Virus record (IMG/VR): IMGVR_UViG_3300045988_162372
Reading direction: 5' to 3' (one strand)
DNA length: 64,000 bases
Source: a virus
In this document: positions 1-64,000 of the stretch, in pieces
Layout of the letters: the number at the start of each line of letters is the position of its first letter
Numbering within the stretch: the first letter of the stretch is position 1
Notes under the pieces: model-generated
Databases searched by the model: none
Told to the model about the DNA's origin: nothing
What the model saw: the letters and a program-made list of their open reading frames with translations, nothing else
Translations under genes and position numbers: made by a program

Positions 1-1042
1 TATAATCATTAAATTCATCCTGTTCCTTGTTGTTCATAATTTCATCTACCATATTAGCCAACAATCTTTCACCATTTTTTGTTCCTAGAAATACTTCTTG
101 TAAGAATTCATTAAATTCATAACAATGTTTTAATGCAAGCTGCATAAAGAAGAAATTAACACCTACGTCATACACATCAGCATTTATCTTTTCAAACATT
201 GCTGTAATCCTCTTCCACAACGGTATTCCAATTCTTATATCCCAATTCTCAGCCAATTTAAAATCTGATTTTTTGAGGATATATTCAGCCTTTTCTTTTT
301 CTTCTGGTAAACCATGACTGATAGCAAGCTCTAATAGACCCTTGATTGTTTCACAGAACAAAATAGGGAACATAATTCCTTTTGCTTCTATTGTCACCAT
401 ATTCTCTTGGGATTGTATATATACATCCACATTTCCACCTTCAGTATTTTCGTTTTGGTTTAAAGTATCCTTTTCTGAATATAGCAGAATATCATTATAC
501 TTCATTATTTTATTATATAATGATGGTAGGTCTGGATTTATCTTATACAAACTCGAAAGATATATTTCGATGTCTTCAGATATGACAACTGATGCTCCGC
601 TTATTAAAGCATTAAGCATTCTTCTTTTATATATTTCATCTGTAAGATTTTTCATGTCATCAATACTGTCAAACGAGAAATCAAGAGTTTCTTCTGGCAC
701 TAATCTTTGTTGTTTTATATCAATTCCATTGACTATATTAGCCTGAATGTCTATTGTGTCCTGTGGGACAGGCATTATTCTGTTTATCACCTCTATACAA
801 AGATTCTCCAATGCAGGAATACTATTTGCTTCGTTCTTCCTACACGATGTAATCAACATAGGTAATTCGTTTTTTACAGTTTCAATACTTCCAATGCCAT
901 CTGTTAAGTCAGTATATTCCTTATTGATTAATTTGAATAAGAACTTGCTTTCATCTTCAGGTGGCAATGCAGGGGAATCACCTATTGATGTTTCATTTTT
1001 ATTGATCGCATCAACAATATGTTTTGGTAGTTCTAAACTCAT
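1..1042 (-). CDS. hypothetical protein; its 3' end runs off the window, so it is absent from the supplied ORF track
   Basis: Codon-by-codon check of the minus frame from ATG 1040-1042 (MSLELPKHIVDAINKNETSIG...) finds no stop down to position 2. Its ATG overlaps the upstream stop as ATGA. The + ORFs at 342-1055 are its antisense shadows. Confidence 0.6.
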   Translation of the reverse strand, partial: MSLELPKHIVDAINKNETSIGDSPALPPEDESKFLFKLINKEYTDLTDGIGSIETVKNELPMLITSCRKNEANSIPALENLCIEVINRIMPVPQDTIDIQANIVNGIDIKQQRLVPEETLDFSFDSIDDMKNLTDEIYKRRMLNALISGASVVISEDIEIYLSSLYKINPDLPSLYNKIMKYNDILLYSEKDTLNQNENTEGGNVDVYIQSQENMVTIEAKGIMFPILFCETIKGLLELAISHGLPEEKEKAEYILKKSDFKLAENWDIRIGIPLWKRITAMFEKINADVYDVGVNFFFMQLALKHCYEFNEFLQEVFLGTKNGERLLANMVDEIMNNKEQDEFNDY

Positions 1043-1353
1043 AATATTTTTTTAAGGTTATATCTTTTTATGACTTCCGCAAAGTTCATCAATTCAGAAT
1101 TTGCTTTTTTATTTTCTATGATATATTTTCTTTTTAGTTCACCAATACTAATCAGTTTACTTTCATTAGTGTCTTTTGCGTCTATTTCAATGGTTGCATC
1201 ATTCAAATTAACACCGCTTTTTAATGCTTGTTGCTTGGAAGTATCAATAGCTTTTTTAACATCCCCGTTAGCGGCTTGTACATCAGCTTTTAGCGTTACA
1301 CCTTCTTTCAAAGCTGATTTATATTGTTCTTCTGTAATCTTAAATTGTTTCAT
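1039..1353 (-). CDS. small protein with an N-terminal KITEEQY leader motif
   Basis: Track ORF 1039..1359 starts at TTG; the first ATG at 1353 gives MKQFKITEEQYKSALKEG. It is translationally coupled to the next gene. Confidence 0.6.
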   Translation of the reverse strand: MKQFKITEEQYKSALKEGVTLKADVQAANGDVKKAIDTSKQQALKSGVNLNDATIEIDAKDTNESKLISIGELKRKYIIENKKANSELMNFAEVIKRYNLKKIL

Positions 1354-1395
1354 AATCAAGAAATAATATATAAATAAATAGGTTATTTCATAAGA

Positions 1396-1426
1396 AAAAG
1401 CCTCTTTAAATTATAAAGAGGCTTTT
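1396..1426 (-). terminator. intrinsic terminator hairpin
   Basis: aaaagcctcttta/taaagaggctttt forms a 13-bp stem with a 5-nt loop. It has U-runs on both strands and sits between two minus-strand genes. Confidence 0.6.
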
Positions 1427-1444
1427 ATATATTATTAATTTATA

Positions 1445-2080
1445 TCATTTGAATTTAGGTGAAGTAAAAGGTTTTTTCAAATAACCTATACTTGTTATCG
1501 GCTTATCTATCTTTTGTTTTTCGTCATCAGAATGGGAAATTATATCTTGAAAAATCTCATTTATTTTATTTCTCTTTATACTTTCATTCTGATTCACGTC
1601 ATCTTGTGATATATCTTCTTCATTTCCGTTCATTTCGTCTGAGTTCAAATTAGGATTTTCATAATCATCTTCAGTTTCATCGGATTTTATTTTTGAAAGA
1701 ACATCTGTTATGTCTTTATTGCTTAATCCTTTTACCGCTTGTTTGTTAATCATCCCCATAACATATTTACTCAAATCGACATCAGGAGAAGGCAGTTCTT
1801 CATTGTAAGAACGTAAAGATTGACTTAATTTGCCTGCAAGTTGTTGTATATACCTTTTAGGGTCACTTTCTTCATCGGCTTCCACACCTGCGTCAAAATC
1901 AGCTTGATAAGGATTTTGTTCCATTCCTTCATCTCCCATTATTTCTTCCTCACCTGCATTCATATCTCCCATACCTTGATTTGCAACTGGTTCTTGTTGC
2001 GCCATCATATCATCCATTGCAGGTTCTGGTGTATTAACCTTTATCACCTTTCTTTCTTCTACTTCACTTGCTTCACTCAA
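1445..2080 (-). CDS. acidic D/E-rich protein; start uncertain (TTG at 2080, first ATG at 2017); possibly a frameshift extension of the upstream gene
   Basis: 211-aa ORF in the -1 frame relative to 2077..3600. It has no ATG at its 5' end and is preceded by an A10 tract. Confidence 0.5.
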   Translation of the reverse strand: MSEASEVEERKVIKVNTPEPAMDDMMAQQEPVANQGMGDMNAGEEEIMGDEGMEQNPYQADFDAGVEADEESDPKRYIQQLAGKLSQSLRSYNEELPSPDVDLSKYVMGMINKQAVKGLSNKDITDVLSKIKSDETEDDYENPNLNSDEMNGNEEDISQDDVNQNESIKRNKINEIFQDIISHSDDEKQKIDKPITSIGYLKKPFTSPKFK

Positions 2081-3600
2081 CTTTTTTTTTTCGCACCAAA
2101 ATGAGCGAGAACAGCATCAGCAATCAAATCAACGATTTTATCTGTATAAGGAGCGTTAGAACCTATCTGTTTTCCATAAGGTTCTTCACCTTGTGCAGAC
2201 TCATCATCCCATTCATGACCGATTTTTGACACTTCCTTGTTGGGTGGTGTTGTCATTGCCTGTTTCTGATATGCAGGATGTTTCCCAAAATCATTTAAGA
2301 CCATTGTAGATTCATTGCAATTTCTTTTCTTAGATTCTCCATATAAATCCTCATCGTCAGCAAACCCCCATTCTTCATCGTCGGGAATTCTGTCAAATTC
2401 ATAGTCAGCAGGGCTGTACGCCGTACTTTCTGGGTCTAATCTTGGGTCATCTATATGTGGAAAACCTGCATCAGGGAATGGAAGTTCTTCATCATCAATC
2501 TCGAAGCTATATTCATCATCTTCGTCTGGCATACCCGCAACATCATTAACATCAATGTTTTCCTCATTTACGGAAGGATTTTCTTCAAAAGGTTGCCCAT
2601 CGCCAATTTCGCCGTTACCAGGAGTCGGGCAATTTTGATTATCTGAATTATGAACCACATCGCACCCTTCTTCTACTTTTTGGCAATCTCCACATTCAGC
2701 ATACGGCGCAGTATCGCCTATTTCAGTTCCATGAGATTTATCCATATAATCAGCACTTCCATTCCAAGCCAATACTTGTTCTTCAGTTACCTTGATACGA
2801 ATAGGTTTCTTTTTGGATTCATTCATTTTTACGGCATTAGCACCACTAGGACGTTTGTCTGCTACTGAATTATCGGGAACATATTTTGCCTTGTCAGTAT
2901 ATACTTCGCCTTTTTCTCCTTTCTCATTTTTATCTGATTGCATATCAGCATCAGTCGCTTTTCCATCCTTATCATAAGGTTTTCCTGCCTTCTCATGATC
3001 TGAGAGTTCTTTCTTGAAATCCTTATCACCACTAGCCACAGCAGTATCAGTATAAGGGCTATTCACTTGTTTATCTGAAGGATTCTTCGCAGGTGCTTCT
3101 GGAAGAGTGTGTTTCATTGTGAAACTTTTTTCAGAATGTTCTTCATTAAGCAGAGCGTCAACATTTCTTGTAATTTGATTGAAACGTTCAATTTCTGCCC
3201 TCATCTCCTTAGTTTCATTAACCTGCCAATCAGATTGCGAAGATTTCATGACATCCTCACATATTGTTTGTTTATTGGAAGTATAAGCCTCATTCAATGA
3301 CATCATCTTCAAATCAAACTGCTTTGATGCCAAAGCGTAAGTGGGATATTCATATTCTTTTTTATTGTTAATACCTCCAATATAATTGTAATCTTCTGCT
3401 AATGGTTCTGTATCTTTAGGGGGTGCAACTTTAATATAAAATTTATTACACTCTCTAATAATGCCGTATGTTTTCCCATCAGCACCTTTCATATGGTATT
3501 CCAATATTGGTTTGTTGCTAACCGTTGAAACTGTATTGCTATTACCGAAATTAATCAGTTTTTGCATCAACTCTAACTCTTTATCTGCAATATTGCTCAT
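2077..3600 (-). CDS. large acidic hypothetical protein
   Basis: 507-aa ORF with an ATG start and a D/E/P-rich C-terminal half. It carries an internal IRIKVTEEQVLAW copy of the leader motif. Confidence 0.75.
   Translation of the reverse strand: MSNIADKELELMQKLINFGNSNTVSTVSNKPILEYHMKGADGKTYGIIRECNKFYIKVAPPKDTEPLAEDYNYIGGINNKKEYEYPTYALASKQFDLKMMSLNEAYTSNKQTICEDVMKSSQSDWQVNETKEMRAEIERFNQITRNVDALLNEEHSEKSFTMKHTLPEAPAKNPSDKQVNSPYTDTAVASGDKDFKKELSDHEKAGKPYDKDGKATDADMQSDKNEKGEKGEVYTDKAKYVPDNSVADKRPSGANAVKMNESKKKPIRIKVTEEQVLAWNGSADYMDKSHGTEIGDTAPYAECGDCQKVEEGCDVVHNSDNQNCPTPGNGEIGDGQPFEENPSVNEENIDVNDVAGMPDEDDEYSFEIDDEELPFPDAGFPHIDDPRLDPESTAYSPADYEFDRIPDDEEWGFADDEDLYGESKKRNCNESTMVLNDFGKHPAYQKQAMTTPPNKEVSKIGHEWDDESAQGEEPYGKQIGSNAPYTDKIVDLIADAVLAHFGAKKKS
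2082..2091 (-). other. A10 homopolymer (T10 on the + strand) at a gene junction; candidate slippage site
   Basis: The minus strand reads GCG AAA AAA AAA AGT TGA. A -1 shift, or one extra A in the mRNA, reads AAG TTG AGT GAA into ORF 1445..2080. Confidence 0.4.
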
Positions 3601-3660
3601 TATATTCTTTAATAAACTATAGTTATTTTAATTATAAATAGTTTCAAAATTCGTTATTTA

Positions 3661-5922
3661 TCAACTAATGGTCTTGCTTTTATTATATGTATTATTTATA
3701 ATGTCCCATATCTTATCAAGATAACCCATTCTTCTGATTATCTTGTAAATAACATTTCCGCTTCCCATTTCACCAGAACGCTTAAGACTCTCTTTCCGTA
3801 TTCCTTTTATTTTATCCAATAGTTTTTTAACATTCTTACCTATCATATCTATCTTATGGTTATCTGTTTCTTTTTTTAGGTCTTTTTCGTAACTGTCTAT
3901 CAGTGTCATAAACTTAGCTGCCTGTTCTTTGACATAGACTTCATTTATCTTAGCATCATCAATGTTTTTTGGTTCTTTAATCCATTCATTCTTGTCAAGC
4001 GAATAGACACCACCCGCCTCTAATTTATCGTCTTTATCTTGAACATATAATTCAACAGGAAAACCGTATATTGTTAAATCTTCATGGTCTCGTTTCCATA
4101 GTTCCTTTTTACTGTTAAAATAATCTTCTACAAATTCTTTTTTCTTGTATATCTTGCTGAAGTCTATAATGATATGCACATCAATGTCAGAATATTTAGA
4201 CCAATTATAATTTGCAATAGAACCTGTAAGAATTATATCCTCTGGTTTCACCCATCTTACAGAAAGTTCGTCTATAAAATCATCAGCTATGTCAAGAAGT
4301 CTTAATCGTACCCGTGAATTAAGTTTATCATTAACCCATATCTTAGGATTAAGTTCATCTTGTACTTCAAACGATTTCAAACTTATGTCAGAGCTTGACA
4401 CTTCATTTATTCTATTAACTGATTCAAGCACCCCTTGTTGGCGTAGATAATCTTCTCCAACAGTCTGACGCAGTATTTGTAATATAACAACATCATCCAC
4501 CCTATATTCTCCGATTTGATTAAGCAGTTTGTTATGCTCCCCTATATAGTTTGCAAAATCATATATATCACCATTACATTTCTTTAATATATTGCTGAAT
4601 GTTTCTTGATTATACCAATCTAGTTCTTCAATTCTAAAATTCCTACCTTGAATACTAACAGAACTATCACGGGAGGTTACTTCGCCCCCATTCATGAATT
4701 CAAATGTATGATTTTCAAATTCAGATTTATCAACTTCAATAGAAAATACAACGCCTCTTGCAAAATTATCTTTGAAAGATGTGAAAAACCAGTTAACTCC
4801 ATAAGTCTCCCCAGTCCTTTTTCCATGACGAGCATTTATTTCTCCATCAAGCAATATATCTTCCAACGCAAATATATCAGTTCCATGATATAGTCTTATT
4901 TTTTGTGGAAGACTATCATAATTTTCAGGTTTCCATTCATTTATATGTTGCACAGATTCATTTGTCGGATTGGATAATATATTCATTATTTCTTGTTTTG
5001 TATGAAAAATGGGGTTTTCTTCTTTGTCAAACAAATAAACACCTTCAATAGCATTAGGCATTACAATACCCCTATACCCTATTTTTGGAAATTTTGTACC
5101 ATATCTCTTACTATTTTGCGCAATCTCGCCTTTAAATGCATTCCAATAAGGTTTGGAAGACGTATAAGGATCATCTTTTCCTGGATATGTAAATTCCTTA
5201 ACAAAGTCAAAGTCAAGTACAACTTTATTCTTATCTATATGGTCTGAATTAATTTTCAAAACCGCCATAGGTGATTTTTTATCATCATTATACATGCCAG
5301 CGTAAGATTTAGCAATAGCGAAATCAGATGTAAGGAAAACAAATCCGTCATTTTTTGCATTAAAAATTGAATTGTCTTGCATTTTTCTAAGACCTTTGGT
5401 TAAAATGCCATATAAATGCTTCATAACAGTACCATGATATAATGGATTGGCGATTTGGATTGTATGCGGATTTTTTACTGTATCATTAATTGTTACAGCC
5501 TTACCATTTACAATAATTTTATCAAATGCCTTTGATTGTTCACTTTGTAGGAATTGCTTAAATTCAGGTGATGCTGTTACATTATATGATGTATTTTCAA
5601 TATCTAAACTCAAGCCATCATCATCATAATCAACCATACCTATTATGACTTTGGGAAAACTAATGAAATAATCATATATTGCATTAATAACATCTCCACT
5701 ATTATGGAATTCATTTTTTAATGCCCCATCATTATAAAAGAAATGTTCTTTTACAGATGGAAAAGCATCGCATAATTCTTTAATCAAACGCATTAAAGTA
5801 TTACTATATCCGTCTTCCTCATTCAAAATATACACATTTCCTTTGAAGATGACTACCATATCATCAACATCCAAAGCATTGAAGTTACCATTTACATATC
5901 TTAATTCGCAAATATCAGCCAT
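3661..5922 (-). CDS. multidomain (polyvalent-type) protein: two ART-like LYHGT modules plus a C-terminal pol-beta-type nucleotidyltransferase
   Basis: Contains LYHGTVMKHLYG...GFVFLTSD and RLYHGTDIFALE...VNWFFTS. The C-terminus has TGSIANYNWSKYSDIDVHII, which fits the GS-x10-DxD NTase signature. Confidence 0.8.
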   Translation of the reverse strand: MADICELRYVNGNFNALDVDDMVVIFKGNVYILNEEDGYSNTLMRLIKELCDAFPSVKEHFFYNDGALKNEFHNSGDVINAIYDYFISFPKVIIGMVDYDDDGLSLDIENTSYNVTASPEFKQFLQSEQSKAFDKIIVNGKAVTINDTVKNPHTIQIANPLYHGTVMKHLYGILTKGLRKMQDNSIFNAKNDGFVFLTSDFAIAKSYAGMYNDDKKSPMAVLKINSDHIDKNKVVLDFDFVKEFTYPGKDDPYTSSKPYWNAFKGEIAQNSKRYGTKFPKIGYRGIVMPNAIEGVYLFDKEENPIFHTKQEIMNILSNPTNESVQHINEWKPENYDSLPQKIRLYHGTDIFALEDILLDGEINARHGKRTGETYGVNWFFTSFKDNFARGVVFSIEVDKSEFENHTFEFMNGGEVTSRDSSVSIQGRNFRIEELDWYNQETFSNILKKCNGDIYDFANYIGEHNKLLNQIGEYRVDDVVILQILRQTVGEDYLRQQGVLESVNRINEVSSSDISLKSFEVQDELNPKIWVNDKLNSRVRLRLLDIADDFIDELSVRWVKPEDIILTGSIANYNWSKYSDIDVHIIIDFSKIYKKKEFVEDYFNSKKELWKRDHEDLTIYGFPVELYVQDKDDKLEAGGVYSLDKNEWIKEPKNIDDAKINEVYVKEQAAKFMTLIDSYEKDLKKETDNHKIDMIGKNVKKLLDKIKGIRKESLKRSGEMGSGNVIYKIIRRMGYLDKIWDIINNTYNKSKTIS

Positions 5923-5958
5923 ATTTAATCTTTTTAATATAAAATAAATAGCAAAAAA

Positions 5959-5990
5959 TTTGGCTATATCAACAATAAGTCATATCTTTG
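5959..5990 (+). promoter_or_regulatory. Bacteroides-type promoter
   Basis: TTTG at 5959-5962, a 20-nt spacer, then TATCTTTG at 5983-5990. It lies 30 nt upstream of the clpX-like ATG. Confidence 0.7.
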
Positions 5991-6019
5991 CAACATCAAA
6001 GCACTAAAAAATATTATAT

Positions 6020-7141
6020 ATGCAAAAAGAAAATACAGTTACAGAAAATGCAAAGGAAATAAAAGACGTTTTGCCAAAGGTAGGATTAACTCCTAAGCAG
6101 CTTCATGACCAGCTTAATGAATACATCATTGGTCAGGATGAAGCAAAGAAAACTCTATGTGTTGGGATGTATAATCATTGGAAAAGAGTTTTAATGAATA
6201 AAATGGGACTAACCATTGATAACGAAACTTTGAAAGATGTAAATATAGAAAAATCAAATATACTGCTACTTGGTAATACAGGTACAGGAAAAACTTATAT
6301 TATTAAAACTCTTGCGAAAATGTTGGGTTTGCCTTGCTATATTGGTGACGCAACTAGACTTACTAGTGCAGGGTATGTAGGTGATGACATAGAAACTGTT
6401 ATCACTGGGCTTTTACAAGAATGCAATTACAATGTGCAAGCTGCTGAAATGGGAATTATTTGTATTGACGAAGCAGATAAGCTATCACGAAAAGGAGATA
6501 ATCCTTCTCTGACAAGAGATGTTGGTGGTGAAAGTGTGCAACAAGGAATCCTAAAGATTGTAGAAGGTGGCGTTGTAGGTGTACCTCCCTTTGGTGGTAG
6601 AAAACATCCTGAACAACCGTTGCTTTATGTTGATACAACAAATATTCTTTTCATTTTTATGGGAGCTTTTGAAGGATTGGATAAGATTATATCTAAACGT
6701 TGTAATACTTGTCGTATTGGTTTTAATCAGCAACCTACAGTAAAGAATACGGAAGATATAATGAACAATGTAACGCCAGAAGATTTGAAGAAATATGGAT
6801 TTATCCCAGAATTGATAGGTCGTTTCCCAATCATTACATCAACCAAAGATTTAACTAAAAAAGATTTAGTCAGAATTTTGAAAGAACCTAAAAATGCGAT
6901 TATTAAACAATATCAAAAGCTATTAGCCCTTGATGATATTACATTGAATTTTTTAGACAAGGCACTTGAAAAGATTGCTGAATATGCATTGGAAACAAAA
7001 ACTGGTGCAAGAGGGTTGAAAAGAATTATGGAACAAGTATTGAACAATGTTATGTACGATTTTTCTGATTATAAAGGAAAGACTATTACCATAGATACAA
7101 AATATGTTGTCAATACTCTAAAATATAAAAAAGCTGCTTAA
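6020..7141 (+). CDS. clpX: ClpX-like AAA+ unfoldase lacking the N-terminal zinc-binding domain
   Basis: Motifs seen: IIGQDEAKKTL, Walker A GNTGTGKT, pore loop GYVG, Walker B ICIDEADK, GGRKH loop, IGF tripeptide (CRIGFNQ) and sensor GARGLKR. There is no Cys cluster at the N-terminus. Confidence 0.9.
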   Translation: MQKENTVTENAKEIKDVLPKVGLTPKQLHDQLNEYIIGQDEAKKTLCVGMYNHWKRVLMNKMGLTIDNETLKDVNIEKSNILLLGNTGTGKTYIIKTLAKMLGLPCYIGDATRLTSAGYVGDDIETVITGLLQECNYNVQAAEMGIICIDEADKLSRKGDNPSLTRDVGGESVQQGILKIVEGGVVGVPPFGGRKHPEQPLLYVDTTNILFIFMGAFEGLDKIISKRCNTCRIGFNQQPTVKNTEDIMNNVTPEDLKKYGFIPELIGRFPIITSTKDLTKKDLVRILKEPKNAIIKQYQKLLALDDITLNFLDKALEKIAEYALETKTGARGLKRIMEQVLNNVMYDFSDYKGKTITIDTKYVVNTLKYKKAA

Positions 7142-7239
7142 CAGCAACTACCATAAGGCTTCATATCTCAGCAATCATCTATGTGTAGTGCATAGCAGCT
7201 TTATAATTAAATATCATAAAGGAATACAAAGTTATATAA

Positions 7240-7662
7240 ATGAATAATAAAGACAGAAAAGTTAAACAAGTAATAGTTATCAGGAAAGATTTGAAAATGA
7301 GAACTGGCAAAGCAATAGCACAAGGTTCTCATGCATCATTAGGTGCATTGCTTACTGTGTTTGATAAAATGGAATATCCAGATGATAGGGTTAAATATAC
7401 TCTATCCTTTAATAAGGATTCTGTATTGGATAAATGGCTTAATGGCATATTTACCAAAATATGTGTTTATGTCAATAGTGAAAAAGAATTGGATGAATTA
7501 TATAATAATATAAAAAGTAACTCCCCACAAATACCTTGTGTACTTATTGAAGATGTGGGTTTAACAGAGTTTCATAACGTTAAAACGAAAACTTGTATAG
7601 GTATAGGCCCTTGGTGGAATGATGAAATTGATGAATATACAAAAAATTTACCACTTCTTTAA
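7240..7662 (+). CDS. pth2: peptidyl-tRNA hydrolase, PTH2 family
   Basis: KQVIVIRKDLKMRTGKAIAQGSHASLGA matches the PTH2 core (VVRxDLxMxxGKxxAQxxHA). Its 140-aa size is typical for the family. Confidence 0.8.
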   Translation: MNNKDRKVKQVIVIRKDLKMRTGKAIAQGSHASLGALLTVFDKMEYPDDRVKYTLSFNKDSVLDKWLNGIFTKICVYVNSEKELDELYNNIKSNSPQIPCVLIEDVGLTEFHNVKTKTCIGIGPWWNDEIDEYTKNLPLL

Positions 7663-7704
7663 AAATAAGCGATATTTATCGCAAATTATTATATATTTTT
7701 AATC

Positions 7705-8040
7705 ATGAATAAACTTAAATTAGATAATATCATTGAAGATGGTAAATATAAAGGGAAAAAGGTTTCAGAATTAGCTTTAAATAAAAAAGTAATTTTTGAA
7801 CTATTAAAGAATGGATATAATTTCGATGATGAAGTGTTGCTGCAAGCAGGTATAAAGAAAACTGTTAGGGACATTAGAACAAGGACTGAGGTTGTAGAAC
7901 ATGAAAAAGATACAAAAGTATATCCAAAAGAGACTGCGAGCATTTCAAAAATATTGAAAGATTTGGAAACTGTCGTTAATCAAAGTCAATACTATGATAG
8001 CAACAGTGACGGGGTTTTAAAAGATTTATCAGATGAATAG
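7705..8040 (+). CDS. hypothetical protein
   Basis: 111-aa ORF with an ATG start, on the same strand as its operon neighbours. Confidence 0.55.
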   Translation: MNKLKLDNIIEDGKYKGKKVSELALNKKVIFELLKNGYNFDDEVLLQAGIKKTVRDIRTRTEVVEHEKDTKVYPKETASISKILKDLETVVNQSQYYDSNSDGVLKDLSDE

Positions 8041-8057
8041 TATAAGAAAGGAAATAT

Positions 8058-8987
8058 ATGGCTAATAATATTATAGGATTTGCTGGTAGGGCAAGAAGCG
8101 GAAAATCAACTTTAGCTCAAGTATTACATAATGAAGAAGGATATCAAATATTGACAATTGCAAATTATTTAAAAAAACTATGTTGTAAATTGTTGGGGGA
8201 TATATCCTTAACTCAATTAAATGAGTTAAAAAACAATGATACTGATATCACTAACCTATTAAAGATTGATGATAATTTCATACACATCATCAATGAAGCA
8301 ACTGGCATAGGTTATGAAGTGATTAAAAATGAATTGATTAATTTACCTTACGGAATTCCAACTGTAAGGGCAATGCTTCAAATTGTAGGAACTGATATTA
8401 TCAGAAAATATTACCCTGATTGGCATATTATCCAATTGGTTAATGAAATAGAAAGTTTACCAGATGATGTAAACATTGTAGTTGATGATGTACGTTTTCC
8501 AAATGAAAGAAAGGAAATAGAAAGATTGGGAGGTATTGTTATTTTTATTATGCGACCTACAATGCTTTCAATGGTTTATAATCATCCTTCTGAAATAAGT
8601 CTTCAATGGTTTAACTTCATGGAAAAAAGGATTATTATTAACTATTCAAATCAATATGAATTTATTAGTAATTTTCTTGAAATGAAAACAAATGATTTCA
8701 GAAGAATGCCTTTAAGACAAGAGAAATATTTAGAAAGTGTAAAGGGTATAAATCATTTGTATGGACTACAATATACAGACATTGAATTACTGAATCATAT
8801 TGTAAGTAATTTAACAGAAAATAATCTAATAAATAAACCTAGTTATTATCCGTATATATCTTTGACATGTAGTAACAGTTTTCAAAAGACAATAATAGCT
8901 ATGGAAGCCAATATCAAACATGGTGGAGAAAATAAAATTGATATTCTAGATCCATTTATAATTGAAAATTTAAAATTATATTTATAA
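8058..8987 (+). CDS. P-loop deoxynucleoside-monophosphate-kinase-like protein with a C-terminal extension
   Basis: GFAGRARSGKST P-loop, LQIVGTDIIRKYYPDW and VVDDVRFPNERKEIERLGG resemble phage T5-type dNMP kinases. Confidence 0.7.
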   Translation: MANNIIGFAGRARSGKSTLAQVLHNEEGYQILTIANYLKKLCCKLLGDISLTQLNELKNNDTDITNLLKIDDNFIHIINEATGIGYEVIKNELINLPYGIPTVRAMLQIVGTDIIRKYYPDWHIIQLVNEIESLPDDVNIVVDDVRFPNERKEIERLGGIVIFIMRPTMLSMVYNHPSEISLQWFNFMEKRIIINYSNQYEFISNFLEMKTNDFRRMPLRQEKYLESVKGINHLYGLQYTDIELLNHIVSNLTENNLINKPSYYPYISLTCSNSFQKTIIAMEANIKHGGENKIDILDPFIIENLKLYL

Positions 8988-8998
8988 ACAGAACAATT

Positions 8999-9565
8999 AT
9001 GAAAAATTTTCCAGTAAAAGTAGACGGTAAAGAATATTGGATTTCACGTTCAATAGCAGTATGTGTGTTTGTATTTAAAATAAAAGGCAATAAACTGTAT
9101 GCCTTAATTGAACGCAGAGGAAAAGGTGCTGCTGATGAACAAGGAAAGCTATGCACCTGCTCAGGGTATCTAGACTTCAACGAATGTGATAGAGAAGCTA
9201 CCACAAGAGAATTAATGGAAGAGTGTGGGTTTATTGCAAAAGAAGAACGTTTACAATTTATGTATATCAATTCAGACCCCAAAGCGGATAAAAGACAGAA
9301 TGTAACAATACATTATGTTTATTTTGCGAAAGGTAACGAAGACTTTAATGAGAAGAAAGCTATTGGGGGAGAAGTAGATGAGGTTGCCGATGTAAAATGG
9401 ATGGAGATCGGAAATTTTGATAAAGATAAGGTGCTATATGTTAATATTTATGATATAATGGCTGAAGATTGGGCATTTAATCATGACCATATCATGATAG
9501 ACCATTTATCTAAATTCTTTAAACTGAAATATAATGGGCAAGAAAAAGAAAAAGAATCTGATTGA
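8999..9565 (+). CDS. Nudix hydrolase
   Basis: Nudix box: SGYLDFNECDREATTRELMEECGF (Gx5Ex7REUxEExGU). Confidence 0.85.
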   Translation: MKNFPVKVDGKEYWISRSIAVCVFVFKIKGNKLYALIERRGKGAADEQGKLCTCSGYLDFNECDREATTRELMEECGFIAKEERLQFMYINSDPKADKRQNVTIHYVYFAKGNEDFNEKKAIGGEVDEVADVKWMEIGNFDKDKVLYVNIYDIMAEDWAFNHDHIMIDHLSKFFKLKYNGQEKEKESD

Positions 9566-9755
9566 CGAAGACTGTATTAAGGCTTTCAGAAAAGCAAACA
9601 GAGAAATTGAAATGGAAAGAAACGGCGGAAGATGGATTGCAATAGATAGACCACACCGTAACAAAAAGAAGTATTACAGAAAAGAAAAACATAAAAATAA
9701 TGGGGATTCTAAAAATCTCCATTATTTTGCGTTTGTGTATATTGTCAAAAAATAA
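9534..9755 (+). CDS. doubtful small basic ORF
   Basis: 73-aa K/R-rich ORF overlapping the Nudix 3' end. A terminator-like hairpin lies inside its 3' part. Confidence 0.25.
   Translation: MGKKKKKNLIDEDCIKAFRKANREIEMERNGGRWIAIDRPHRNKKKYYRKEKHKNNGDSKNLHYFAFVYIVKK
9700..9728 (+). terminator. possible terminator after the Nudix operon
   Basis: atggggat/atctccat forms an 8-bp stem (one G-U pair) with a 7-nt loop, followed by tatttt. Confidence 0.4.
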
Positions 9756-10437
9756 GTGCCTTTAATTTTTCAATGTCAGTAGAGATACGACCTCCTATAT
9801 CTTTTATATTCATTGTACTTTCTCTTGAAGTAAGCACAAGCATTGCATCAATTCTTCCGTTCTTTGTTAATGGTATCGCAAAAATAGAATTACTCCCGTT
9901 GTGTACTAATTTTTTACATAATCTTGCACCTACAGTTCCTTTATATTCTTTAATGTTTTCAATATAAAGATAACCATTTTTGTCCATTTCATTAAAAATG
10001 TCATAATATTCACTAGTTCTCTGTTTTTGATAATAATCCGAGATTGGCATGATTGAATCATTAGTAAAATCATATTGTTCATAAACTAAAGACATATATA
10101 AAAATGATACTTTGTTTATGTTCTCGGTTGAATTATGCATTTCCATTAAACATACCCTGTCTACACCATATCGCAGCCTGATATTTTCAAGTATAGGCGG
10201 AATCATCTGGTCTGCTAATAACCTTTTGTCTATAGAAGCAAAATGCTCTTGTCTGTCATTTTTTTGCAATGTCTCAATAACGTGTTCTAAATTAATAGGG
10301 TTAATTATTACAGAATATATTATTATAATTAGCAGTGTACAATATGTTGATACTGCAACCCCATTTCTTTTCACAGCACCAACGAACTTACTGAAAGCGG
10401 ATGCTATAGTTCCTAAAATTGTTTGTTTTTCATCCAT
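9745..10437 (-). CDS. N-terminally membrane-anchored hypothetical protein
   Basis: 230-aa ORF with a hydrophobic segment (VSTYCTLLIIIIYSVII) followed by a globular domain. It lies directly downstream of the tail fibre gene. Confidence 0.65.
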   Translation of the reverse strand: MDEKQTILGTIASAFSKFVGAVKRNGVAVSTYCTLLIIIIYSVIINPINLEHVIETLQKNDRQEHFASIDKRLLADQMIPPILENIRLRYGVDRVCLMEMHNSTENINKVSFLYMSLVYEQYDFTNDSIMPISDYYQKQRTSEYYDIFNEMDKNGYLYIENIKEYKGTVGARLCKKLVHNGSNSIFAIPLTKNGRIDAMLVLTSRESTMNIKDIGGRISTDIEKLKALIF

Positions 10438-10529
10438 TATTGTCTGTATTTGTTTATAATAAATAGTATATTGAAAAAATAAAACGGCAGATATTTTCTA
10501 CCGTTTTATCCATGTAAAGTATATCTATT

Positions 10530-13500
10530 TTACTCAAAAGTAATTGTTGGGAATTTATTTGCATCATAATTTATACAATAATCGCTTCCCTGTATAGCAT
10601 CTATACAAACAACAACTACTTGATTTTCATCTTTGCTACCACAAACTGACACTATATCCGAAGGTAATATCTTTTCACCATTATGGATTAAATTAATAAA
10701 GTTTACTTTAATCTTTTCTGGACTGAATAAGTTAGCTTCTTCAGCTTGGGCTTCACTTTCTGTATTAGTATAATCTTCACATATTAAGAAACCACTCCAT
10801 AAAGGATTGCTATCCCACTCATCAACTGTACAGTTAATAATATTGACAGTTACTCCACTTGCATTAGATTTATTACTTAATCTTAATGCGTTAGATATTC
10901 TTTCAAAGTAACAGTTATTCAAAGTAATAGTTGCATTATTTTGTGTTCCAAATATTAATATCGCATTATTTGAGAAGCTACCCTCAAATCTACAATTATC
11001 AAAGATTATATTTTTAGGCAACTTAGAATTATCAGATGATAAACCAATTTCAATACCATTATAAACATTACTTGAATTAAATGTCATATCTTTAAAGATT
11101 ATATTTTCAGTATCATTAATGTTTATTACAGAATTTGAAGTTGATTTAGGAAAGTCACCAGTTACTTGTAAATTATTTATATTAACATTTTCCGCTTTGA
11201 TTCGCATTCTTGCATTATTAGTTAATGTAGAATCATTTAAGATTACAGACTTTGCCGTAATAGATGGGCTATTCGTTATATTAGCATTACTTATTGAATA
11301 CGCTTTAGCTTCATCGTTTAATTCCTGAGAACCATCATAGGTTTCAACTACTTCTGAATTTGATTTTTCTAAATTATCTACTTTTGATTCTAATAATTCA
11401 ACTTTTGCAGACAAGATAGGAATGTTGGATTTTAAATCATTAACAGTTTGATACAAACTTTCGATTTGAGTGTTAATTTTACTTATGATAGCAAATTCTT
11501 CAACTTTAGCTGCTTGGAATACGCTATATACGCCATCAGTAATTTTAATTGATACAGTATACAAACCTGTTGGTTGCATCATATAGTTTTGTCCCACAAT
11601 ATACAGAACATATGCTGCTCCGTTCCAAGCTACTGATATTGGCATCCAATTTGACAGCAACTGATAACCCTTTCCTAAGCAATCATCAAGAATTTCGGCT
11701 GTAGGTAATGTATAACTACCACTTGAGGTTTCTAATTGCAATGCTGCCTTAATATCATCCTCAGAGCTTTCCTTAGTTAAAGCAAACAGTTTTCGTGTAT
11801 CTACTTTAACACCTTGGTAGTACATACCTTTCTTTTGAATTTTTCCATCCAAAACCTTACCTTGTTTAGCTGACAAAGGTAATGTAGCTTCGTCACTAGT
11901 CAAATTGTCAACAACCATCTCTTCGCTCATAACGCTATGTGTTACGCTATTCTTTGCGAGAGTTCCACTTGTATTTTGAATATTGATTTCATTCAAGGTA
12001 TAACCTGCGAGGCTATCAAGTACATAATAAACAGTAGTAATATTACCCAATATTCTAATGGAAACTGGCACAGTTCCATTATTAATATCGCCAATAACGC
12101 TTCTGTTTTCGCTTATAACCGCCCTCAAATTATCAATTCCACCAATAGCCGTTGAAATAGCTTCACTATCAGCATCACCCGCACTATTCAATGCATTCAA
12201 ATCGATTTCATAAGGAGCTTTGAATTGTTCCAAGTCAGCCTTAATTTCATCAATGTCAGCTTGTTCTGCTTTTGTTGCGATAGCAGCATCAACTTCATCT
12301 TTGGTTTGATACAATGAATCGTTTTCCAATTCACTTACCTTAGTAGGAACGGTAATCTCTTGAACATCGCTAAGCAATGCTAATTCAGCGTCATCATTAT
12401 AGGTAGGTCTTTCGTCCTTTCCATTCAGATTGATTGAAACTTGAGTAGAACCTAAATCAACCTTATCCCACTTAGATACCATTGCGATATTAACTGCGCT
12501 TCCGCTTGTTGTATTTCCAAGCAAAGTATCATGATTATTCAGCACAATAGCCTTACGGTTCGGATTTTCCTCAGTTGTAACATCAGTATAAGCTACCTTA
12601 TTAGCCAATTCAGTTTCAATTTCCGTATCCTTAGCAATTCTTGCTTGAGTTTCTGCTTCAATGTTTCCTTGCAATTCAGTATCTTTTGCTGAACGGGCTT
12701 CAATTTCAGCGTTCAAAGCTTCAGTGGTTGCCTTTTCTGCAATTTGGGTAGTAAGAGAAGCTACAATATCATCATTGTCTGACAATTTATTTGCAATTTC
12801 TTCCAACGTATCCAATGCTTCAGGTGCTGCACCAACTACCGCTTGGATTCTAGCATCAACTTCGCTTGAAGTTTGGTATTGAGCATCATTTTCCAATTCG
12901 CTAACTTTTGTAGGAATTTTGATAGCATCAATCTTCTCATTCAACGCATTAACCTGGAAGTCAACATCAGATTGATTAGCCTTCAACGCAACTTCATCCT
13001 TGGTTGCTAAATTAGAAATATCTTGATGTTCTTTCAAAAATCCTTGAGTATTTACCCATTCCTCAGTTGCATAACCGTCCAATGAAGGCATATCAGTAGC
13101 AAATGCCAAATCGCTACTTGTTACTTTGATGTTAGAATTACCTTCAGCAATCGTACCATCCAAGTTGATAATAATTTCATACTTGGTAGGCATGTCATTA
13201 GTTGTATCAAGACCAATAACAACCATCTTGATTTGGTTTGCAGATTCAAATGCAATATATTGAATCGGCATCTTATAGTAATAAGGATTTCCACTCAATT
13301 GAATACCGAATTTCAAGTAGAATTGACCTTCCCTTACAATAAGACCTTTTAATTCAGCAGCATCAGCAACGCTAAACCAACCAAAGATTTCTTTTTGAGT
13401 ATATACCTTATCTTGCAAAGTTCTAATCGGGAAATTAAATTCAATAGGAAGTTTAATTTCTTCGATATCCTTCATCAATGCGATTTCTTCATCATCATTG

Positions 13501-15170
13501 TATGTAGGTCTTTTTTCAGAACCATTTAAATTAATAGGAATAGATGCAGAACCGAAATCAGCCTTATTCCATTTAGAAATCATTGCCAAGTTGTATCCTA
13601 CACCGCTTGTATCAATACCGCTAATAGTATCATGATTATTCAATTGAATAGTCTTACGGTTCGGGTTTTCTTTTGTTGCAATATCAACAAGTCCAACCTT
13701 TTCTGCAAGTTTTTCATCAATATTAACAATTTTAAGTCCCTCCGCTGATACTTCTATGTATTGTTGTGTCGTTGCATCAATTTTAAGAGAAAACTCGTTA
13801 GAGGTCAAAGAAATACCATTTCCTGCGGTGTAAGTATCAACTAAGTTAGAAACATTCACAGTGACAGTTTGTTCACCATCAGTTGTTTCAAATACGAAGT
13901 CAATTGTCTTAGATTCTTCATTATATGAAACTGATTTTACAAATTGGTCTTTAGGAATGTCAATAGTTCCGACGATCGCATCACCTACTTTCAACGTATA
14001 TTGCAAATCGTTTGTTTTTTCCAATACGATAGTTGCTCCAAGACCTTGTACATCTTCAAGCAATGCAATTTCTTTCTCGTCATTGTATGTAGGTCTTTCA
14101 TCCTTACCGTTCAAATTAATAGAAACCTGTGCAGAACCAAGGTCTACTTTGTCCCATTTAGAAACCATTGCAATGTTCACAGAAGTTCCGTTCTTTGTAT
14201 TACCAAGGATTGTATCATGGTTTTTTAATATGATAGCCTTACGTCCAGGATTCTCAGAAGTCGCAACATCAGTATATTCAACTTTGGTAGGCAATACCTC
14301 ATTGATAGCAGAGATTGCATCAGCATTTGCTTTTTCGGCTGTTCTCGCTGTCTCTGCTTCTAATTGTAAATCATTTTGTAATTGTGTATCTTTAACAGTT
14401 CTTGCATTAGTTTCTTCTGTTAATTCATCTTTTGTAGCAAATTTGTCTTCGGCTTCTTGTATGTGAGCAGATATTTTAGCGTCAACCTCATCAGCATTTT
14501 GATATTGTGCGTCATTTTCAAGTTCTGAAACTTTGGTAGGAACAACAATACCATCTACTTTTTCTTGCAAGGCAGTAATGGATTCCTCATTCTTTGTAAT
14601 TGCAGGGCGAATTTCGTTATCAATACCACCATTAATCGTATTGATACTGGTTTCTAACACATTATTAATCTGGTCAAATGCTTTTGCAGTTTCTTGACCA
14701 AAATTAGCTAATGTTTCATTCAGATTTTTAAGGAGAGTATCTAATCCACTAATTTTAATACCATTTTCAGATACAGACAGATATTTTTCAGAAGAAGGAT
14801 CAATTTTTATGAAAAATTGGTTTTTATCAACTCCTAAACCTTGTCCTGCTGTATAAACATCTACCAATTCATGTACGTCGACAGATACTTTCTTTTCTCC
14901 CTCATCAGATTCGAATGTAAATTCAATAGATTGTGTGTCAGGGTTGTAAACAACATTTTTTAATTTTAACTGTGATGTGATTGAGATCACGCCAGCTTCT
15001 CTGCCATTAACCATCAACACATAATTGTCATCATTTGGAACAATGTTAATTGTACCTAATATACTATTTAATTCGTCTATACTTACATTTGAGGAAGCTA
15101 TTGTTATGAGAGTTCCACTGTCATCAACGAACCCCCATCTATTCAAATTATAATCTCTTATGTCAGGCAT
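10530..15170 (-). CDS. tail fibre / tailspike with internal repeat modules and a C-terminal right-handed beta-helix (depolymerase-like) domain
   Basis: 1546 aa. PTKVSELEND(A/S)xYQ occurs 3 times, and a ~67-aa module (ENPxRKxIxLxNHDT...INLNGxxxRPTYND) occurs 3 times. The C-terminus has repetitive N-rich rungs (NIIFDNCRFEG, LNNCYFE, INCTVDEW). Confidence 0.9.
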   Translation of the reverse strand: MPDIRDYNLNRWGFVDDSGTLITIASSNVSIDELNSILGTINIVPNDDNYVLMVNGREAGVISITSQLKLKNVVYNPDTQSIEFTFESDEGEKKVSVDVHELVDVYTAGQGLGVDKNQFFIKIDPSSEKYLSVSENGIKISGLDTLLKNLNETLANFGQETAKAFDQINNVLETSINTINGGIDNEIRPAITKNEESITALQEKVDGIVVPTKVSELENDAQYQNADEVDAKISAHIQEAEDKFATKDELTEETNARTVKDTQLQNDLQLEAETARTAEKANADAISAINEVLPTKVEYTDVATSENPGRKAIILKNHDTILGNTKNGTSVNIAMVSKWDKVDLGSAQVSINLNGKDERPTYNDEKEIALLEDVQGLGATIVLEKTNDLQYTLKVGDAIVGTIDIPKDQFVKSVSYNEESKTIDFVFETTDGEQTVTVNVSNLVDTYTAGNGISLTSNEFSLKIDATTQQYIEVSAEGLKIVNIDEKLAEKVGLVDIATKENPNRKTIQLNNHDTISGIDTSGVGYNLAMISKWNKADFGSASIPINLNGSEKRPTYNDDEEIALMKDIEEIKLPIEFNFPIRTLQDKVYTQKEIFGWFSVADAAELKGLIVREGQFYLKFGIQLSGNPYYYKMPIQYIAFESANQIKMVVIGLDTTNDMPTKYEIIINLDGTIAEGNSNIKVTSSDLAFATDMPSLDGYATEEWVNTQGFLKEHQDISNLATKDEVALKANQSDVDFQVNALNEKIDAIKIPTKVSELENDAQYQTSSEVDARIQAVVGAAPEALDTLEEIANKLSDNDDIVASLTTQIAEKATTEALNAEIEARSAKDTELQGNIEAETQARIAKDTEIETELANKVAYTDVTTEENPNRKAIVLNNHDTLLGNTTSGSAVNIAMVSKWDKVDLGSTQVSINLNGKDERPTYNDDAELALLSDVQEITVPTKVSELENDSLYQTKDEVDAAIATKAEQADIDEIKADLEQFKAPYEIDLNALNSAGDADSEAISTAIGGIDNLRAVISENRSVIGDINNGTVPVSIRILGNITTVYYVLDSLAGYTLNEINIQNTSGTLAKNSVTHSVMSEEMVVDNLTSDEATLPLSAKQGKVLDGKIQKKGMYYQGVKVDTRKLFALTKESSEDDIKAALQLETSSGSYTLPTAEILDDCLGKGYQLLSNWMPISVAWNGAAYVLYIVGQNYMMQPTGLYTVSIKITDGVYSVFQAAKVEEFAIISKINTQIESLYQTVNDLKSNIPILSAKVELLESKVDNLEKSNSEVVETYDGSQELNDEAKAYSISNANITNSPSITAKSVILNDSTLTNNARMRIKAENVNINNLQVTGDFPKSTSNSVININDTENIIFKDMTFNSSNVYNGIEIGLSSDNSKLPKNIIFDNCRFEGSFSNNAILIFGTQNNATITLNNCYFERISNALRLSNKSNASGVTVNIINCTVDEWDSNPLWSGFLICEDYTNTESEAQAEEANLFSPEKIKVNFINLIHNGEKILPSDIVSVCGSKDENQVVVVCIDAIQGSDYCINYDANKFPTITFE
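12368..12569 (-). repeat. tail-fibre intragenic repeat, copy 3 (~200 bp)
   Basis: Aligns by eye with 13469-13670 and 14053-14255. Example shared string: ...gtaggtctttc.tcctt.cc.ttca.att.at.gaaac.... Confidence 0.75.
13469..13670 (-). repeat. tail-fibre intragenic repeat, copy 2 (most diverged)
   Basis: Encodes ENPNRKTIQLNNHDTISG...INLNGSEKRPTYNDDEEIALMKD. Confidence 0.7.
14053..14255 (-). repeat. tail-fibre intragenic repeat, copy 1
   Basis: Encodes ENPGRKAIILKNHDTILG...INLNGKDERPTYNDEKEIALLED. Confidence 0.75.
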
Positions 15171-15233
15171 TTTAAATATTTATAGATAAGAAATAATTAT
15201 TATTACCTATAAATATTAAGAAACATTTAATAC

Positions 15234-15265
15234 AAATAAAAAAAAGAGACTGATTTAAGTCTCTT
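15234..15265 (-). terminator. intrinsic terminator between the endolysin and tail fibre genes
   Basis: aagagact/agtctctt forms an 8-bp stem with a 6-nt loop. The A-rich run on the + strand (ataaaaaaaa, ending in eight consecutive A) gives a long U-run on the minus-strand RNA. The stem overlaps the stop codon. Confidence 0.65.
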
Positions 15266-15692
15266 ACGAAGCCGCAATAACATGATAAACCTTTATTACT
15301 TCATGGTAATACCGTTCAGTTTTTCTTTTTGAAAAATTAGGCCCTCCGTTCCATATTCTAATAGCTTTTTCAATATTGTTTTCAGGATTATAATACCTCT
15401 GTATTATGTAAAACATTTCAACTGAACTTTCTTTATTGTAGCGATGTTTATAAGTATATTTTCTTTTTCCAATTATTCGATTACATTCATCAACTACTGG
15501 TTTTGAAATCTGTAGAAATCCTACATAAGTTCCACAACTAGATACTGCCTTTGTGTTATGTCTGCTTTCTACATGCGCTATTGCATTTACTAAATCATCC
15601 CATACATCATTTTCATTCGCTGCGTTCCCTGTACAAATATTGCACATAAAGAACAAAAATACTAAAATTACGTTTAAAACTCTTTTTCTCAT
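15264..15692 (-). CDS. secreted lytic transglycosylase (endolysin candidate)
   Basis: N-terminal signal/anchor MRKRVLNVILVFLFFMCNICTG, then the SLT-type motif HVESRHNTKAVSSCGTYVGFLQIS. Confidence 0.75.
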   Translation of the reverse strand: MRKRVLNVILVFLFFMCNICTGNAANENDVWDDLVNAIAHVESRHNTKAVSSCGTYVGFLQISKPVVDECNRIIGKRKYTYKHRYNKESSVEMFYIIQRYYNPENNIEKAIRIWNGGPNFSKRKTERYYHEVIKVYHVIAAS

Positions 15693-15708
15693 CTTGTCAA
15701 TTTAGTCA

Positions 15709-16083
15709 TTATTTTAACAGATTGACAGATAAAATTCCTTCTTTTGATATTTTATTATTAAACCAGTCTCTTATAATTTGTTTAAAGAATTTTTTTCTGT
15801 CATCCTCTTTTGTAATCATTTTTTGAAATTTATCATCCAGCATCATTAAAAGTTCTCTTGCTTGGAATGTTTTTAACGGTTGTCCATTATTGCTCAACAA
15901 GACCGCCGTTTTGATTTTTACAGGATATCCATCCTTACCAATATCATCACTTTCAGTCTTCGCAAAGTTCTTATCTAAATAATCTTTAACTAAAAGAACT
16001 TTCTCTGTAGTTGGATAAAAAGATTCCGTGAGTATATTCTTGATCACATAATCTTCAGTATTTTCATCAATGACTACTTTCAT
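15709..16083 (-). CDS. hypothetical protein
   Basis: The track ORF runs to 16161, which lies across a -7 box at 16136-16143. The first ATG downstream of that box is 16083 (MKVVIDENTEDY). Confidence 0.6.
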   Translation of the reverse strand: MKVVIDENTEDYVIKNILTESFYPTTEKVLLVKDYLDKNFAKTESDDIGKDGYPVKIKTAVLLSNNGQPLKTFQARELLMMLDDKFQKMITKEDDRKKFFKQIIRDWFNNKISKEGILSVNLLK

Positions 16084-16135
16084 TATTTCCAAATTATACC
16101 AATTATTATATAAATAGTAGAACGGAAATTTTCTG

Positions 16136-16143
16136 CAAAGATA
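16136..16143 (-). promoter_or_regulatory. -7 box TATCTTTG (minus strand); no canonical -33
   Basis: The + strand shows caaagata inside ttctgcaaagatacag. It sits in the loop of an imperfect hairpin (gaacgga...tccgttc) just downstream of the clpC-like stop. Confidence 0.45.
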
Positions 16144-16186
16144 CAGAAAAATCCGTTCCAAAACAAGTACAGACTGTTAAAAAATA

Positions 16187-18727
16187 TTAATTATATAATT
16201 CTTTCTTTGTAAATATATGGTTTTTAGAAACATTATTATTCAAAATATATTCGGTAACAATATCTTCGACATCTGTCTCAATTTGTCTAATAATTGTTCT
16301 CGCACCGTATTTATTTCCTTCTATTTTGTTATATATTTTATCAATCATATCATTATCAATAAAATTATCTTCCAAATAATAATCAGCGTTATTCAGCCTC
16401 TTTTCAAAATTTTTCAGTTCTAATCTTACAATATCCTTAAGGTTGTCATCGGATAATTTATTAAAATAAACAATCTTGTTTATACGGTTAATAAATTCGG
16501 GCTTAAATTTTCTCTTTATCGCTTTTTTGATTATGTTTTCATTGTTATCTACTGTATTCTTATTAAAACCAATGCCATCTCCTTTCTCATCAATTTCTTT
16601 CGCCCCCACATTCGATGTCATTATAATGATAACATTTTTGAAATCAACCGCATAACCAGTATTATCGGTCAATCTTCCGTCGTCGAATAATTGTAAGAAC
16701 ACATTATGTACTTCTTCATTAGCTTTTTCGATTTCATCAAGCAATAAAACGCAGTGTTTTTTCTTTTTAATTGCTTCAGTCAAAATACCTCCATTATCAT
16801 AGCCGACATAACCACTGGCTGCACCGTATAATTTGTTTACACTCATCTTATCCGCATATTCACTCATGTCCAATCGAACTAGATAATTCTCATCCCCAAA
16901 TACTTCTTTTGCAATTTTCTTAGCAAGAAGTGTTTTACCAGTACCTGTACTTCCAGTAAATAAAAATACGGCAGGTTTATTTGGATTTGAAATGCCTAAT
17001 TTCTGTTTCTTTATAGCATTACATACAACATCTACAGCTTCGTCTTGACCAATGACGCTTTCTTTAATATGCTCGTTAATACTTTTCAATTTATCCAAAT
17101 CATTGATGGAAAGATTTTGTATTGACACTCCTGACATTTCAGAAACAGTTCCTCTTAAATCATTGTCAGTTACATTATACGGCACTTTGTTTAAGTTTTG
17201 TTCTTTTTCCAAAATGGATAATTGTGTCTTAAGCTGTATCTCTTTTCTTATAAGCTCATCATATCTATCATAATCCTTATAAGTTAGATTGTCAACCTTT
17301 TGTTTTTCAATTTCATTTAATTTCAATTTGTTTTTTAATTCACTGACTTTTGCACTATCCTTTTGATTTAACGAAATTTTAGCTCCAACTTTATCAAGAA
17401 CATTAATTGCTGAATCTGGCAACACATTATCAGTTATATAACGTTTGCATAATTTCACACAATCTTCAACAATTTTATCATCATATTTTACATTATGGAA
17501 GTTTTCCATTTTGTATTTAATATTATTAACTATCTTGACAGATCTCTCCAAAGACGGAACTTCCATCGTTATTTTTTGAAATCTTCTTTTAAACGATTGA
17601 TTATTTTCAATACAATTCTTATAGCCTTTATTGCTTGCTGTACAAATAAATTGGATATTTTTCTCCATCAAAATTGTATCCAACATAGTTTCAATGTCAA
17701 CCTCACCAAATTTTGACTTATCATTCAATATTGATTGTATATCATCAATGAAAAAAATATAATTCCCATCTTTTTTTGCGTCACTGACAATACTATTGAA
17801 TTTACTTTCAAATGAGCCTCTAAAACCAGTTCCTGATAACAAAGATGAGAAATCCAATTGCATAAGTTTTTTCTTCAAGAAAGGCTTAGGAACATTCTCA
17901 TTGACAATCATATTAGCTATATGACGAATGGTGGAAGTTTTGCCGCATCCGCTTTCGCCAATCACGACAACATTATTTTTATATCTTTTTTGAAGATTTG
18001 TAAATATATCAAAAATTACATCATCATTTTCAAACACCTCATCAATTTTTCCCTCTAACGCCAACGTATTCAAGTTAATCAAGTTTTTATCAACCTCATT
18101 AGTAGAAGGTTTGGATTTTGGCTTTTGCATAACAAGTGTCTTTATTTTAGATGAAGAACTGCTATTTTCATTTTTTTCTCTTTGTTTAGTATGTTTATAT
18201 TCCTCTAACATTTCATTTGTAGCCTTTATAATAGCAAGTTCTTTTTGTTTTTTATCCCGTTTTTGGTCTTTTGTAAAAGGTTCGTTTTTATATGATACTA
18301 TATTTTCCTTAACTTGTTCCTCAGTTACGCCTAACAATCTAAACGATTTTTTAACAGTTTCGTCTGTTTCTAAAAGACTATATAATATATTTGCCGAATT
18401 AATAACATCATCATCTACCTGCGCTTCTGCCGTTTTAAATGCGTTTTGAAGAAGATTGTCTATTATAGGTTGTTCTGTTGAAACCAATTGTGAAGAATTA
18501 TCAGAAAGGTATTGATAATACCATGTTTTCAACATTTCAATGGTTTCGTTAAACATTATCTTGTTAATTGTCTTATATGCAATACAATCTTCATTACTCA
18601 GGATTGATAATAAAAAGTATTCGGGTGTTACCTTATTGGAAGGATATTCTTTAAGTAAGCTTTCTGTAATGTAATCCATCACCAAATGAAGCTCATCTGT
18701 AATTTTCTTGTTTCCTAATTTGTCCAT
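16187..18727 (-). CDS. clpC: ClpC/ClpA-class double-ring AAA+ unfoldase
   Basis: Clp N-domain repeats. D1 has Walker A GESGCGKTS and Walker B IFFIDDIQ. D2 has GSTGTGKT, LLLDEIEKA and TSNVGA followed by GDGIGFNKN, an IGF-type ClpP-docking loop as in ClpC and ClpA. Confidence 0.9.
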   Translation of the reverse strand: MDKLGNKKITDELHLVMDYITESLLKEYPSNKVTPEYFLLSILSNEDCIAYKTINKIMFNETIEMLKTWYYQYLSDNSSQLVSTEQPIIDNLLQNAFKTAEAQVDDDVINSANILYSLLETDETVKKSFRLLGVTEEQVKENIVSYKNEPFTKDQKRDKKQKELAIIKATNEMLEEYKHTKQREKNENSSSSSKIKTLVMQKPKSKPSTNEVDKNLINLNTLALEGKIDEVFENDDVIFDIFTNLQKRYKNNVVVIGESGCGKTSTIRHIANMIVNENVPKPFLKKKLMQLDFSSLLSGTGFRGSFESKFNSIVSDAKKDGNYIFFIDDIQSILNDKSKFGEVDIETMLDTILMEKNIQFICTASNKGYKNCIENNQSFKRRFQKITMEVPSLERSVKIVNNIKYKMENFHNVKYDDKIVEDCVKLCKRYITDNVLPDSAINVLDKVGAKISLNQKDSAKVSELKNKLKLNEIEKQKVDNLTYKDYDRYDELIRKEIQLKTQLSILEKEQNLNKVPYNVTDNDLRGTVSEMSGVSIQNLSINDLDKLKSINEHIKESVIGQDEAVDVVCNAIKKQKLGISNPNKPAVFLFTGSTGTGKTLLAKKIAKEVFGDENYLVRLDMSEYADKMSVNKLYGAASGYVGYDNGGILTEAIKKKKHCVLLLDEIEKANEEVHNVFLQLFDDGRLTDNTGYAVDFKNVIIIMTSNVGAKEIDEKGDGIGFNKNTVDNNENIIKKAIKRKFKPEFINRINKIVYFNKLSDDNLKDIVRLELKNFEKRLNNADYYLEDNFIDNDMIDKIYNKIEGNKYGARTIIRQIETDVEDIVTEYILNNNVSKNHIFTKKELYN

Positions 18728-18803
18728 ACTTTATTTTCTTTAACAGTCTAATCTTAAAGATATATAAAAACTATGCTGATTTCAACATTAATAGTGGTAT
18801 TCA

Positions 18804-18835
18804 TTTGGAAATTTCAAAAATAAATAGTATCTTTG
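18804..18835 (+). promoter_or_regulatory. Bacteroides-type promoter
   Basis: TTTG at 18804-18807, a 20-nt spacer, then TATCTTTG at 18828-18835, upstream of the KTSC/thyA block. Confidence 0.7.
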
Positions 18836-18860
18836 CATTGTTAAAAACTTATATAGAAAT

Positions 18861-19406
18861 ATGGTAGTATATAATAGGTATGTGAATAACAAAGACCACA
18901 CATGGTATGACAGTAGCAATGTGGTATATAGCCTATGTTATGACAACAATGAGGCTACAAAGAATCTAAAGATAGTATTCAAGAACGGAAGGACTTATCT
19001 TTATAAAAATGTAGATGTAAATGATTATATTGGTTTTAGAAGCGGAGAAAGCACAGGAAAAACAGTTAATCAATACATCGTTAAGAAATATCAAGGCGTA
19101 AGGCTTCCTGATACTGATATGGAAAAACTTGATGAACTAAAAGAAGAGTTTATCAACGACAATAAAATTACAGAAGAAGCATTTACTAATCTTGCCTATC
19201 ATTTGTCAGTTAATGATATTACTGGTGATTTCGCTTTGAAACTGAATGGTAAGACAATATACAGAGGCGTTGAAGGACAAGTTTCTATTCTTAATCTTCT
19301 TAAATGTATGAATATAAATTTCTCGATGAGTGAAGATTACGAACCAGAAGACGATAATATCGAAGATAACGAATTAAAGAAAGAAGAGGAAAAAAACAAT
19401 GAATAA
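18861..19406 (+). CDS. KTSC-domain protein
   Basis: YDSSNVVYSLCYDNNEATKNLKIVFKNGRTYLYKNVDVNDYIGF fits the KTSC pattern (S..i..i.Yd...L.V.F..G..Y.Y..V). Confidence 0.65.
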   Translation: MVVYNRYVNNKDHTWYDSSNVVYSLCYDNNEATKNLKIVFKNGRTYLYKNVDVNDYIGFRSGESTGKTVNQYIVKKYQGVRLPDTDMEKLDELKEEFINDNKITEEAFTNLAYHLSVNDITGDFALKLNGKTIYRGVEGQVSILNLLKCMNINFSMSEDYEPEDDNIEDNELKKEEEKNNE

Positions 19407-20541
19407 TGTAGATAAGCAATATTTAGACCTGCTCCAAGATATAATGGATAATGGAGTGTATAAAGAAACACGTAGTGGGGCTGTACGGTCTGTTTTTGGA
19501 CGTATGATGCGTTTTAATTTACAAGATGGACTTCCTATACTTACAACTAAGAAAGTATTCACAAAAGGCTTTATTTATGAATTACTATTTTTCTTAAAGG
19601 CTGAAAGAAATATTAAATATCTTGTAGATAACAATGTACATATATGGGATGATGATGCTTATAGATGGTTCAATAACCTACCTCAGAAAGAATTCCCTAT
19701 TACTCGTAAATTAGAAGAAAGTTTTACATATGTTATAAGAGATAAAAATGGAAATATTCTTTGTGAATATAATGATATGAAGGAACTCATTTCTGGTATC
19801 GAAAAAAATAAATTTTTGTATCATACGCAACAAGAAGATGAGATAGGAATTTCATTTATACGGAATGATACCTCACAATTACGTTTCTCATGCTTATATA
19901 AATTTGGTGATATTGGGCCGATCTATGGCTACCAGTGGCGTAATTGGAACGGTATAGACCAAATACAGAATATTATTAATACATTAAAAACAAATCCAAA
20001 TGATAGAAGAATAATTCTTTCCTCTTGGAATGTTGGAGAATTACGTTTTATGGCTCTTCCTCCCTGTCATTATTTCGCTCAGTTTTATGCACGTTCGTTA
20101 ACAAATATGGAACGTTTAGATTGGCTATGTGAGCATAGTAATGGAGAATATGATGAATGGAAAAGTGCTACAGTTGAAAAATTGGATGAACTTAATGTTC
20201 CCAAATACGGATTAAGCTGCATGTTAAATTGTCGCTCACAAGATGTTCCTCTTGGAACTGTTGGCAATTGGGTAAGTTATAGTATTCTTACCAATATGAT
20301 TGCCCAGTGTGTAAATATGATTCCTGATGAATTTATATGGATTGGAGGAGATTGTCATATTTATGAAAATCAAATTGAAGGAGTAAAAGAACAACTGACA
20401 AGAAATCCTCATAAATACAATCTTCCTAAATTGTGGCTTAACCCTGCTATTAAGAACATTGATGATTTTACCTTTGATGATATTAAGATTGAAGGATATG
20501 AAAGTTATCCAAGTATTAAATTTCCTTTAAGTGTTGGATAA
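19399..20541 (+). CDS. thyA: thymidylate synthase (ThyA family) with two insertions
   Basis: Motifs seen: RSGAVRSVFG..MRFNLQDGLPILTTKK, IYGYQWRNW, DRRIILSSWNVGE, catalytic ALPPCH, CRSQDVPLG..GN and GGDCHIYENQ. At 380 aa it is much longer than E. coli ThyA. Confidence 0.9.
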   Translation: MNNVDKQYLDLLQDIMDNGVYKETRSGAVRSVFGRMMRFNLQDGLPILTTKKVFTKGFIYELLFFLKAERNIKYLVDNNVHIWDDDAYRWFNNLPQKEFPITRKLEESFTYVIRDKNGNILCEYNDMKELISGIEKNKFLYHTQQEDEIGISFIRNDTSQLRFSCLYKFGDIGPIYGYQWRNWNGIDQIQNIINTLKTNPNDRRIILSSWNVGELRFMALPPCHYFAQFYARSLTNMERLDWLCEHSNGEYDEWKSATVEKLDELNVPKYGLSCMLNCRSQDVPLGTVGNWVSYSILTNMIAQCVNMIPDEFIWIGGDCHIYENQIEGVKEQLTRNPHKYNLPKLWLNPAIKNIDDFTFDDIKIEGYESYPSIKFPLSVG

Positions 20542-20579
20542 TAATAAAAGAACAAATAACATAGTTTAAAAATAAAGTT

Positions 20580-21032
20580 ATGAATATTACAGATTTAAAG
20601 AACGAAAGCAAAGAATTGAATAAAAAGTTGTATGAGTATGTTCGCCAAGTAATACGTGAAATACAAACATACAACAAAATGACAGATGAAGAGATTGCTG
20701 ATTTTCTCAAAACGGATGTTGAAACACTTCACAAGATACTTACGACAGATGTCAATAATTTGGCGGGATTATGTTTCATACCAATAAGTATTATTTCAGA
20801 TATAATTGTGTTATCTTGTAATGGGATAAATCTTAATTTTAATGCAATGTTTGATTATGAACCAAAATATACTGTTCAGGAAATCAAACAATATATTTCT
20901 GACAAACATTTTAAATATAAAAAAGAAAAGTTGGAAGAATTGGCTGATTTATTGGGAATTAATTTAGATAATACTGAAGAGGTTGAGGAACTCATCAATA
21001 GACTTAAAGATATTAAACAAAATGATAACTAA
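20580..21032 (+). CDS. hypothetical protein, possible HTH
   Basis: 150-aa ORF. MTDEEIADFLKTDVETLHKIL looks helix-turn-helix-like. Confidence 0.55.
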   Translation: MNITDLKNESKELNKKLYEYVRQVIREIQTYNKMTDEEIADFLKTDVETLHKILTTDVNNLAGLCFIPISIISDIIVLSCNGINLNFNAMFDYEPKYTVQEIKQYISDKHFKYKKEKLEELADLLGINLDNTEEVEELINRLKDIKQNDN

Positions 21033-21966
21033 TTTATTTATAGGATTTGTACCACGCATTGAAAGATTAACAGAAAGTCAATTATCCCAATTACTTTTGA
21101 ACGAAGAACTTCATTATCCAAGATATCTGGAAGAAATGACCGATATCATCCTTCAATGGTGTAAGGATGATATCTCTTCCTTATTGAATAATAATGAAAA
21201 CAATGGAGATTTTTTACATTTTTTCAAGAATAGCCAGTATGCCGACAGATTATCCTTATCGATCAATATATCTGAAGGAAATATGTTTTCAAACATAAAA
21301 GCACAATATTACAATGAATATGGCACTTTGGGGTTCAATAAAACCGATAAGAAGTTAAATTGCCCGAATATCTATCTAAATATTACATTAGATAAAAATG
21401 GAATATGTAATGAACATTTATTAAAAACAAGTATTTCGCATGAGCTTATGCATTTATATGATGATTGGAAGTCTCTTTCACAGGGAAACGAACCAATAAA
21501 TACTAATCAAGATTTGATAGCAGCTCATAATATGATGTTTCAAAACACAGATAAATTATTACAAAATATTGGAAAGTTACTTTATTTGAGTAATAAATTC
21601 GAGAAAAAAGCTTTTATTACACAAGTATACAATGAATTGAAAGCAGTTGGATGCACTGATGAAAATTATAGAGAAAAATATAAAGAGACTATAACATATA
21701 AAAATTATAATAAATTAAAAAATGTAATAAAGCAAGAAATTACATCAAGTAGTGATAATGAGTTAAAGAATATCAATCATGTTTTGAATACCGAATATAA
21801 GGAAACCCATCTACCAAAGATTTCAAATAATAAATTTGATGTGGAAATATATAAAAACAAAGTTAATAAATTCATAGATAGTGTCTGTCATGATTTTATT
21901 AAAAAATACGGAGGAATTCTAACAGCGTATTTAAATGATTTCAAAATGTTTAATAATAAAATTTAA
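21022..21966 (+). CDS. HExxH (zincin-like) protein, paralog of 52272..53222
   Basis: The track start 20983 is TTG; the ATG at 21022 overlaps the upstream stop. The motif ISHELMHLYDDW is followed by NKFEKKAF, and the same order occurs in 52272..53222. Confidence 0.65.
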   Translation: MITNLFIGFVPRIERLTESQLSQLLLNEELHYPRYLEEMTDIILQWCKDDISSLLNNNENNGDFLHFFKNSQYADRLSLSINISEGNMFSNIKAQYYNEYGTLGFNKTDKKLNCPNIYLNITLDKNGICNEHLLKTSISHELMHLYDDWKSLSQGNEPINTNQDLIAAHNMMFQNTDKLLQNIGKLLYLSNKFEKKAFITQVYNELKAVGCTDENYREKYKETITYKNYNKLKNVIKQEITSSSDNELKNINHVLNTEYKETHLPKISNNKFDVEIYKNKVNKFIDSVCHDFIKKYGGILTAYLNDFKMFNNKI

Positions 21967-21971
21967 CAGCT

Positions 21972-23795
21972 ATGGCAAAAAAGAAAATAGATTTAGGATA
22001 TACACCAAGTACATACCAGCAAAATGTATTTGATTTTGTTCAACATGGTACAGGAAATGCAGTTATTTCAGCCCTTGCAGGTAGCGGCAAAACCACGGTG
22101 ATAGTTTCTTGCATGAAACTTGTTCCAAAATCCCAAAAATGCTTATTTCTTGCGTTTAATAAAAGCATTGTCAATACCCTACAAGAGAAAGTAAAAAACT
22201 ACAGTAATTGTTATGTTAAAACAATGCATAGTTTAGGTTTTGCCATATTGCGAAGAAATCTTGGAGATAACATTGAGAAAAATGATTATAAATATAGGAG
22301 TTATATAAAAAGCAACATTAATGAATTAACCAGTATACAGGATGAACATTTAACGACATCGCAAGTAAATGAATATATTGATAGTATAACGAAATTGGTT
22401 GATTTCGCAAGGTTTAATTTAGCACAATCTGAAAATGATATTGAGAAAATCGCCAGAAAATATGATATACCTATCAACTTTGACGAAGCATCTGTTGTCA
22501 AAAAAGTATTAAAATGGGGAAAAGAAAATACGACTGTTATTGATTATACCGATATGGTATGGCTTCCAGTTGAACTCTCCTTACGCCCAATTGGATTACA
22601 ATATGATTGGATATTTGCTGATGAGGTTCAAGATTTCTCATTAGTATATAATCAATTAATGTTTAAATGCTTTAAAAGAGGAACACGTTTTATCTGTGTG
22701 GGTGATGAAAGGCAATCCATTAATGTCTTCGCAGGAAGCAGCCCAGAAGCATTTCAATATCTTTGTAATTACCCTAATACTCATACATTTGAATTACCTA
22801 TTACATACCGTTGCCCTACATCAGTTGTTGATATGGCAAAGGAATATGTTGGGAATATTCAAGCAAGAGAAGATGCACCAGATGGAGAAATCAGATATGA
22901 TTGCAAGATTAAAGATTTAAAAGATGGCGATATGGTATTAGCCCGTACAAAAGCACCACTTTTAAAACTCTATACAAAACTTTTACGCAAAAAAGTACAA
23001 TGTTATATCAAAGGCTCTGATATTGGCTTAAACCTCATTAAAATGCTTGAAAATATTGATAAAGAAGAATTAAACCAAGACTTAACAAAAGATGGGGTAT
23101 TTGTCCGCTTGTTTGATAATCTTTTCACAGAGAGAAACAAGTTAATGCGAAATTACGGACTTTCCAAAGACGATGCAACTTTAACAAGTAATATCATGGA
23201 AAGATATGATTCAATCAATAGTTTGTTGACTCTATCAGAAAGATTAACAACAAAAACAAAATTAATAAAAAATATAGAAAATATCTTCAAAGAAGAGAAT
23301 AATGGTATCATTCTTTCTACAATACATAAGGCAAAAGGATTAGAAGCTGACAACGTATATATTTTATGCCGTTCCTCAATGCCATCAAAATTAGCACACA
23401 GTGATTGGGAAAGACAGCAGGAAGAAAATCTGATATATGTTGCAATCACTCGTCCAAAACAAATATTAGGATTTATATCAGAGAAAGAGATACCTGCAAG
23501 TGGTTCTTCGCAAGAGCCGTTAGTTATACTAAATGATTTACGAAGTATTGAAAAACAAGTTTGTTCAATTCTTGGAAAAGAGCCAGTTCCAGAAGATGAC
23601 AATATTGAACTCGCAAAAATGAGGGTTAAAAATGCGACAAAGATAGATGAACATTCCTCTGAATTACCTCAAAACACCATCAAATTAAATGAAACTAAAC
23701 ATATTAAGCCAGATGACAAATTATTAGATATGCTGTCTTCTTATCTTGGGAATGGTGGAGATATGGAAAGTCTGTCGAAATTCTTAGGGAAATAA
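21972..23795 (+). CDS. UvrD/PcrA-like superfamily 1 helicase
   Basis: Walker A ALAGSGKTT, IFADEVQDFS, TIHKAKGLEADNVYIL and LIYVAITRPKQIL. Confidence 0.9.
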   Translation: MAKKKIDLGYTPSTYQQNVFDFVQHGTGNAVISALAGSGKTTVIVSCMKLVPKSQKCLFLAFNKSIVNTLQEKVKNYSNCYVKTMHSLGFAILRRNLGDNIEKNDYKYRSYIKSNINELTSIQDEHLTTSQVNEYIDSITKLVDFARFNLAQSENDIEKIARKYDIPINFDEASVVKKVLKWGKENTTVIDYTDMVWLPVELSLRPIGLQYDWIFADEVQDFSLVYNQLMFKCFKRGTRFICVGDERQSINVFAGSSPEAFQYLCNYPNTHTFELPITYRCPTSVVDMAKEYVGNIQAREDAPDGEIRYDCKIKDLKDGDMVLARTKAPLLKLYTKLLRKKVQCYIKGSDIGLNLIKMLENIDKEELNQDLTKDGVFVRLFDNLFTERNKLMRNYGLSKDDATLTSNIMERYDSINSLLTLSERLTTKTKLIKNIENIFKEENNGIILSTIHKAKGLEADNVYILCRSSMPSKLAHSDWERQQEENLIYVAITRPKQILGFISEKEIPASGSSQEPLVILNDLRSIEKQVCSILGKEPVPEDDNIELAKMRVKNATKIDEHSSELPQNTIKLNETKHIKPDDKLLDMLSSYLGNGGDMESLSKFLGK

Positions 23796-23798
23796 CAA

Positions 23799-23835
23799 AA
23801 ACGGATGGTTACTGTTAATGGTTAACCATCCGTTT
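23799..23835. terminator. bidirectional terminator between convergent genes
   Basis: aaacggatggtta/taaccatccgttt forms a 13-bp stem with an 11-nt loop, flanked by A-runs and T-runs. Confidence 0.7.
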
Positions 23836-23850
23836 CTCAATTAGAATATT

Positions 23851-24249
23851 TCAAAGATTTGTTGTTTTGATATTCTTAATCTGTTCATTTAGGTCTGAGA
23901 ATTGTTTTAAAAAATCAACCTCATTAAATTTCTCATCAGTATGAGCGTTTATTTTTGTAACTGCATCTGCAATATCTTGTTTAGTTGCAACGCATGGATT
24001 AACTCCACAACTCATATTGTTGATTATTTCATTTTTGACATTCTCAATATGGCAATTCACTCCACAAATACCATTTTTAACATCCTGCATAGAATTGTTT
24101 ATGGTTGTTTCTATTGTATCCTTTACAACGTCAGTATCAACCGAGATATTGGAAAACTTACTGTCAAGATAATCCTCTATCTGCTCAGTTCTGGTAATCA
24201 ATTCTACGTCAGAATCATAATCATATCTTCTATAGCTTTCCTTTCTCAT
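23851..24249 (-). CDS. hypothetical protein
   Basis: 132-aa ORF with an ATG start, in an operon with 24257..24589. Confidence 0.55.
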   Translation of the reverse strand: MRKESYRRYDYDSDVELITRTEQIEDYLDSKFSNISVDTDVVKDTIETTINNSMQDVKNGICGVNCHIENVKNEIINNMSCGVNPCVATKQDIADAVTKINAHTDEKFNEVDFLKQFSDLNEQIKNIKTTNL

Positions 24250-24256
24250 TTGTTTA

Positions 24257-24589
24257 TTATATCCTTCCTAATATTTGATTTATTAAATTTTGAATATTGG
24301 CCAACACTCCAGTGTGATTATCAACTTTAGTTTCTATTGATTCCACTTTCGGTTGAATTGTTTCAACAACATAATTGTTATGTTCTTCAATTTTACGGAG
24401 GATTGCAGTTTCGGCAGTATCAACATTGGTATTGATACTTATTTCTGCATCGTTGATTTCTTTTGTTAATCTTTTTTCAACTTCCGCAAGATGTGTATGT
24501 TCATGTTCCCTCCAATCACGGGTTTCTTCTAACCAAGTTTTCAAGTAATCTTGTTCCTTGAAACCATATACATTCATATTATTATTCAT
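24257..24589 (-). CDS. hypothetical coiled-coil-like protein
   Basis: 110-aa ORF with an ATG start. Confidence 0.55.
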   Translation of the reverse strand: MNNNMNVYGFKEQDYLKTWLEETRDWREHEHTHLAEVEKRLTKEINDAEISINTNVDTAETAILRKIEEHNNYVVETIQPKVESIETKVDNHTGVLANIQNLINQILGRI

Positions 24590-24690
24590 TCTGTCTGTAC
24601 TTTTGTTCTTTATAACAATAAATATCTGACATAATTATATGTTTAAGGAGTTTTTCCTGAATATTTATATTTTAGATAATATTTTTGATT

Positions 24691-25248
24691 ATGAAAGACT
24701 TAAAAACTTTAATATACGAGGCAATTAACGAATTTGTAAATGAGTATCGCTATCAAGATAGTGCAACGCCATTGAATAGTAGGTCAGATGTTCACAGAAA
24801 CTTGGGGGTTAATCCCCTCACAGTTGACAATGGAGGACATACACCTAATGATGTATTATCTCAACCATCTACTTTTGATAGAAACGGCGCAACGTTCAAG
24901 AGTTCGGACAATATTGTATTGTCGGATAATAAATTTACTATTTATAAAATTAAAAATTTCAATACTGATAAAATTTCATCTACAATGGATTTGTTCGGAA
25001 GAGGGGCAAACGGAGAAAAAAGTTTTCGTAAAGAAATTGATATTATGAATGGTGCTGCTGCAAGAAATGGAAGACATCTCACATACCGCACAATAACATC
25101 GGCTTCAAATGAAGCAAAATCAAAATCCACTGGGCATATGTCAGGAACGTTTTGGGAATTTAGCTACGATATGGGTAATACATGGTACATTATGAAACCT
25201 AATGGAACTCAAAATATGACACCAAGCAAATTAATCAGAAAGCAATAA
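24691..25248 (+). CDS. hypothetical protein
   Basis: The track start 24685 is TTG; the ATG at 24691 gives MKDLKTLIYEAINEFVNE. Confidence 0.6.
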   Translation: MKDLKTLIYEAINEFVNEYRYQDSATPLNSRSDVHRNLGVNPLTVDNGGHTPNDVLSQPSTFDRNGATFKSSDNIVLSDNKFTIYKIKNFNTDKISSTMDLFGRGANGEKSFRKEIDIMNGAAARNGRHLTYRTITSASNEAKSKSTGHMSGTFWEFSYDMGNTWYIMKPNGTQNMTPSKLIRKQ

Positions 25249-25267
25249 AAGTAATATAAATTGAAGC

Positions 25268-26389
25268 ATGAAGATATTTTGCAAAATTCCAAAGAATACA
25301 TTTATTGTTAGTGAGAACCAAATGAAAAATATATTATTTGAGGGCAACAAACAAAGACAATTGGATATTATATTAAAGAATAATCCTGCTGATGACGTAC
25401 ATTTTGTCAACAGTACATGGATTAGAAGTACTGAAGATATTCTTTCATTTGAAGAGATGTTGGCAGATGCTAAAAAGAACTATGAGGAATACGGAGATAT
25501 GGAATATCCAGATACAACGATAGATGACTATTTGAATGCTGAAAAGACTGGTAAAATTACTGTTTATAGTTCATATCCAATTAAACCAGGTATATTTGTT
25601 AGCCCATCAAGAATGTGTGCTTATGATTATGCAGGTGCAAACGGAAATAAAGTCTATTCAAAAGTTGTTCCAGTTAACGACGTTGCATGGCTTGATCAAG
25701 GGCAAGGGCAATATGCACCGTTAAGCGAGGGTGAAACAATTATTCTTAATTCCCTCCAAATCAAACAAATCAACGAAGCAATGAATGACACTTTTTCGTA
25801 TGAAGAATTAGGGAGTATCAGAGCATTGTCAAAACGTGTCGCATATTGCAAACAGCATTTAGGAAATCCAATAGGTAACGGTTCTTCAAGAATGGTATTT
25901 CAAATTGACGATGAAAAAGTTTTGAAATTAGCTAAAAATCAAAAAGGAATAGCACAAAACAATGTTGAAGCCGATTGGGGTGCGCAGAATTATGGAGTTT
26001 TACCGAATTTATACAAAGTTGCAGACGATGATAGCTATCTTGTGACAGAATATGTATTACCTGCAAAACCCCAAGATTTTCAGGTTTGTTTAGGTATGTC
26101 ATTTGAAGATTTTTGTAATTTTGTTAAGAAATGTTTTAAATCATATGCAAGCTCAAGGCAGTCATTTGGGGTTTCAAGCAATATAGATGATGATAAATTC
26201 TCAGAAATATTGGAAAACAACGAATGGCTAAATCAATTCTATACTTACCTAAGTGATTATCAACCTCCTCTTGGAGATTTGACTAGAATTGCTAATTATG
26301 GCATGTGTCAAAGAGATGAACAACCTGAAATTGTTTTATTGGATTCAGGTCTTTCTCAACAAGTTTGGAATGATTATTATCGAAGATAA
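25268..26389 (+). CDS. two-domain protein; the C-terminal half is protein-kinase-like
   Basis: In order: IGNGSSRMVFQI (G-loop-like), VLKLAK (Lys), YLVTEYV (hinge-like), GDLTRIANYG (catalytic-loop-like) and VLLDSG (DFG-like). Spacing is kinase-compatible. Confidence 0.6.
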   Translation: MKIFCKIPKNTFIVSENQMKNILFEGNKQRQLDIILKNNPADDVHFVNSTWIRSTEDILSFEEMLADAKKNYEEYGDMEYPDTTIDDYLNAEKTGKITVYSSYPIKPGIFVSPSRMCAYDYAGANGNKVYSKVVPVNDVAWLDQGQGQYAPLSEGETIILNSLQIKQINEAMNDTFSYEELGSIRALSKRVAYCKQHLGNPIGNGSSRMVFQIDDEKVLKLAKNQKGIAQNNVEADWGAQNYGVLPNLYKVADDDSYLVTEYVLPAKPQDFQVCLGMSFEDFCNFVKKCFKSYASSRQSFGVSSNIDDDKFSEILENNEWLNQFYTYLSDYQPPLGDLTRIANYGMCQRDEQPEIVLLDSGLSQQVWNDYYRR

Positions 26390-26431
26390 CAATATTTATA
26401 TTAAATAATGTACATTATATAATACAAAAAT

Positions 26432-26905
26432 ATGGCAAAAACAGTTATAAGACTTAACGAGGATGAACTTAAGGGTATGATAAAAAATATCCTCAAAGAA
26501 AATATTGAAAACGGAAACCTTGATGAAGGATTCTGGGATAGTGTAAAAGGATTTTTTGGTGGCGCACAAGGCTCAAAAGATGCACAAGGTGTAAAAAATA
26601 CAGCTAACAAAGTTGGTAACGCAATGTCCAATGCGGCACAAAAAGTAGGAAATGCTGCTAATAAAGCAGTACAAGGGGTTAAAAACGCAGGTAATGCAGT
26701 TAAACAAAATGTACAAAACCGTATGCAAGATGCAAGAAATTACAGTGCGGCTGCTGATATTGAGAATGCATTGGGTGTATTGAACAAGTATGCAAAACTA
26801 TTTGGTAGTAAAAATAGCACTGCAAATGGATACAATATGGCAAAAAAAGGTTTGGAAAATCTTGTTACCGCTTTAAGAAATAGCGAAGTGAACTACACAA
26901 GATAA
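26432..26905 (+). CDS. small protein with the leader motif and degenerate ~11-residue repeats
   Basis: N-terminus MAKTVIRLNEDELKGMIKNILKE, then AQGVKNTANKVGNAMSNAAQKVGNAANKAVQGVKNAGNAVKQNVQN. Confidence 0.65.
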   Translation: MAKTVIRLNEDELKGMIKNILKENIENGNLDEGFWDSVKGFFGGAQGSKDAQGVKNTANKVGNAMSNAAQKVGNAANKAVQGVKNAGNAVKQNVQNRMQDARNYSAAADIENALGVLNKYAKLFGSKNSTANGYNMAKKGLENLVTALRNSEVNYTR

Positions 26906-26931
26906 TATAGAAACAATATAATAATATAATT

Positions 26932-26968
26932 TCCTTGCCATACTGAATGGTGAGGATTATATTTTTTT
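26932..26968 (+). terminator. intrinsic terminator
   Basis: tccttgccat/atggtgagga forms a 10-bp stem (2 G-U pairs) with a 5-nt loop, then ttatattttttt. Confidence 0.6.
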
Positions 26969-26980
26969 AACTATACATAT

Positions 26981-27011
26981 TTTGATATACCAATAAAAAG
27001 TATTATTTTTG
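26981..27011 (+). promoter_or_regulatory. Bacteroides-type promoter
   Basis: TTTG at 26981-26984, a 19-nt spacer, then TATTTTTG at 27004-27011. Confidence 0.55.
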
Positions 27012-27039
27012 CAGTGTTAAATTTTTAATATATGATATT

Positions 27040-27261
27040 ATGGAGTATTTATGGATTTATTTATCAGGCGTTGTAGTTTATTTAGTATTTGTTGTATGGT
27101 TCAATTATCAATTCGACCATAATCATAATCTAAAAAACGTTACAAGCAAGGAATGGAAAGAGGATTTAAGATTATTACCTTTTTCATGGCTATCAGTAGT
27201 CTTAGGTATTATTGTAACGGTGTGGAGATTTTGCGGAGGGCAACCGTCTAACAAAGAATAA
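27040..27261 (+). CDS. small membrane protein
   Basis: 73 aa with two hydrophobic helices (IYLSGVVVYLVFVVWF and FSWLSVVLGIIVTVW). Confidence 0.5.
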   Translation: MEYLWIYLSGVVVYLVFVVWFNYQFDHNHNLKNVTSKEWKEDLRLLPFSWLSVVLGIIVTVWRFCGGQPSNKE

Positions 27262-27264
27262 TGT

Positions 27265-27810
27265 ATGGATACATCGAAAACATTATACGAAATTGAGGTA
27301 GCATTAGCTAAAAGCAGCCATTTCAATTTTGTAAAAAACATTATCGCATTCAATGTCAACGGGATAAGTTCTAAACTACCAATTTGGCATGAATGCGACA
27401 TGCTTGTATTATCAAAAAGTGGTTATTTAACTGAAATTGAAATTAAACGTAGTTGGATAGATTTTCTTGCTGATTTTAAGAAAGAGCATCATCACGAATC
27501 TGAGTTAATTAAATATTTCTATTATTGTGTACCTATATCTATTTTAGATAAGGTATATGATTATCTTTACGAAAATGATGTTAAATATACTGGTATCATC
27601 ACATATACAGAGGATTTGCTTATTAGGGTTCATCAAAAGAAATTAAAGCCGTTATTTGAAAGTGATGAAGTTGGATATGCCTCTCCTGCAATGGATAACT
27701 ATCGCAAACTATTTCTTGAAGAACAATTAGAATTAGCGAGATACGGAGCAATGAGAAGCATATTATTAAAAGAAAAAATTATTGACTTACAAAAACAATT
27801 AAAGAAATAA
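27265..27810 (+). CDS. PD-(D/E)xK nuclease-fold protein
   Basis: HECDMLVLSKSGYLTEIEIKRS fits the D...E-x-K signature. Confidence 0.6.
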   Translation: MDTSKTLYEIEVALAKSSHFNFVKNIIAFNVNGISSKLPIWHECDMLVLSKSGYLTEIEIKRSWIDFLADFKKEHHHESELIKYFYYCVPISILDKVYDYLYENDVKYTGIITYTEDLLIRVHQKKLKPLFESDEVGYASPAMDNYRKLFLEEQLELARYGAMRSILLKEKIIDLQKQLKK

Positions 27811-27813
27811 ACG

Positions 27814-28233
27814 ATGAAAAATATTAATTTTTACAACTTACAAAATATTGTCGAAATTTGTCTTTATCCTAAAAGACGAAATACATGGTTTAAACTATAT
27901 AGAAAACAAGGCTATCACTGGTGGAGAATATTTGGAAAAATACCATTGCTCAAATACTACGTGAAACAAGATTTGTATTCACTTGTTCTTAGACATGATT
28001 TGACTGAAAAAGATGTTTTAGGTATGGAATCTAATTGTTATATTGAAAATAATAAAGTATATTACAAGCCTCATATACACATCTATTTTGTCGGAGATGA
28101 TATGACAAGCTATCATGGAGCAGCATTTGAAAAATTTTTCCAAGATGAACAGGAAATGCAGGACTATTGTGATAAAATAGTTGCTGAGTGTGAGAAGAGA
28201 AATATACAAATTAAAAATATTGAAGAGATATGA
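27814..28233 (+). CDS. hypothetical protein
   Basis: 139-aa ORF with an ATGA overlap to the next gene. Confidence 0.55.
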   Translation: MKNINFYNLQNIVEICLYPKRRNTWFKLYRKQGYHWWRIFGKIPLLKYYVKQDLYSLVLRHDLTEKDVLGMESNCYIENNKVYYKPHIHIYFVGDDMTSYHGAAFEKFFQDEQEMQDYCDKIVAECEKRNIQIKNIEEI

Positions 28234-28970
28234 AATATATGGGGAATAAAAGACGTATAGTTAATGATATACTACCTATTATACTTGAATATAATACCAA
28301 TAATATATTTGTTGATTTGTTTTGTGGGAGTTGTTCTGTAATACAAAATGTACCAACAGAATACAAACGTATTGCTAATGATAAGAACAAATATTTAATT
28401 GAGATGTTCAAGTTATTAACTAATGGTAAGAAATATCCTAATTATATTGATAAAGAAACATATTCTCATTATAGAAATATTTACAATCAAGAAAGAAAAG
28501 GAATTATTAAACTTACTGATGAACAATATGCAGAAGTCGGATGGTATGGTTGGATGGGTTCTTTTAATGGAAGATTTTTCTCTGGCGGATATGCAGGACA
28601 TAATGTGATGCAAAATAATGGAAAACCAAGAGATTATATAACAGAACAAATTAACAACACTCTTTCGCAGATACCATATTTCAAAGGTCTAGAATTTTAT
28701 TCAAAAGATTATCAAGAGGTTGAAATTCCAGAAGATTCTATTGTATATTGTGATATACCTTATAGAGATACAAAACAATATGAAACAAGTAAAGACTTTG
28801 ATTATAAATGTTTTTATAATTGGTGTAAAGAAAATAAAGACAGATATAAGATATTTGTCTCAGAATACTCCATGCCTAATGATTTTAAATGTATATGGCA
28901 GAAAGAAGTAACAAATGCGATGAATACAACAAAAACTTATAAACCGATTGAAAAATTATTTAAAATATAA
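28230..28970 (+). CDS. DNA adenine methyltransferase, Dam (D12) class
   Basis: N-terminal KYMGNKRRI, motif I FVDLFCGSCSV and motif IV VYCDIPY. Confidence 0.8.
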   Translation: MKYMGNKRRIVNDILPIILEYNTNNIFVDLFCGSCSVIQNVPTEYKRIANDKNKYLIEMFKLLTNGKKYPNYIDKETYSHYRNIYNQERKGIIKLTDEQYAEVGWYGWMGSFNGRFFSGGYAGHNVMQNNGKPRDYITEQINNTLSQIPYFKGLEFYSKDYQEVEIPEDSIVYCDIPYRDTKQYETSKDFDYKCFYNWCKENKDRYKIFVSEYSMPNDFKCIWQKEVTNAMNTTKTYKPIEKLFKI

Positions 28971-28972
28971 AT

Positions 28973-29188
28973 TTATTTCTTCTTTGCAAAATAACCTCTT
29001 AGTGCAGCTTCTGCACTTTCTTTGGATTTGTAATCAGCAGCCCAATCACCATCTGCTTCATTGTGACCTTTTCCTTTATGTCCACGGATTTTCCATTTGT
29101 TGCCTTCTTTATGGATAACATTCTTTAATTCTTCTTTAATGATTCTCTTCAAATCACTTTCAGTTATAACAAAATTTTTTTTCACCAT
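28973..29188 (-). CDS. small protein with the leader motif
   Basis: The track ORF extends to 29314 across the divergent promoter. The ATG at 29188 gives MVKKNFVITESDLKRIIKEELKNV. Confidence 0.55.
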   Translation of the reverse strand: MVKKNFVITESDLKRIIKEELKNVIHKEGNKWKIRGHKGKGHNEADGDWAADYKSKESAEAALRGYFAKKK

Positions 29189-29216
29189 AGTTTTAACACT
29201 AATTTTCTTATAAATA

Positions 29217-29248
29217 TTTGCATATATCAAAAGAAATATGTATCTTTG
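29217..29248 (+). promoter_or_regulatory. Bacteroides-type promoter
   Basis: TTTG at 29217-29220, a 20-nt spacer, then TATCTTTG at 29241-29248. The track ATG at 29238 overlaps the -7 box, so the real start is downstream. Confidence 0.7.
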
Positions 29249-29276
29249 CAACAGAATTATAAATTGTAAATTGATT

Positions 29277-29888
29277 ATGGCTAATAAAGATTGGACTGGA
29301 AATGCAAACAGCATTTGGAAAACATTGGGTGCAAGTAATCATACTGATAAAGAACGTCAAAATGAAGACTACTATGCAACTGATCCAATAGCTGCTGAAT
29401 GGTTGTTAAAAATCGAAGAGATACCAAAGGATAAACCTATATGGGAATGTGCGGCAGGCGAAAAACATCTTTCAAAAGTATTTGAAGAACATGGCTATAA
29501 AGTACGTTCAAGCGACCTTATTGTAAGGATAGAAGACGTAGAACAGCTTGATTTTCTTACAAGCAATGAAACATGGGATGGAACAATAATCACAAATCCA
29601 CCATACAATCAGGCAGTAAATTTTATACAGAAAGCAATGGAGAGTATAACGGAAGGTAATAAAGTGATTATGTTTTTGAAAGTTCAGTTTCTTGAAGGAA
29701 AATCTAGAAAGAAACTTTTTGAAAAATACCCTCCTAAAACAGTATGGGTTTCTTCTTCTCGTATTACTTGTGCTAAAAATGGCGATTTTGAGTACATGAA
29801 GGCTAATGGGGGTTCTGCTGTTGCTTATGCCTTTTATGTGTGGCAAAAAGGGTATAAAGGAGATACTATTCTAAAATGGTTTAATTAA
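29277..29888 (+). CDS. DNA methyltransferase with an NPPY motif (N6-adenine type)
   Basis: Starts MANKDWTGN. Has ECAAGEKHL (SAM-binding-like) and TIITNPPYNQ (motif IV). Confidence 0.75.
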   Translation: MANKDWTGNANSIWKTLGASNHTDKERQNEDYYATDPIAAEWLLKIEEIPKDKPIWECAAGEKHLSKVFEEHGYKVRSSDLIVRIEDVEQLDFLTSNETWDGTIITNPPYNQAVNFIQKAMESITEGNKVIMFLKVQFLEGKSRKKLFEKYPPKTVWVSSSRITCAKNGDFEYMKANGGSAVAYAFYVWQKGYKGDTILKWFN

Positions 29889-29902
29889 AATGCGATATAA
29901 AA

Positions 29903-30469
29903 ATGATAGAAACTGAAATTATATACAACGATAGCACTGAGCGTGTAAAAGCCTATAAAGACTTCAATAAAGAAACACGCACAGTTACTTTTTATCTTGA
30001 TGATAAGAAAATGTTTCCAATTGATAAGGATGAGGATGGTTTTACTGAATATATTCCAACACCGTATGAATTGTTTGGTATTGAATGTGGTGATGGATGG
30101 AAGGGTTTAATTGAACCTATTATGGAATATATAAACAATTATAATAAAGACAAGAAAGAAGAAGATAAAATTATAATATTCCAGATTAAAGAAAAATTCG
30201 GAGGACTAAGATTCTACGTTGACCACGGAAACGAAGAACTTCATAATATGATAGATAAAGCTGAAGAAGAAAGCTATAAAGTTTGTGAATTTTGCGGAAG
30301 TAAAGAAGATGTAGGTCAAACGGCTAATGGATGGATTACAACTTTGTGTCACAACTGTGTTAAGAAAATAACACAAGAAAAAGAAGTACCTATCCGTTGG
30401 AGAAGAAATAGTGATGAAAAACTTTATATTGTAAAATTCAATGAAGATGATGAATTAATAGAAAAATAA
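29903..30469 (+). CDS. hypothetical protein with a C-terminal CxxC...CxxC
   Basis: 188 aa; contains CEFCGSKEDVGQTANGWITTLCHNC. Confidence 0.6.
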   Translation: MIETEIIYNDSTERVKAYKDFNKETRTVTFYLDDKKMFPIDKDEDGFTEYIPTPYELFGIECGDGWKGLIEPIMEYINNYNKDKKEEDKIIIFQIKEKFGGLRFYVDHGNEELHNMIDKAEEESYKVCEFCGSKEDVGQTANGWITTLCHNCVKKITQEKEVPIRWRRNSDEKLYIVKFNEDDELIEK

Positions 30470-30486
30470 AAAAATTAATAAATAAT

Positions 30487-31713
30487 ATGGGTTGTTTTAA
30501 TAAAATGGGCTTTTATAGTCACCTGCCAATAACAGCAGGTGATGAAATTGTGATGTTTATATGTGCTGATAATACACAGTCTAATAAAGGTAATAATAAT
30601 CCTATTTATATAGATGAGTTTTATGCTCCATTTTGTTTACCTATATATGGTACATATGACGAATATGGGTTTATTGAAAATATCGTAAAAGACACAAACA
30701 CTGATTTGCTTGAAAAGAAATTCGGCAAATCTGTAGAAGATATACTTAGATTAATATACGATTATGAAAGGGGTTATCCTACAGATATAGCTGAAAAATA
30801 TGTACACATGTTTAAAGATGTCATCGAAAAAAATAAAGTCCCAACATTGATACTTACAATGGAAAGGAAAGATGTATTCGATACAATGGTAAAACTTTCT
30901 GATAAACCATATTTTGATGCAAATGCTTGTAATCTATGGCATAATATAGGTGATTTTTGGCTCTCTCAATTAGGATTTATTAAAAAAGAAAAACTGGAAA
31001 AATATAATAATTTTCGATATGTTCTGGATAAATATGAGGGAGAATACTATGTTTCAAGCGATGGGCATTGTCCTCACATTATCAATAGTAAGACTTTGGC
31101 AGAATATCCTTGTTATAAAGGTTTTCAAGATTTAATCAGAAAGTGGAAGGAATTTACTGGTATTGAGCTTAAATTTAAGGATGAAAATTTATATGGCAAA
31201 AATATAATAGATTTGTCATTCGATATAACAAAAGAAGTATATTATACAAATTTTAAATATGAAAATAATGACATTATCACTAATGAAACAAATATTACAG
31301 ATGAAAATTTAATAAATATAATAAAAGATTATAAGAGACTTACGGAAAAAATAGGTAAGGGTAATTTTTTCACAGAAGATCATTATGTATTTGTTTATGA
31401 TGGGGAAACAAAATTTCCTAATGATATTATCCCATTCAATATGTATTGCTGTCTATTGTTTAGAGGCTCAATGCACTTGTATGATGATTATTATAATATT
31501 TTTACTGACGAATTTAAAGATATATGTTGCAAATTTGCTAAATTTAATTATACTTTAAGAGGTCTTTGCGGAAAATATGATGTATCCATGTATGGCAATC
31601 AGAGTGTTTCAGACAGATTTTATTTGAACAATTTTGCAAAGTTAAATAATTCATATTCACAAATCATTGAAAAATTATATAAACGATATGACGACATTGA
31701 AGAAACTGAATGA
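30487..31713 (+). CDS. hypothetical protein
   Basis: 408-aa ORF with an ATG start. Confidence 0.65.
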   Translation: MGCFNKMGFYSHLPITAGDEIVMFICADNTQSNKGNNNPIYIDEFYAPFCLPIYGTYDEYGFIENIVKDTNTDLLEKKFGKSVEDILRLIYDYERGYPTDIAEKYVHMFKDVIEKNKVPTLILTMERKDVFDTMVKLSDKPYFDANACNLWHNIGDFWLSQLGFIKKEKLEKYNNFRYVLDKYEGEYYVSSDGHCPHIINSKTLAEYPCYKGFQDLIRKWKEFTGIELKFKDENLYGKNIIDLSFDITKEVYYTNFKYENNDIITNETNITDENLINIIKDYKRLTEKIGKGNFFTEDHYVFVYDGETKFPNDIIPFNMYCCLLFRGSMHLYDDYYNIFTDEFKDICCKFAKFNYTLRGLCGKYDVSMYGNQSVSDRFYLNNFAKLNNSYSQIIEKLYKRYDDIEETE

Positions 31714-32569
31714 TAATGCACAGTGGCTTAATGCGGATTGTATTGAAACAATGCAATATATGAAAGAACATAACATACAAGTGGATTTAACTGTTACAAG
31801 TCCACCTTATGACAACCTTAGAACTTACGGGAATAAAACAGATTGGTCTTTCGACAAATTCAAAGAAATTACAAAACTTTTATATGATATAACTTCAGAT
31901 GGAGGAATTGTCGTTTGGGTGGTCGGTGATGCCACTATTAACGGTTCTGAAACTGGTTCGTCATTCAAACAAGCATTGTATTTTATGGAATGTGGTTTCA
32001 AACTACATGATACAATGATATATGAAAAGAATAGCAGTTCATTTCCTGCAAGACGAGATAGTAAAAGATATACACAAATATTTGAATATATGTTTGTCTT
32101 TGTTAAAGACAAAATTAAAACAGGGCATTTAATATGTGACAAAAAAAATATCTGGGCTGGTGTAACTAATTGGGGATGCAATACACAATATGATGTAAAC
32201 GGCAATAAAGTAGTTCGTAATGATATTAAACCAGTACCAGAATTTTCACCACGTACTAATATATGGAAATATTCAGTAGGCTTTAACGTAAATATAGGTA
32301 AACATAGTGCTGTTTTTCCTATTAAATTAGCTGAAGACCATATATTATCATGGAGCAATGAAGGTGATATTGTGTTTGACCCATTCTTGGGGAGCGGAAC
32401 AACTATGTTTGCAGCAATTAAAAATAATAGAAGATTTATTGGCTGTGAAATAAATGAAGATTATGTTAAATCCTATGAGGATAATTATAAACAATATTTA
32501 AAGAGATGGCAAAATGATATTAATAGAAAGAATAAAGAAGCTGTTTCAGAGAAAGAAGAAAATAACTGA
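31688..32569 (+). CDS. beta-class DNA methyltransferase (N4-C/N6-A family)
   Basis: The first ATG is 31688; the track start 31667 is TTG. Motif IV is VTSPPY, and motif I (FDPFLGSGTT) follows it, which is the beta-class order. Confidence 0.85.
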   Translation: MTTLKKLNDNAQWLNADCIETMQYMKEHNIQVDLTVTSPPYDNLRTYGNKTDWSFDKFKEITKLLYDITSDGGIVVWVVGDATINGSETGSSFKQALYFMECGFKLHDTMIYEKNSSSFPARRDSKRYTQIFEYMFVFVKDKIKTGHLICDKKNIWAGVTNWGCNTQYDVNGNKVVRNDIKPVPEFSPRTNIWKYSVGFNVNIGKHSAVFPIKLAEDHILSWSNEGDIVFDPFLGSGTTMFAAIKNNRRFIGCEINEDYVKSYEDNYKQYLKRWQNDINRKNKEAVSEKEENN

Positions 32570-33086
32570 GGAAACACGTTCTATCTCATATATTAAAAAT
32601 ATGATGATAATCAGAACTAATCAGCTTAGTTTCTATGAAGTTAAAAAATATTTAGATAACAATGATTATCTATATTTTGTTTTCTATGACAATCTAAGTG
32701 AATGTAGCCAATCAATTATTGTTTATAATATACCCGCAATGTATTTTATTGAACAATTAACTGAAATAAATAAAAATTTAAGATGTGAACTTTATACTTT
32801 TGATGAGACACATCATAGACTTGTTACAAATATATATTTTAAAGGAAAGCTCTTTAAAGGTGATATTATAGAAACCGATATTCAGAATGATTATTTAAGT
32901 GAAGTAATGAAACAATGTAAGTTTACTTTTACTTTTTTCAATCAAATAGCCCATATTAGACAAATCATTTCAAATAGGGATAAAAATTATAATGTAAACC
33001 AATTGTTAAATAACAGCATTGACAGTACCAGAAGTGAAAGAAACCGCAGAGAATCAAGAAATAAACTTTATTTCTCTGCAATTTAA
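32514..33086 (+). CDS. hypothetical protein; start uncertain (32514 or 32601)
   Basis: The ATG at 32514 overlaps the methyltransferase gene by 56 nt. An alternative ATG at 32601 lies after that gene's stop. Confidence 0.55.
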   Translation: MILIERIKKLFQRKKKITEETRSISYIKNMMIIRTNQLSFYEVKKYLDNNDYLYFVFYDNLSECSQSIIVYNIPAMYFIEQLTEINKNLRCELYTFDETHHRLVTNIYFKGKLFKGDIIETDIQNDYLSEVMKQCKFTFTFFNQIAHIRQIISNRDKNYNVNQLLNNSIDSTRSERNRRESRNKLYFSAI

Positions 33087-33106
33087 TAAAAATTAAGGTT
33101 TATGGT

Positions 33107-33137
33107 TTTGTTATATCAGAACAAAATAGTATCTTTG
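33107..33137 (+). promoter_or_regulatory. Bacteroides-type promoter of the lipoprotein cassette
   Basis: TTTG at 33107-33110, a 19-nt spacer, then TATCTTTG at 33130-33137. Confidence 0.7.
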
Positions 33138-33224
33138 CAATGTTTTTGAAGGATGACAATATTTATATAATGTTATATCAACAAGATAGAAACAGTTAAT
33201 AACTAATTTAAAATTATTTGAACG

Positions 33225-33407
33225 ATGAAAAAGATTTTATTTGCGGTATTTAGTTTAGTAGCCATTACAGTAGCTTCGTGCAGTAACGGCTCGGTTGCAG
33301 CAGACAAAGATGTTAAGGATTCTACAGCAGTAGATTCTGTCGTTGTAGTAGATTCAGTGGCTGTAGCCGATTCAGTTTCAACTGATTCTACGGTCGTATT
33401 TGAATAA
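33225..33407 (+). CDS. small lipoprotein (moron-like cassette)
   Basis: Signal peptide plus lipobox (MKKILFAVFSLVAITVASC), then a D/S/V-rich tail with DSxxV repeats. The segment looks more G+C-rich than its flanks. Confidence 0.7.
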   Translation: MKKILFAVFSLVAITVASCSNGSVAADKDVKDSTAVDSVVVVDSVAVADSVSTDSTVVFE

Positions 33408-33427
33408 ACGGATATGACTGAAAATTT

Positions 33428-33468
33428 TCCGCAGTCCCTATTATAAAGGAATTGCGGATTTTTTTTGG
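33428..33468 (+). terminator. intrinsic terminator
   Basis: tccgcag.../...ttgcgga stem followed by a T8 run. Confidence 0.7.
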
Positions 33469-33486
33469 ATATATCATTAAAATTTA

Positions 33487-34596
33487 TTATTTTTGATGTA
33501 TCTTCGCAAATTCGCTCCTTTCATGTGGATTATAAAGTGTTGGTGCTATAACTCCCAATGTAAATGGCATAATACTTGCAACGCCTAATGCCTGTAAAGC
33601 AAGACAAACATCATCCAATGTCGCACCGCTTGAAAGATTATCATCAAATACTATGACATGTTTTCCTGCTATTTTATACTGTATATCCTTGTATTTTGGG
33701 TTAATGGTAAATATGCCTTCAATAGAGCGTCTTTCTTTGTCATCAATTGACTTTATTTGCCAATTCTTTACTTTGCCAGTTTCTTTATCAATTGTCGGAT
33801 CAAGCCCTTTTTGCCCCTTTCTTAGATTTTTAATATCTTGGTTATACAAATCCACTTGTTGTTTCTTTTGAAGAATATTGTTAGGTAATCTTCCCCTATT
33901 CCCTTTTCTTTGGGAAAGATAAGATGATATTTCGTTTTGTAATTCATCTATTTTACGCCTAACATCTCTTATATCCTCATCTTTCTTCCATTTATTAACT
34001 TTCATCTGTAATCTATGAATTTGATTATCATCCAATCCTGCATTTCTCGCAGCATCAACATTTACATAGATGTTTCTTACATTCTTCACTAATAGTTCAG
34101 GTTGTAGTTTAATCCCTTCACTTTGAGGATACATATTAATCAGTTTACCAGTTATCTCTCTATTAAACTGTGAAGAAGATTGAGGAAAAGTAATAATATC
34201 AACAGGATTGTTTCCTATTATATATTTAATCAGCATAACTGAACGATTTATGAACTGTTGCATTGTCTTTTCATCCCTGATTACAGTTCTTTTCTGCATA
34301 TCAATCCCATGTTTTAACGCCTTATTCACATCCATATTTTTAATATTATATAGATTATAGGACATTACGTTTGATTTTGGTAATAATACCTTTCTAACCT
34401 TCAATGATTTATCTGGGTTGAATAATGTATCATCAATTTTGCTATTAGCACCAGGACGATAAGAAACCATACGGTTATCAGTACCTTTTACAGTCTTGAA
34501 ATCCAATGCTTCATTATCAAGCGTTTCAAACAAAAGGTCTATATTTTCTTGCAAATATCTATATTGTGCTTCTGTGATTTTAATCGTTTTTCCCAT
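33487..34596 (-). CDS. protein with a C-terminal type-I phosphoribosyltransferase (ComF-like) domain and the N-terminal leader motif
   Basis: PRPP-binding motif HVIVFDDNLSSGATLDDV lies about 38 aa from the C-terminus. The N-terminus is MGKTIKITEAQYRYLQENI. Confidence 0.7.
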   Translation of the reverse strand: MGKTIKITEAQYRYLQENIDLLFETLDNEALDFKTVKGTDNRMVSYRPGANSKIDDTLFNPDKSLKVRKVLLPKSNVMSYNLYNIKNMDVNKALKHGIDMQKRTVIRDEKTMQQFINRSVMLIKYIIGNNPVDIITFPQSSSQFNREITGKLINMYPQSEGIKLQPELLVKNVRNIYVNVDAARNAGLDDNQIHRLQMKVNKWKKDEDIRDVRRKIDELQNEISSYLSQRKGNRGRLPNNILQKKQQVDLYNQDIKNLRKGQKGLDPTIDKETGKVKNWQIKSIDDKERRSIEGIFTINPKYKDIQYKIAGKHVIVFDDNLSSGATLDDVCLALQALGVASIMPFTLGVIAPTLYNPHERSEFAKIHQK

Positions 34597-34648
34597 TATA
34601 TTAATAACATTTAACTATATAGATATAAATAGTTTCAGATATTATCTG

Positions 34649-34656
34649 TATCTTTG
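34649..34656 (+). promoter_or_regulatory. -7 box TATCTTTG upstream of the recombinase gene; the -33 is only TTTC
   Basis: ctgTATCTTTGcattg lies 108 nt upstream of ATG 34764. Confidence 0.5.
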
Positions 34657-34763
34657 CATTGTTAAAAGAATAAGAAACTATGCAACAATTTTTCTAACAA
34701 ATAATTAAAATATATAGTAATTTTTATATTAATGAGATATTTATATATAAAAGATAATAAATT

Positions 34764-35360
34764 ATGAAATCAAGCAAAGTAAAACAAATATTAAATGTAA
34801 CGCAACAAACCTTAAGCAACTATGTTGCCAAAGGGATATTGCATCCAGTGAAATTATCAAAAACACACTATGAATATGACGAGAATGAGGTTTATGCCTT
34901 GCTTGGTAAAAACAAGAACAATGACAGAATTTCTGTAACTTATGCAAGGGTTTCACTTCCAAAGCAAAAGGATGACTTGGAAAGACAAATTGAAAGGCTC
35001 TATTCCTATGCCATAAGCAACGGATATAATATTTCTGAACAGCTTTCCGACATAAAAAGCGGAATGGAATTTGAAAAACGCAAGAATTTCATGAAGCTGC
35101 TCAATATGGTTTGCGAAAATAGAGTCAAGACAGTAATTGTTGAAAATAAGGACAGGCTTGTACGTTTTGGATTCAATCTCTTGAAAGAGGTTTTCAAATT
35201 ACATGGTACGGAAATTCTGGTAATGTCTGATATTCCCAACAAATCTTATGAGCAAGAATTGACAGATGACCTTATTTCAATCATTCATTATTATTCAATG
35301 AAAAGTTATTCAAACAGAAGAAAATTGAACAATGCAGAAAAGATATTGAAAGGAGAATAA
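34764..35360 (+). CDS. tnpA: IS607-family serine recombinase (MerR-type HTH plus resolvase core)
   Basis: N-terminal HTH KVKQILNVTQQTLSNYVAKGIL, catalytic region VTYARVSLPKQKDDLERQ, and VIVENKDRLVRFG. Confidence 0.9.
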   Translation: MKSSKVKQILNVTQQTLSNYVAKGILHPVKLSKTHYEYDENEVYALLGKNKNNDRISVTYARVSLPKQKDDLERQIERLYSYAISNGYNISEQLSDIKSGMEFEKRKNFMKLLNMVCENRVKTVIVENKDRLVRFGFNLLKEVFKLHGTEILVMSDIPNKSYEQELTDDLISIIHYYSMKSYSNRRKLNNAEKILKGE

Positions 35361-35366
35361 ACAATC

Positions 35367-36995
35367 ATGATTACACGTAAGATAAAAATAACATATTGTA
35401 GCGATTTTGATTTTATCAAAGATAAGGTCAAAAGCTACTCCTATGCTATGAGGCTTATGTGTAAGATGATTGACGAATCTTCCGACAACAACTTTATTGC
35501 AAAATTCAAGACAAGGTTTAATCTTACAGACATCGAATATCGCTCGCTTGTTGCGGATGTAAAAGCGAAAATTACTTCAATGGAAACAACCAATGAGAGC
35601 AAGAAGAAGAAAATCGAAGAATTGAACAAGAGATTGTACGAGGACAAGATTTTGACAAAGAGGGAAAAATATAAGATATTTAACAAGGTTGCATTCCTTA
35701 CCAAATCGTTAGAGAATAATCTTGTCTTTGGCGGAAGAAATCTCCTGCAAAAGATAACAAGGGAATACAATAAAAAGTCGGACAAGGACGAAAAACTATT
35801 GAACGAATACTTGACAGAATACAGGAATAAAAGGAATGGAATACCTTGCTTTATCACTGGTGAAGCAAATCAGAAAGGCAATAGATTCTTTGATTTTTCG
35901 GGCTTGGGCAATAGTAAAGTGATTTATAAACCCTTTAAGGGAAAGAGGATTGAAATTGAATTCAAATTGCCAAAGAAGTTCAAAAATGATTTTTTGAAAC
36001 TCTCTGAAATGGTAGGAAAGAAGGAGATTTCCCTCACGGTTTCGCTTGGTTTGGAATACATTTATTTCACTTTTGATGAGGAAAAACTGAATGGGTACGC
36101 CATTGACGAAATTGAAAGGAGATTGGATGTCAAGGAAATCAAGAGACAAGGTTATCCGAAAGAGATTGAAACATTGAAAATAAAGGAGGTTTATAAGGAG
36201 TATTACGACAGACAAAGGGAAAGGAAACTTGTTGGAAAGATTAAAGACAGATGTGTTGCGGTTGATTTGAATCCTACAAACATTGGTTTTTCCATATTGG
36301 ATAAAACAGATGAAAACATCAGTATAATCCATTGCGGATGGTTTGATATGGAAAGGTTTTGCGTTAAAACTGGCAATGCTTCAGACAGTAAAGAACAAAG
36401 ATATCTAAACAACAAACGCAAATATGAATTGACTGTTGTTTTGAAAAAACTGTTTAATATCGCAAGATATTACAAATGCTCGCAATTCATAATGGAAGAT
36501 TTGGATGGTGATTTTAAAAACAAGGGAAAAGAGACCAATAGGAAGGTTAAGAATGTATGGAATAGAAACTTGATTGAAAATATCATAAGGAGGAGATGCA
36601 ATGAAAACGGTATAGAATTGATAAAGATAAATCCTGTGTATTCCAGTTTCATAGGAAACATCCAATACGGCTATGTGGATGCGGTAAACGCTTCCATTGA
36701 AATTGGAAGGCGTGGATTATTTAAATATACAAAGGGTACATTTTATCCGCATATCAGATACAAGGATTTGGACACTGTGGAAGCCAAATTTGGCGTAGAT
36801 GTTCCGAATGGTACTTCATCTGATTGGGTAACAATGTACAAGTCCTTAAAAGATTTATTTCCAGATGGAAATGAATTTTCACACAGATTGAGGACGGCAT
36901 TGAATGACATTCCAAAGAATAAGTATTCAATGTTCAGCATGAGTTCACATTATAGTAAAGTAAACTATATAAGATTTAATATTAAAAACTATTAA
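35367..36995 (+). CDS. tnpB: TnpB-like RuvC nuclease, 542 aa, apparently without the zinc-ribbon (TNB) insert
   Basis: RuvC-I is CVAVDLNPTNIGF (D300), RuvC-II is QFIMEDLDG (E377) and RuvC-III is YVDAVNASIEIGRRG (D438). Between INPVYSSFIG and D438 there are only ~8 residues and no CxxC pairs. Confidence 0.8.
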   Translation: MITRKIKITYCSDFDFIKDKVKSYSYAMRLMCKMIDESSDNNFIAKFKTRFNLTDIEYRSLVADVKAKITSMETTNESKKKKIEELNKRLYEDKILTKREKYKIFNKVAFLTKSLENNLVFGGRNLLQKITREYNKKSDKDEKLLNEYLTEYRNKRNGIPCFITGEANQKGNRFFDFSGLGNSKVIYKPFKGKRIEIEFKLPKKFKNDFLKLSEMVGKKEISLTVSLGLEYIYFTFDEEKLNGYAIDEIERRLDVKEIKRQGYPKEIETLKIKEVYKEYYDRQRERKLVGKIKDRCVAVDLNPTNIGFSILDKTDENISIIHCGWFDMERFCVKTGNASDSKEQRYLNNKRKYELTVVLKKLFNIARYYKCSQFIMEDLDGDFKNKGKETNRKVKNVWNRNLIENIIRRRCNENGIELIKINPVYSSFIGNIQYGYVDAVNASIEIGRRGLFKYTKGTFYPHIRYKDLDTVEAKFGVDVPNGTSSDWVTMYKSLKDLFPDGNEFSHRLRTALNDIPKNKYSMFSMSSHYSKVNYIRFNIKNY

Positions 36996-37007
36996 ATATG
37001 TTAATTT

Positions 37008-37748
37008 ATGTATCTGACAAAAGAAATCATTTTAGGAAGAGAAGAGAATTATGATGCAACCAAACTGAACTGTTGGGACTTCTGCAAAGGTGCTGACATT
37101 CGTGAAGGTATTAATATGAAATTTGGAAATATGCTTACTGATTTTCCGTTTGAAGTGAATGGGGTAAAATTCAAATGCAGTGAAATGTTATATCTTTGTG
37201 GACAATATTCAGATGGAAGTAAAACAAATAGCCAAATACAAAAAATGATTTGTGAATGTAATAACGGTTTCGCCGCCAAGAAATTCATTCGTAACAAATA
37301 TATTGATAATGTAAGAAAAGATTTTAACGATTTCAGAATACAATGGATGTTCTGGGTTGTATGGCAAAAGGTGATTGGCAATGAGGATTTTAAAAATTTA
37401 CTTCTTTCTGTACCAGATGATGCAATTATTATAGAAAACTCAAGTTGGCAAACAAGTACGACTGCTACTATATGGGGATGCAAGAATATGGAATTGAGAA
37501 GAATTAGACAGAATGTGAAACTTGAAATTGAGAACATCAGCACTCATATGACAAAAAAAGATGTCGAACATCTTGTTAGTGTTGAAACAAACAAAGTGAA
37601 TCAAGTCGGTGTATTCACAGGTCAAAATAATTTGGGGAAAATACTTATGCTTTGCAGGGAAGCTATTAAGAATAATATAATTCCAAAAATTGATTACAAT
37701 TTATTGTCTAAATATGATATATTTCTGATGAACAAGCGTTTGTTCTAA
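37008..37748 (+). CDS. NADAR (YbiA/DUF1768)-like protein
   Basis: LTDFPFEVNGVKFKCSEMLYLCGQY, RIQWMFWVVWQKV..NEDFKNLL and IIENS....IWGC match the NADAR motif order (SNF..F...G..F.S.EH..Q..K, W....M....KF, E....D..WG). Confidence 0.7.
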   Translation: MYLTKEIILGREENYDATKLNCWDFCKGADIREGINMKFGNMLTDFPFEVNGVKFKCSEMLYLCGQYSDGSKTNSQIQKMICECNNGFAAKKFIRNKYIDNVRKDFNDFRIQWMFWVVWQKVIGNEDFKNLLLSVPDDAIIIENSSWQTSTTATIWGCKNMELRRIRQNVKLEIENISTHMTKKDVEHLVSVETNKVNQVGVFTGQNNLGKILMLCREAIKNNIIPKIDYNLLSKYDIFLMNKRLF

Positions 37749-37789
37749 TATATTTATAATATAATAATGGATTGTTTCATATTGAACTT

Positions 37790-38167
37790 ATGACGAAATA
37801 TACTATATCAGAGAGTAGGTTAAAAGAACTCGTTGTGGAAGAAGTAAAAAGCGTTGTTACTAAAAGACGCTTAATGAATGTTGTCTATAAGGCAACACAA
37901 CAACTTACCAGTCGTTTATACAATGATGACCATTGGCAAGGAGTGAATGATGTTCGTGACGCATTAGGAAAATTGGGCATTGAGTCAGATATTTATCCTA
38001 TCGACGGAGGCTATCGACAAAATAAAGATGGAGATGCATTCTGGAAAGAATATCAAGTACAACTTCAATATGGAGGTGTAGTCGTAAATGGCATTCTTAA
38101 CTGTCATGCGGCAGGTAGTGTTGAAGATCCATTTGATAGATATGATATGACGCTTCAATTATGGTAA
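37790..38167 (+). CDS. small protein with the leader motif
   Basis: The track start 37772 is TTG; the ATG at 37790 gives MTKYTISESRLKELVVEEVKSV. Confidence 0.6.
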   Translation: MTKYTISESRLKELVVEEVKSVVTKRRLMNVVYKATQQLTSRLYNDDHWQGVNDVRDALGKLGIESDIYPIDGGYRQNKDGDAFWKEYQVQLQYGGVVVNGILNCHAAGSVEDPFDRYDMTLQLW

Positions 38168-38209
38168 AATAATAATTATTTTTCAAGTAGTTTCTTATTT
38201 TATTATTAT

Positions 38210-38971
38210 ATGAATATATCCCCTTTTAAAAGTTTTAAAGAAATGGTAAATGAAGCCGTTGAAAATATGAATGGCAACGGTATGTATTATAAGTTCCAAA
38301 TAGATAATGCTTTTAGATATAAAGCTGTTACTATTCTGGCTCAAAATGGTTATCTTGTACATGGAACTGATGCTGAATTTGATAGTTTTGATAGTTCCAA
38401 AATAAGAGGTGGAACAAGAGGTAATTATGGTTACGGTGCTTATTTTACAAATGCTGCATATAAATGTGAAGAATATGGTCGAAACTTTATATTTCTATAT
38501 GCAAGAGATTTCAATTTTTTAAATTTGGCACAAAAGGTAGCTGATAATGATATATATAAAGATATCAATAAACAAGTAGATTATATTAGACAGAATATCG
38601 CCTATTTTGAGGAAATGCTTTATAGTGTTCGTACTGTAAAGGAATATGAATATGCTGAAAAAGAATTAAAAACGTATAAGGAACAATTAGATGACATATT
38701 ACCAGATAGTAAAACAGAAGCGTTTATTGAACAGTATAATTTAATACTAAGAAAAAATCCTGATATTGATTACCGTAATATGACAAAGAAATTAGACAAT
38801 ATCTTCACTAATGCAATGGGTGCTGATTTTGTTGCTAATATGTTTCTTAAAGCAGGATATGACGGTTATACAATAGACTTTGAATATGTTATTTTCAATT
38901 TTGAAAAATTAAATCAGAATATTGTAAAGGATAAAAACGCATTACTCGAAAAGCTGATGAATAACAATTAA
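38210..38971 (+). CDS. ART-like (ADP-ribosyltransferase-fold, polyvalent-protein type) protein
   Basis: YLVHGTDAEFDSFDSSKIRGG followed by YGYGAYFTNAAYKCEEYG. The same two-motif pattern occurs in 3661..5922 and 56862..57671. Confidence 0.6.
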   Translation: MNISPFKSFKEMVNEAVENMNGNGMYYKFQIDNAFRYKAVTILAQNGYLVHGTDAEFDSFDSSKIRGGTRGNYGYGAYFTNAAYKCEEYGRNFIFLYARDFNFLNLAQKVADNDIYKDINKQVDYIRQNIAYFEEMLYSVRTVKEYEYAEKELKTYKEQLDDILPDSKTEAFIEQYNLILRKNPDIDYRNMTKKLDNIFTNAMGADFVANMFLKAGYDGYTIDFEYVIFNFEKLNQNIVKDKNALLEKLMNNN

Positions 38972-38991
38972 TCGAATCAATAATTTTTATT

Positions 38992-39465
38992 ATGCAAAGC
39001 ACAGTAACATTTATAGGATATAAGAAAGAAAGTTTGTTTCCAATATTGGAATATCTTGCTGATAATGGTAATAATCAACAGCTTGTAACACTTGATGTTG
39101 ATGAATTTTTCTTTGGTAGAGATTTAATTTTCGACACACTAAAAATTTCCAATCTGCACATTAATAATGATAAAGATGGATATATACATACAGCCTCATT
39201 TACATGTACTTCTCACGTTGCAAAAAATCTATTAAAGTTGTTCTACTATATCAAACAACTTGGTGATGGCGGTCATAGTTACACAATCAAAATTAACAAA
39301 GAAAAATTTTCTTGGGATGGCGATGGTTCTGATAGAATTATTAAGATAAATGGACAGGATTGCAAAAGTTGGAAGCAAATGGAAAAGAATTTCACTATTT
39401 ATTTAAAAAAAGAAGATTCTTTGAATGAAGAATATATAATTGAGAATAGTTATAGAATAGAATAA
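38992..39465 (+). CDS. hypothetical protein
   Basis: 157-aa ORF with an ATG start. Confidence 0.55.
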   Translation: MQSTVTFIGYKKESLFPILEYLADNGNNQQLVTLDVDEFFFGRDLIFDTLKISNLHINNDKDGYIHTASFTCTSHVAKNLLKLFYYIKQLGDGGHSYTIKINKEKFSWDGDGSDRIIKINGQDCKSWKQMEKNFTIYLKKEDSLNEEYIIENSYRIE

Positions 39466-39484
39466 TTCTTAAAAAAAAATATAA

Positions 39485-39700
39485 ATGATTAGTACAATAA
39501 TTGCTTGTGTTATTGCAAATATTCTAACAGCAGCTATCGTTGCAGGTATTGCTTATTACTTCTATAAGAAAAACGAATTAACAATTAAAAATACCATCAA
39601 TGAGGTAAAAGATAAGATAAACAACATATCAGGCACTGTAGAAACTGTTACTGATACAATTAATAGTATCAAAGAAAAGTTAGAAAAACTTCCTTTCTAA
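39485..39700 (+). CDS. small membrane-anchored protein
   Basis: 71 aa; N-terminal TM segment (IIACVIANILTAAIVAGIAYYF), then a coiled-coil-like tail. Confidence 0.5.
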   Translation: MISTIIACVIANILTAAIVAGIAYYFYKKNELTIKNTINEVKDKINNISGTVETVTDTINSIKEKLEKLPF

Positions 39701-39724
39701 AAAGTTTGGCTTTTATATTTTATG

Positions 39725-39762
39725 TTCCTGTACTATTTGAAAAATAATAGTACAGGAATTTT
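39725..39762 (+). terminator. strong intrinsic terminator
   Basis: ttcctgtactatt/aatagtacaggaa forms a 13-bp perfect stem with an 8-nt loop, followed by tttt. Confidence 0.8.
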
Positions 39763-39805
39763 ACATTTTTAACGTGTAGTTCTTGTATATGTCAGATATT
39801 AGCAG

Positions 39806-39813
39806 TATATTTG
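39806..39813 (+). promoter_or_regulatory. -7 box TATATTTG; the -33 is CTTG
   Basis: agcagTATATTTGcaaag lies 35 nt upstream of ATG 39848. Confidence 0.5.
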
Positions 39814-39847
39814 CAAAGAAATAAAGTAATTAAACAACTATACTAAT

Positions 39848-40174
39848 ATGTTAACAAAAGAACAATTTCACAAAATTTTTGAACTTATCAAAAAACAGAA
39901 AGAAGTTGAAGATAAATTCGATAAAGGTATGGAAATGGCATTTCCTGAATGTATTGCACCAATAATGCCAGATGGTATTCTATGGGATGCTCTTATAGAT
40001 ACATTGTCTTACGCAATGAATGATACTGATAAATTCATCGAATGGTGGGTATACGAAGACCAAATGAAGGGCAGATTGACTGTTAGGGATAATGATGTGG
40101 AATATACTTTTCATAATGCTGATGAATTATATGACTATCTGGTTAAGAATAATAAGCAAAATAATGCATCATGA
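39848..40174 (+). CDS. hypothetical protein
   Basis: 108-aa ORF with an ATGA overlap to the next gene. Confidence 0.55.
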   Translation: MLTKEQFHKIFELIKKQKEVEDKFDKGMEMAFPECIAPIMPDGILWDALIDTLSYAMNDTDKFIEWWVYEDQMKGRLTVRDNDVEYTFHNADELYDYLVKNNKQNNAS

Positions 40175-40422
40175 CAATATTAGTAATAATTGGAATAACG
40201 TTGTTGGTGACTTTAGGGATGAGTACGTTATTACTATGGTATGATGTACATCATCAAAAACATAGCAAACCTGTATATTCAAAAGAAGTGTTGGAAAAGT
40301 TAATTCAAGATTTAAAACAAGAAATTAACTATAAAATTGCTAATGATGATGATTTTAGATTGGAATTATGTTTGGATTATCTTGAATATTATGAAAATGA
40401 GTTAAAAAAATATCAAAAATAA
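40171..40422 (+). CDS. small membrane protein
   Basis: 83 aa; N-terminal TM segment ILVIIGITLLVTLGMSTLLLW. Confidence 0.5.
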   Translation: MTILVIIGITLLVTLGMSTLLLWYDVHHQKHSKPVYSKEVLEKLIQDLKQEINYKIANDDDFRLELCLDYLEYYENELKKYQK

Positions 40423-40429
40423 TGAAAGT

Positions 40430-40642
40430 ATGATTGAAAAGAAAGAAGCTAAAACATATATAGTTAGACTATATTGCAATAATTGCGGAAATGAGATGAA
40501 AAGTACTGGGGTTGTGCTTACATCATATCCTGAACAATATCCTTACGAATGTCCTAATTGTGGATGGAAAACAACCGCTACAGAATTATACCCTAAAGTT
40601 GAATATCAAGAAATGGATTATGAAGAAGATAATGTTCAATGA
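40430..40642 (+). CDS. zinc-ribbon mini-protein
   Basis: 70 aa; contains CNNCGN...CPNCGW. Confidence 0.6.
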   Translation: MIEKKEAKTYIVRLYCNNCGNEMKSTGVVLTSYPEQYPYECPNCGWKTTATELYPKVEYQEMDYEEDNVQ

Positions 40643-41267
40643 TAGGCACGGGCTTACCCAAGCCGTACTTGAAGGCAGGAAGACGCAGACAAGGAGACTT
40701 ATTAAGTGCCGCAAAACGTTTAAAGGAGAATGGGTAGCAGGATTCAATATCCACATAAGACCATCTGATAAGAAAGTAGTTGGATTGCCTTGTATGTATG
40801 ATGCTGACGAAAGCGAGTTTGATGGAGGTGAGATATTGCCAAAATACAATGTTGGCGAGGTGGTTGCTGTGGCGCAAAGCTATCGTGATTGCGGAGGAAT
40901 AAATAAGGACGGTAGGCCAAATTGGGATGTAATATATGAATCTGTTGGTACAGACAATGATGGTTGGGACAATAAGATGTTCGTTCGTGCAGACCTTATG
41001 CCCCATCAGATTCAAATAACAAATATTAAAATCGAACGTCTGCAAGATATTTCTGATGAGGATTGTCTGAAGGAAGGAATTCTTCATCGTTTTACTATGC
41101 AGGATGGAACAAAAATATATCATACACCTCATGTAAATGGAAATTATGATTTATCAACTGATGATATAAGAGAGGCTTTTGCTTACCTCATTAATAAAAC
41201 TTGTGGAAAAAAGACATGGGAAAATAATCCTTATGTGTTTGTTTATGAATTTAAATTAGTCAAATAA
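40620..41267 (+). CDS. ASCH-domain-like protein
   Basis: The track ORF starts at 40512 inside the previous gene. ATG 40620 or 40632 gives MFNDRHGLTQAVLEGRKTQTRRLIK, an ASCH-type N-terminus, plus GEVVAVAQSY. Confidence 0.6.
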   Translation: MKKIMFNDRHGLTQAVLEGRKTQTRRLIKCRKTFKGEWVAGFNIHIRPSDKKVVGLPCMYDADESEFDGGEILPKYNVGEVVAVAQSYRDCGGINKDGRPNWDVIYESVGTDNDGWDNKMFVRADLMPHQIQITNIKIERLQDISDEDCLKEGILHRFTMQDGTKIYHTPHVNGNYDLSTDDIREAFAYLINKTCGKKTWENNPYVFVYEFKLVK

Positions 41268-41275
41268 AAAAAAAA

Positions 41276-41494
41276 ATGGAAGACAGTAAAATATATACAA
41301 GAAAAGCAGCTTGGGATAAACTTAGAAAATATGACTATCTTGCAAAAGATGATGACTTTATTGAAGTTACAGTATGGAAAAATGGAGAAGGATATGATAT
41401 TAGCATGAAAGATGGCGTTTTATTTTCTTTGACAATAGGTCAACTGGAAGCGATTAATTATCTTACTAAAAAATTAGATTATGAAAAAGAATAG
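41276..41494 (+). CDS. hypothetical protein
   Basis: 72-aa ORF. Its ATG is embedded at the end of an A11 run that starts in the previous stop codon. Confidence 0.5.
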   Translation: MEDSKIYTRKAAWDKLRKYDYLAKDDDFIEVTVWKNGEGYDISMKDGVLFSLTIGQLEAINYLTKKLDYEKE

Positions 41495-41568
41495 AAAATA
41501 ATAAGCAATTCTCTATTAGATATAATTTAATATTTTATAAACAAAAAAAAAACAGTAAAAAAAAAAAG

Positions 41569-42111
41569 ATGAAAACAAAAAACATTATCATTAGTGCAAT
41601 TACAGTAGTTGTAATAGGTTTAGGGGTACTTTTAGCTGGAACATACTTTTCAGTTAATAATGAAGAAAAACAGCTTCGCAATTTGGCTGAAGCACAACGT
41701 GGCAAAATTGAAACACAATATGATGCAATGTGGAAAATAATTCAACAAAAAGCAAAAGTAACTGACGAATATAAAGAATCGTTTAAAGATATATTTGTAG
41801 GTATCATTGATGGTCGTTACTCACAAGGTGATGGAAGTTTGATGAAATGGATACAAGAGTCTAACCCTAACTTTGATTCGACTATGTATAAGGATTTAAT
41901 GGCAACCATCGATATCAAACGAACTGAATTTATGAATACACAGAATAGAATGCTTGATATTATTCGTGAACATAAGAATTTGTGTATGATTGCACCTAAA
42001 TGTTGGTTTGTAAGTAATGATAGTGAAATAGAATATACAATTGTTTCTTCAACTAAATCTAAGGCTACTATGCAAACAGGGATTGAGGATGATGTTGAAT
42101 TGTTCAATTAA
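41569..42111 (+). CDS. LemA-like membrane-anchored protein
   Basis: N-terminal TM segment, then NNEEKQLRNLAEAQRGKIETQYDAMWKII, which resembles LemA architecture. The call is tentative. Confidence 0.45.
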   Translation: MKTKNIIISAITVVVIGLGVLLAGTYFSVNNEEKQLRNLAEAQRGKIETQYDAMWKIIQQKAKVTDEYKESFKDIFVGIIDGRYSQGDGSLMKWIQESNPNFDSTMYKDLMATIDIKRTEFMNTQNRMLDIIREHKNLCMIAPKCWFVSNDSEIEYTIVSSTKSKATMQTGIEDDVELFN

Positions 42112-42122
42112 GTTAATAATTT

Positions 42123-43259
42123 ATGGAAATAGCTATTCTTTCAATACCATTTATAACAGCATTAGTTTTATTGTTGTTTTTTAGAAAAGAAACTGTGTGG
42201 TGGGAGTATGTAATTTTACTTGCTCCTTCCATTTTAATGTATTTTTTGATTAGGTTTGTTATTGTTAGTGCTGAAACGTCTTCCACTGAATATTTAGGTG
42301 CTTATGCATCAAAAATATATCACTATGATGAATGGGACGAATGGATACATAGAACTTGCACCAGACAGGTATATGCAGGCACTGATTCAAAAGGCCATGC
42401 AAAATATCGTACAGAAACATATGATTGTTCTTATAGAGAATATCATCCAGAAAGATGGGAAATTGAAGATAATAATGGAGCAACATTTCCTATAAGTGAA
42501 ACTGAATATAAGAATCTTGTAAAGTTATGGCAAACGCCACAACATTTTATAGATATGCATAGGGACTATTTTAGAATAGACGGTGATGCTCAGTATTATG
42601 AGTGGAATAAACAGAAAGAAACAATTCGAGATATAACATATCCGAAAACATATAAAAACAAGATAAAAGTTTCTAAATCCATATTCAATTTTGAAGAAAT
42701 AAGTAAAAAAGAAGCATCAGGATATGGATTATATGAATATCCGTCGGTATCTGAAAATTATAGACAGAATTCGATAATTGGTTATAAATTAAATGATAAG
42801 AAAGCAGTAAATGAGTTTAATTATATAAATTCCGTTTTTGGAGAAAAATACCAATTTAGAACTTTCCTTTTATTTTATTATAATAAGGATATTTTGGTTT
42901 CTGAAAAGCAACGAAGCTATTGGGTTGGAGGAAATAAGAATGAGTTTATTATTTGTATAGGTTTAGATTCGATTACAAATAAAATACAATGGGCTAATTG
43001 TTTTTCATGGATGGATGAACCACGTCTTGAAATATATACGGAACAATATATAAATGATCAAGATAGTCTTGATATTACAGATTTAGGCTTATTTCTTGAA
43101 AAGCAAATTCCTTCTGAGTGGAAACGAAAAGAATTTAAAGATTTTGATTATTTGAAAATAGAATTAACAACAGGTCAATATATAGGAATATTGATTTTTA
43201 TCTTATTATATAATATTGGAATATCTATTTTTATTATTAAGAATGATTTTAAAAATTAA
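42123..43259 (+). CDS. integral membrane protein (N-terminal and C-terminal TM segments)
   Basis: 378 aa; contains ILSIPFITALVLLLFF, WWEYVILLAPSILMYFLIRFVIV and a C-terminal YIGILIFILLYNIGISIFII. Confidence 0.65.
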   Translation: MEIAILSIPFITALVLLLFFRKETVWWEYVILLAPSILMYFLIRFVIVSAETSSTEYLGAYASKIYHYDEWDEWIHRTCTRQVYAGTDSKGHAKYRTETYDCSYREYHPERWEIEDNNGATFPISETEYKNLVKLWQTPQHFIDMHRDYFRIDGDAQYYEWNKQKETIRDITYPKTYKNKIKVSKSIFNFEEISKKEASGYGLYEYPSVSENYRQNSIIGYKLNDKKAVNEFNYINSVFGEKYQFRTFLLFYYNKDILVSEKQRSYWVGGNKNEFIICIGLDSITNKIQWANCFSWMDEPRLEIYTEQYINDQDSLDITDLGLFLEKQIPSEWKRKEFKDFDYLKIELTTGQYIGILIFILLYNIGISIFIIKNDFKN

Positions 43260-43473
43260 TTTATGAACAGCTATATAAACATATATGGTGTCACAAAAGA
43301 AATGAATGAGATTTTAAACATCATTCCACCATAAAGGATGGGGTTTTCTTGGACAAAATAAAAAAAAAAATAAAATGAAAAAAGGTGAAGTTGAAAAAGT
43401 AATACGCAGCATTATGTGATTTTCAGTCTGATATTGTATATTTATTAGTAAATAATTTTTAAAACTAAAACTA

Positions 43474-43869
43474 ATGAGAAAATACCTTTTATTATTACTC
43501 ATAACACTAATAACAATTTTTACTTTCTCAGGGTGCGAAAAACATAGTGATGGTGATAGAGAAGAAATTCTCATCAACATTAACGGTGAATGGAACATCC
43601 GTTATGAAAACCGATTAGATGGTGAAATTGTGTTTGACAATTATGAAACATTTATGATGTTATCAAATCAAGGGCCTATTCTTTATGGAGATATAACAAT
43701 GCTTCCAAATAGATCAAATGTATTGTCTATCTATTATATAGAGAATGAAGAAGGAGAAGAATATGAGTATAGTGGATATTGTACTATCACGCCATATAAC
43801 GCAGATAGTATTAGTGTAAATAATCTTCCATATTATGAGAATAAAGATGTAACTCTTGTAAGAAAATGA
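43474..43869 (+). CDS. lipoprotein
   Basis: MRKYLLLLLITLITIFTFSGC contains a lipobox. Confidence 0.65.
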   Translation: MRKYLLLLLITLITIFTFSGCEKHSDGDREEILININGEWNIRYENRLDGEIVFDNYETFMMLSNQGPILYGDITMLPNRSNVLSIYYIENEEGEEYEYSGYCTITPYNADSISVNNLPYYENKDVTLVRK

Positions 43870-44447
43870 TTGGATCACATAATACATATACCTATTTAAA
43901 ATCAGATACAGATATTTACAACCATAACACAAGATTTTGGAGATGCCAAGATTGCAATATTAGTAAGCAATACCAAATGGGTGTCAGATATTTTGACATT
44001 AGAGTTTTTCGTACAAAAAATAAATATGGAAAAGACGTATGGCAAGCTGCACATGGATTAGTTAACTTGGAAAAACAGTGGTTATCCATTAAATCAATCT
44101 GTAATATGTTTAAAAACACCTATAAAAATTCCAAGTTTAGACTTGTCCTTGAAAAAGGTGATGAGGAGGATGAAAAAATATTTAAAGAGGAATCATTGGA
44201 AAATGTAGATACTTGTCCTTCATTGATTTCTGTAATAATTAAGAAACCGTGGACTGTTTTATACAATAGAGAAAACTTAATTTTCCATGATTATTCTTAT
44301 GAGGAATGGAAATTCACTGATATTATACAGAATTTGACTAATTTTCCTATCAAGGAAAATGCAGCAAAGGTCAATCCTACCATAACAAAAGAAATGCTTG
44401 AAAGCTCAAATGAAGTATGGTTTATGGATTATGTTTGTGGTGCTTAA
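43866..44447 (+). CDS. PLC-like phosphodiesterase (PI-PLC X-domain-like)
   Basis: GSHNTYTY and GVRYFDIRVF resemble the PI-PLC X-box (GTHDS ... GIRYxDIR). Confidence 0.5.
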   Translation: MIGSHNTYTYLKSDTDIYNHNTRFWRCQDCNISKQYQMGVRYFDIRVFRTKNKYGKDVWQAAHGLVNLEKQWLSIKSICNMFKNTYKNSKFRLVLEKGDEEDEKIFKEESLENVDTCPSLISVIIKKPWTVLYNRENLIFHDYSYEEWKFTDIIQNLTNFPIKENAAKVNPTITKEMLESSNEVWFMDYVCGA

Positions 44448-44535
44448 CATATTTTATTACTTAAAATTTTGATATTGCAAAGTATTATCGTATCTTTGCA
44501 ATGTTTTTAGAAAGAGAGAAAGATTTGTGGTGCTT
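44434..44535 (+). repeat. exact 12-nt direct repeat pair flanking the metK promoter
   Basis: tttgtggtgctt occurs at 44434-44445 (the last codons of the upstream gene) and again at 44524-44535. Confidence 0.8.
44468..44498 (+). promoter_or_regulatory. Bacteroides-type promoter of metK
   Basis: TTTG at 44468-44471, a 19-nt spacer, then TATCTTTG at 44491-44498. This leaves a leader of about 145 nt. Confidence 0.7.
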
Positions 44536-44648
44536 GCAACTCTCTATAATCAAATGCTAAAATTTCCAATTCTTTTATAGAGTTTGGAATTTTAAACACC
44601 TTGTGATTTAAAAATAAAATTATTAACAATTAAAATTCTAAACTAAAA

Positions 44649-45824
44649 ATGGAAAAGAAAACGATTACAAGTGAATTTGTAAGTTATGGCCATCCTGACA
44701 AAATCGCAGACCAAATCGCCGATGCTATTCTTGATGAATATCTTAAAATGGATGAAAATACCCGTGCGGGTATTGAAGTAATGGTGAAAGATAATGTTGT
44801 TGTATTGGGTGGTGAGATTTCATCAAAAGCGGCAGTAAATTATGACACCATTGTACGGAATGTGTTTAATGACATTAAATTCCCTGACAATCATCATTTA
44901 AATCCTGACAATATCAAGATTATTAATTTGATTGGAAAACAATCACCTGAAATCCATCAAGGGGTTGATAAAAGTGAAACTATCATTGGGGCTGGCGACC
45001 AGGGATTTATGGTTGGTTATGCAAGCAATGAAACAGAGGTATTAATGCCTTTGGGATATTATATTGCTAAGAAGATTTGTCAATGTATTGCCAATTACAA
45101 AGCATTGCAGCTTGGCCCAGATACTAAATCACAAGTCATTGTAGATTATGATGAACATGGAAATGCTGAAATATCTTCCATCCTTGTTTCAACAATGCAT
45201 CAATGCAGTATTGAGAAAGTACGTGAAGTTGTAAAACAAATTATATTGACTAACCAAATGGGTCTTGAAACTGAATTGTTTAACAAATACATTTTGGAAA
45301 AGAATATAAGGATTGATATAAATCCTTGCGGAACTTGGAATATTGGAGGCCCAGTATCAGATTGTGGCGTGACAGGTAGAAAACTTGTTGTAGATAGTTA
45401 TGGCGGTTATTGTAACATAGGTGGCGGAAATATTTCTGGTAAAGATCTATCAAAAGTTGATAAATCTGCTGCTTATATGGCACGTTACCTTGCAAAGAAC
45501 ATAGTTGCATCGGGTATTTGTAATAAAGCTAAGGTTGAACTCTCTTATATGATTGGTATCCCAGAACCGTCTTCCATCAATATTGAAATGGATAAGAATC
45601 AAGAGTTTGTTGAATATTTGAAACAATGGATAAAGGCAAACATTGATTTGACACCGTATGGTATTATCACCCATTTTCATGGAGGATATCCTCGTAATTA
45701 TTATCTTTCCAAAAATGGTCACTACGGTGTGAATACGATTGGTAATATAAATCTATACAGAATGTATCCGTGGGAAAGTATAGACCAAGCAGATGCAATA
45801 CGTGATTATTTTAATAAAAAATAA
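44649..45824 (+). CDS. metK: S-adenosylmethionine synthetase
   Basis: Motifs seen: GHPDKIADQI, GAGDQGFMVGYA, GGPVSDCGVTGRKLVVDSYGG and GGGNISGKDLSKVDKSAAY. Confidence 0.95.
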   Translation: MEKKTITSEFVSYGHPDKIADQIADAILDEYLKMDENTRAGIEVMVKDNVVVLGGEISSKAAVNYDTIVRNVFNDIKFPDNHHLNPDNIKIINLIGKQSPEIHQGVDKSETIIGAGDQGFMVGYASNETEVLMPLGYYIAKKICQCIANYKALQLGPDTKSQVIVDYDEHGNAEISSILVSTMHQCSIEKVREVVKQIILTNQMGLETELFNKYILEKNIRIDINPCGTWNIGGPVSDCGVTGRKLVVDSYGGYCNIGGGNISGKDLSKVDKSAAYMARYLAKNIVASGICNKAKVELSYMIGIPEPSSINIEMDKNQEFVEYLKQWIKANIDLTPYGIITHFHGGYPRNYYLSKNGHYGVNTIGNINLYRMYPWESIDQADAIRDYFNKK

Positions 45825-45845
45825 TATATTATCCTAACTATTGCG

Positions 45846-46109
45846 ATGAAAATTGTATTAACACTTAACGAAGCTAAGAATCTTTCAGTCGAAGATTTTT
45901 CAGAAATCATTAAACAACTGCAAGATTATACGACTAAAACAGAAGAGGATGGTTGGCTTGACATTACCAACAACGACAATGTTTACAAGATGGTGGTCAA
46001 TACTTATATTGACATTGATGTTTCTGACAATAATCAAGTTGTAGAATGTCTACATACATATTATTATAAGAAATTTATTGATGAGAATAAATTGAATATT
46101 AAGTATTGA
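45846..46109 (+). CDS. hypothetical protein
   Basis: 87-aa ORF with an ATG start. Confidence 0.5.
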   Translation: MKIVLTLNEAKNLSVEDFSEIIKQLQDYTTKTEEDGWLDITNNDNVYKMVVNTYIDIDVSDNNQVVECLHTYYYKKFIDENKLNIKY

Positions 46110-46121
46110 TTATATATTTAA

Positions 46122-46165
46122 GAGCCACAATACGTTATTATAACATAATATTACTATTGTGGCTC
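46122..46165 (+). terminator. terminator-like hairpin
   Basis: gagccacaata/tattgtggctc forms an 11-bp perfect stem with a 22-nt loop, followed by attgtttgtt. Confidence 0.5.
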
Positions 46166-46205
46166 ATTGTTTGTTATACTTATTATATATAATATTATAC
46201 AAATT

Positions 46206-48323
46206 ATGAATTTAGAAGAAACTATAAAAAGAATGGAGCTTCTATCCAAATATGATACCAAGAAAGCTCTGAATGAATGGGGAGAACCTGACTGTAAGGG
46301 GTGGCTTAATATTGGAGTTGTACCTGACAGCAATCCGTTTTTTGGAAGACGAGAAAAAGACGGTAATGATATGTACATTATGGTTAATCCTAATGCAGAA
46401 CAGATTGATGATATGTCCACGTTCCGTTATAGAAATGTTACATATAATACAAAACCAGATGGAACTGGTTTATCAAATAATTTACCTGTTAATGATTTAC
46501 GAAGAGTAAAGATTTATCCAGAATATCGTGACACCTATTATGGAGACCTATTTTTAGGAAAACGTAAGGGCGAACAAGGGGAGATTATGCATAAGGAATT
46601 CATGTCTAATCTTAACATTTCAGGTGATAAAGTTATTCTAAAACATGATAGCAGTGTCAAAATTACAGACGGTGTTATTAAGAAAGGAAAGACAAATAGT
46701 TATTCTAACAACAGTGATATTGGAATATATTTTTGGGGTAGCAAGAAAATAGGTAGTGACCCATCTAACGGTCAAACATATACCTATATTTGTACAGTTC
46801 CATTATCAGATGTTTATGATTTTGAAACAAATCTTGAACGATTCCCAAGTCTTGACCAAGCAATGCAAGAGCATAAATATTGCGCACAATATTGGAATAA
46901 AGACAAATCAAACGCAATTGTTGTAAATACATTTTCTCGAACACCTATTCAAGCGATTAGGGATAATACAAACGGAAAAGTTTACAATGCAAATTGGGAG
47001 GAAATAGATATGCAAGTTGAAAGTAAGAAACCGAAAGGCAATTTCATTAATGAATACAAACCTAATACCTGCAACAAGGCTGATTTAGTATCCATTAATG
47101 AAGTAAACGCTAAAAGTATGCTTCAACGTCACGGAGATAGTGGTTTTATTGTTATTTCTCCTTGCAGGGGATTTGCAGATTTCAAACTTGACCCTAACGA
47201 TCCACAATCTAAACAAAAATTGTCAGAAATCAATAACCAACGTGTACGTGAAATGATACAACAAATCAAACATAGTGGATATTCTTATACTCCTGTATAT
47301 GGCGGTTTTATTGAAAATGCTGGTACTGAAGATGAGGAAAATGTATATGAACGTTCATTTGTCATTTACAACAAAAGACGTGATGGTTCTGAAGGTGATA
47401 TAAAGAAACTGATTGATTTTGGACAAGCATTAGCACAGCAATACAATCAGGATAGCTTCTTGGTGAAAGCTCGTGGAGAGAAACCTAAATACATTACTCA
47501 AAACGGTGATGTTGATATGGAATTTAGTGGTAATACCTCTTTCAACGATTTCTCGCAAGAATATTTCACTGATTTACATAAGAATACAGATAAATATGCA
47601 AAGGATAATAATCGTAAGCCTACACGTTTCTCATACGTGGAAAGTTATATCAATCCTGCGCCCCAATGCTATTCAGAACGTCATATAAGAAGTTTGAATG
47701 GGGAAATATTTCTTACTGAAACCAGTCGCAGACAAAAGGCTCAACAAGCTGTTAACGGGAAACTATCTAACTTAAAAAGTTTTGCAATCCTTACATCAGA
47801 CAATCCAATGGGCAAGAAACTTTCTTCATCAGAAAATGCTTCTAATTATGAAAGTCTTATGAAAGATTTAAAACTTGGTAATTTCTTGTATTTTCCAGTA
47901 AAAGGTAAATATAATGATATTGAACATTCTGTTATTATCTACAATATTTCATTAGATGATGCAATTTATCTCGGCGATACATATAATCAGGAAAGTATTA
48001 TATATTGTATACCTAATTTGCAAAACAGTTCTGTACATTATGAGTATTGGGAAAGAAGCGCAGAGGGAAAACCTTTAAGAAAAACTATTGAAAGAGATGA
48101 ATATGTTGATGCAACTAACGACAAAGATATGTTCACCCAAATCAGTAGGAAATTCAAAATTAGAATACCATTTTTTGAAAATATCGAAAAGGTATGTACA
48201 TTTATTAAGAGTAGAATGAAAACAGTCAATAATGCAGAAAAGTTATTGAATGAATCTATGAGTAACAAGTATACTGGTAAACATAAAATGATTTGTAGGT
48301 ATAAGTTGTATACACAGAAGTAA
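46206..48323 (+). CDS. large multidomain hypothetical protein with an internal duplication
   Basis: The track ORF begins at 46167; I prefer the ATG at 46206 (MNLEETIKRMELL). Two related segments are ...VISPCRGF...YSYTPVYGGF...ERSFVIYN and ...FAILTSDNPMG...FLYFPVKGKY...EHSVIIYN. Confidence 0.75.
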   Translation: MNLEETIKRMELLSKYDTKKALNEWGEPDCKGWLNIGVVPDSNPFFGRREKDGNDMYIMVNPNAEQIDDMSTFRYRNVTYNTKPDGTGLSNNLPVNDLRRVKIYPEYRDTYYGDLFLGKRKGEQGEIMHKEFMSNLNISGDKVILKHDSSVKITDGVIKKGKTNSYSNNSDIGIYFWGSKKIGSDPSNGQTYTYICTVPLSDVYDFETNLERFPSLDQAMQEHKYCAQYWNKDKSNAIVVNTFSRTPIQAIRDNTNGKVYNANWEEIDMQVESKKPKGNFINEYKPNTCNKADLVSINEVNAKSMLQRHGDSGFIVISPCRGFADFKLDPNDPQSKQKLSEINNQRVREMIQQIKHSGYSYTPVYGGFIENAGTEDEENVYERSFVIYNKRRDGSEGDIKKLIDFGQALAQQYNQDSFLVKARGEKPKYITQNGDVDMEFSGNTSFNDFSQEYFTDLHKNTDKYAKDNNRKPTRFSYVESYINPAPQCYSERHIRSLNGEIFLTETSRRQKAQQAVNGKLSNLKSFAILTSDNPMGKKLSSSENASNYESLMKDLKLGNFLYFPVKGKYNDIEHSVIIYNISLDDAIYLGDTYNQESIIYCIPNLQNSSVHYEYWERSAEGKPLRKTIERDEYVDATNDKDMFTQISRKFKIRIPFFENIEKVCTFIKSRMKTVNNAEKLLNESMSNKYTGKHKMICRYKLYTQK

Positions 48324-48343
48324 TATTATATTTTTTTAACATC

Positions 48344-48381
48344 AATAATCTCATTGTATTTGTTACTTTGAGATTATTTTT
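48344..48381 (+). terminator. intrinsic terminator
   Basis: aataatctca/tgagattatt forms a 10-bp stem followed by ttt. It overlaps the next promoter. Confidence 0.55.
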
Positions 48382-48390
48382 GTATATTTG
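48359..48390 (+). promoter_or_regulatory. Bacteroides-type promoter
   Basis: TTTG at 48359-48362, a 20-nt spacer, then TATATTTG at 48383-48390. Confidence 0.6.
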
Positions 48391-48417
48391 CAAATATTAA
48401 TAAACAGTTTATAAAAT

Positions 48418-48900
48418 ATGGTTAACATGACAGATTTCACAGATAATAAATTCTTTGCCCAATCAGATGGCCCTTGTGTTATGATCGATAGTAATAGTTA
48501 TAAAAAGTTAAAAGAACAAGCACATAAAAATCAACAAGATATTGAAGAAAAGGCAAAAATGAAATACCAAGAATACCTTGGCAAGAATGATATTAATGTC
48601 ACTTTTAAAATACCATCTCTTAATCTAATTGCTCGTGGTGCAGGAATAATTGTTCCTATTGAAGATGAATATTCAGAATATAGCTCACAATACAATTATG
48701 GTGAAAAAATAAGATATGGTATTGTTGAAAGACTTACAAATGACATTGAAGCTAATTTTAAAGATTGGAGAAAAGATGTAAGAAAATTGTTTAATGATTT
48801 ACATCAAGATATGCTACGAAAAATGGTAAGAAATACCTATACTATGATTATTCTTTATATTATTGTGATTATAGAAACAATATGTCTTATTTTCTTTTAA
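48418..48900 (+). CDS. hypothetical protein with a C-terminal TM segment
   Basis: 160 aa; C-terminal MIILYIIVIIETICLIFF. Confidence 0.55.
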   Translation: MVNMTDFTDNKFFAQSDGPCVMIDSNSYKKLKEQAHKNQQDIEEKAKMKYQEYLGKNDINVTFKIPSLNLIARGAGIIVPIEDEYSEYSSQYNYGEKIRYGIVERLTNDIEANFKDWRKDVRKLFNDLHQDMLRKMVRNTYTMIILYIIVIIETICLIFF

Positions 48901-48911
48901 ATATAAAATAT

Positions 48912-49496
48912 ATGGAAGTAATATTAAACAATTTATATGATAGAGAATTTTTCGAGAATGGTGGTATTATTAAAACGAAGAAAGACGAAGTAATTGATGA
49001 TTGTAAAACATTCATTAAATTAAAAATTACATCTGATGATATAGAAACTGCAAAAATTGGCAATAAAGATTATATTTATGACGATAAAGAACAACAGTTT
49101 TATTATTCAGATATGAGGAATTTTCTTGAGCCTAAAGATGCTTATGGGATTAAGAATGTAAATTTCTCTTTAATTGACCGAGATGACAGTAGATGGGAAG
49201 AATTTAAAAAAGAACGTTTGGAGAATGGTTTTGATGAATCTGAAACTTGGGCATTAGACAACACTATCGCACGTTTCATTCTACCACGATTAAAATGTTT
49301 CTATAATAATGGTGAACTGTTCAGTTATCCGTATGGTATGAAATCTGGCGATTGGAGTGCTATTGTTTCTAAAATGGTTAAAGCATTTGACTTGATTGTA
49401 AATGTAGATGCAGCTAAGAGAACCGAAGAAGAAGTGAAAGCCGTTGAAGAAGGATTAGATTTATTTAGAGAATATTTCTTTGATTTATGGAACTAA
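48912..49496 (+). CDS. hypothetical protein
   Basis: The ATG at 48912 follows the previous stop. The track start 48882 would overlap that gene by 19 nt. Confidence 0.55.
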   Translation: MEVILNNLYDREFFENGGIIKTKKDEVIDDCKTFIKLKITSDDIETAKIGNKDYIYDDKEQQFYYSDMRNFLEPKDAYGIKNVNFSLIDRDDSRWEEFKKERLENGFDESETWALDNTIARFILPRLKCFYNNGELFSYPYGMKSGDWSAIVSKMVKAFDLIVNVDAAKRTEEEVKAVEEGLDLFREYFFDLWN

Positions 49497-49507
49497 AATA
49501 TAAAATT

Positions 49508-49795
49508 ATGAATGATATACAATTTGCTAAAAGTATATTTGATTATTACAATATCCCATTTACTAATGTACAACTATTTGGAAATTGGGCTGTTAATAGT
49601 TTTGGTGACATCGTAAACTATAAGAAATATTATTGTTTATTCTCTTATGATATTACTAATTCTGAAATGTCAAGAGAAGATTGGATAGAACAAATTTCTC
49701 AAAAGAGTTTCTTTGATATAAAGAATTTCATTAAGGCGTATGATTTTGCACTTTCTTTTGCAAAAGAAGATAGTCTTCATTGTCAGTTAAAATGA
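49508..49795 (+). CDS. hypothetical protein; start at 49487 or 49508
   Basis: Two in-frame ATGs; 49508 lies after the upstream stop. Confidence 0.5.
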   Translation: MNDIQFAKSIFDYYNIPFTNVQLFGNWAVNSFGDIVNYKKYYCLFSYDITNSEMSREDWIEQISQKSFFDIKNFIKAYDFALSFAKEDSLHCQLK

Positions 49796-49836
49796 TATTT
49801 ATTTAATATAAAACTATTATTTGAAAAGATTTACAA

Positions 49837-50541
49837 ATGAATAAACTGACAGAAAACAAACTTCAACAACTTATAAAAGAAGCATTGGAAGAAATGGTAA
49901 CTGATGCTGAAGGTATGTACTCTCATGGATATGTACTTGTAGATGATGCAGATATGGCAGTTTTAGGTAATTATAGTAACCCTGATGATTTGCAAGACGC
50001 TATTAATGATGCAAAATCAATGGCTGAAGCTAATCCTTATGGTTCATACAGAGTATGTGGCTGTGATGAAAATGGGCAATATGATTATGACGAAACTTGT
50101 GTATTCTCTACATTTAATGAAGGAAAACAAAGATTCGCCAAATATCTTAATGAGAATATCAAAACAATACTCACTCAAGTTATTTCAGAGAATAAAGACA
50201 AAATCAAAGAAATAATCAAAGAAGCTAACCAAAGTCAAAAGACCGTTGGAAGAAAACAGAAAATTTCTGAAGCCATTGATGATATTGCAAGTCAATTTAT
50301 AGATTGGGCATTGAATGATTCCAATACACAAAGACGTATGGGTGGCCCAGTAAATGCTTTGCAAGCAATGCATGATTATTATTACAACAATGATGATGAC
50401 GCTCTCTATATTGCGGCAGAAGCTTTTGCAGAAGCCAAAGGTATTGAAGATGCTGAAAGTAATATTTATATGATTCTTGATGCTGCAAAGAAAGCTGCTG
50501 AATATTATTTCAACAGTAATCCTGATGAGGAACAAGTATGA
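49837..50541 (+). CDS. hypothetical protein with the leader motif
   Basis: MNKLTENKLQQLIKEALEEMV. Confidence 0.6.
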   Translation: MNKLTENKLQQLIKEALEEMVTDAEGMYSHGYVLVDDADMAVLGNYSNPDDLQDAINDAKSMAEANPYGSYRVCGCDENGQYDYDETCVFSTFNEGKQRFAKYLNENIKTILTQVISENKDKIKEIIKEANQSQKTVGRKQKISEAIDDIASQFIDWALNDSNTQRRMGGPVNALQAMHDYYYNNDDDALYIAAEAFAEAKGIEDAESNIYMILDAAKKAAEYYFNSNPDEEQV

Positions 50542-50579
50542 TATAGATGAATTCATAATAACAAATAAAGGAGGAAACG

Positions 50580-51149
50580 TTAATTATTTTCCTCCTTTTT
50601 ATTATATTTTGACGGTACAATTACCTCATTTATGTATTTTTTGTCAACAAATTCTGTCAGCCAAACATCATTATTTGATAAGAAAAATCTATCACCATCT
50701 TCTTTCATATGTTTTGCATTAATGACAAATATACAGGGTCTTCCATGACGTTTACCAACTTTTAATGCCGTTTCTTTATCCGATGATAAATGCACATATT
50801 GTCTTGTTGCTTTATTAATACCAGTATCTTCAATGCTTTCAATAAACCTTGTTGCAGTTCCGTGATACAAAATATCAGGTGGTGTACATTCTTTTAATTC
50901 TACATCCACATTGATTGAATGCCCTTGTCTTGCCCTAATTTTTGTTTTATCTTCTGAAAATTCGTATCTTTTTTTATCATTAGTCTCTACAATCTTATTT
51001 AATAATTCAAATGTAAAGTCTTGATTTTCAATTAAGTCGGATACTTCTCTATATCCATGTTCGTCAAATTGATAATCTTTATCATGTCGTAAAAGAAAGG
51101 AGAGCTTTTTGCCCATCCTTTCCAAATATTCTTGTGCATAATCTTCCAT
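50580..51149 (-). CDS. kptA: RNA 2'-phosphotransferase, Tpt1/KptA family
   Basis: Motifs seen: LSFLLRHD, KRYEF, IRARQGHSI, LYHGT and YVHLS. These fit the Tpt1 R-H-R-R signature positions. Confidence 0.85.
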   Translation of the reverse strand: MEDYAQEYLERMGKKLSFLLRHDKDYQFDEHGYREVSDLIENQDFTFELLNKIVETNDKKRYEFSEDKTKIRARQGHSINVDVELKECTPPDILYHGTATRFIESIEDTGINKATRQYVHLSSDKETALKVGKRHGRPCIFVINAKHMKEDGDRFFLSNNDVWLTEFVDKKYINEVIVPSKYNKKEENN

Positions 51150-51152
51150 GAC

Positions 51153-51569
51153 TTATTCCTCATAATACAATTTTAAAACTAATTCTTCTATTTCTAAGAA
51201 TTCACCCTTTTGAATGTCTCCAAAATATCCATATTCAATGATTGTCTTATATGGTTTATATATAACAGTATCTCCACCTTCATTCCATATTTTAATATCT
51301 CGTTGATAAATAGGATTAGACATATGACCTGTTATTGATTCAGCGTATGAACGCAACCAATCGGTAATGAATTTATTATTATTTTTATTATCATATTCTT
51401 TTTGGAGTTTTAATCTTGCATAAGATAGCTTATTATGTGGCATAGTCCATATTTCTTCCTCAACATGCTTTATACTTTTCACTCTAAATTTATATCTTTC
51501 TTCATCTGATATTCCAACATATATAATATCATTTTCTTTTAGAATATCTGTAAGTTTTTTATTTGTCAT
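51153..51569 (-). CDS. hypothetical protein
   Basis: 138-aa ORF that overlaps the upstream gene by 11 nt. Confidence 0.55.
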   Translation of the reverse strand: MTNKKLTDILKENDIIYVGISDEERYKFRVKSIKHVEEEIWTMPHNKLSYARLKLQKEYDNKNNNKFITDWLRSYAESITGHMSNPIYQRDIKIWNEGGDTVIYKPYKTIIEYGYFGDIQKGEFLEIEELVLKLYYEE

Positions 51570-52143
51570 TATTCAATTCTCCTTGTCTTTTATTAATATA
51601 TGCAGCCACTTCATAGCCAAGAGGGTGTAACTCTTTTAAACCTGCAAGTACCAAGAAACCGCTCATTCCGCTATGCCCTTGTTTGTAAAATAAATCACGG
51701 CATTCTTTCAATCTTTCATCTTTCGATTTAGCTTCGTCATTCAATATTTTGATTATATCCAACCAACAATCAAGTTCCATACCTCTGTATAAGTCATTCA
51801 ATCTGATTGGAACAATTCTATCCCAATAGTTTAATTTCTTTTCTGGAATGATACCTCTTGCTTTATCTTTATAATAAGTAGTCAGTTCAGGAATTCTTTC
51901 CTTATATGTTTTTAATTCTTGTTGGCGTTTTTCTTCCTCTTCTTTGGCATATTTGTAATACTCATCTCTTGTCATACCGACAATCTTTTGAAATATCTCA
52001 TCTAATGTTTCATAAGAGTAAATAGTATGATCATTAAATTCACCATAACTGGGAGCATATTCCTGTAAATCTCTATATGCAGATTCAATATTTTGTCCTG
52101 CTGAAAATTCAATCTTGTTCAATTTACTTTGTTCCATATTCAT
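51559..52143 (-). CDS. hypothetical protein
   Basis: The track start 52191 lies upstream of the -7 box. The ATG at 52143 (MNMEQSKLNK) is the first one after the promoter. Confidence 0.6.
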   Translation of the reverse strand: MNMEQSKLNKIEFSAGQNIESAYRDLQEYAPSYGEFNDHTIYSYETLDEIFQKIVGMTRDEYYKYAKEEEEKRQQELKTYKERIPELTTYYKDKARGIIPEKKLNYWDRIVPIRLNDLYRGMELDCWLDIIKILNDEAKSKDERLKECRDLFYKQGHSGMSGFLVLAGLKELHPLGYEVAAYINKRQGELNNDK

Positions 52144-52160
52144 TTTAGATTTATTTGTTG

Positions 52161-52192
52161 CAAATATACTAATTTTATTACAGATAGACAAA
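52161..52192 (-). promoter_or_regulatory. Bacteroides-type promoter (minus strand)
   Basis: The + strand shows caaatata at 52161-52168 (TATATTTG) and caaa at 52189-52192 (TTTG), with a 20-nt spacer. Confidence 0.6.
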
Positions 52193-52271
52193 TATTACCG
52201 TTATAAATTTATATAAATATTGAAGTGGGGAAAATAAGAAGCTATAATTAAGTATTAATATCACTTAATAA

Positions 52272-53222
52272 ATGAAAACAACTATTTTAGAAATATTAGA
52301 TTCAATTGATCAAGAAAGTATTATAGACGAAAGTGTCGAGGAAATTAATCAATTCATTTTTGAAGATAGGACAATTGCTGATGAAGTGAAAACAATTACT
52401 GATATCATTGGAGAAACTTTCTTTGAAGAAATAAAAAAGATAACTTCAAAACCTTATAAAAATGAAGGAGTTGATTACAAACAAGGTACATTCAAATTTA
52501 ACTTATTCAATATTACAATAGATGTGGTATGGGAATATTACGATATATATACAGATGAAGGGTTGCATTTAAATAAACGAGATTATATAAATGCAGATAT
52601 AGGGCGTAAAAGATTAAATATTTGCTTAATATCAATTGATAAAAGATTTAATAAAAAGGCTTTCTTTGAAAATCTACAACATGAAATTTCTCATTTCTTT
52701 GAAAGAGGCAAGCGAGGAAAACCGTATCATAATTTAGAGAAATATAATACGTCTATTACCAAGATGAACAATGCTCTTACAGATTATGAAGGTATTATAG
52801 CAAGTATAATATATATCAATCATAAGTTTGAACAAAGGGCATTTGGTAATGGTGCATACCAATATATGATGAAAAGTAATGATTACAACAATAATTTTGA
52901 CAATGCAATTAAAGATACCCAACTCTTCAAATGGCTTATACAAATCAAGAATGACTATGTGTTTATAAAGAATACACCACAAGGTCATCCGTTGTTAAAA
53001 GCTGCACTTAAACCTTATAATATAACCTATGATAAATTACTCGAAATAACAGAAGAAACAATTGATAACTTAATCAGAATGCTTGGCAGAATAAAATCCA
53101 AAGCACTTGATGATTATAGAGAACAAAACGAAGTACATTCAATGCAAGAACATATCATAAAAGAAGGTCTGGAAAAGAAGTGGGAAGAAATCATTAAAAT
53201 GAATGAAAAATATTTCTCATAA
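52272..53222 (+). CDS. HExxH (zincin-like) protein, paralog of 21022..21966
   Basis: LQHEISHFFERG followed by HKFEQRAF, the same motif order as its paralog. Confidence 0.65.
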   Translation: MKTTILEILDSIDQESIIDESVEEINQFIFEDRTIADEVKTITDIIGETFFEEIKKITSKPYKNEGVDYKQGTFKFNLFNITIDVVWEYYDIYTDEGLHLNKRDYINADIGRKRLNICLISIDKRFNKKAFFENLQHEISHFFERGKRGKPYHNLEKYNTSITKMNNALTDYEGIIASIIYINHKFEQRAFGNGAYQYMMKSNDYNNNFDNAIKDTQLFKWLIQIKNDYVFIKNTPQGHPLLKAALKPYNITYDKLLEITEETIDNLIRMLGRIKSKALDDYREQNEVHSMQEHIIKEGLEKKWEEIIKMNEKYFS

Positions 53223-53622
53223 TAAGAAATACAATTACCAATATAGAAATACCAAATAATAGTTTTTCAAATTTACCATCTGTTTTCACAAATGATGCAA
53301 ACGGTAATTTGACTTTTAATCCAATTGGATAAAACAATGGGCATCCCTGCTTGGTTATCATATCCAAAAACAAATGTACACAACAACCAATACAAAGATA
53401 TACATTGATAAAATAACATAGAATGAGAAATAACAAACTATGTGTCCAAGTTCTATGTTTTATCATTTTCGGTATGAATGGCAATGCTTTTCCAAACAAA
53501 CTATTCTTATGGTCAATATCTGGAAGTAATGAGCCAACGGATAATAATATACCTGATACAACATCTCCACAAAGAAATAGAGATGTTGCGATACCACAAC
53601 TTAAATGAGTTTTACCAGTCAT
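53194..53622 (-). CDS. membrane-bound metal-dependent hydrolase, YdjM/DUF457-like
   Basis: MTGKTHLSCGIA, LLPDIDH and HRTWTHSL, plus four hydrophobic helices. Confidence 0.7.
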   Translation of the reverse strand: MTGKTHLSCGIATSLFLCGDVVSGILLSVGSLLPDIDHKNSLFGKALPFIPKMIKHRTWTHSLLFLILCYFINVYLCIGCCVHLFLDMITKQGCPLFYPIGLKVKLPFASFVKTDGKFEKLLFGISILVIVFLIMRNIFHSF

Positions 53623-53656
53623 TGTTTGTTTTTCTTTTTAAGTAACTTCTGTGTAT

Positions 53657-53842
53657 CTAACATAATTCTTTCCTTTCTATATAATCCTTACATTTGGTAT
53701 ATCTCATAGGCTTGCCACAATAGCCATCATAAGCACATGTAAAACAAAGTGCTGTACGTCCCTTTTTGTCAGTATACCATTTCAACCTATCTTTTTCGGT
53801 ATATTGGAATTTTGAGTACATACTTATTTCTTTATCATTCAT
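53657..53842 (-). CDS. Cys-rich mini-protein
   Basis: 61 aa; contains CFTCAYDGYCGKPMRYTKC. Confidence 0.5.
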   Translation of the reverse strand: MNDKEISMYSKFQYTEKDRLKWYTDKKGRTALCFTCAYDGYCGKPMRYTKCKDYIERKELC

Positions 53843-54038
53843 CTTTTATAAACATCATATTACCTACATTAATATCCCAATCTTCATCTTTCATATCATT
53901 TTTCAAAGATTGTCTTTTAGCTGATTTGGATTTAAAAAAGCCTAAACATTCCCACCAATTTTCAGACTTTAATTTCTTTGGATGTATGTCATGTTTACAT
54001 CTAAATTTACATGGTTTTTTAATGAGAAAATTTTTCAT
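53835..54038 (-). CDS. small hypothetical protein
   Basis: 67-aa ORF that overlaps both neighbouring genes. Confidence 0.45.
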   Translation of the reverse strand: MKNFLIKKPCKFRCKHDIHPKKLKSENWWECLGFFKSKSAKRQSLKNDMKDEDWDINVGNMMFIKDE

Positions 54039-54508
54039 TTGTTTCTGATATTACCTAAATCTATTATTTGTTCTTTCAAACATAATGTTTCAGATATAAC
54101 ACTGGATTTGTTCCAATTAATATTATTGTCACCATAATGGCAAGTATCAAACCCAAGTATGAAATAACCGTCTGGTATTAATTTTCTACCCTCGTCTTCA
54201 TAAACATTTAAACGTACAGTCCAATCAGAAGCTTGGATTACCTCAGCTTTATTTAATAACCCACATCTAAGCTTCTTTATGTTACCAAACTCATCTTTAC
54301 TATTATATACAACATATTCAGAAAATGTCAATCCACCATGTACATTAATATTATTATATAGTTTATCGTCATATCTCACTCCATACGCTATATGCGTTGG
54401 TGGAATTGCTACATATCCATTATATTCTCCACAAGATAATGGTTCTAAAAAATGTGGAGTTGGTGATATAAACGCTATAATCTTATCATCTTCGTTCATT
54501 TTCTTCAT
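54035..54508 (-). CDS. hypothetical protein
   Basis: 157-aa ORF with an ATG start. Confidence 0.6.
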   Translation of the reverse strand: MKKMNEDDKIIAFISPTPHFLEPLSCGEYNGYVAIPPTHIAYGVRYDDKLYNNINVHGGLTFSEYVVYNSKDEFGNIKKLRCGLLNKAEVIQASDWTVRLNVYEDEGRKLIPDGYFILGFDTCHYGDNNINWNKSSVISETLCLKEQIIDLGNIRNK

Positions 54509-54632
54509 TCGTCTTATAAGGATTTAATATGCAAACACTACATTCGCAATGGATAGGATAGTAGAAATAAGTTCTTTCTAACTCTGTTTCCTTACCACAA
54601 ATATCACATTTCCCAAATTCAATTTCTCCCAT
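54486..54632 (-). CDS. unlisted 48-aa Cys-rich mini-ORF
   Basis: Hand translation gives MGEIEFGKCDICGKETELERTYFYYPIHCECSVCILNPYKTNEENERR. Its ATG is 2 nt after the upstream TAG, and its 3' end overlaps the next ATG. Confidence 0.45.
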   Translation of the reverse strand: MGEIEFGKCDICGKETELERTYFYYPIHCECSVCILNPYKTNEENERR

Positions 54633-54634
54633 AA

Positions 54635-55432
54635 CTATTCCTCCCAAGAAACTTTAATCGTATCGATTCTACCAAATAAAATACCTGATTTCTTTATTGC
54701 TTCATCTTTTGAAGTATAGGGATGTTTAGAAAATGTAACTCCGTCAATCCCCTTATACACATTCACCCATCCCTCTTTCTTTTCGGGGAGCATCATAAGG
54801 TCGTTATCTGAAGTTGAATCATGGAAACATTTTCCATCATTATAAAAACATTGTAAAATTTCTATGCCATCAACACGCTCTATAAGTGCTACAATTGGTG
54901 TATTATCCTTTCTATCAAAACAAATAATCCTTGCCTTACAACCATCACGAGTACAAACTGGTTTACCTTGTTTGGCAGCATCAAGGTTAAAAGGTTTTAA
55001 ATTCTTTTCAATGCTTTCAGAATTGAAGCATTTTGCATTTTCATCTCCAAAATATTCTATTTCTTGTTCCACATCTTCTTTGGTTTGTTTGATTTCTATA
55101 TCAATAATATCACTATCTCCATGCTCCAATAACAAAAGGTTATTGTTCCAATTGCAAATCAACTCATCTGTTGCTCTTATATAGGATTGCATCTGTTTTC
55201 CTTTATAAAGGAACTGCTCTCCGACCTTTTCAAGTTTCTTGAAGATAACATGTTTGCTGTCCAACCTTCTTATTTTTGAACATTCTCCAAATACTTTATC
55301 AGCTAAATCGCTTTTAGTACCACTTCTACATTCGGTAGTAAAAAGTGAGCATTCACCACAACTATCACCTTCTACACGTTGATACCACTCACCGTTGTAC
55401 TCGAATATCTCTCCTATCTTGTGTTCTTTCAT
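54635..55432 (-). CDS. hypothetical protein; shares a C-terminal domain with 55624..56256
   Basis: FNLDAAKQGKPVCTRDGCKARIICFDRKDNTPIVALIE aligns with FDIEKAKSGKAVRTRNGMEVRIICYNRENRDKKCIVALIK. Confidence 0.65.
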   Translation of the reverse strand: MKEHKIGEIFEYNGEWYQRVEGDSCGECSLFTTECRSGTKSDLADKVFGECSKIRRLDSKHVIFKKLEKVGEQFLYKGKQMQSYIRATDELICNWNNNLLLLEHGDSDIIDIEIKQTKEDVEQEIEYFGDENAKCFNSESIEKNLKPFNLDAAKQGKPVCTRDGCKARIICFDRKDNTPIVALIERVDGIEILQCFYNDGKCFHDSTSDNDLMMLPEKKEGWVNVYKGIDGVTFSKHPYTSKDEAIKKSGILFGRIDTIKVSWEE

Positions 55433-55637
55433 TTTTTATTCTATTTATTTCTTCATCAATAAAAATCTTTGTATCTCTTAATGAATAGGAATGAGCAAAA
55501 CCACATCCGTCTTCATCAACTGCTTCCCATACTATCCTATGTTCTGGCTGATAATATCCAATACAATGAATTTCGTAACCACGATAAATATAGAAACCAT
55601 TTCTAATCCGTTTTGCCTTATACTTATCCGTTCTCAT
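55389..55637 (-). CDS. small hypothetical protein
   Basis: 82-aa ORF that overlaps its neighbours on both sides. Confidence 0.5.
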   Translation of the reverse strand: MRTDKYKAKRIRNGFYIYRGYEIHCIGYYQPEHRIVWEAVDEDGCGFAHSYSLRDTKIFIDEEINRIKNERTQDRRDIRVQR

Positions 55638-56256
55638 CGGTTATAATCAAATCGTAATTCTTTCCAACACTGGAGCCAGTTCCATCTACATAATAGTTTT
55701 GTACTTGTTCATTACCATTCTTATTCTTGATAAGCGCAACAATACATTTCTTATCCCTATTCTCTCTATTATAACAGATTATTCTTACTTCCATACCATT
55801 ACGTGTACGGACAGCTTTTCCACTTTTTGCTTTTTCAATGTCAAATTTCTGTATTTTGGATGTTTCAATCATTCCTTCTTTTATAAGGTAAACAACCATC
55901 TTATAAAGGGCATTTAACATTTCTTTATCATTCTTTTCAATAACGTTTCTTTCATTCATAACATTGGAATGATAACCAACACACCAATCATAAGCTCGTT
56001 TGTTTATATTGAAATAGAGATGTTTTCCATCTATCCAGACATTGTTAGGTAAAGTATCTATCAGATTCTCTAAACAATATATAGGAAGTTTTTCATAATA
56101 TTCATAAGCAGAGAAGGTATTGTCATTATCTGCCTTAATTTCCCATTCACCCTCTTTTCTTATCTTATAATATGCATAAGGAGTAAATTTCATTTCCAAG
56201 CCTAAATCTCTAAGGGTTTGCATCTGTTCAATTGATAGAAAATTCAATGTTTCCAT
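55624..56256 (-). CDS. hypothetical protein (paralogous C-terminal domain)
   Basis: See 54635..55432. Confidence 0.65.
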   Translation of the reverse strand: METLNFLSIEQMQTLRDLGLEMKFTPYAYYKIRKEGEWEIKADNDNTFSAYEYYEKLPIYCLENLIDTLPNNVWIDGKHLYFNINKRAYDWCVGYHSNVMNERNVIEKNDKEMLNALYKMVVYLIKEGMIETSKIQKFDIEKAKSGKAVRTRNGMEVRIICYNRENRDKKCIVALIKNKNGNEQVQNYYVDGTGSSVGKNYDLIITDENG

Positions 56257-56360
56257 AATTTAAAGCTATAATTATTCACACTTACTTTTAAACTGAAATC
56301 ACAATAAATACAATCTCTGCATTCTTTATCAATTATTATAATATCATTATTGTTATTCAT
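56244..56360 (-). CDS. unlisted 38-aa Cys-containing mini-ORF
   Basis: Hand translation gives MNNNNDIIIIDKECRDCIYCDFSLKVSVNNYSFKLWKH. It has an ATGA overlap with the upstream stop and overlaps the next ATG, filling the gap between two genes. Confidence 0.4.
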   Translation of the reverse strand: MNNNNDIIIIDKECRDCIYCDFSLKVSVNNYSFKLWKH

Positions 56361-56701
56361 ATAATTCCTTTCTTTTGCAAATATTCAGCCATTTTGAATG
56401 CATTGAATAAGCCTAGTGGTTCATCAGAACAATCATATGCGTAATCCATTATTGTTTGGTCATCCGCATCTCCGTGTAACCAATCGTTGAAATTCTGCGT
56501 TAATCCATTGTTATATTCATCGTAATCTTCTTTATACTCAAAACATTCACGGTCATTCACGTCAATTCCGAAAATGTTTCGCATAATATATTTTGCTTCT
56601 CTTGTTGTTACAGGGCGTTTTGTAACAAGACCGTGTGAAAAATCGTTGGGAGTTAAAACCTTAATAGGAGATAAGCTGATTTTTGTTATCTTTTTCGACA
56701 T
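56357..56701 (-). CDS. hypothetical protein
   Basis: 114-aa ORF; first gene after the promoter at 56735. Confidence 0.6.
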   Translation of the reverse strand: MSKKITKISLSPIKVLTPNDFSHGLVTKRPVTTREAKYIMRNIFGIDVNDRECFEYKEDYDEYNNGLTQNFNDWLHGDADDQTIMDYAYDCSDEPLGLFNAFKMAEYLQKKGII

Positions 56702-56734
56702 AATAAAATATTTTTAAATCCATTAAACACGTTG

Positions 56735-56765
56735 CAAAGATATAAAAGAAAATACAAATCACAAA
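56735..56765 (-). promoter_or_regulatory. Bacteroides-type promoter (minus strand)
   Basis: The + strand shows caaagata at 56735-56742 and caaa at 56762-56765, with a 19-nt spacer. Confidence 0.7.
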
Positions 56766-56861
56766 ATAATTGATATTAAAATAAGTTAATAGATAAAGAA
56801 ATCTTCCAAATCAGAACAATAATACCATTTTTCTTTTTTATATTATTCTGAAATGGAAATA

Positions 56862-57671
56862 TCATTTCTTAATACACTCATACATATTGTCAGAAACAAG
56901 GGAATAATCGCCGTTATTATCATAGGCTGATTTAACTTGATTAGGAGAAAACACAATATATTCATTGACCTTTCTCATATTACCATCAACCACATTATAG
57001 ATGATGATACCGTCACAACCTTTTGCCTTAGCTTCTTTTACAAAATCCTCAGCAATACCGCTGCCATTGCCATTCAAGTTGTCAAACCTTCTTCCTTTTG
57101 CATCAATTACAAACGGTTTCACAATCCTTGCGTAAAGTCTTAATATTCCACCCTCATAACTTCTGCTCAACCATCTTTTAACCCAATCAACTCTTGTGTA
57201 ATCAGCATTTGTTTCATCACCAGTGTCCGTATTGACAAGCATGTTGCTCATTTCATTAGAATAAGGATTTGAATATTTCCTCTCAATCTTGAACAAACCT
57301 GTGGAAGCCAAATCCTTAATGAGAGTATTCAAATCGTTAAAGTCATAATCCTTGTCCATAATAGCTTTAATCTTTGGTTCGATAACATTGCCCTTATCAA
57401 TAAATCTCTTGGATGAAGAATAATCAGAAGCCAGTCTCTTGTCATCAGTAAGGAAGATAAGGCTCGTGTCAAACGTGTCAAATGTATTTGGCGTTCCATG
57501 ATACACCTCCTTTGGAGAACCGTCGTCGTTCACCACCTTACTACCTTGAAACCATCTCCAAAACGCATCATTCTGTTCGTTTGATTCAAATATATTGTTT
57601 AAATAATGAGATTGTTCTTCAGTTATTTTGAATATTCTCTTGATTTTATTTCCTTTAACTGATTTATCCAT
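56862..57671 (-). CDS. ART-like protein with the N-terminal leader motif
   Basis: Contains RIFKITEEQSHYLNNIFE, then VYHGTPNTFDTFD and LIFLTDDKRLASDYS. Confidence 0.6.
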   Translation of the reverse strand: MDKSVKGNKIKRIFKITEEQSHYLNNIFESNEQNDAFWRWFQGSKVVNDDGSPKEVYHGTPNTFDTFDTSLIFLTDDKRLASDYSSSKRFIDKGNVIEPKIKAIMDKDYDFNDLNTLIKDLASTGLFKIERKYSNPYSNEMSNMLVNTDTGDETNADYTRVDWVKRWLSRSYEGGILRLYARIVKPFVIDAKGRRFDNLNGNGSGIAEDFVKEAKAKGCDGIIIYNVVDGNMRKVNEYIVFSPNQVKSAYDNNGDYSLVSDNMYECIKK

Positions 57672-57719
57672 CTATTATATATACAAATTATATTATATAA
57701 TATAAATATGGAAATAAGG

Positions 57720-58079
57720 TTAATCATTCAAATTCTCCAATTCCCTTGTTATAGCCTTTGCAACACTGACAATATTCTTGGCATATCTATCCAATTCGTA
57801 ACTCACAATATATTCATTGGTAATATCGACCTTTGACAATACACCGACAATACATGAATGAAGAACAGAGGCAAATACATTATTAGTATTAACACTGTTA
57901 TCTTCAATGTTACCTTGATTAATTTTCGTTAAGAACATCTTACATTGATTGACAAATTGCTCGTCTGTAATGCCGTATTTCTTGGTATACACTTCTTTGA
58001 AGCTGGAATTGCTATCTACGGCATACGAGAAAAGGTTGTATGCCAAAAGTTTGAAATAGTCTTTTTCTTCTGCTTGCAT
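57720..58079 (-). CDS. hypothetical protein
   Basis: 119-aa ORF with an ATG start and its own promoter. Confidence 0.6.
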   Translation of the reverse strand: MQAEEKDYFKLLAYNLFSYAVDSNSSFKEVYTKKYGITDEQFVNQCKMFLTKINQGNIEDNSVNTNNVFASVLHSCIVGVLSKVDITNEYIVSYELDRYAKNIVSVAKAITRELENLND

Positions 58080-58113
58080 AATATTATAGTATTTGTATTT
58101 AATTGTTTAGATG

Positions 58114-58144
58114 CAAAGGTAAGAATAAAATATAGGTTTGCAAA
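58114..58144 (-). promoter_or_regulatory. Bacteroides-type promoter (minus strand)
   Basis: The + strand shows caaaggta at 58114-58121 (TACCTTTG) and caaa at 58141-58144, with a 19-nt spacer. Confidence 0.65.
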
Positions 58145-58204
58145 GAATATATAGTTAAAAAATATAATATCATAAAAAATTTTTGGATAATAAGAGGTTT
58201 GATA

Positions 58205-58239
58205 TTAAAAATGCGCACTATAAAAGAAATTAGTGCGCA
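58205..58239 (-). terminator. intrinsic terminator (minus orientation)
   Basis: tgcgcacta/tagtgcgca forms a 9-bp stem with a 10-nt loop. A 5-nt T-run follows on the minus strand. Confidence 0.6.
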
Positions 58240-58307
58240 AAAGAAAAAAACATCAAGAAGACTTTTCTGAAAATGCAAAAATTTCTGGAAAAATAATTTT
58301 TAAAAAT

Positions 58308-58337
58308 GACCCCCGAAGAAAATAAGGGGGGGGGGTC
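58308..58337. other. hairpin containing a G10 homopolymer
   Basis: gaccccc (58308-58314) pairs with gggggtc (58331-58337). The G10 run spans 58326-58335. Confidence 0.7.
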
Positions 58338-58454
58338 TATAGAAAATACAATATTATCTTTTTTTTAAGATACAGACTCTGTTTTCTAACTTTTTATTTT
58401 TTATCATTGATTTAGATGAGCAAGCGTTGCCCTGTATTTCACATATTTTAATAT

Positions 58455-58514
58455 CCCTTAACGTAAGGGGGGTTACATGCTAAGGGCTACATACCCACCC
58501 CTCCCTACGTAGGG
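58455..58514. repeat. pair of related GC-clamped palindromes
   Basis: cccttaacgtaaggg at 58455-58469 and the perfect 12-bp palindrome ccctacgtaggg at 58503-58514. Between them lie ttacatgc and ctacatac, and a cacgtg core follows at 58526-58531. Confidence 0.7.
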
Positions 58515-58544
58515 GTATATTGTTCCACGTGAAACGAAATGTTA

Positions 58545-58583
58545 ATAAAAATAAAAGGAACTGAAATAATATCAATTCCTTTT
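58545..58583 (-). terminator. terminator of the DUF932-like gene
   Basis: aaaaggaa/ttcctttt forms an 8-bp stem, followed on the minus strand by atttttatt. Confidence 0.6.
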
Positions 58584-58609
58584 ATTTGTTAAATATGGCT
58601 AAAATCTTT

Positions 58610-59734
58610 TTAAGCCACAAGCATTCTGTATGCGTTGTCAAGTTTGCGCAAGTCAGTTCCGTCAGTCAGGCTTTCAAACTTGTCCTCATTCGTCTTGTAC
58701 TTCTTTTCGTTTGAGAAGAAAGTGGTCAATCCGTTGAGAAGCCACAACTTTGTTCCCCGATAGCTGTCCTGTCCAATACCGCTTTCGATAGTGTTGCGCA
58801 AGGCTATGATGCGGTTTTTCATTGTAGTGGAAATTTCGTCTACCTTATCAAGTTTGTAGTCTGCTTTTGCAAGTGCTTTGAGTTCTTCATTCTTCTTGTC
58901 ACCAAGAGTGATGGCAGCAGTAAACTTCATAACATAGTTGTCATCTACTTTGTCTGCACACAAGTTTAGCAAAGACTGCTTAAAAGATTCCTTGAAAGCC
59001 TTGTGTCGTGCTAAAATGTCGATGGCGTGTTTCATATTTTCTTGATTCCACTCAAGGCGTGAATTGACGTTTGCCGTATGCTTGTAAATAAGTTTGTTTG
59101 AAGCGGTTTTCAACGCCATGTTAAGGGTGTTCTGACAAATAACACGGATGGGGGTGAAGAGTACAGTCACTGCACCACTTCCATCATGTGTGTTGGTGAA
59201 AAGTATGTAGTCATTGATAGGGTCATACCCGTTGTCATTCAAGAAAATGTCTGAAGGCAACTTTGCAGTCACGTACATACGTTCACCGTCACCCAAAATA
59301 CCTGCCGTTTCGATAACTGCTTTGTCATAGCCTTCAACACCCGAAGCAAGCAAGTCAATGAACTCAAAAGCCTTAGAATTCTGTACTACACCATACTTAG
59401 AGCCTACCACGCCAAGCGTAAGGTTTCTATCTGTGCGTACCGTTGCCATGTGTGATTGGATAATCATATCACGGGTAAGTGTTGTGCCTACTGACGGCAT
59501 ACCTTCCATAATAGAGTGGTACAAAGAGTCTGGGATGCGGATAAGATGTTCCTTTTCCACTTGATAGTCTGCGCCTACTGCGTCAATAGCCTCCTTGATA
59601 GTCACGGGTGAAGAGAAGTTCTTGCATCCTTGAATACCCTGCCAAGCAATAGGTTTAGCTTCGGTTCTTACTGCCACTTGTGTTCCACTTACTGCGTTCA
59701 TAACTGCTGCTGCATTGTTCATTGCTATTTCCAT
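58610..59734 (-). CDS. DUF932-like (phage/plasmid-like protein TIGR03299 type)
   Basis: LGVVGSKYGVVQN, ETAGILGDGERMYVTAKL and NTHDGSGAVTVLFTPIRVICQNTL match the motifs I recall for DUF932. Confidence 0.8.
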   Translation of the reverse strand: MEIAMNNAAAVMNAVSGTQVAVRTEAKPIAWQGIQGCKNFSSPVTIKEAIDAVGADYQVEKEHLIRIPDSLYHSIMEGMPSVGTTLTRDMIIQSHMATVRTDRNLTLGVVGSKYGVVQNSKAFEFIDLLASGVEGYDKAVIETAGILGDGERMYVTAKLPSDIFLNDNGYDPINDYILFTNTHDGSGAVTVLFTPIRVICQNTLNMALKTASNKLIYKHTANVNSRLEWNQENMKHAIDILARHKAFKESFKQSLLNLCADKVDDNYVMKFTAAITLGDKKNEELKALAKADYKLDKVDEISTTMKNRIIALRNTIESGIGQDSYRGTKLWLLNGLTTFFSNEKKYKTNEDKFESLTDGTDLRKLDNAYRMLVA

Positions 59735-59789
59735 AATGATAATGTATTAAAATGTTTCTACTTATGTTGTCTATCTCTTTTTGACGTTG

Positions 59790-59821
59790 CAAAGATACTA
59801 CTTAATTTTTTATCCTGCAAA
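59790..59821 (-). promoter_or_regulatory. Bacteroides-type promoter (minus strand)
   Basis: caaagata at 59790-59797 and caaa at 59818-59821, with a 20-nt spacer. The upstream string atttttcaattagaattttt recurs at 60221 and 61428. Confidence 0.7.
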
Positions 59822-59846
59822 TTTTTCAATTAGAATTTTTGTACGA

Positions 59847-60149
59847 TTAACTTTCTTTAATGAATACTTCTTCTTTAATTTTCTCAACCTCTTTTGGATT
59901 TAAGGGTATGCTTGCGGACTTTACTATTTTGAAAAGGACTATCATCCGTTGTGTGCCCATGTTGTTTGTCCACTTGTCAAGCGTCAAGGTGTTTTTTGTT
60001 TGTTTCAAGACGGGCAGGTAGGATCTGTTCGCCAAGTCCTTTATATAAAGTTGTGCATCCATCATTGAGGAAAAACGACTCTTTACAAGTCCTGTTGTTA
60101 CGTTATTCTTTGTAATGTCATACCGAACTACTGAAATCATCTGTGCCAT
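59847..60149 (-). CDS. small hypothetical protein, paralog of 61063..61362
   Basis: FKIVKSASIPLNPKEVEKIKEE aligns with FKIIKSAYIPAPPKEVKEIQTK. The two proteins are about the same length. Confidence 0.65.
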   Translation of the reverse strand: MAQMISVVRYDITKNNVTTGLVKSRFSSMMDAQLYIKDLANRSYLPVLKQTKNTLTLDKWTNNMGTQRMIVLFKIVKSASIPLNPKEVEKIKEEVFIKES

Positions 60150-60189
60150 AATCCTTATATGTTTTATATGTTATTTCCTTAATTCGATG

Positions 60190-60220
60190 CAAAGGTAACG
60201 CTTTTCTTTGTGTCTACAAA
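60190..60220 (-). promoter_or_regulatory. Bacteroides-type promoter (minus strand)
   Basis: caaaggta at 60190-60197 and caaa at 60217-60220, with a 19-nt spacer. Confidence 0.7.
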
Positions 60221-60307
60221 ATTTTTCAGATAGAATTTTTAGCAGGATAAGATTTTTTTAATTGATTGATATTGAATTGCTAAATGAAGTTAAATAAACG
60301 TCTGAAA

Positions 60308-60339
60308 TTTGGCTATGTCCAGGAAAATGCTTACCTTTG
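60308..60339 (+). promoter_or_regulatory. Bacteroides-type promoter of sRNA copy A
   Basis: TTTG at 60308-60311, a 20-nt spacer, then TACCTTTG at 60332-60339. No ORF lies downstream. Confidence 0.65.
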
Positions 60340-60344
60340 TAGTG

Positions 60345-60468
60345 TTGAAAGAGATAAGGAGGTAAGGGTAAAACCTTAGAGTTTAGACTCCTTTGGAATT
60401 AATTTTTATTTGTTAATAGGTTTAAAAATAAAGCAACAAACCTTAACATTGGAATGTTGCTTTTGCTT
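60345..60468 (+). ncRNA. candidate small RNA, copy A (ends approximate)
   Basis: A promoter, a conserved core (TAGTGTTGAAAGAGATAAGG...) and a hairpin TAAGG-GTAAAA-CCTTA at 60363-60378, then CTCC and a terminator at 60429-60464. It has no coding potential. Confidence 0.55.
60429..60464. terminator. bidirectional terminator
   Basis: aaagcaaca/tgttgcttt stem with U-runs on both strands, between sRNA A (+) and gene 60473..60808 (-). Confidence 0.65.
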
Positions 60469-60472
60469 TATG

Positions 60473-60808
60473 TTACTTTGTTATGGATATTTTCATACGT
60501 CTAATTTTAGGGTCGTTCACGAAAGATAACATGGTATTCGTATATCTTTCGACTGCACCGACTTCATACAATTCTTGAGGGAAAGTCTTATTTGCATAAT
60601 CGTACAGTTGACTAACCCTTTGCAAACTATATTTGTGAAGTTCTGCATTTTTCCTGCAAACGGCTTTGATGTAGTTCAGTCTGAAAATCAAAGCCTCCCA
60701 ACTTCTTTCAAAAAGTATGTATTTTTTACTTCTCAATTCGGCAAGCTGCTTTTTATTGAGCTTATTGCGACTTGACTTCTTAATCTTATATGTTTTTACC
60801 AACTGCAT
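60473..60808 (-). CDS. small basic hypothetical protein
   Basis: 111-aa ORF with an ATG start; last gene of a three-gene operon. Confidence 0.6.
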   Translation of the reverse strand: MQLVKTYKIKKSSRNKLNKKQLAELRSKKYILFERSWEALIFRLNYIKAVCRKNAELHKYSLQRVSQLYDYANKTFPQELYEVGAVERYTNTMLSFVNDPKIRRMKISITK

Positions 60809-60828
60809 AATCTTTTTCCTCCTTTGTT

Positions 60829-61056
60829 TTATTTCGTTTCAAACACTACTTTGTTATCACCGTCACGAAGTTGTATCTTAAGATTGATACCTTTGTTAAG
60901 GTCAGCAAGTTCCTGCAATTTGCGTTTATTTTCGTCCGTTGCAGCCAAAAGCGTACAATATATCTTACGGGTGACAGGATAACCTTCGTTTATATCAAAG
61001 GCTGTAAACTTGTTCAGACCATCATACTTTGCATAAGTGAAAAATTCTTTGTTCAT
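60829..61056 (-). CDS. small hypothetical protein
   Basis: 75-aa ORF with an ATG start. Confidence 0.55.
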   Translation of the reverse strand: MNKEFFTYAKYDGLNKFTAFDINEGYPVTRKIYCTLLAATDENKRKLQELADLNKGINLKIQLRDGDNKVVFETK

Positions 61057-61062
61057 ATCTTT

Positions 61063-61362
61063 TTATTTAAGTTCGTCTTTTAATTTAGTTTGTATCTCTT
61101 TTACTTCTTTCGGTGGTGCGGGTATGTATGCCGATTTTATTATCTTAAAATACCATAACACTGAAGTGTCACTTGCAGAACGACAAGCAAGCAATCTGTT
61201 TTTCGTTTGTCTCAATATCTTTACATTATGCTTGTTAGCTGATTTTACAAACTTCTTAATACAGGTTTGTGCTTCTACCATAGTGAAACATAAACTTTTT
61301 TGTACATAGCTTGAAACATAGTCCTTTGCTATCTCATATCTCATAATTCTTATATATTCCAT
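61063..61362 (-). CDS. small hypothetical protein, paralog of 59847..60149
   Basis: See 59847..60149. Confidence 0.65.
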   Translation of the reverse strand: MEYIRIMRYEIAKDYVSSYVQKSLCFTMVEAQTCIKKFVKSANKHNVKILRQTKNRLLACRSASDTSVLWYFKIIKSAYIPAPPKEVKEIQTKLKDELK

Positions 61363-61395
61363 ATCTTTATTATTCCTATGTTTTTAATTACACTG

Positions 61396-61427
61396 CAAAG
61401 ATAGTGTTTTATTCTGATACATGCAAA
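61396..61427 (-). promoter_or_regulatory. Bacteroides-type promoter (minus strand)
   Basis: caaagata at 61396-61403 and caaa at 61424-61427, with a 20-nt spacer. Confidence 0.7.
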
Positions 61428-61444
61428 TTTTCACATAGAAATTT

Positions 61445-61557
61445 TCTATTAAAAATTGTTAATAGATTAAAGACATTTTAACTAATTTATATTAGTTCCA
61501 ACGGAGACAATACTTTAGAATTTTACTTCTACTTCTTTCAAACTATCTTTCTTTTGA
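61445..61557 (-). ncRNA. candidate small RNA, copy C (ends approximate, most diverged)
   Basis: The minus strand reads TATTGTCAAAAGAAAGATAG..., then the hairpin TAGAA-GTAAAA-TTCTA (61516-61531), then AAGTATTGTCTCC. It has no ORF. Confidence 0.5.
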
Positions 61558-61562
61558 CAATA

Positions 61563-61593
61563 CAAAGGTAGCGAAAAAATCTTCCGCTACCAA
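61563..61593 (-). promoter_or_regulatory. Bacteroides-type promoter of sRNA copy C
   Basis: caaaggta at 61563-61570 and caaa at 61590-61593, with a 19-nt spacer. Confidence 0.65.
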
Positions 61594-61616
61594 ATTATTT
61601 TAGTTAAACGATGTTA

Positions 61617-61805
61617 TTAACTTGTTAAAAGATGATAAGACGTTGTTCCGAAAGTTTTGTTTTCAATCCTGCACACTCCTGCCTTAATTGTTCCCCTATT
61701 TATTTCGCCTACCAAAAACCAATAATAATCTTCAGTTATTGCATTAGCCCTACTTGCAGGGCTGATATACTTTGCTTCGGGGTGTATGTTAAAATGTATT
61801 CCCAT
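61617..61805 (-). CDS. doubtful small ORF
   Basis: 62-aa ORF with an ATG start. A ggtagggg/cccctacc hairpin (61828-61850) precedes it. Confidence 0.35.
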   Translation of the reverse strand: MGIHFNIHPEAKYISPASRANAITEDYYWFLVGEINRGTIKAGVCRIENKTFGTTSYHLLTS

Positions 61806-61860
61806 AATGTTGCCTACTATGTTAATGGTAGGGGTTATTTTCCCCTACCATTTGTTTTAT

Positions 61861-62196
61861 TTATTCCATCATTCTATTTTGTATGTCTTCTAAGGCTGTA
61901 TTTCCGCTGTTTAATATAGCTCCTTCAATTATCAACCTCCTAAGTTCGATAGTTTGTTTTTCTCTATCCACCATACTATCTTTTACTTTAATGAAAAGAC
62001 CTCCTTTTTTATTTTTCTTAACTTGAATGCTTGCATCCTTGCCACAATCTTTGTTGTAGTATTGTTCGGCATATCGCTGTGCTTCCGTTATATTGTCAAA
62101 CACACACAATATAAAATTGCTTGTTTGCAACGTCTGAAATGTGTTATCACAAATTTCTGACTCATAACGGGCTACATACGTGACTTTCATTTCCAT
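61861..62196 (-). CDS. small hypothetical protein
   Basis: The track start 62247 (non-ATG) lies inside the -7 box. The ATG at 62196 gives MEMKVTYVARYE. Confidence 0.6.
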   Translation of the reverse strand: MEMKVTYVARYESEICDNTFQTLQTSNFILCVFDNITEAQRYAEQYYNKDCGKDASIQVKKNKKGGLFIKVKDSMVDREKQTIELRRLIIEGAILNSGNTALEDIQNRMME

Positions 62197-62244
62197 ATCA
62201 CTTTCAATTTTAATTGTTAGACTTGTTATTTCCTTTTGACGTTG

Positions 62245-62276
62245 CAAAGGTAATACTTTTCTTTTTATTATCCAAA
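62245..62276 (-). promoter_or_regulatory. Bacteroides-type promoter (minus strand)
   Basis: caaaggta at 62245-62252 and caaa at 62273-62276, with a 20-nt spacer. Confidence 0.7.
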
Positions 62277-62412
62277 AATTATATGAAAATAAACGTTAAT
62301 AAATTGTGAATAAATGTTAGTCTTAAAATAAGGCTTTCTGTGGCTTTATTCCTGCAAAGATAATGAAGTTATCCATTTGTATATGAAAGTCGCTCAGAAC
62401 GCAAAAGAATAG

Positions 62413-62450
62413 GCAAAAACAAAGCCTCCACGTTTCACAACGGGAAGGCT
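62413..62450 (-). terminator. intrinsic terminator (minus orientation)
   Basis: agcctccacgtt/aacgggaaggct forms a stem with 10 of 12 positions paired, followed by ttgttttt on the minus strand. Confidence 0.55.
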
Positions 62451-62489
62451 CTTTCATTATTAACCATAAAAACAAAATAGAATTTTTTT

Positions 62490-62957
62490 TTATGCCTTGT
62501 ATGGATAACCGCCTGTATACTTTTCCACTTCTACCATAACATTATCAAAGTAATCAAGCATTTTCTTGCAAAGGTCTTTTTCAGACTTAAACTTGCTTTT
62601 TCTGAACTTCTTTCCGCCTTCGTCCACATATACCTGCTGAATTGACTTCATAGCATAGTATTTGTACTTTTCACTTTGTTTGTCGGCTTCATTCAGATAG
62701 ACGTGCCCAAAGGAATGTATTTCTACCTTATTTTCCTTATGATTGACACAGAAACAAATGTAAACAGAATTCATATCAATTCCATGCGGATAGTCCTCTT
62801 TGTTAAGTGCGTCAAGCCGAACAAACTGCATATAAGGGCAAAGGCTGCTCGGTTTTTCCTCAACCATAACTTGCTTTACAAACTTGTTATCGCTTGCAAT
62901 TTTCTTAATCTCCTTTGCTACTTTGGCAAATACTTCGTTATAAACACTTGTTTCCAT
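62490..62957 (-). CDS. hypothetical protein
   Basis: The track start 62990 lies in the -7 box. The ATG at 62957 gives METSVYNEVFAKV. Confidence 0.65.
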   Translation of the reverse strand: METSVYNEVFAKVAKEIKKIASDNKFVKQVMVEEKPSSLCPYMQFVRLDALNKEDYPHGIDMNSVYICFCVNHKENKVEIHSFGHVYLNEADKQSEKYKYYAMKSIQQVYVDEGGKKFRKSKFKSEKDLCKKMLDYFDNVMVEVEKYTGGYPYKA

Positions 62958-62987
62958 ATTGTTGTATGTCTTATTGTTTTTACTTTG

Positions 62988-63019
62988 CAAAGGTAAGGAG
63001 AATTTTTCTCCCTACCAAA
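62988..63019 (-). promoter_or_regulatory. Bacteroides-type promoter (minus strand)
   Basis: caaaggta at 62988-62995 and caaa at 63016-63019, with a 20-nt spacer. The -33 context ctaccaaatttt is shared with 61586 and 63463. Confidence 0.7.
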
Positions 63020-63038
63020 TTTTTTGTATTAAAAAGTG

Positions 63039-63410
63039 TTAATCATCTTCATTTTCTTCTTGTTCTTCTCTTTCGTCTATTTCTCGTTCAAAAGCCATAA
63101 CTACATTCAGTAACTGAATTCTATCATAGCAATAAGAGCGCACTTTGTGTTCTGTTTCCATGTCTGTGCCGTTTAGTCCATCCATAAGGTAGCCACACAA
63201 AGTAATACCTATTTTTTCTCTTACAATGCCCGTAAGCATATATGTCCTGCCGTCATAGTCCATAAAAGTATTGTCCTCAGAAGGGTTATCCAAAGTAAGC
63301 ATACCGCCTACGCCGCCTAACAAATCAGTCAGGGTTGACTGAATGTTGTTTATAACACTTCTTGCGCTTTTTGCAAGGCTTACCAAAATGATGTCGTTGT
63401 ATTCTTTCAT
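63039..63410 (-). CDS. hypothetical protein with an acidic tail
   Basis: The track start 63440 lies in the -7 box. The ATG at 63410 gives MKEYNDIILVSLAK. Confidence 0.65.
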   Translation of the reverse strand: MKEYNDIILVSLAKSARSVINNIQSTLTDLLGGVGGMLTLDNPSEDNTFMDYDGRTYMLTGIVREKIGITLCGYLMDGLNGTDMETEHKVRSYCYDRIQLLNVVMAFEREIDEREEQEENEDD

Positions 63411-63437
63411 ATTTCTATCTGTTTTGATTTTGTACTG

Positions 63438-63469
63438 CAAAGGTAAGCAATTTATTTCATGCTACCAAA
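63438..63469 (-). promoter_or_regulatory. Bacteroides-type promoter (minus strand)
   Basis: caaaggta at 63438-63445 and caaa at 63466-63469, with a 20-nt spacer. Confidence 0.7.
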
Positions 63470-63543
63470 TTTTAAACCATTTCTTATACTTGATTAACAA
63501 AAACATCTCATTTTGTTAAATCCATGTTAAAAGAGGAAAAATG

Positions 63544-63575
63544 TTTGGATAATCTGGATTTTCTTTGTATCTTTG
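63544..63575 (+). promoter_or_regulatory. Bacteroides-type promoter of sRNA copy B
   Basis: TTTG at 63544-63547, a 20-nt spacer, then TATCTTTG at 63568-63575. Confidence 0.65.
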
Positions 63576-63580
63576 TAGTG

Positions 63581-63705
63581 TCAAAAGATAAGGGGGCAGG
63601 GGTAACACTCTGAAGTATAATCTCCAAAGGGTTTAAGAAGAATTTGTTAATATAGTTTAACATAATAAAAAATGTCCTACAAACTTTTTCAGTCTGTAGG
63701 ACTTA
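63581..63705 (+). ncRNA. candidate small RNA, copy B (ends approximate)
   Basis: Reads TAGTGTCAAAAGATAAGG..., then the hairpin CAGGG-GTAACA-CTCTG (63597-63612), then AAGTATAATCTCC and TTTGTTAATA, as in copy A. A hairpin follows at 63674-63702. Confidence 0.55.
63674..63702. terminator. hairpin terminator; the U-run is stronger on the minus strand
   Basis: gtcctaca/tgtaggac forms an 8-bp stem flanked by aaaaaat and ttataaaaaaaaa. Confidence 0.55.
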
Positions 63706-63756
63706 TAAAAAAAAATGTTAAATAATAATCTAAAAACTGATGACTTATGTTATTTG

Positions 63757-63912
63757 TTGGGCTTATCTCTTATCATACTTGCAGGGTTTTAATATATCTA
63801 AATTAAACGGGCTTATCACTTAATTAACGCCATTTAGGGCGGAGGCTTATTTCGTTCCATATTATTACACATTTTAATCTAATCTAACGGGTTGATATTT
63901 CGTGCAGGTTTT
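63757..63912. repeat. iteron-like short direct repeats
   Basis: gggcttatc occurs at 63760 and 63809, and aggcttatt at 63843. The strings gggcttatc..ttgcagggtttt (63760-63790) and gggttgata..gtgcaggttttt (63889-63912) look related. Confidence 0.5.
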
Positions 63913-64000
63913 TCCCCTAAACATAGGGAAATCATTGTCATTCATTGAATAAAAATTCTCCATCCGTTTGTTTAGTTTTTTAGCTTCCTTTTGCGCCCTT
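63874..64000 (-). CDS. possible C-terminal end of a gene that begins beyond the window
   Basis: The minus frame stays open from the window edge to TAA at 63874-63876 (...RAQKEAKKLNKRMENFYSMNDNDFPMFRGKTCTKYQPVRLD). It is too short to judge. Confidence 0.3.
   Translation of the reverse strand, partial: RAQKEAKKLNKRMENFYSMNDNDFPMFRGKTCTKYQPVRLD

Follow-up and report, generated by a model that had tools for sequence, protein, structure and literature searches.

The window, the whole stretch of 64,000 nucleotides of IMGVR_UViG_3300045988_162372 that was analysed, holds three copies of a short element, two on the + strand (copies A and C) and one on the - strand (copy B; table 1), which align over ~110 nt. 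Each is headed by a promoter of the Bacteroides type (TTTG, a 20-nt spacer, TA(C/T)CTTTG), and no plausible ORF exists in the shared core, where stops are abundant in all frames. When the 64 kb were scanned with a covariance model trained on 20 family members, copies A, B and C scored 58.7, 61.4 and 58.9 bits; the runner-up reached 12.8 bits. The hairpin of copy A is present in the centroid fold, and that of copy C is backed by its fold as well as by the model match. The three copies are homologous, genuine loci. An earlier note had placed them at 60308-60468 (+), 61445-61593 (-) and 63544-63705 (+), and its account of the promoters and of the lack of reading frames holds; the stems (TAAGG/CCTTA, CAGGG/CTCTG with one G-U pair, TAGAA/TTCTA, all paired) are exactly those it gave. 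Its shared transcript core stands as regards hairpin and tail. The motif TA(G/T)TGT(T/C)(G/A)AAAGA, however, is not specific to these RNAs; it is a phage-wide promoter/start-site consensus, found at mRNA promoters too.

How would transcripts from these promoters end? The copy A locus, 60308-60469, is predicted to yield a discrete RNA of ~125 nt, ending at a bidirectional intrinsic terminator whose 9-bp stem is followed by UUUUGCUUU and, on the - strand side, by TTTATTTTT. The copy C locus (63544 to ~63705) probably gives an RNA of the same kind; the hairpin beyond it continues as UUAUAAAAAAA on the + strand and has a U-tract only on the - strand. Of the terminator endings claimed earlier, the one at 60308-60468 alone is clear. 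Copy B (61594-61478, -) is the 5' part of a predicted transcript running on into the 61362->60473 operon, and the -7 box of a second promoter ends 107 nt beyond its tail. The downstream sequence TTTGTTAATA and the hairpin that follows it do recur in two copies, and the loci do divide into convergent and co-directional ones, but the earlier labels were partly swapped: the + strand loci at 60308 and 63544 own the sequence and are convergent, while 61445-61593 (-) is co-directional and points at the promoter of the 61063-61362 operon. Nothing indicates that the RNAs regulate the flanking operons as antisense: they overlap the convergent genes in the shared terminator hairpin only, and complements of the tail are not enriched in the phage.

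Table 1. Positions of the features of copies A, B and C in the window.
Feature	Position	Strand	Detail
Copy A promoter	60308..60339	+	-33 TTTG 60308-60311; 20-nt spacer; -7 box TACCTTTG 60332-60339
Copy A hairpin	60363..60378	+	TAAGG 60363-67 / CCTTA 60374-78; loop GTAAAA 60368-73
Copy A tail	60379..60391	+	GAGTTTAGACTCC; single-stranded; the family's most deviant (consensus RAGTATAGTCTCC)
Copy A GTTAA, conserved	60412..60416	+	20 nt past tail
Bidirectional intrinsic terminator	60430..60469	.	ends copy A and convergent operon 61362->60473
Second promoter, co-directional with copy B	61396..61427	-	drives genes 61362->60473
Copy B GTTAA, conserved	61478..61482	-	20 nt past tail
Copy B tail	61503..61515	-	AAGTATTGTCTCC
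Copy B hairpin	61516..61531	-	TAGAA 61531-27 / TTCTA 61520-16; loop GTAAAA
Copy B leader hairpin, weak, 5'	61538..61557	-	UCAAA/UUUGA
Copy B promoter	61563..61594	-	-33 at 61594-61591; -7 box 61570-61563
Copy C promoter	63544..63575	+	-33 TTTG 63544-47; -7 box TATCTTTG 63568-75
Copy C hairpin	63597..63612	+	CAGGG 63597-601 / CTCTG 63608-12, one G.U; loop GTAACA
Copy C tail	63613..63625	+	AAGTATAATCTCC
Copy C GTTAA, conserved	63646..63650	+	20 nt past tail
Hairpin past copy C	63674..63702	.	good terminator on the - strand only, for the convergent gene ending near 63876

A structured RNA fused to a promoter

Is the covariation of the stem an accident of three sequences? Pattern and covariance-model searches recovered 99 copies, 84 of them distinct, on contigs (23-380 kb) of related IMG/VR phages and in two MAGs from rumen/caecum. 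Across the 84 distinct homologues every cell of the 5-bp stem is paired (420/420), with double-sided changes in 143 cells, spread over four of the five base pairs; with the 3' partner slid as a control, just 27-54% are paired. The compensatory changes are thus maintained in the wider alignment, as the earlier note had supposed, and stem covariation is more than a three-sequence accident. RNAalifold independently recovers the 5-bp helix, of which the family has 25 distinct versions, at least five of them within one phage. Core matches collected without a pairing filter are fully paired in 79 of 79 cases, and 72 of 72 tails, likewise unfiltered, carry the hairpin. Mutual information revealed no further long-range pair in the family alignment. 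Among the 395 stem pairs of 79 copies there are 10 G.U pairs and no A.C pair, from which we conclude that the structure is selected as RNA, on the promoter strand.

The core comprises RGG, the hairpin and a 13-nt tail, 32 nt in total. The loop is of the GURAMA type, its first four bases usually being GURA, a GNRA-type sequence; the tail, RAGUAUAGUCUCC, is single-stranded and near-invariant family-wide. As both were demanded by the collection patterns, ascertainment accounts for some of their conservation, but copies in flanking DNA found by the model only deviate from loop and tail at merely 1-3 positions. In the 78 anchored copies compared, GUUAA is usually present 20 nt 3' of the tail, and it is invariant (as GTTAA) among 25 aligned tandem copies. 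The leader is purine-rich and in some copies closed by a 5'-terminal hairpin. Leader-tail duplexes are no better than those of shuffled leaders (mean z +0.44); pairing of leader with tail is thus not under selection. 'Long' members carry an additional hairpin at the 5' terminus, which covaries and would be expected of a stabilised RNA: GUCAAA/UUUGAC in the phage L001, unrelated but complementary stems in other phages. The leader hairpin of copy B is a degenerate version of it. Mimicry was found neither of host boxA, the tail being unlike the boxA GUUCUUUGAAAGA of 106 Bacteroidales rrn leaders, nor of a CRISPR repeat, no host array in 185,579 GTDB species genomes carrying the core pattern.

The coupling to promoters is tight. 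A Bacteroidetes -7 box lies upstream of all 79 unique copies, as against 8.9% of random positions, and a full promoter upstream of 63 (random positions, 3.4%). From -7 box to element the distance is 16-63 nt, a variability that argues against an element of DNA geometry. The window has 22 full promoters of this type (3.6 in shuffles); its first 60 kb, in which the model scan finds no element, contain long operons with 11 promoters. We infer transcription of the hairpin modules, with start sites and 3' ends placed by consensus. That the element is a promoter-fused structured RNA is firmly supported, and homologues, covariation and promoter coupling agree with the earlier view of a paralogous, promoter-driven, non-coding family.

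The carriers are a clade of very large (jumbo) phages of Bacteroidales, with at least 7-12 copies per contig within the stretches sampled. Four contigs (3-19 kb) of the two MAGs hold the only four matches to the core pattern among the GTDB genomes; two of these contigs contain several model-detected copies. Rfam 15 gave zero matches at gathering or permissive thresholds. Judged by its sequence, the hairpin-RNA family is new and matches no described family.

Downstream context and the role of the element

What follows the element? About two-thirds of the copies (~49/75) have no conserved terminator, and a second promoter and a gene follow at a fixed 104-107 nt; most copies would thus form the 5' portion of a longer transcript. 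In the tandem-copy alignment the stretch from tail to second promoter shows no conserved structure. The genes behind the second promoters are small and diverse; with 30 unrelated clusters out of 46 among the downstream genes, no single gene is bound to the element. Both orientations relative to neighbouring genes occur. About a quarter of copies (~27%, both + strand copies of the window included) are directed into a convergent gene's 3' end, and the terminator of that gene is where they would stop, if they do. A proper intrinsic terminator lies 36-43 nt past the tail at least in copy A, in L001 D and in a number of further copies. The term 'small RNA' clearly suits only the discrete copy at 60308-60468; most copies, including 61445-61593 (-), would be 5' portions of longer transcripts, an outcome that the earlier note had itself set against its reading.

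Here the hairpin terminators that close gene cassettes are embedded within the next promoter; that of the gene upstream of copy B (61567-61591) sits in the spacer of the copy B promoter. The element region is built as a mosaic: small gene cassettes have been exchanged among near-identical phages, and the breakpoints are at promoters. When the window is compared with L001, no breakpoint falls in the element, and copies A and B sit inside conserved blocks. The putative early region is also rich in small unannotated genes.

What role might the element play? Most likely it is the docking site for one conserved putative protein, phage-encoded or host. A strong host-type (sigma-ABfr) promoter would place the recognition element in the first 15-60 nt of the transcript, and many copies in the early region would let the phage produce element RNA at high dose, which may titrate the docking protein or load it onto RNA, mainly in trans. 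Transcription of the first 60-80 nt would be the sole requirement, which would explain the intergenic siting, either orientation and the variable downstream sequence (terminator, convergent gene, or second promoter and gene). We infer both the protein partner and the trans action, and we favour only tentatively, at somewhat less than an even chance, a protein-recognition RNA that is expressed early, from many copies, and acts mainly in trans. No partner candidate was identified; of the families listed by a Pfam scan of the window ORFs, none is a classical RNA-binding domain. The missing terminators of two-thirds of the copies are atypical of stand-alone sRNA families and fit a cis-acting leader equally, and the constant gap to the next promoter is left unexplained by a purely trans-acting RNA.

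The main rival, a possible but rather unlikely one, is a nut-like co-transcriptional tag: a protein on the nascent hairpin and tail would modify its own RNA polymerase in cis, for example by processive antitermination or Rho protection (compare lambda nut, the rrn boxB-boxA leader and HIV TAR), and transcripts started at the element would behave unlike those from the plain second promoter. Consistent with this, the element always falls in the first tens of nucleotides, couples a variable-stem hairpin to a near-invariant linear box, and has a loop that usually opens with GURA; Bacteroidales rrn leaders are alike in having a promoter, a variable-sequence stretch (putatively a hairpin), a purine run and boxA. 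The co-directional, terminator-less copies run into genes, the promoter-embedded terminators give read-through control a substrate, and one element per small operon would account for the copy number. On the other hand, antitermination at the copies facing convergent 3' ends would merely yield antisense RNA, the window's long operons do without the element, the tail departs from host boxA, and the Pfam matches listed for the window ORFs include no recognisable NusG-, N- or Q-like protein.

Might the tail instead be a seed, for a conserved host or phage mRNA, of a classical base-pairing sRNA family with multiple copies for dosage, in essence the view of the earlier note? The promoter, a conserved tail free of selected intramolecular pairing, the proper terminators of copy A and its like, and a Bacteroides precedent, the sigma-ABfr-driven FopS with 14 copies (PMC11697453), would suit this. 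But tail complements are not enriched in the window (18 matches, 17.1 expected). In 416 phage translation-start regions there are 12 tail sites at <= -8 kcal/mol (shuffled, 11.8) and five at <= -10 kcal/mol (shuffled mean 2.1, maximum 7), and 667 kb surrounding Bacteroidales rrn operons contain no such sites; together these searches favour a protein over an RNA partner. Moreover, conservation is as strong in the loop as in the tail, something that a seed alone would not require, and most copies lack terminators. We consider this reading unlikely.

A DNA-level element, with the RNA incidental, is very improbable. As a PeSL-like recombination or regulatory cassette, or as a DNA-hairpin promoter that a phage RNA polymerase uses, it would accord with the cassette swapping at promoters, the composite promoter-terminators and the potential of ~100-200 bp repeats as recombination substrates (PMC2839356, PMC4122927); yet the G.U/A.C bias indicates one-strand RNA selection, the hairpin lies 3' of the start site at variable distance and is too weak a terminator (5 bp, AU-rich, no U-tract), and the breakpoints with L001 spare copies A and B. 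Least probable of all, and disfavoured, is an RNA anti-CRISPR, a Racr-type solitary repeat unit (PMC10651486) soaking up Cas proteins by mimicking a host repeat: the 32-nt core matches many class 1 repeats in size and layout and is phage-encoded and promoter-driven in a region with anti-defence-like genes, but the GTDB search found no host array carrying it, the Rfam CRISPR-DR models do not match, and several stems in one phage are unlike single-repeat mimics.

Relation to known systems

A promoter-proximal short hairpin with a conserved linear box, in several copies per genome, is a familiar arrangement. Lambda-type nut, the boxB hairpin and boxA of rrn leaders, and HK022 put are promoter-proximal, antitermination-type RNA signals. 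Like them, and by analogy, the element is probably read as nascent RNA by a protein, and the layout of Bacteroidales rrn leaders is analogous. It differs in a tail unrelated to host boxA, in a hexaloop in place of the nut pentaloop, in the quarter of copies directed away from genes and in its absence from long operons; we know of no N-like factor for it.

The multicopy sRNA families of Bacteroides, FopS/GibS and the BTnc020 group adjoining transposases or invertases, are paralogous and driven by the canonical sigma-ABfr promoter (-33 TTTG, -7 TAnnTTTG; PMC11697453, PMC7366714). The present family shares with them many paralogues, such promoters, a non-coding nature and conserved single-stranded sequence close to the 5' end. 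Whereas they are chromosomal, it is phage-encoded, without an Rfam match, marked by the covarying 5-bp hairpin and 13-nt tail, and mostly continues into a gene without a Rho-independent terminator. The identity with described families that the earlier note had raised is not borne out: its sequence looks unrelated to the consensus of FopS as printed in PMC11697453.

RNA anti-CRISPRs are likewise short, phage-encoded, promoter-driven RNAs having a small hairpin with conserved flanks (PMC10651486), but the element matches no CRISPR repeat, and its stems vary between copies of one phage. The PeSL promoter-terminator cassettes of T4-type phages (PMC2839356, PMC4122927) are similar in their dozens of ~100 bp repeated units, strong host-type early promoter, hyperplastic regions of small orphan genes and cassette swapping between close relatives; the copy B promoter truly embeds a terminator hairpin. 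The PeSL stem-loop, however, is a terminator within, overlapping or adjoining the promoter boxes, whereas the element's hairpin comes 3' of the predicted start, lacks the strength of a terminator and carries a near-invariant loop and tail, all of which points to specific RNA recognition.

The shared hairpin and its covariation

What do the three loci have in common? As the earlier note had described, each begins with a full promoter, in which 20 nt separate a -33 TTTG from a -7 TA(C/T)CTTTG, and none holds a plausible ORF: stops occur in all frames of the common core, which rules out a small ORF or leader peptide. In each copy there follows a 5-bp stem, differing in sequence but keeping its complementarity, with the loop GTAA(A/C)A, and then the common tail (G/A)AGT(A/T)T...CTCC, with GTTAA 20 nt past the tail in 3/3 copies. 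On the other hand TAGTGTYRAAAGA, which had been counted as part of the transcript core, also occurs at mRNA promoters and is a start-site consensus. Run over the 64 kb, a covariance model of the 53-nt core returned exactly copies A, B and C, with scores of 58.7-61.4 bits, against 12.8 for the best of the remaining matches.

Is the complementarity an artefact of the way in which copies were selected? It is not. Among 84 distinct sequences, 420/420 stem cells are paired and 143 carry double-sided changes, in four of the five stem pairs; when the 3' partner was slid as a control, 27-54% were paired. The first two collection patterns left every stem position free and the third left free the three inner pairs. 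A regular expression with no pairing filter gave 79/79 copies fully paired, and a search by the tail alone found the hairpin at 72/72. We conclude that the evidence for the reality of the element (promoter, hairpin and tail together) is strong.

Mutual information, over positions -30 to +79 from the first stem base, is confined to the four variable stem pairs and reveals no other long-range pair, and the 5-bp helix is the sole structure predicted by RNAalifold; a pseudoknot between loop and 3' flank, or any other long-range pair, was rejected on both grounds. An outer helix AAGGAG/CUCCUU was also rejected, being found in copy A only. Duplexes between the tail and the leaders of the family are slightly weaker than those with shuffled leaders (mean z +0.44), so leader-tail pairing is not selected, and from these folds we read the tail as single-stranded. 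Twenty-three 'long' variants carry an extra covarying hairpin at the extreme 5' end, of which copy B has a degenerate form. Nor is the element a MITE with TTAAC...GTTAA terminal inverted repeats, the upstream TTAAC being a general promoter feature that is absent or inverted at convergent copies, or a crRNA-like 'repeat + 20-nt spacer', the 20 nt past the tail being semi-conserved (RAYRY..., AT-rich) and not spacer-like.

Relatives, promoter coupling and two contexts

How widely is the element distributed? Pattern scans of IMG/VR yielded 29 loci on contigs of 23-380 kb. One relative, a contig of 216,649 bp with 94-98% identity to the window in blocks, holds copies A and B plus two more with the new stems CAAAG/CTTTG and CAAGA/TCTTG. 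In 185,579 GTDB species genomes the core pattern gave four single matches, on four contigs of only two rumen/caecum MAGs (Paludibacteraceae and Muribaculaceae); since the model detects several copies on two of these contigs, they look like binned phage fragments. The model census, taken over the retrieved loci rather than complete contigs, stands at 99 copies, 84 of them distinct. Full-text searches of the literature found no description of the element.

A -7 box lies 16-63 nt 5' of the stem in 79/79 unique copies (77 within 43 nt), against 8.9% of random positions; such a promoter-proximal place is a nut-type feature. The strict full promoter is present at 63/79 copies, against 3.4% of random positions. 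All start sites and 3' ends in this analysis are predicted ones.

Two contexts can be distinguished, and in both the module occupies the intergenic gap 5' of a gene promoter, in either orientation. In the tandem context (~49/75 assessable copies, including copy B) a second complete, co-directional promoter follows and then a gene. The -7 box of this second promoter ends at a strikingly constant 104-107 nt after CUCC, with a second mode at 117-118, and the genes themselves are diverse (30 clusters among 46). As the tandem copies have no conserved hairpin between tail and second promoter, they, copy B included, most probably head longer transcripts. In the convergent context (~20/75, including A and C) the terminator hairpin of the convergent gene lies 36-43 nt past the tail, and by our reading of the folds about half of them carry a U-tract when read in the direction of the element. 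Copy A is among these; copy C has a hairpin with no U-tract on the + strand. A discrete RNA ending at a terminator, as had been proposed, is clear only for copy A, less certain for copy C and doubtful for copy B and the other tandem copies.

The phage setting

The window belongs to a large phage. Its proteins include tail-fibre repeats, a ClpB-like AAA+ protein, UvrD helicase, thymidylate synthase and DUF932; no tRNA was found in it, and megablast of the region gave no match in the collections of deposited phages and plasmids, in which the window has no near relative. Scanning with the Bacteroidetes consensus (PMC7366714) gave 22 full TTTG-N17-21-TAnnTTTG promoters, against 3.6 in shuffles, nearly all preceding genes. 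The final 8 kb is a row of small - strand genes lacking Pfam matches, most with a promoter each.

The window also encodes ADP-ribosyltransferases, within a dense NAD/ADP-ribose and RNA-end toolkit: a PARP + Tpt1 + nucleotidyltransferase fusion, ART-PolyVal, a separate Tpt1/KptA, NADAR, NUDIX and PTH2. Beside it stand a SAM synthetase and a protein of 718 aa that has SAM lyase-like and DUF3293 domains, and there are DNA methylases with domains of the D12-class, N6_N4 and Dam families. Over 416 gene starts (window and L001-L033, the related phage loci) an SD-like tetramer occurs in only 11% of start regions and a 5-mer in 5%, which agrees with Bacteroidetes hosts; very strong AGGAGG sites occur at a few small genes.

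Features of the window and of host rrn leaders, with positions
Feature	Position	Strand	Details
Copy A	60308-60468	+	full -33/-7 promoter 60308-39
Copy B	61445-61593	-	full -33/-7 promoter 61594-63; tandem context 61594-61478
Copy C	63544-63705	+	full -33/-7 promoter 63544-75
Composite promoter-terminators	61567-61591; ~62992-63016; ~63443-63466	-	
Toolkit and SAM/methylase ORFs	3661-5922 (-); 56862-57671 (-); 46167-48323 (+)		further ORFs without coordinates
Promoter and untranslated leader	44468-44648	+	promoter 44468-44498, then ~150-nt leader (GCAATGTTTTTAGAAAGAGAGAAAG...) ahead of gene at 44649
Strong terminator-like hairpin	~62417-62460	-	AAAGAGCCUUCC...GGAGGCUUU + U-run, after gene 62490-62990
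-7-like box	~62345-62352	-	TATCTTTG, beyond the hairpin; clear -33 absent
Promoter	62276-62245	-	~60 nt non-coding between it and the -7-like box
Candidate short transcript	62300-62490	-	
GTTAA/TTAAC clusters	59800-64000, intergenic, e.g. 61603-61624, 63494-63526, 63646-63661		also at all related loci
rrn leader features	L034-L153 (metagenome rrn loci), ~150-300 nt 5' of 16S		sigma-ABfr promoter, variable hairpin-like stretch, AAAGAAAGA, boxA-like GAGUUCUUUGAAAGA, then AAGUAGUACAAG

The stretch holding the strong terminator-like hairpin and the -7-like box may, from its sequence, yield another short transcript; Rfam matches to it are weak and at chance level only. Words of the type GTTAA/TTAAC cluster 5' of -33 boxes (TTTAACATAAAA-N-TTTGG) and as GTTAA-N6-30-TTAAC pairs, and are depleted in the first 56 kb of the window (171 vs 247 expected). 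These clusters may be an UP-like element or an operator for an unknown regulator. A second class of sequence upstream of promoters has the form ATCTGAAA(A/T)TTTG.

Several - strand promoters are composite promoter-terminators, in which a GC-containing hairpin lies within the -33/-7 spacer, with the -7 box TTTG after it. These spacer hairpins probably terminate the upstream gene, and a stem covaries, being GGTAGCG/CGCTACC in the window and GGTAGTGAA/TTCACTACC in the near-identical relative L001. The composites (61567-61591, for example) resemble the PeSLs of T4-type phages and are separate from the family hairpin. Window 59727-63042 and L001 1-2931 also display cassette mosaicism between near-identical phages: the gene 61063-61362 is missing from L001, and 61819-62233 and everything past 63042 are swapped for unrelated small genes. 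The breakpoints fall at promoters (61360, 62234, 63042), none of them inside an element, and copy C and its L001 counterpart, copy D, occupy equivalent positions in swapped cassettes.

Possible roles and known systems

What might the element do? A stem free in sequence, a conserved loop, a near-invariant tail for which no pairing is selected and no RNA target detected in the phage DNA and rrn loci searched are together the signature of a protein-recognition site on RNA. Our tentative preference is for an RNA that would titrate a conserved protein or serve to load it, working as RNA wherever it is transcribed. Such a product is suggested by the free orientation relative to genes, the high copy number, the absence from long operons (none in the window is headed by the element) and the 5'-terminal stabilising hairpins of some copies.

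A nut- or TAR-like role in cis, for which the lack of a terminator at most copies and the fixed spacing to the next promoter speak, is possible but rather unlikely. Antitermination sites of the nut/rrn type are co-directional with operons, whereas the element is so in about two-thirds of cases and ~20/75 copies face convergent genes. The 106 Bacteroidales rrn leaders that we retrieved consist of a promoter, a variable stretch (a hairpin by our reading), a purine run and boxA GUUCUUUGAAAGA, with AAGUAGUACAAG conserved further along. This layout is like that of the phage element but the phage tail is unlike the rrn boxA: the tail occurs in none of the 106 leaders, the element contains no boxA and the boxA-like words of the window are not located at elements. 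A host boxA mimic was rejected, the tail being unrelated to the GAGUUCUUUGAAAGA common to all 106.

Could it be a classical seed-pairing sRNA? One feature of a stand-alone sRNA is present, namely a promoter directly 5' of each window copy, and still we consider this improbable. Sites complementary to the tail number 18 in the window, with 17.1 expected, and are not enriched at the 416 phage start regions relative to shuffled tails either. In 667 kb around Bacteroidales rrn operons there are none, and pairing of the tail to rRNA or the rrn leader was rejected, as 120 Bacteroidales rrn loci have no conserved complement. An anti-Shine-Dalgarno-like role for the tail, as a seed for phage ribosome-binding sites, was dropped because it showed no gain over shuffled tails. 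The sRNA families alluded to in the earlier note are most likely FopS and the BTnc020 group, which adjoins transposases/invertases (PMC11697453). Identity with such families was not borne out: the FopS consensus printed in that paper looks unrelated, Rfam 15 at gathering threshold gave 0 matches over the 64 kb, and scans at permissive thresholds, over 4 kb and over the individual copies, yielded only chance-level matches of <=30 bits (<=18 for single copies), far below every gathering score. The element is therefore distinct from FopS, GibS and the BTnc families, and is no ribozyme, riboswitch or catalogued CRISPR repeat.

The 25 stem versions include 10 G.U pairs and no A.C; the presence of the one and absence of the other indicate selection of the helix as RNA, on the promoter strand, and a cassette acting at the level of DNA is very improbable. 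A Racr (RNA anti-CRISPR) or solitary CRISPR repeat unit is scarcely credible, as the 185,579 species genomes hold no CRISPR array with the core and CRISPR-DR models gave no match.

To return to recognition by a protein, the module could supply the RNA to a dedicated phage protein-RNA system not described until now, as a universal '5' tag', although we regard this as doubtful. Such a tag would mark a subset of early-promoter transcripts for a phage enzyme or factor in a clade of jumbo Bacteroidales phages. The window's ART-PolyVal, PARP-Tpt1-NTase fusion, Tpt1/KptA, NADAR and NUDIX are candidates for the chemistry, which would then be 5'-end modification or of the RNAylation type; alternatively, the tag might serve to load an elongation factor of a new type.

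Uncultivated jumbo phages from Bacteroidales of gut and rumen have almost no annotation, least of all in their intergenic DNA. Here a structured RNA class is defined with high confidence, from 84 distinct examples with fully consistent covariation, multi-copy per genome and always attached to a host-type promoter. Its 32-nt core offers a concrete bait for an unknown RNA-binding factor, the family marks early, hyperplastic regions in these phages, and promoter and RNA tag might together serve as a part for Bacteroides engineering. The signals for transcription and translation in Bacteroidota are unusual, and the phylum would gain a new regulatory principle if the partner proved to be a target of host takeover or anti-defence, or else a new antitermination factor.

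In sum, the element appears to be a multicopy, promoter-associated regulatory RNA of phages with no matching described family. In a PeSL (promoter-early stem-loop cassette) the stem-loop is a terminator or attenuator within, overlapping or next to the promoter boxes, whereas the hairpin of the family comes after the start site and has five AU-rich bp and no U-tract. Closest to the element are the multicopy sRNAs of Bacteroides, leaders of the nut/boxA type and the PeSL cassettes of T4 (PMC2839356, PMC4122927); it has features in common with each of these kinds but lacks a feature that defines the kind.
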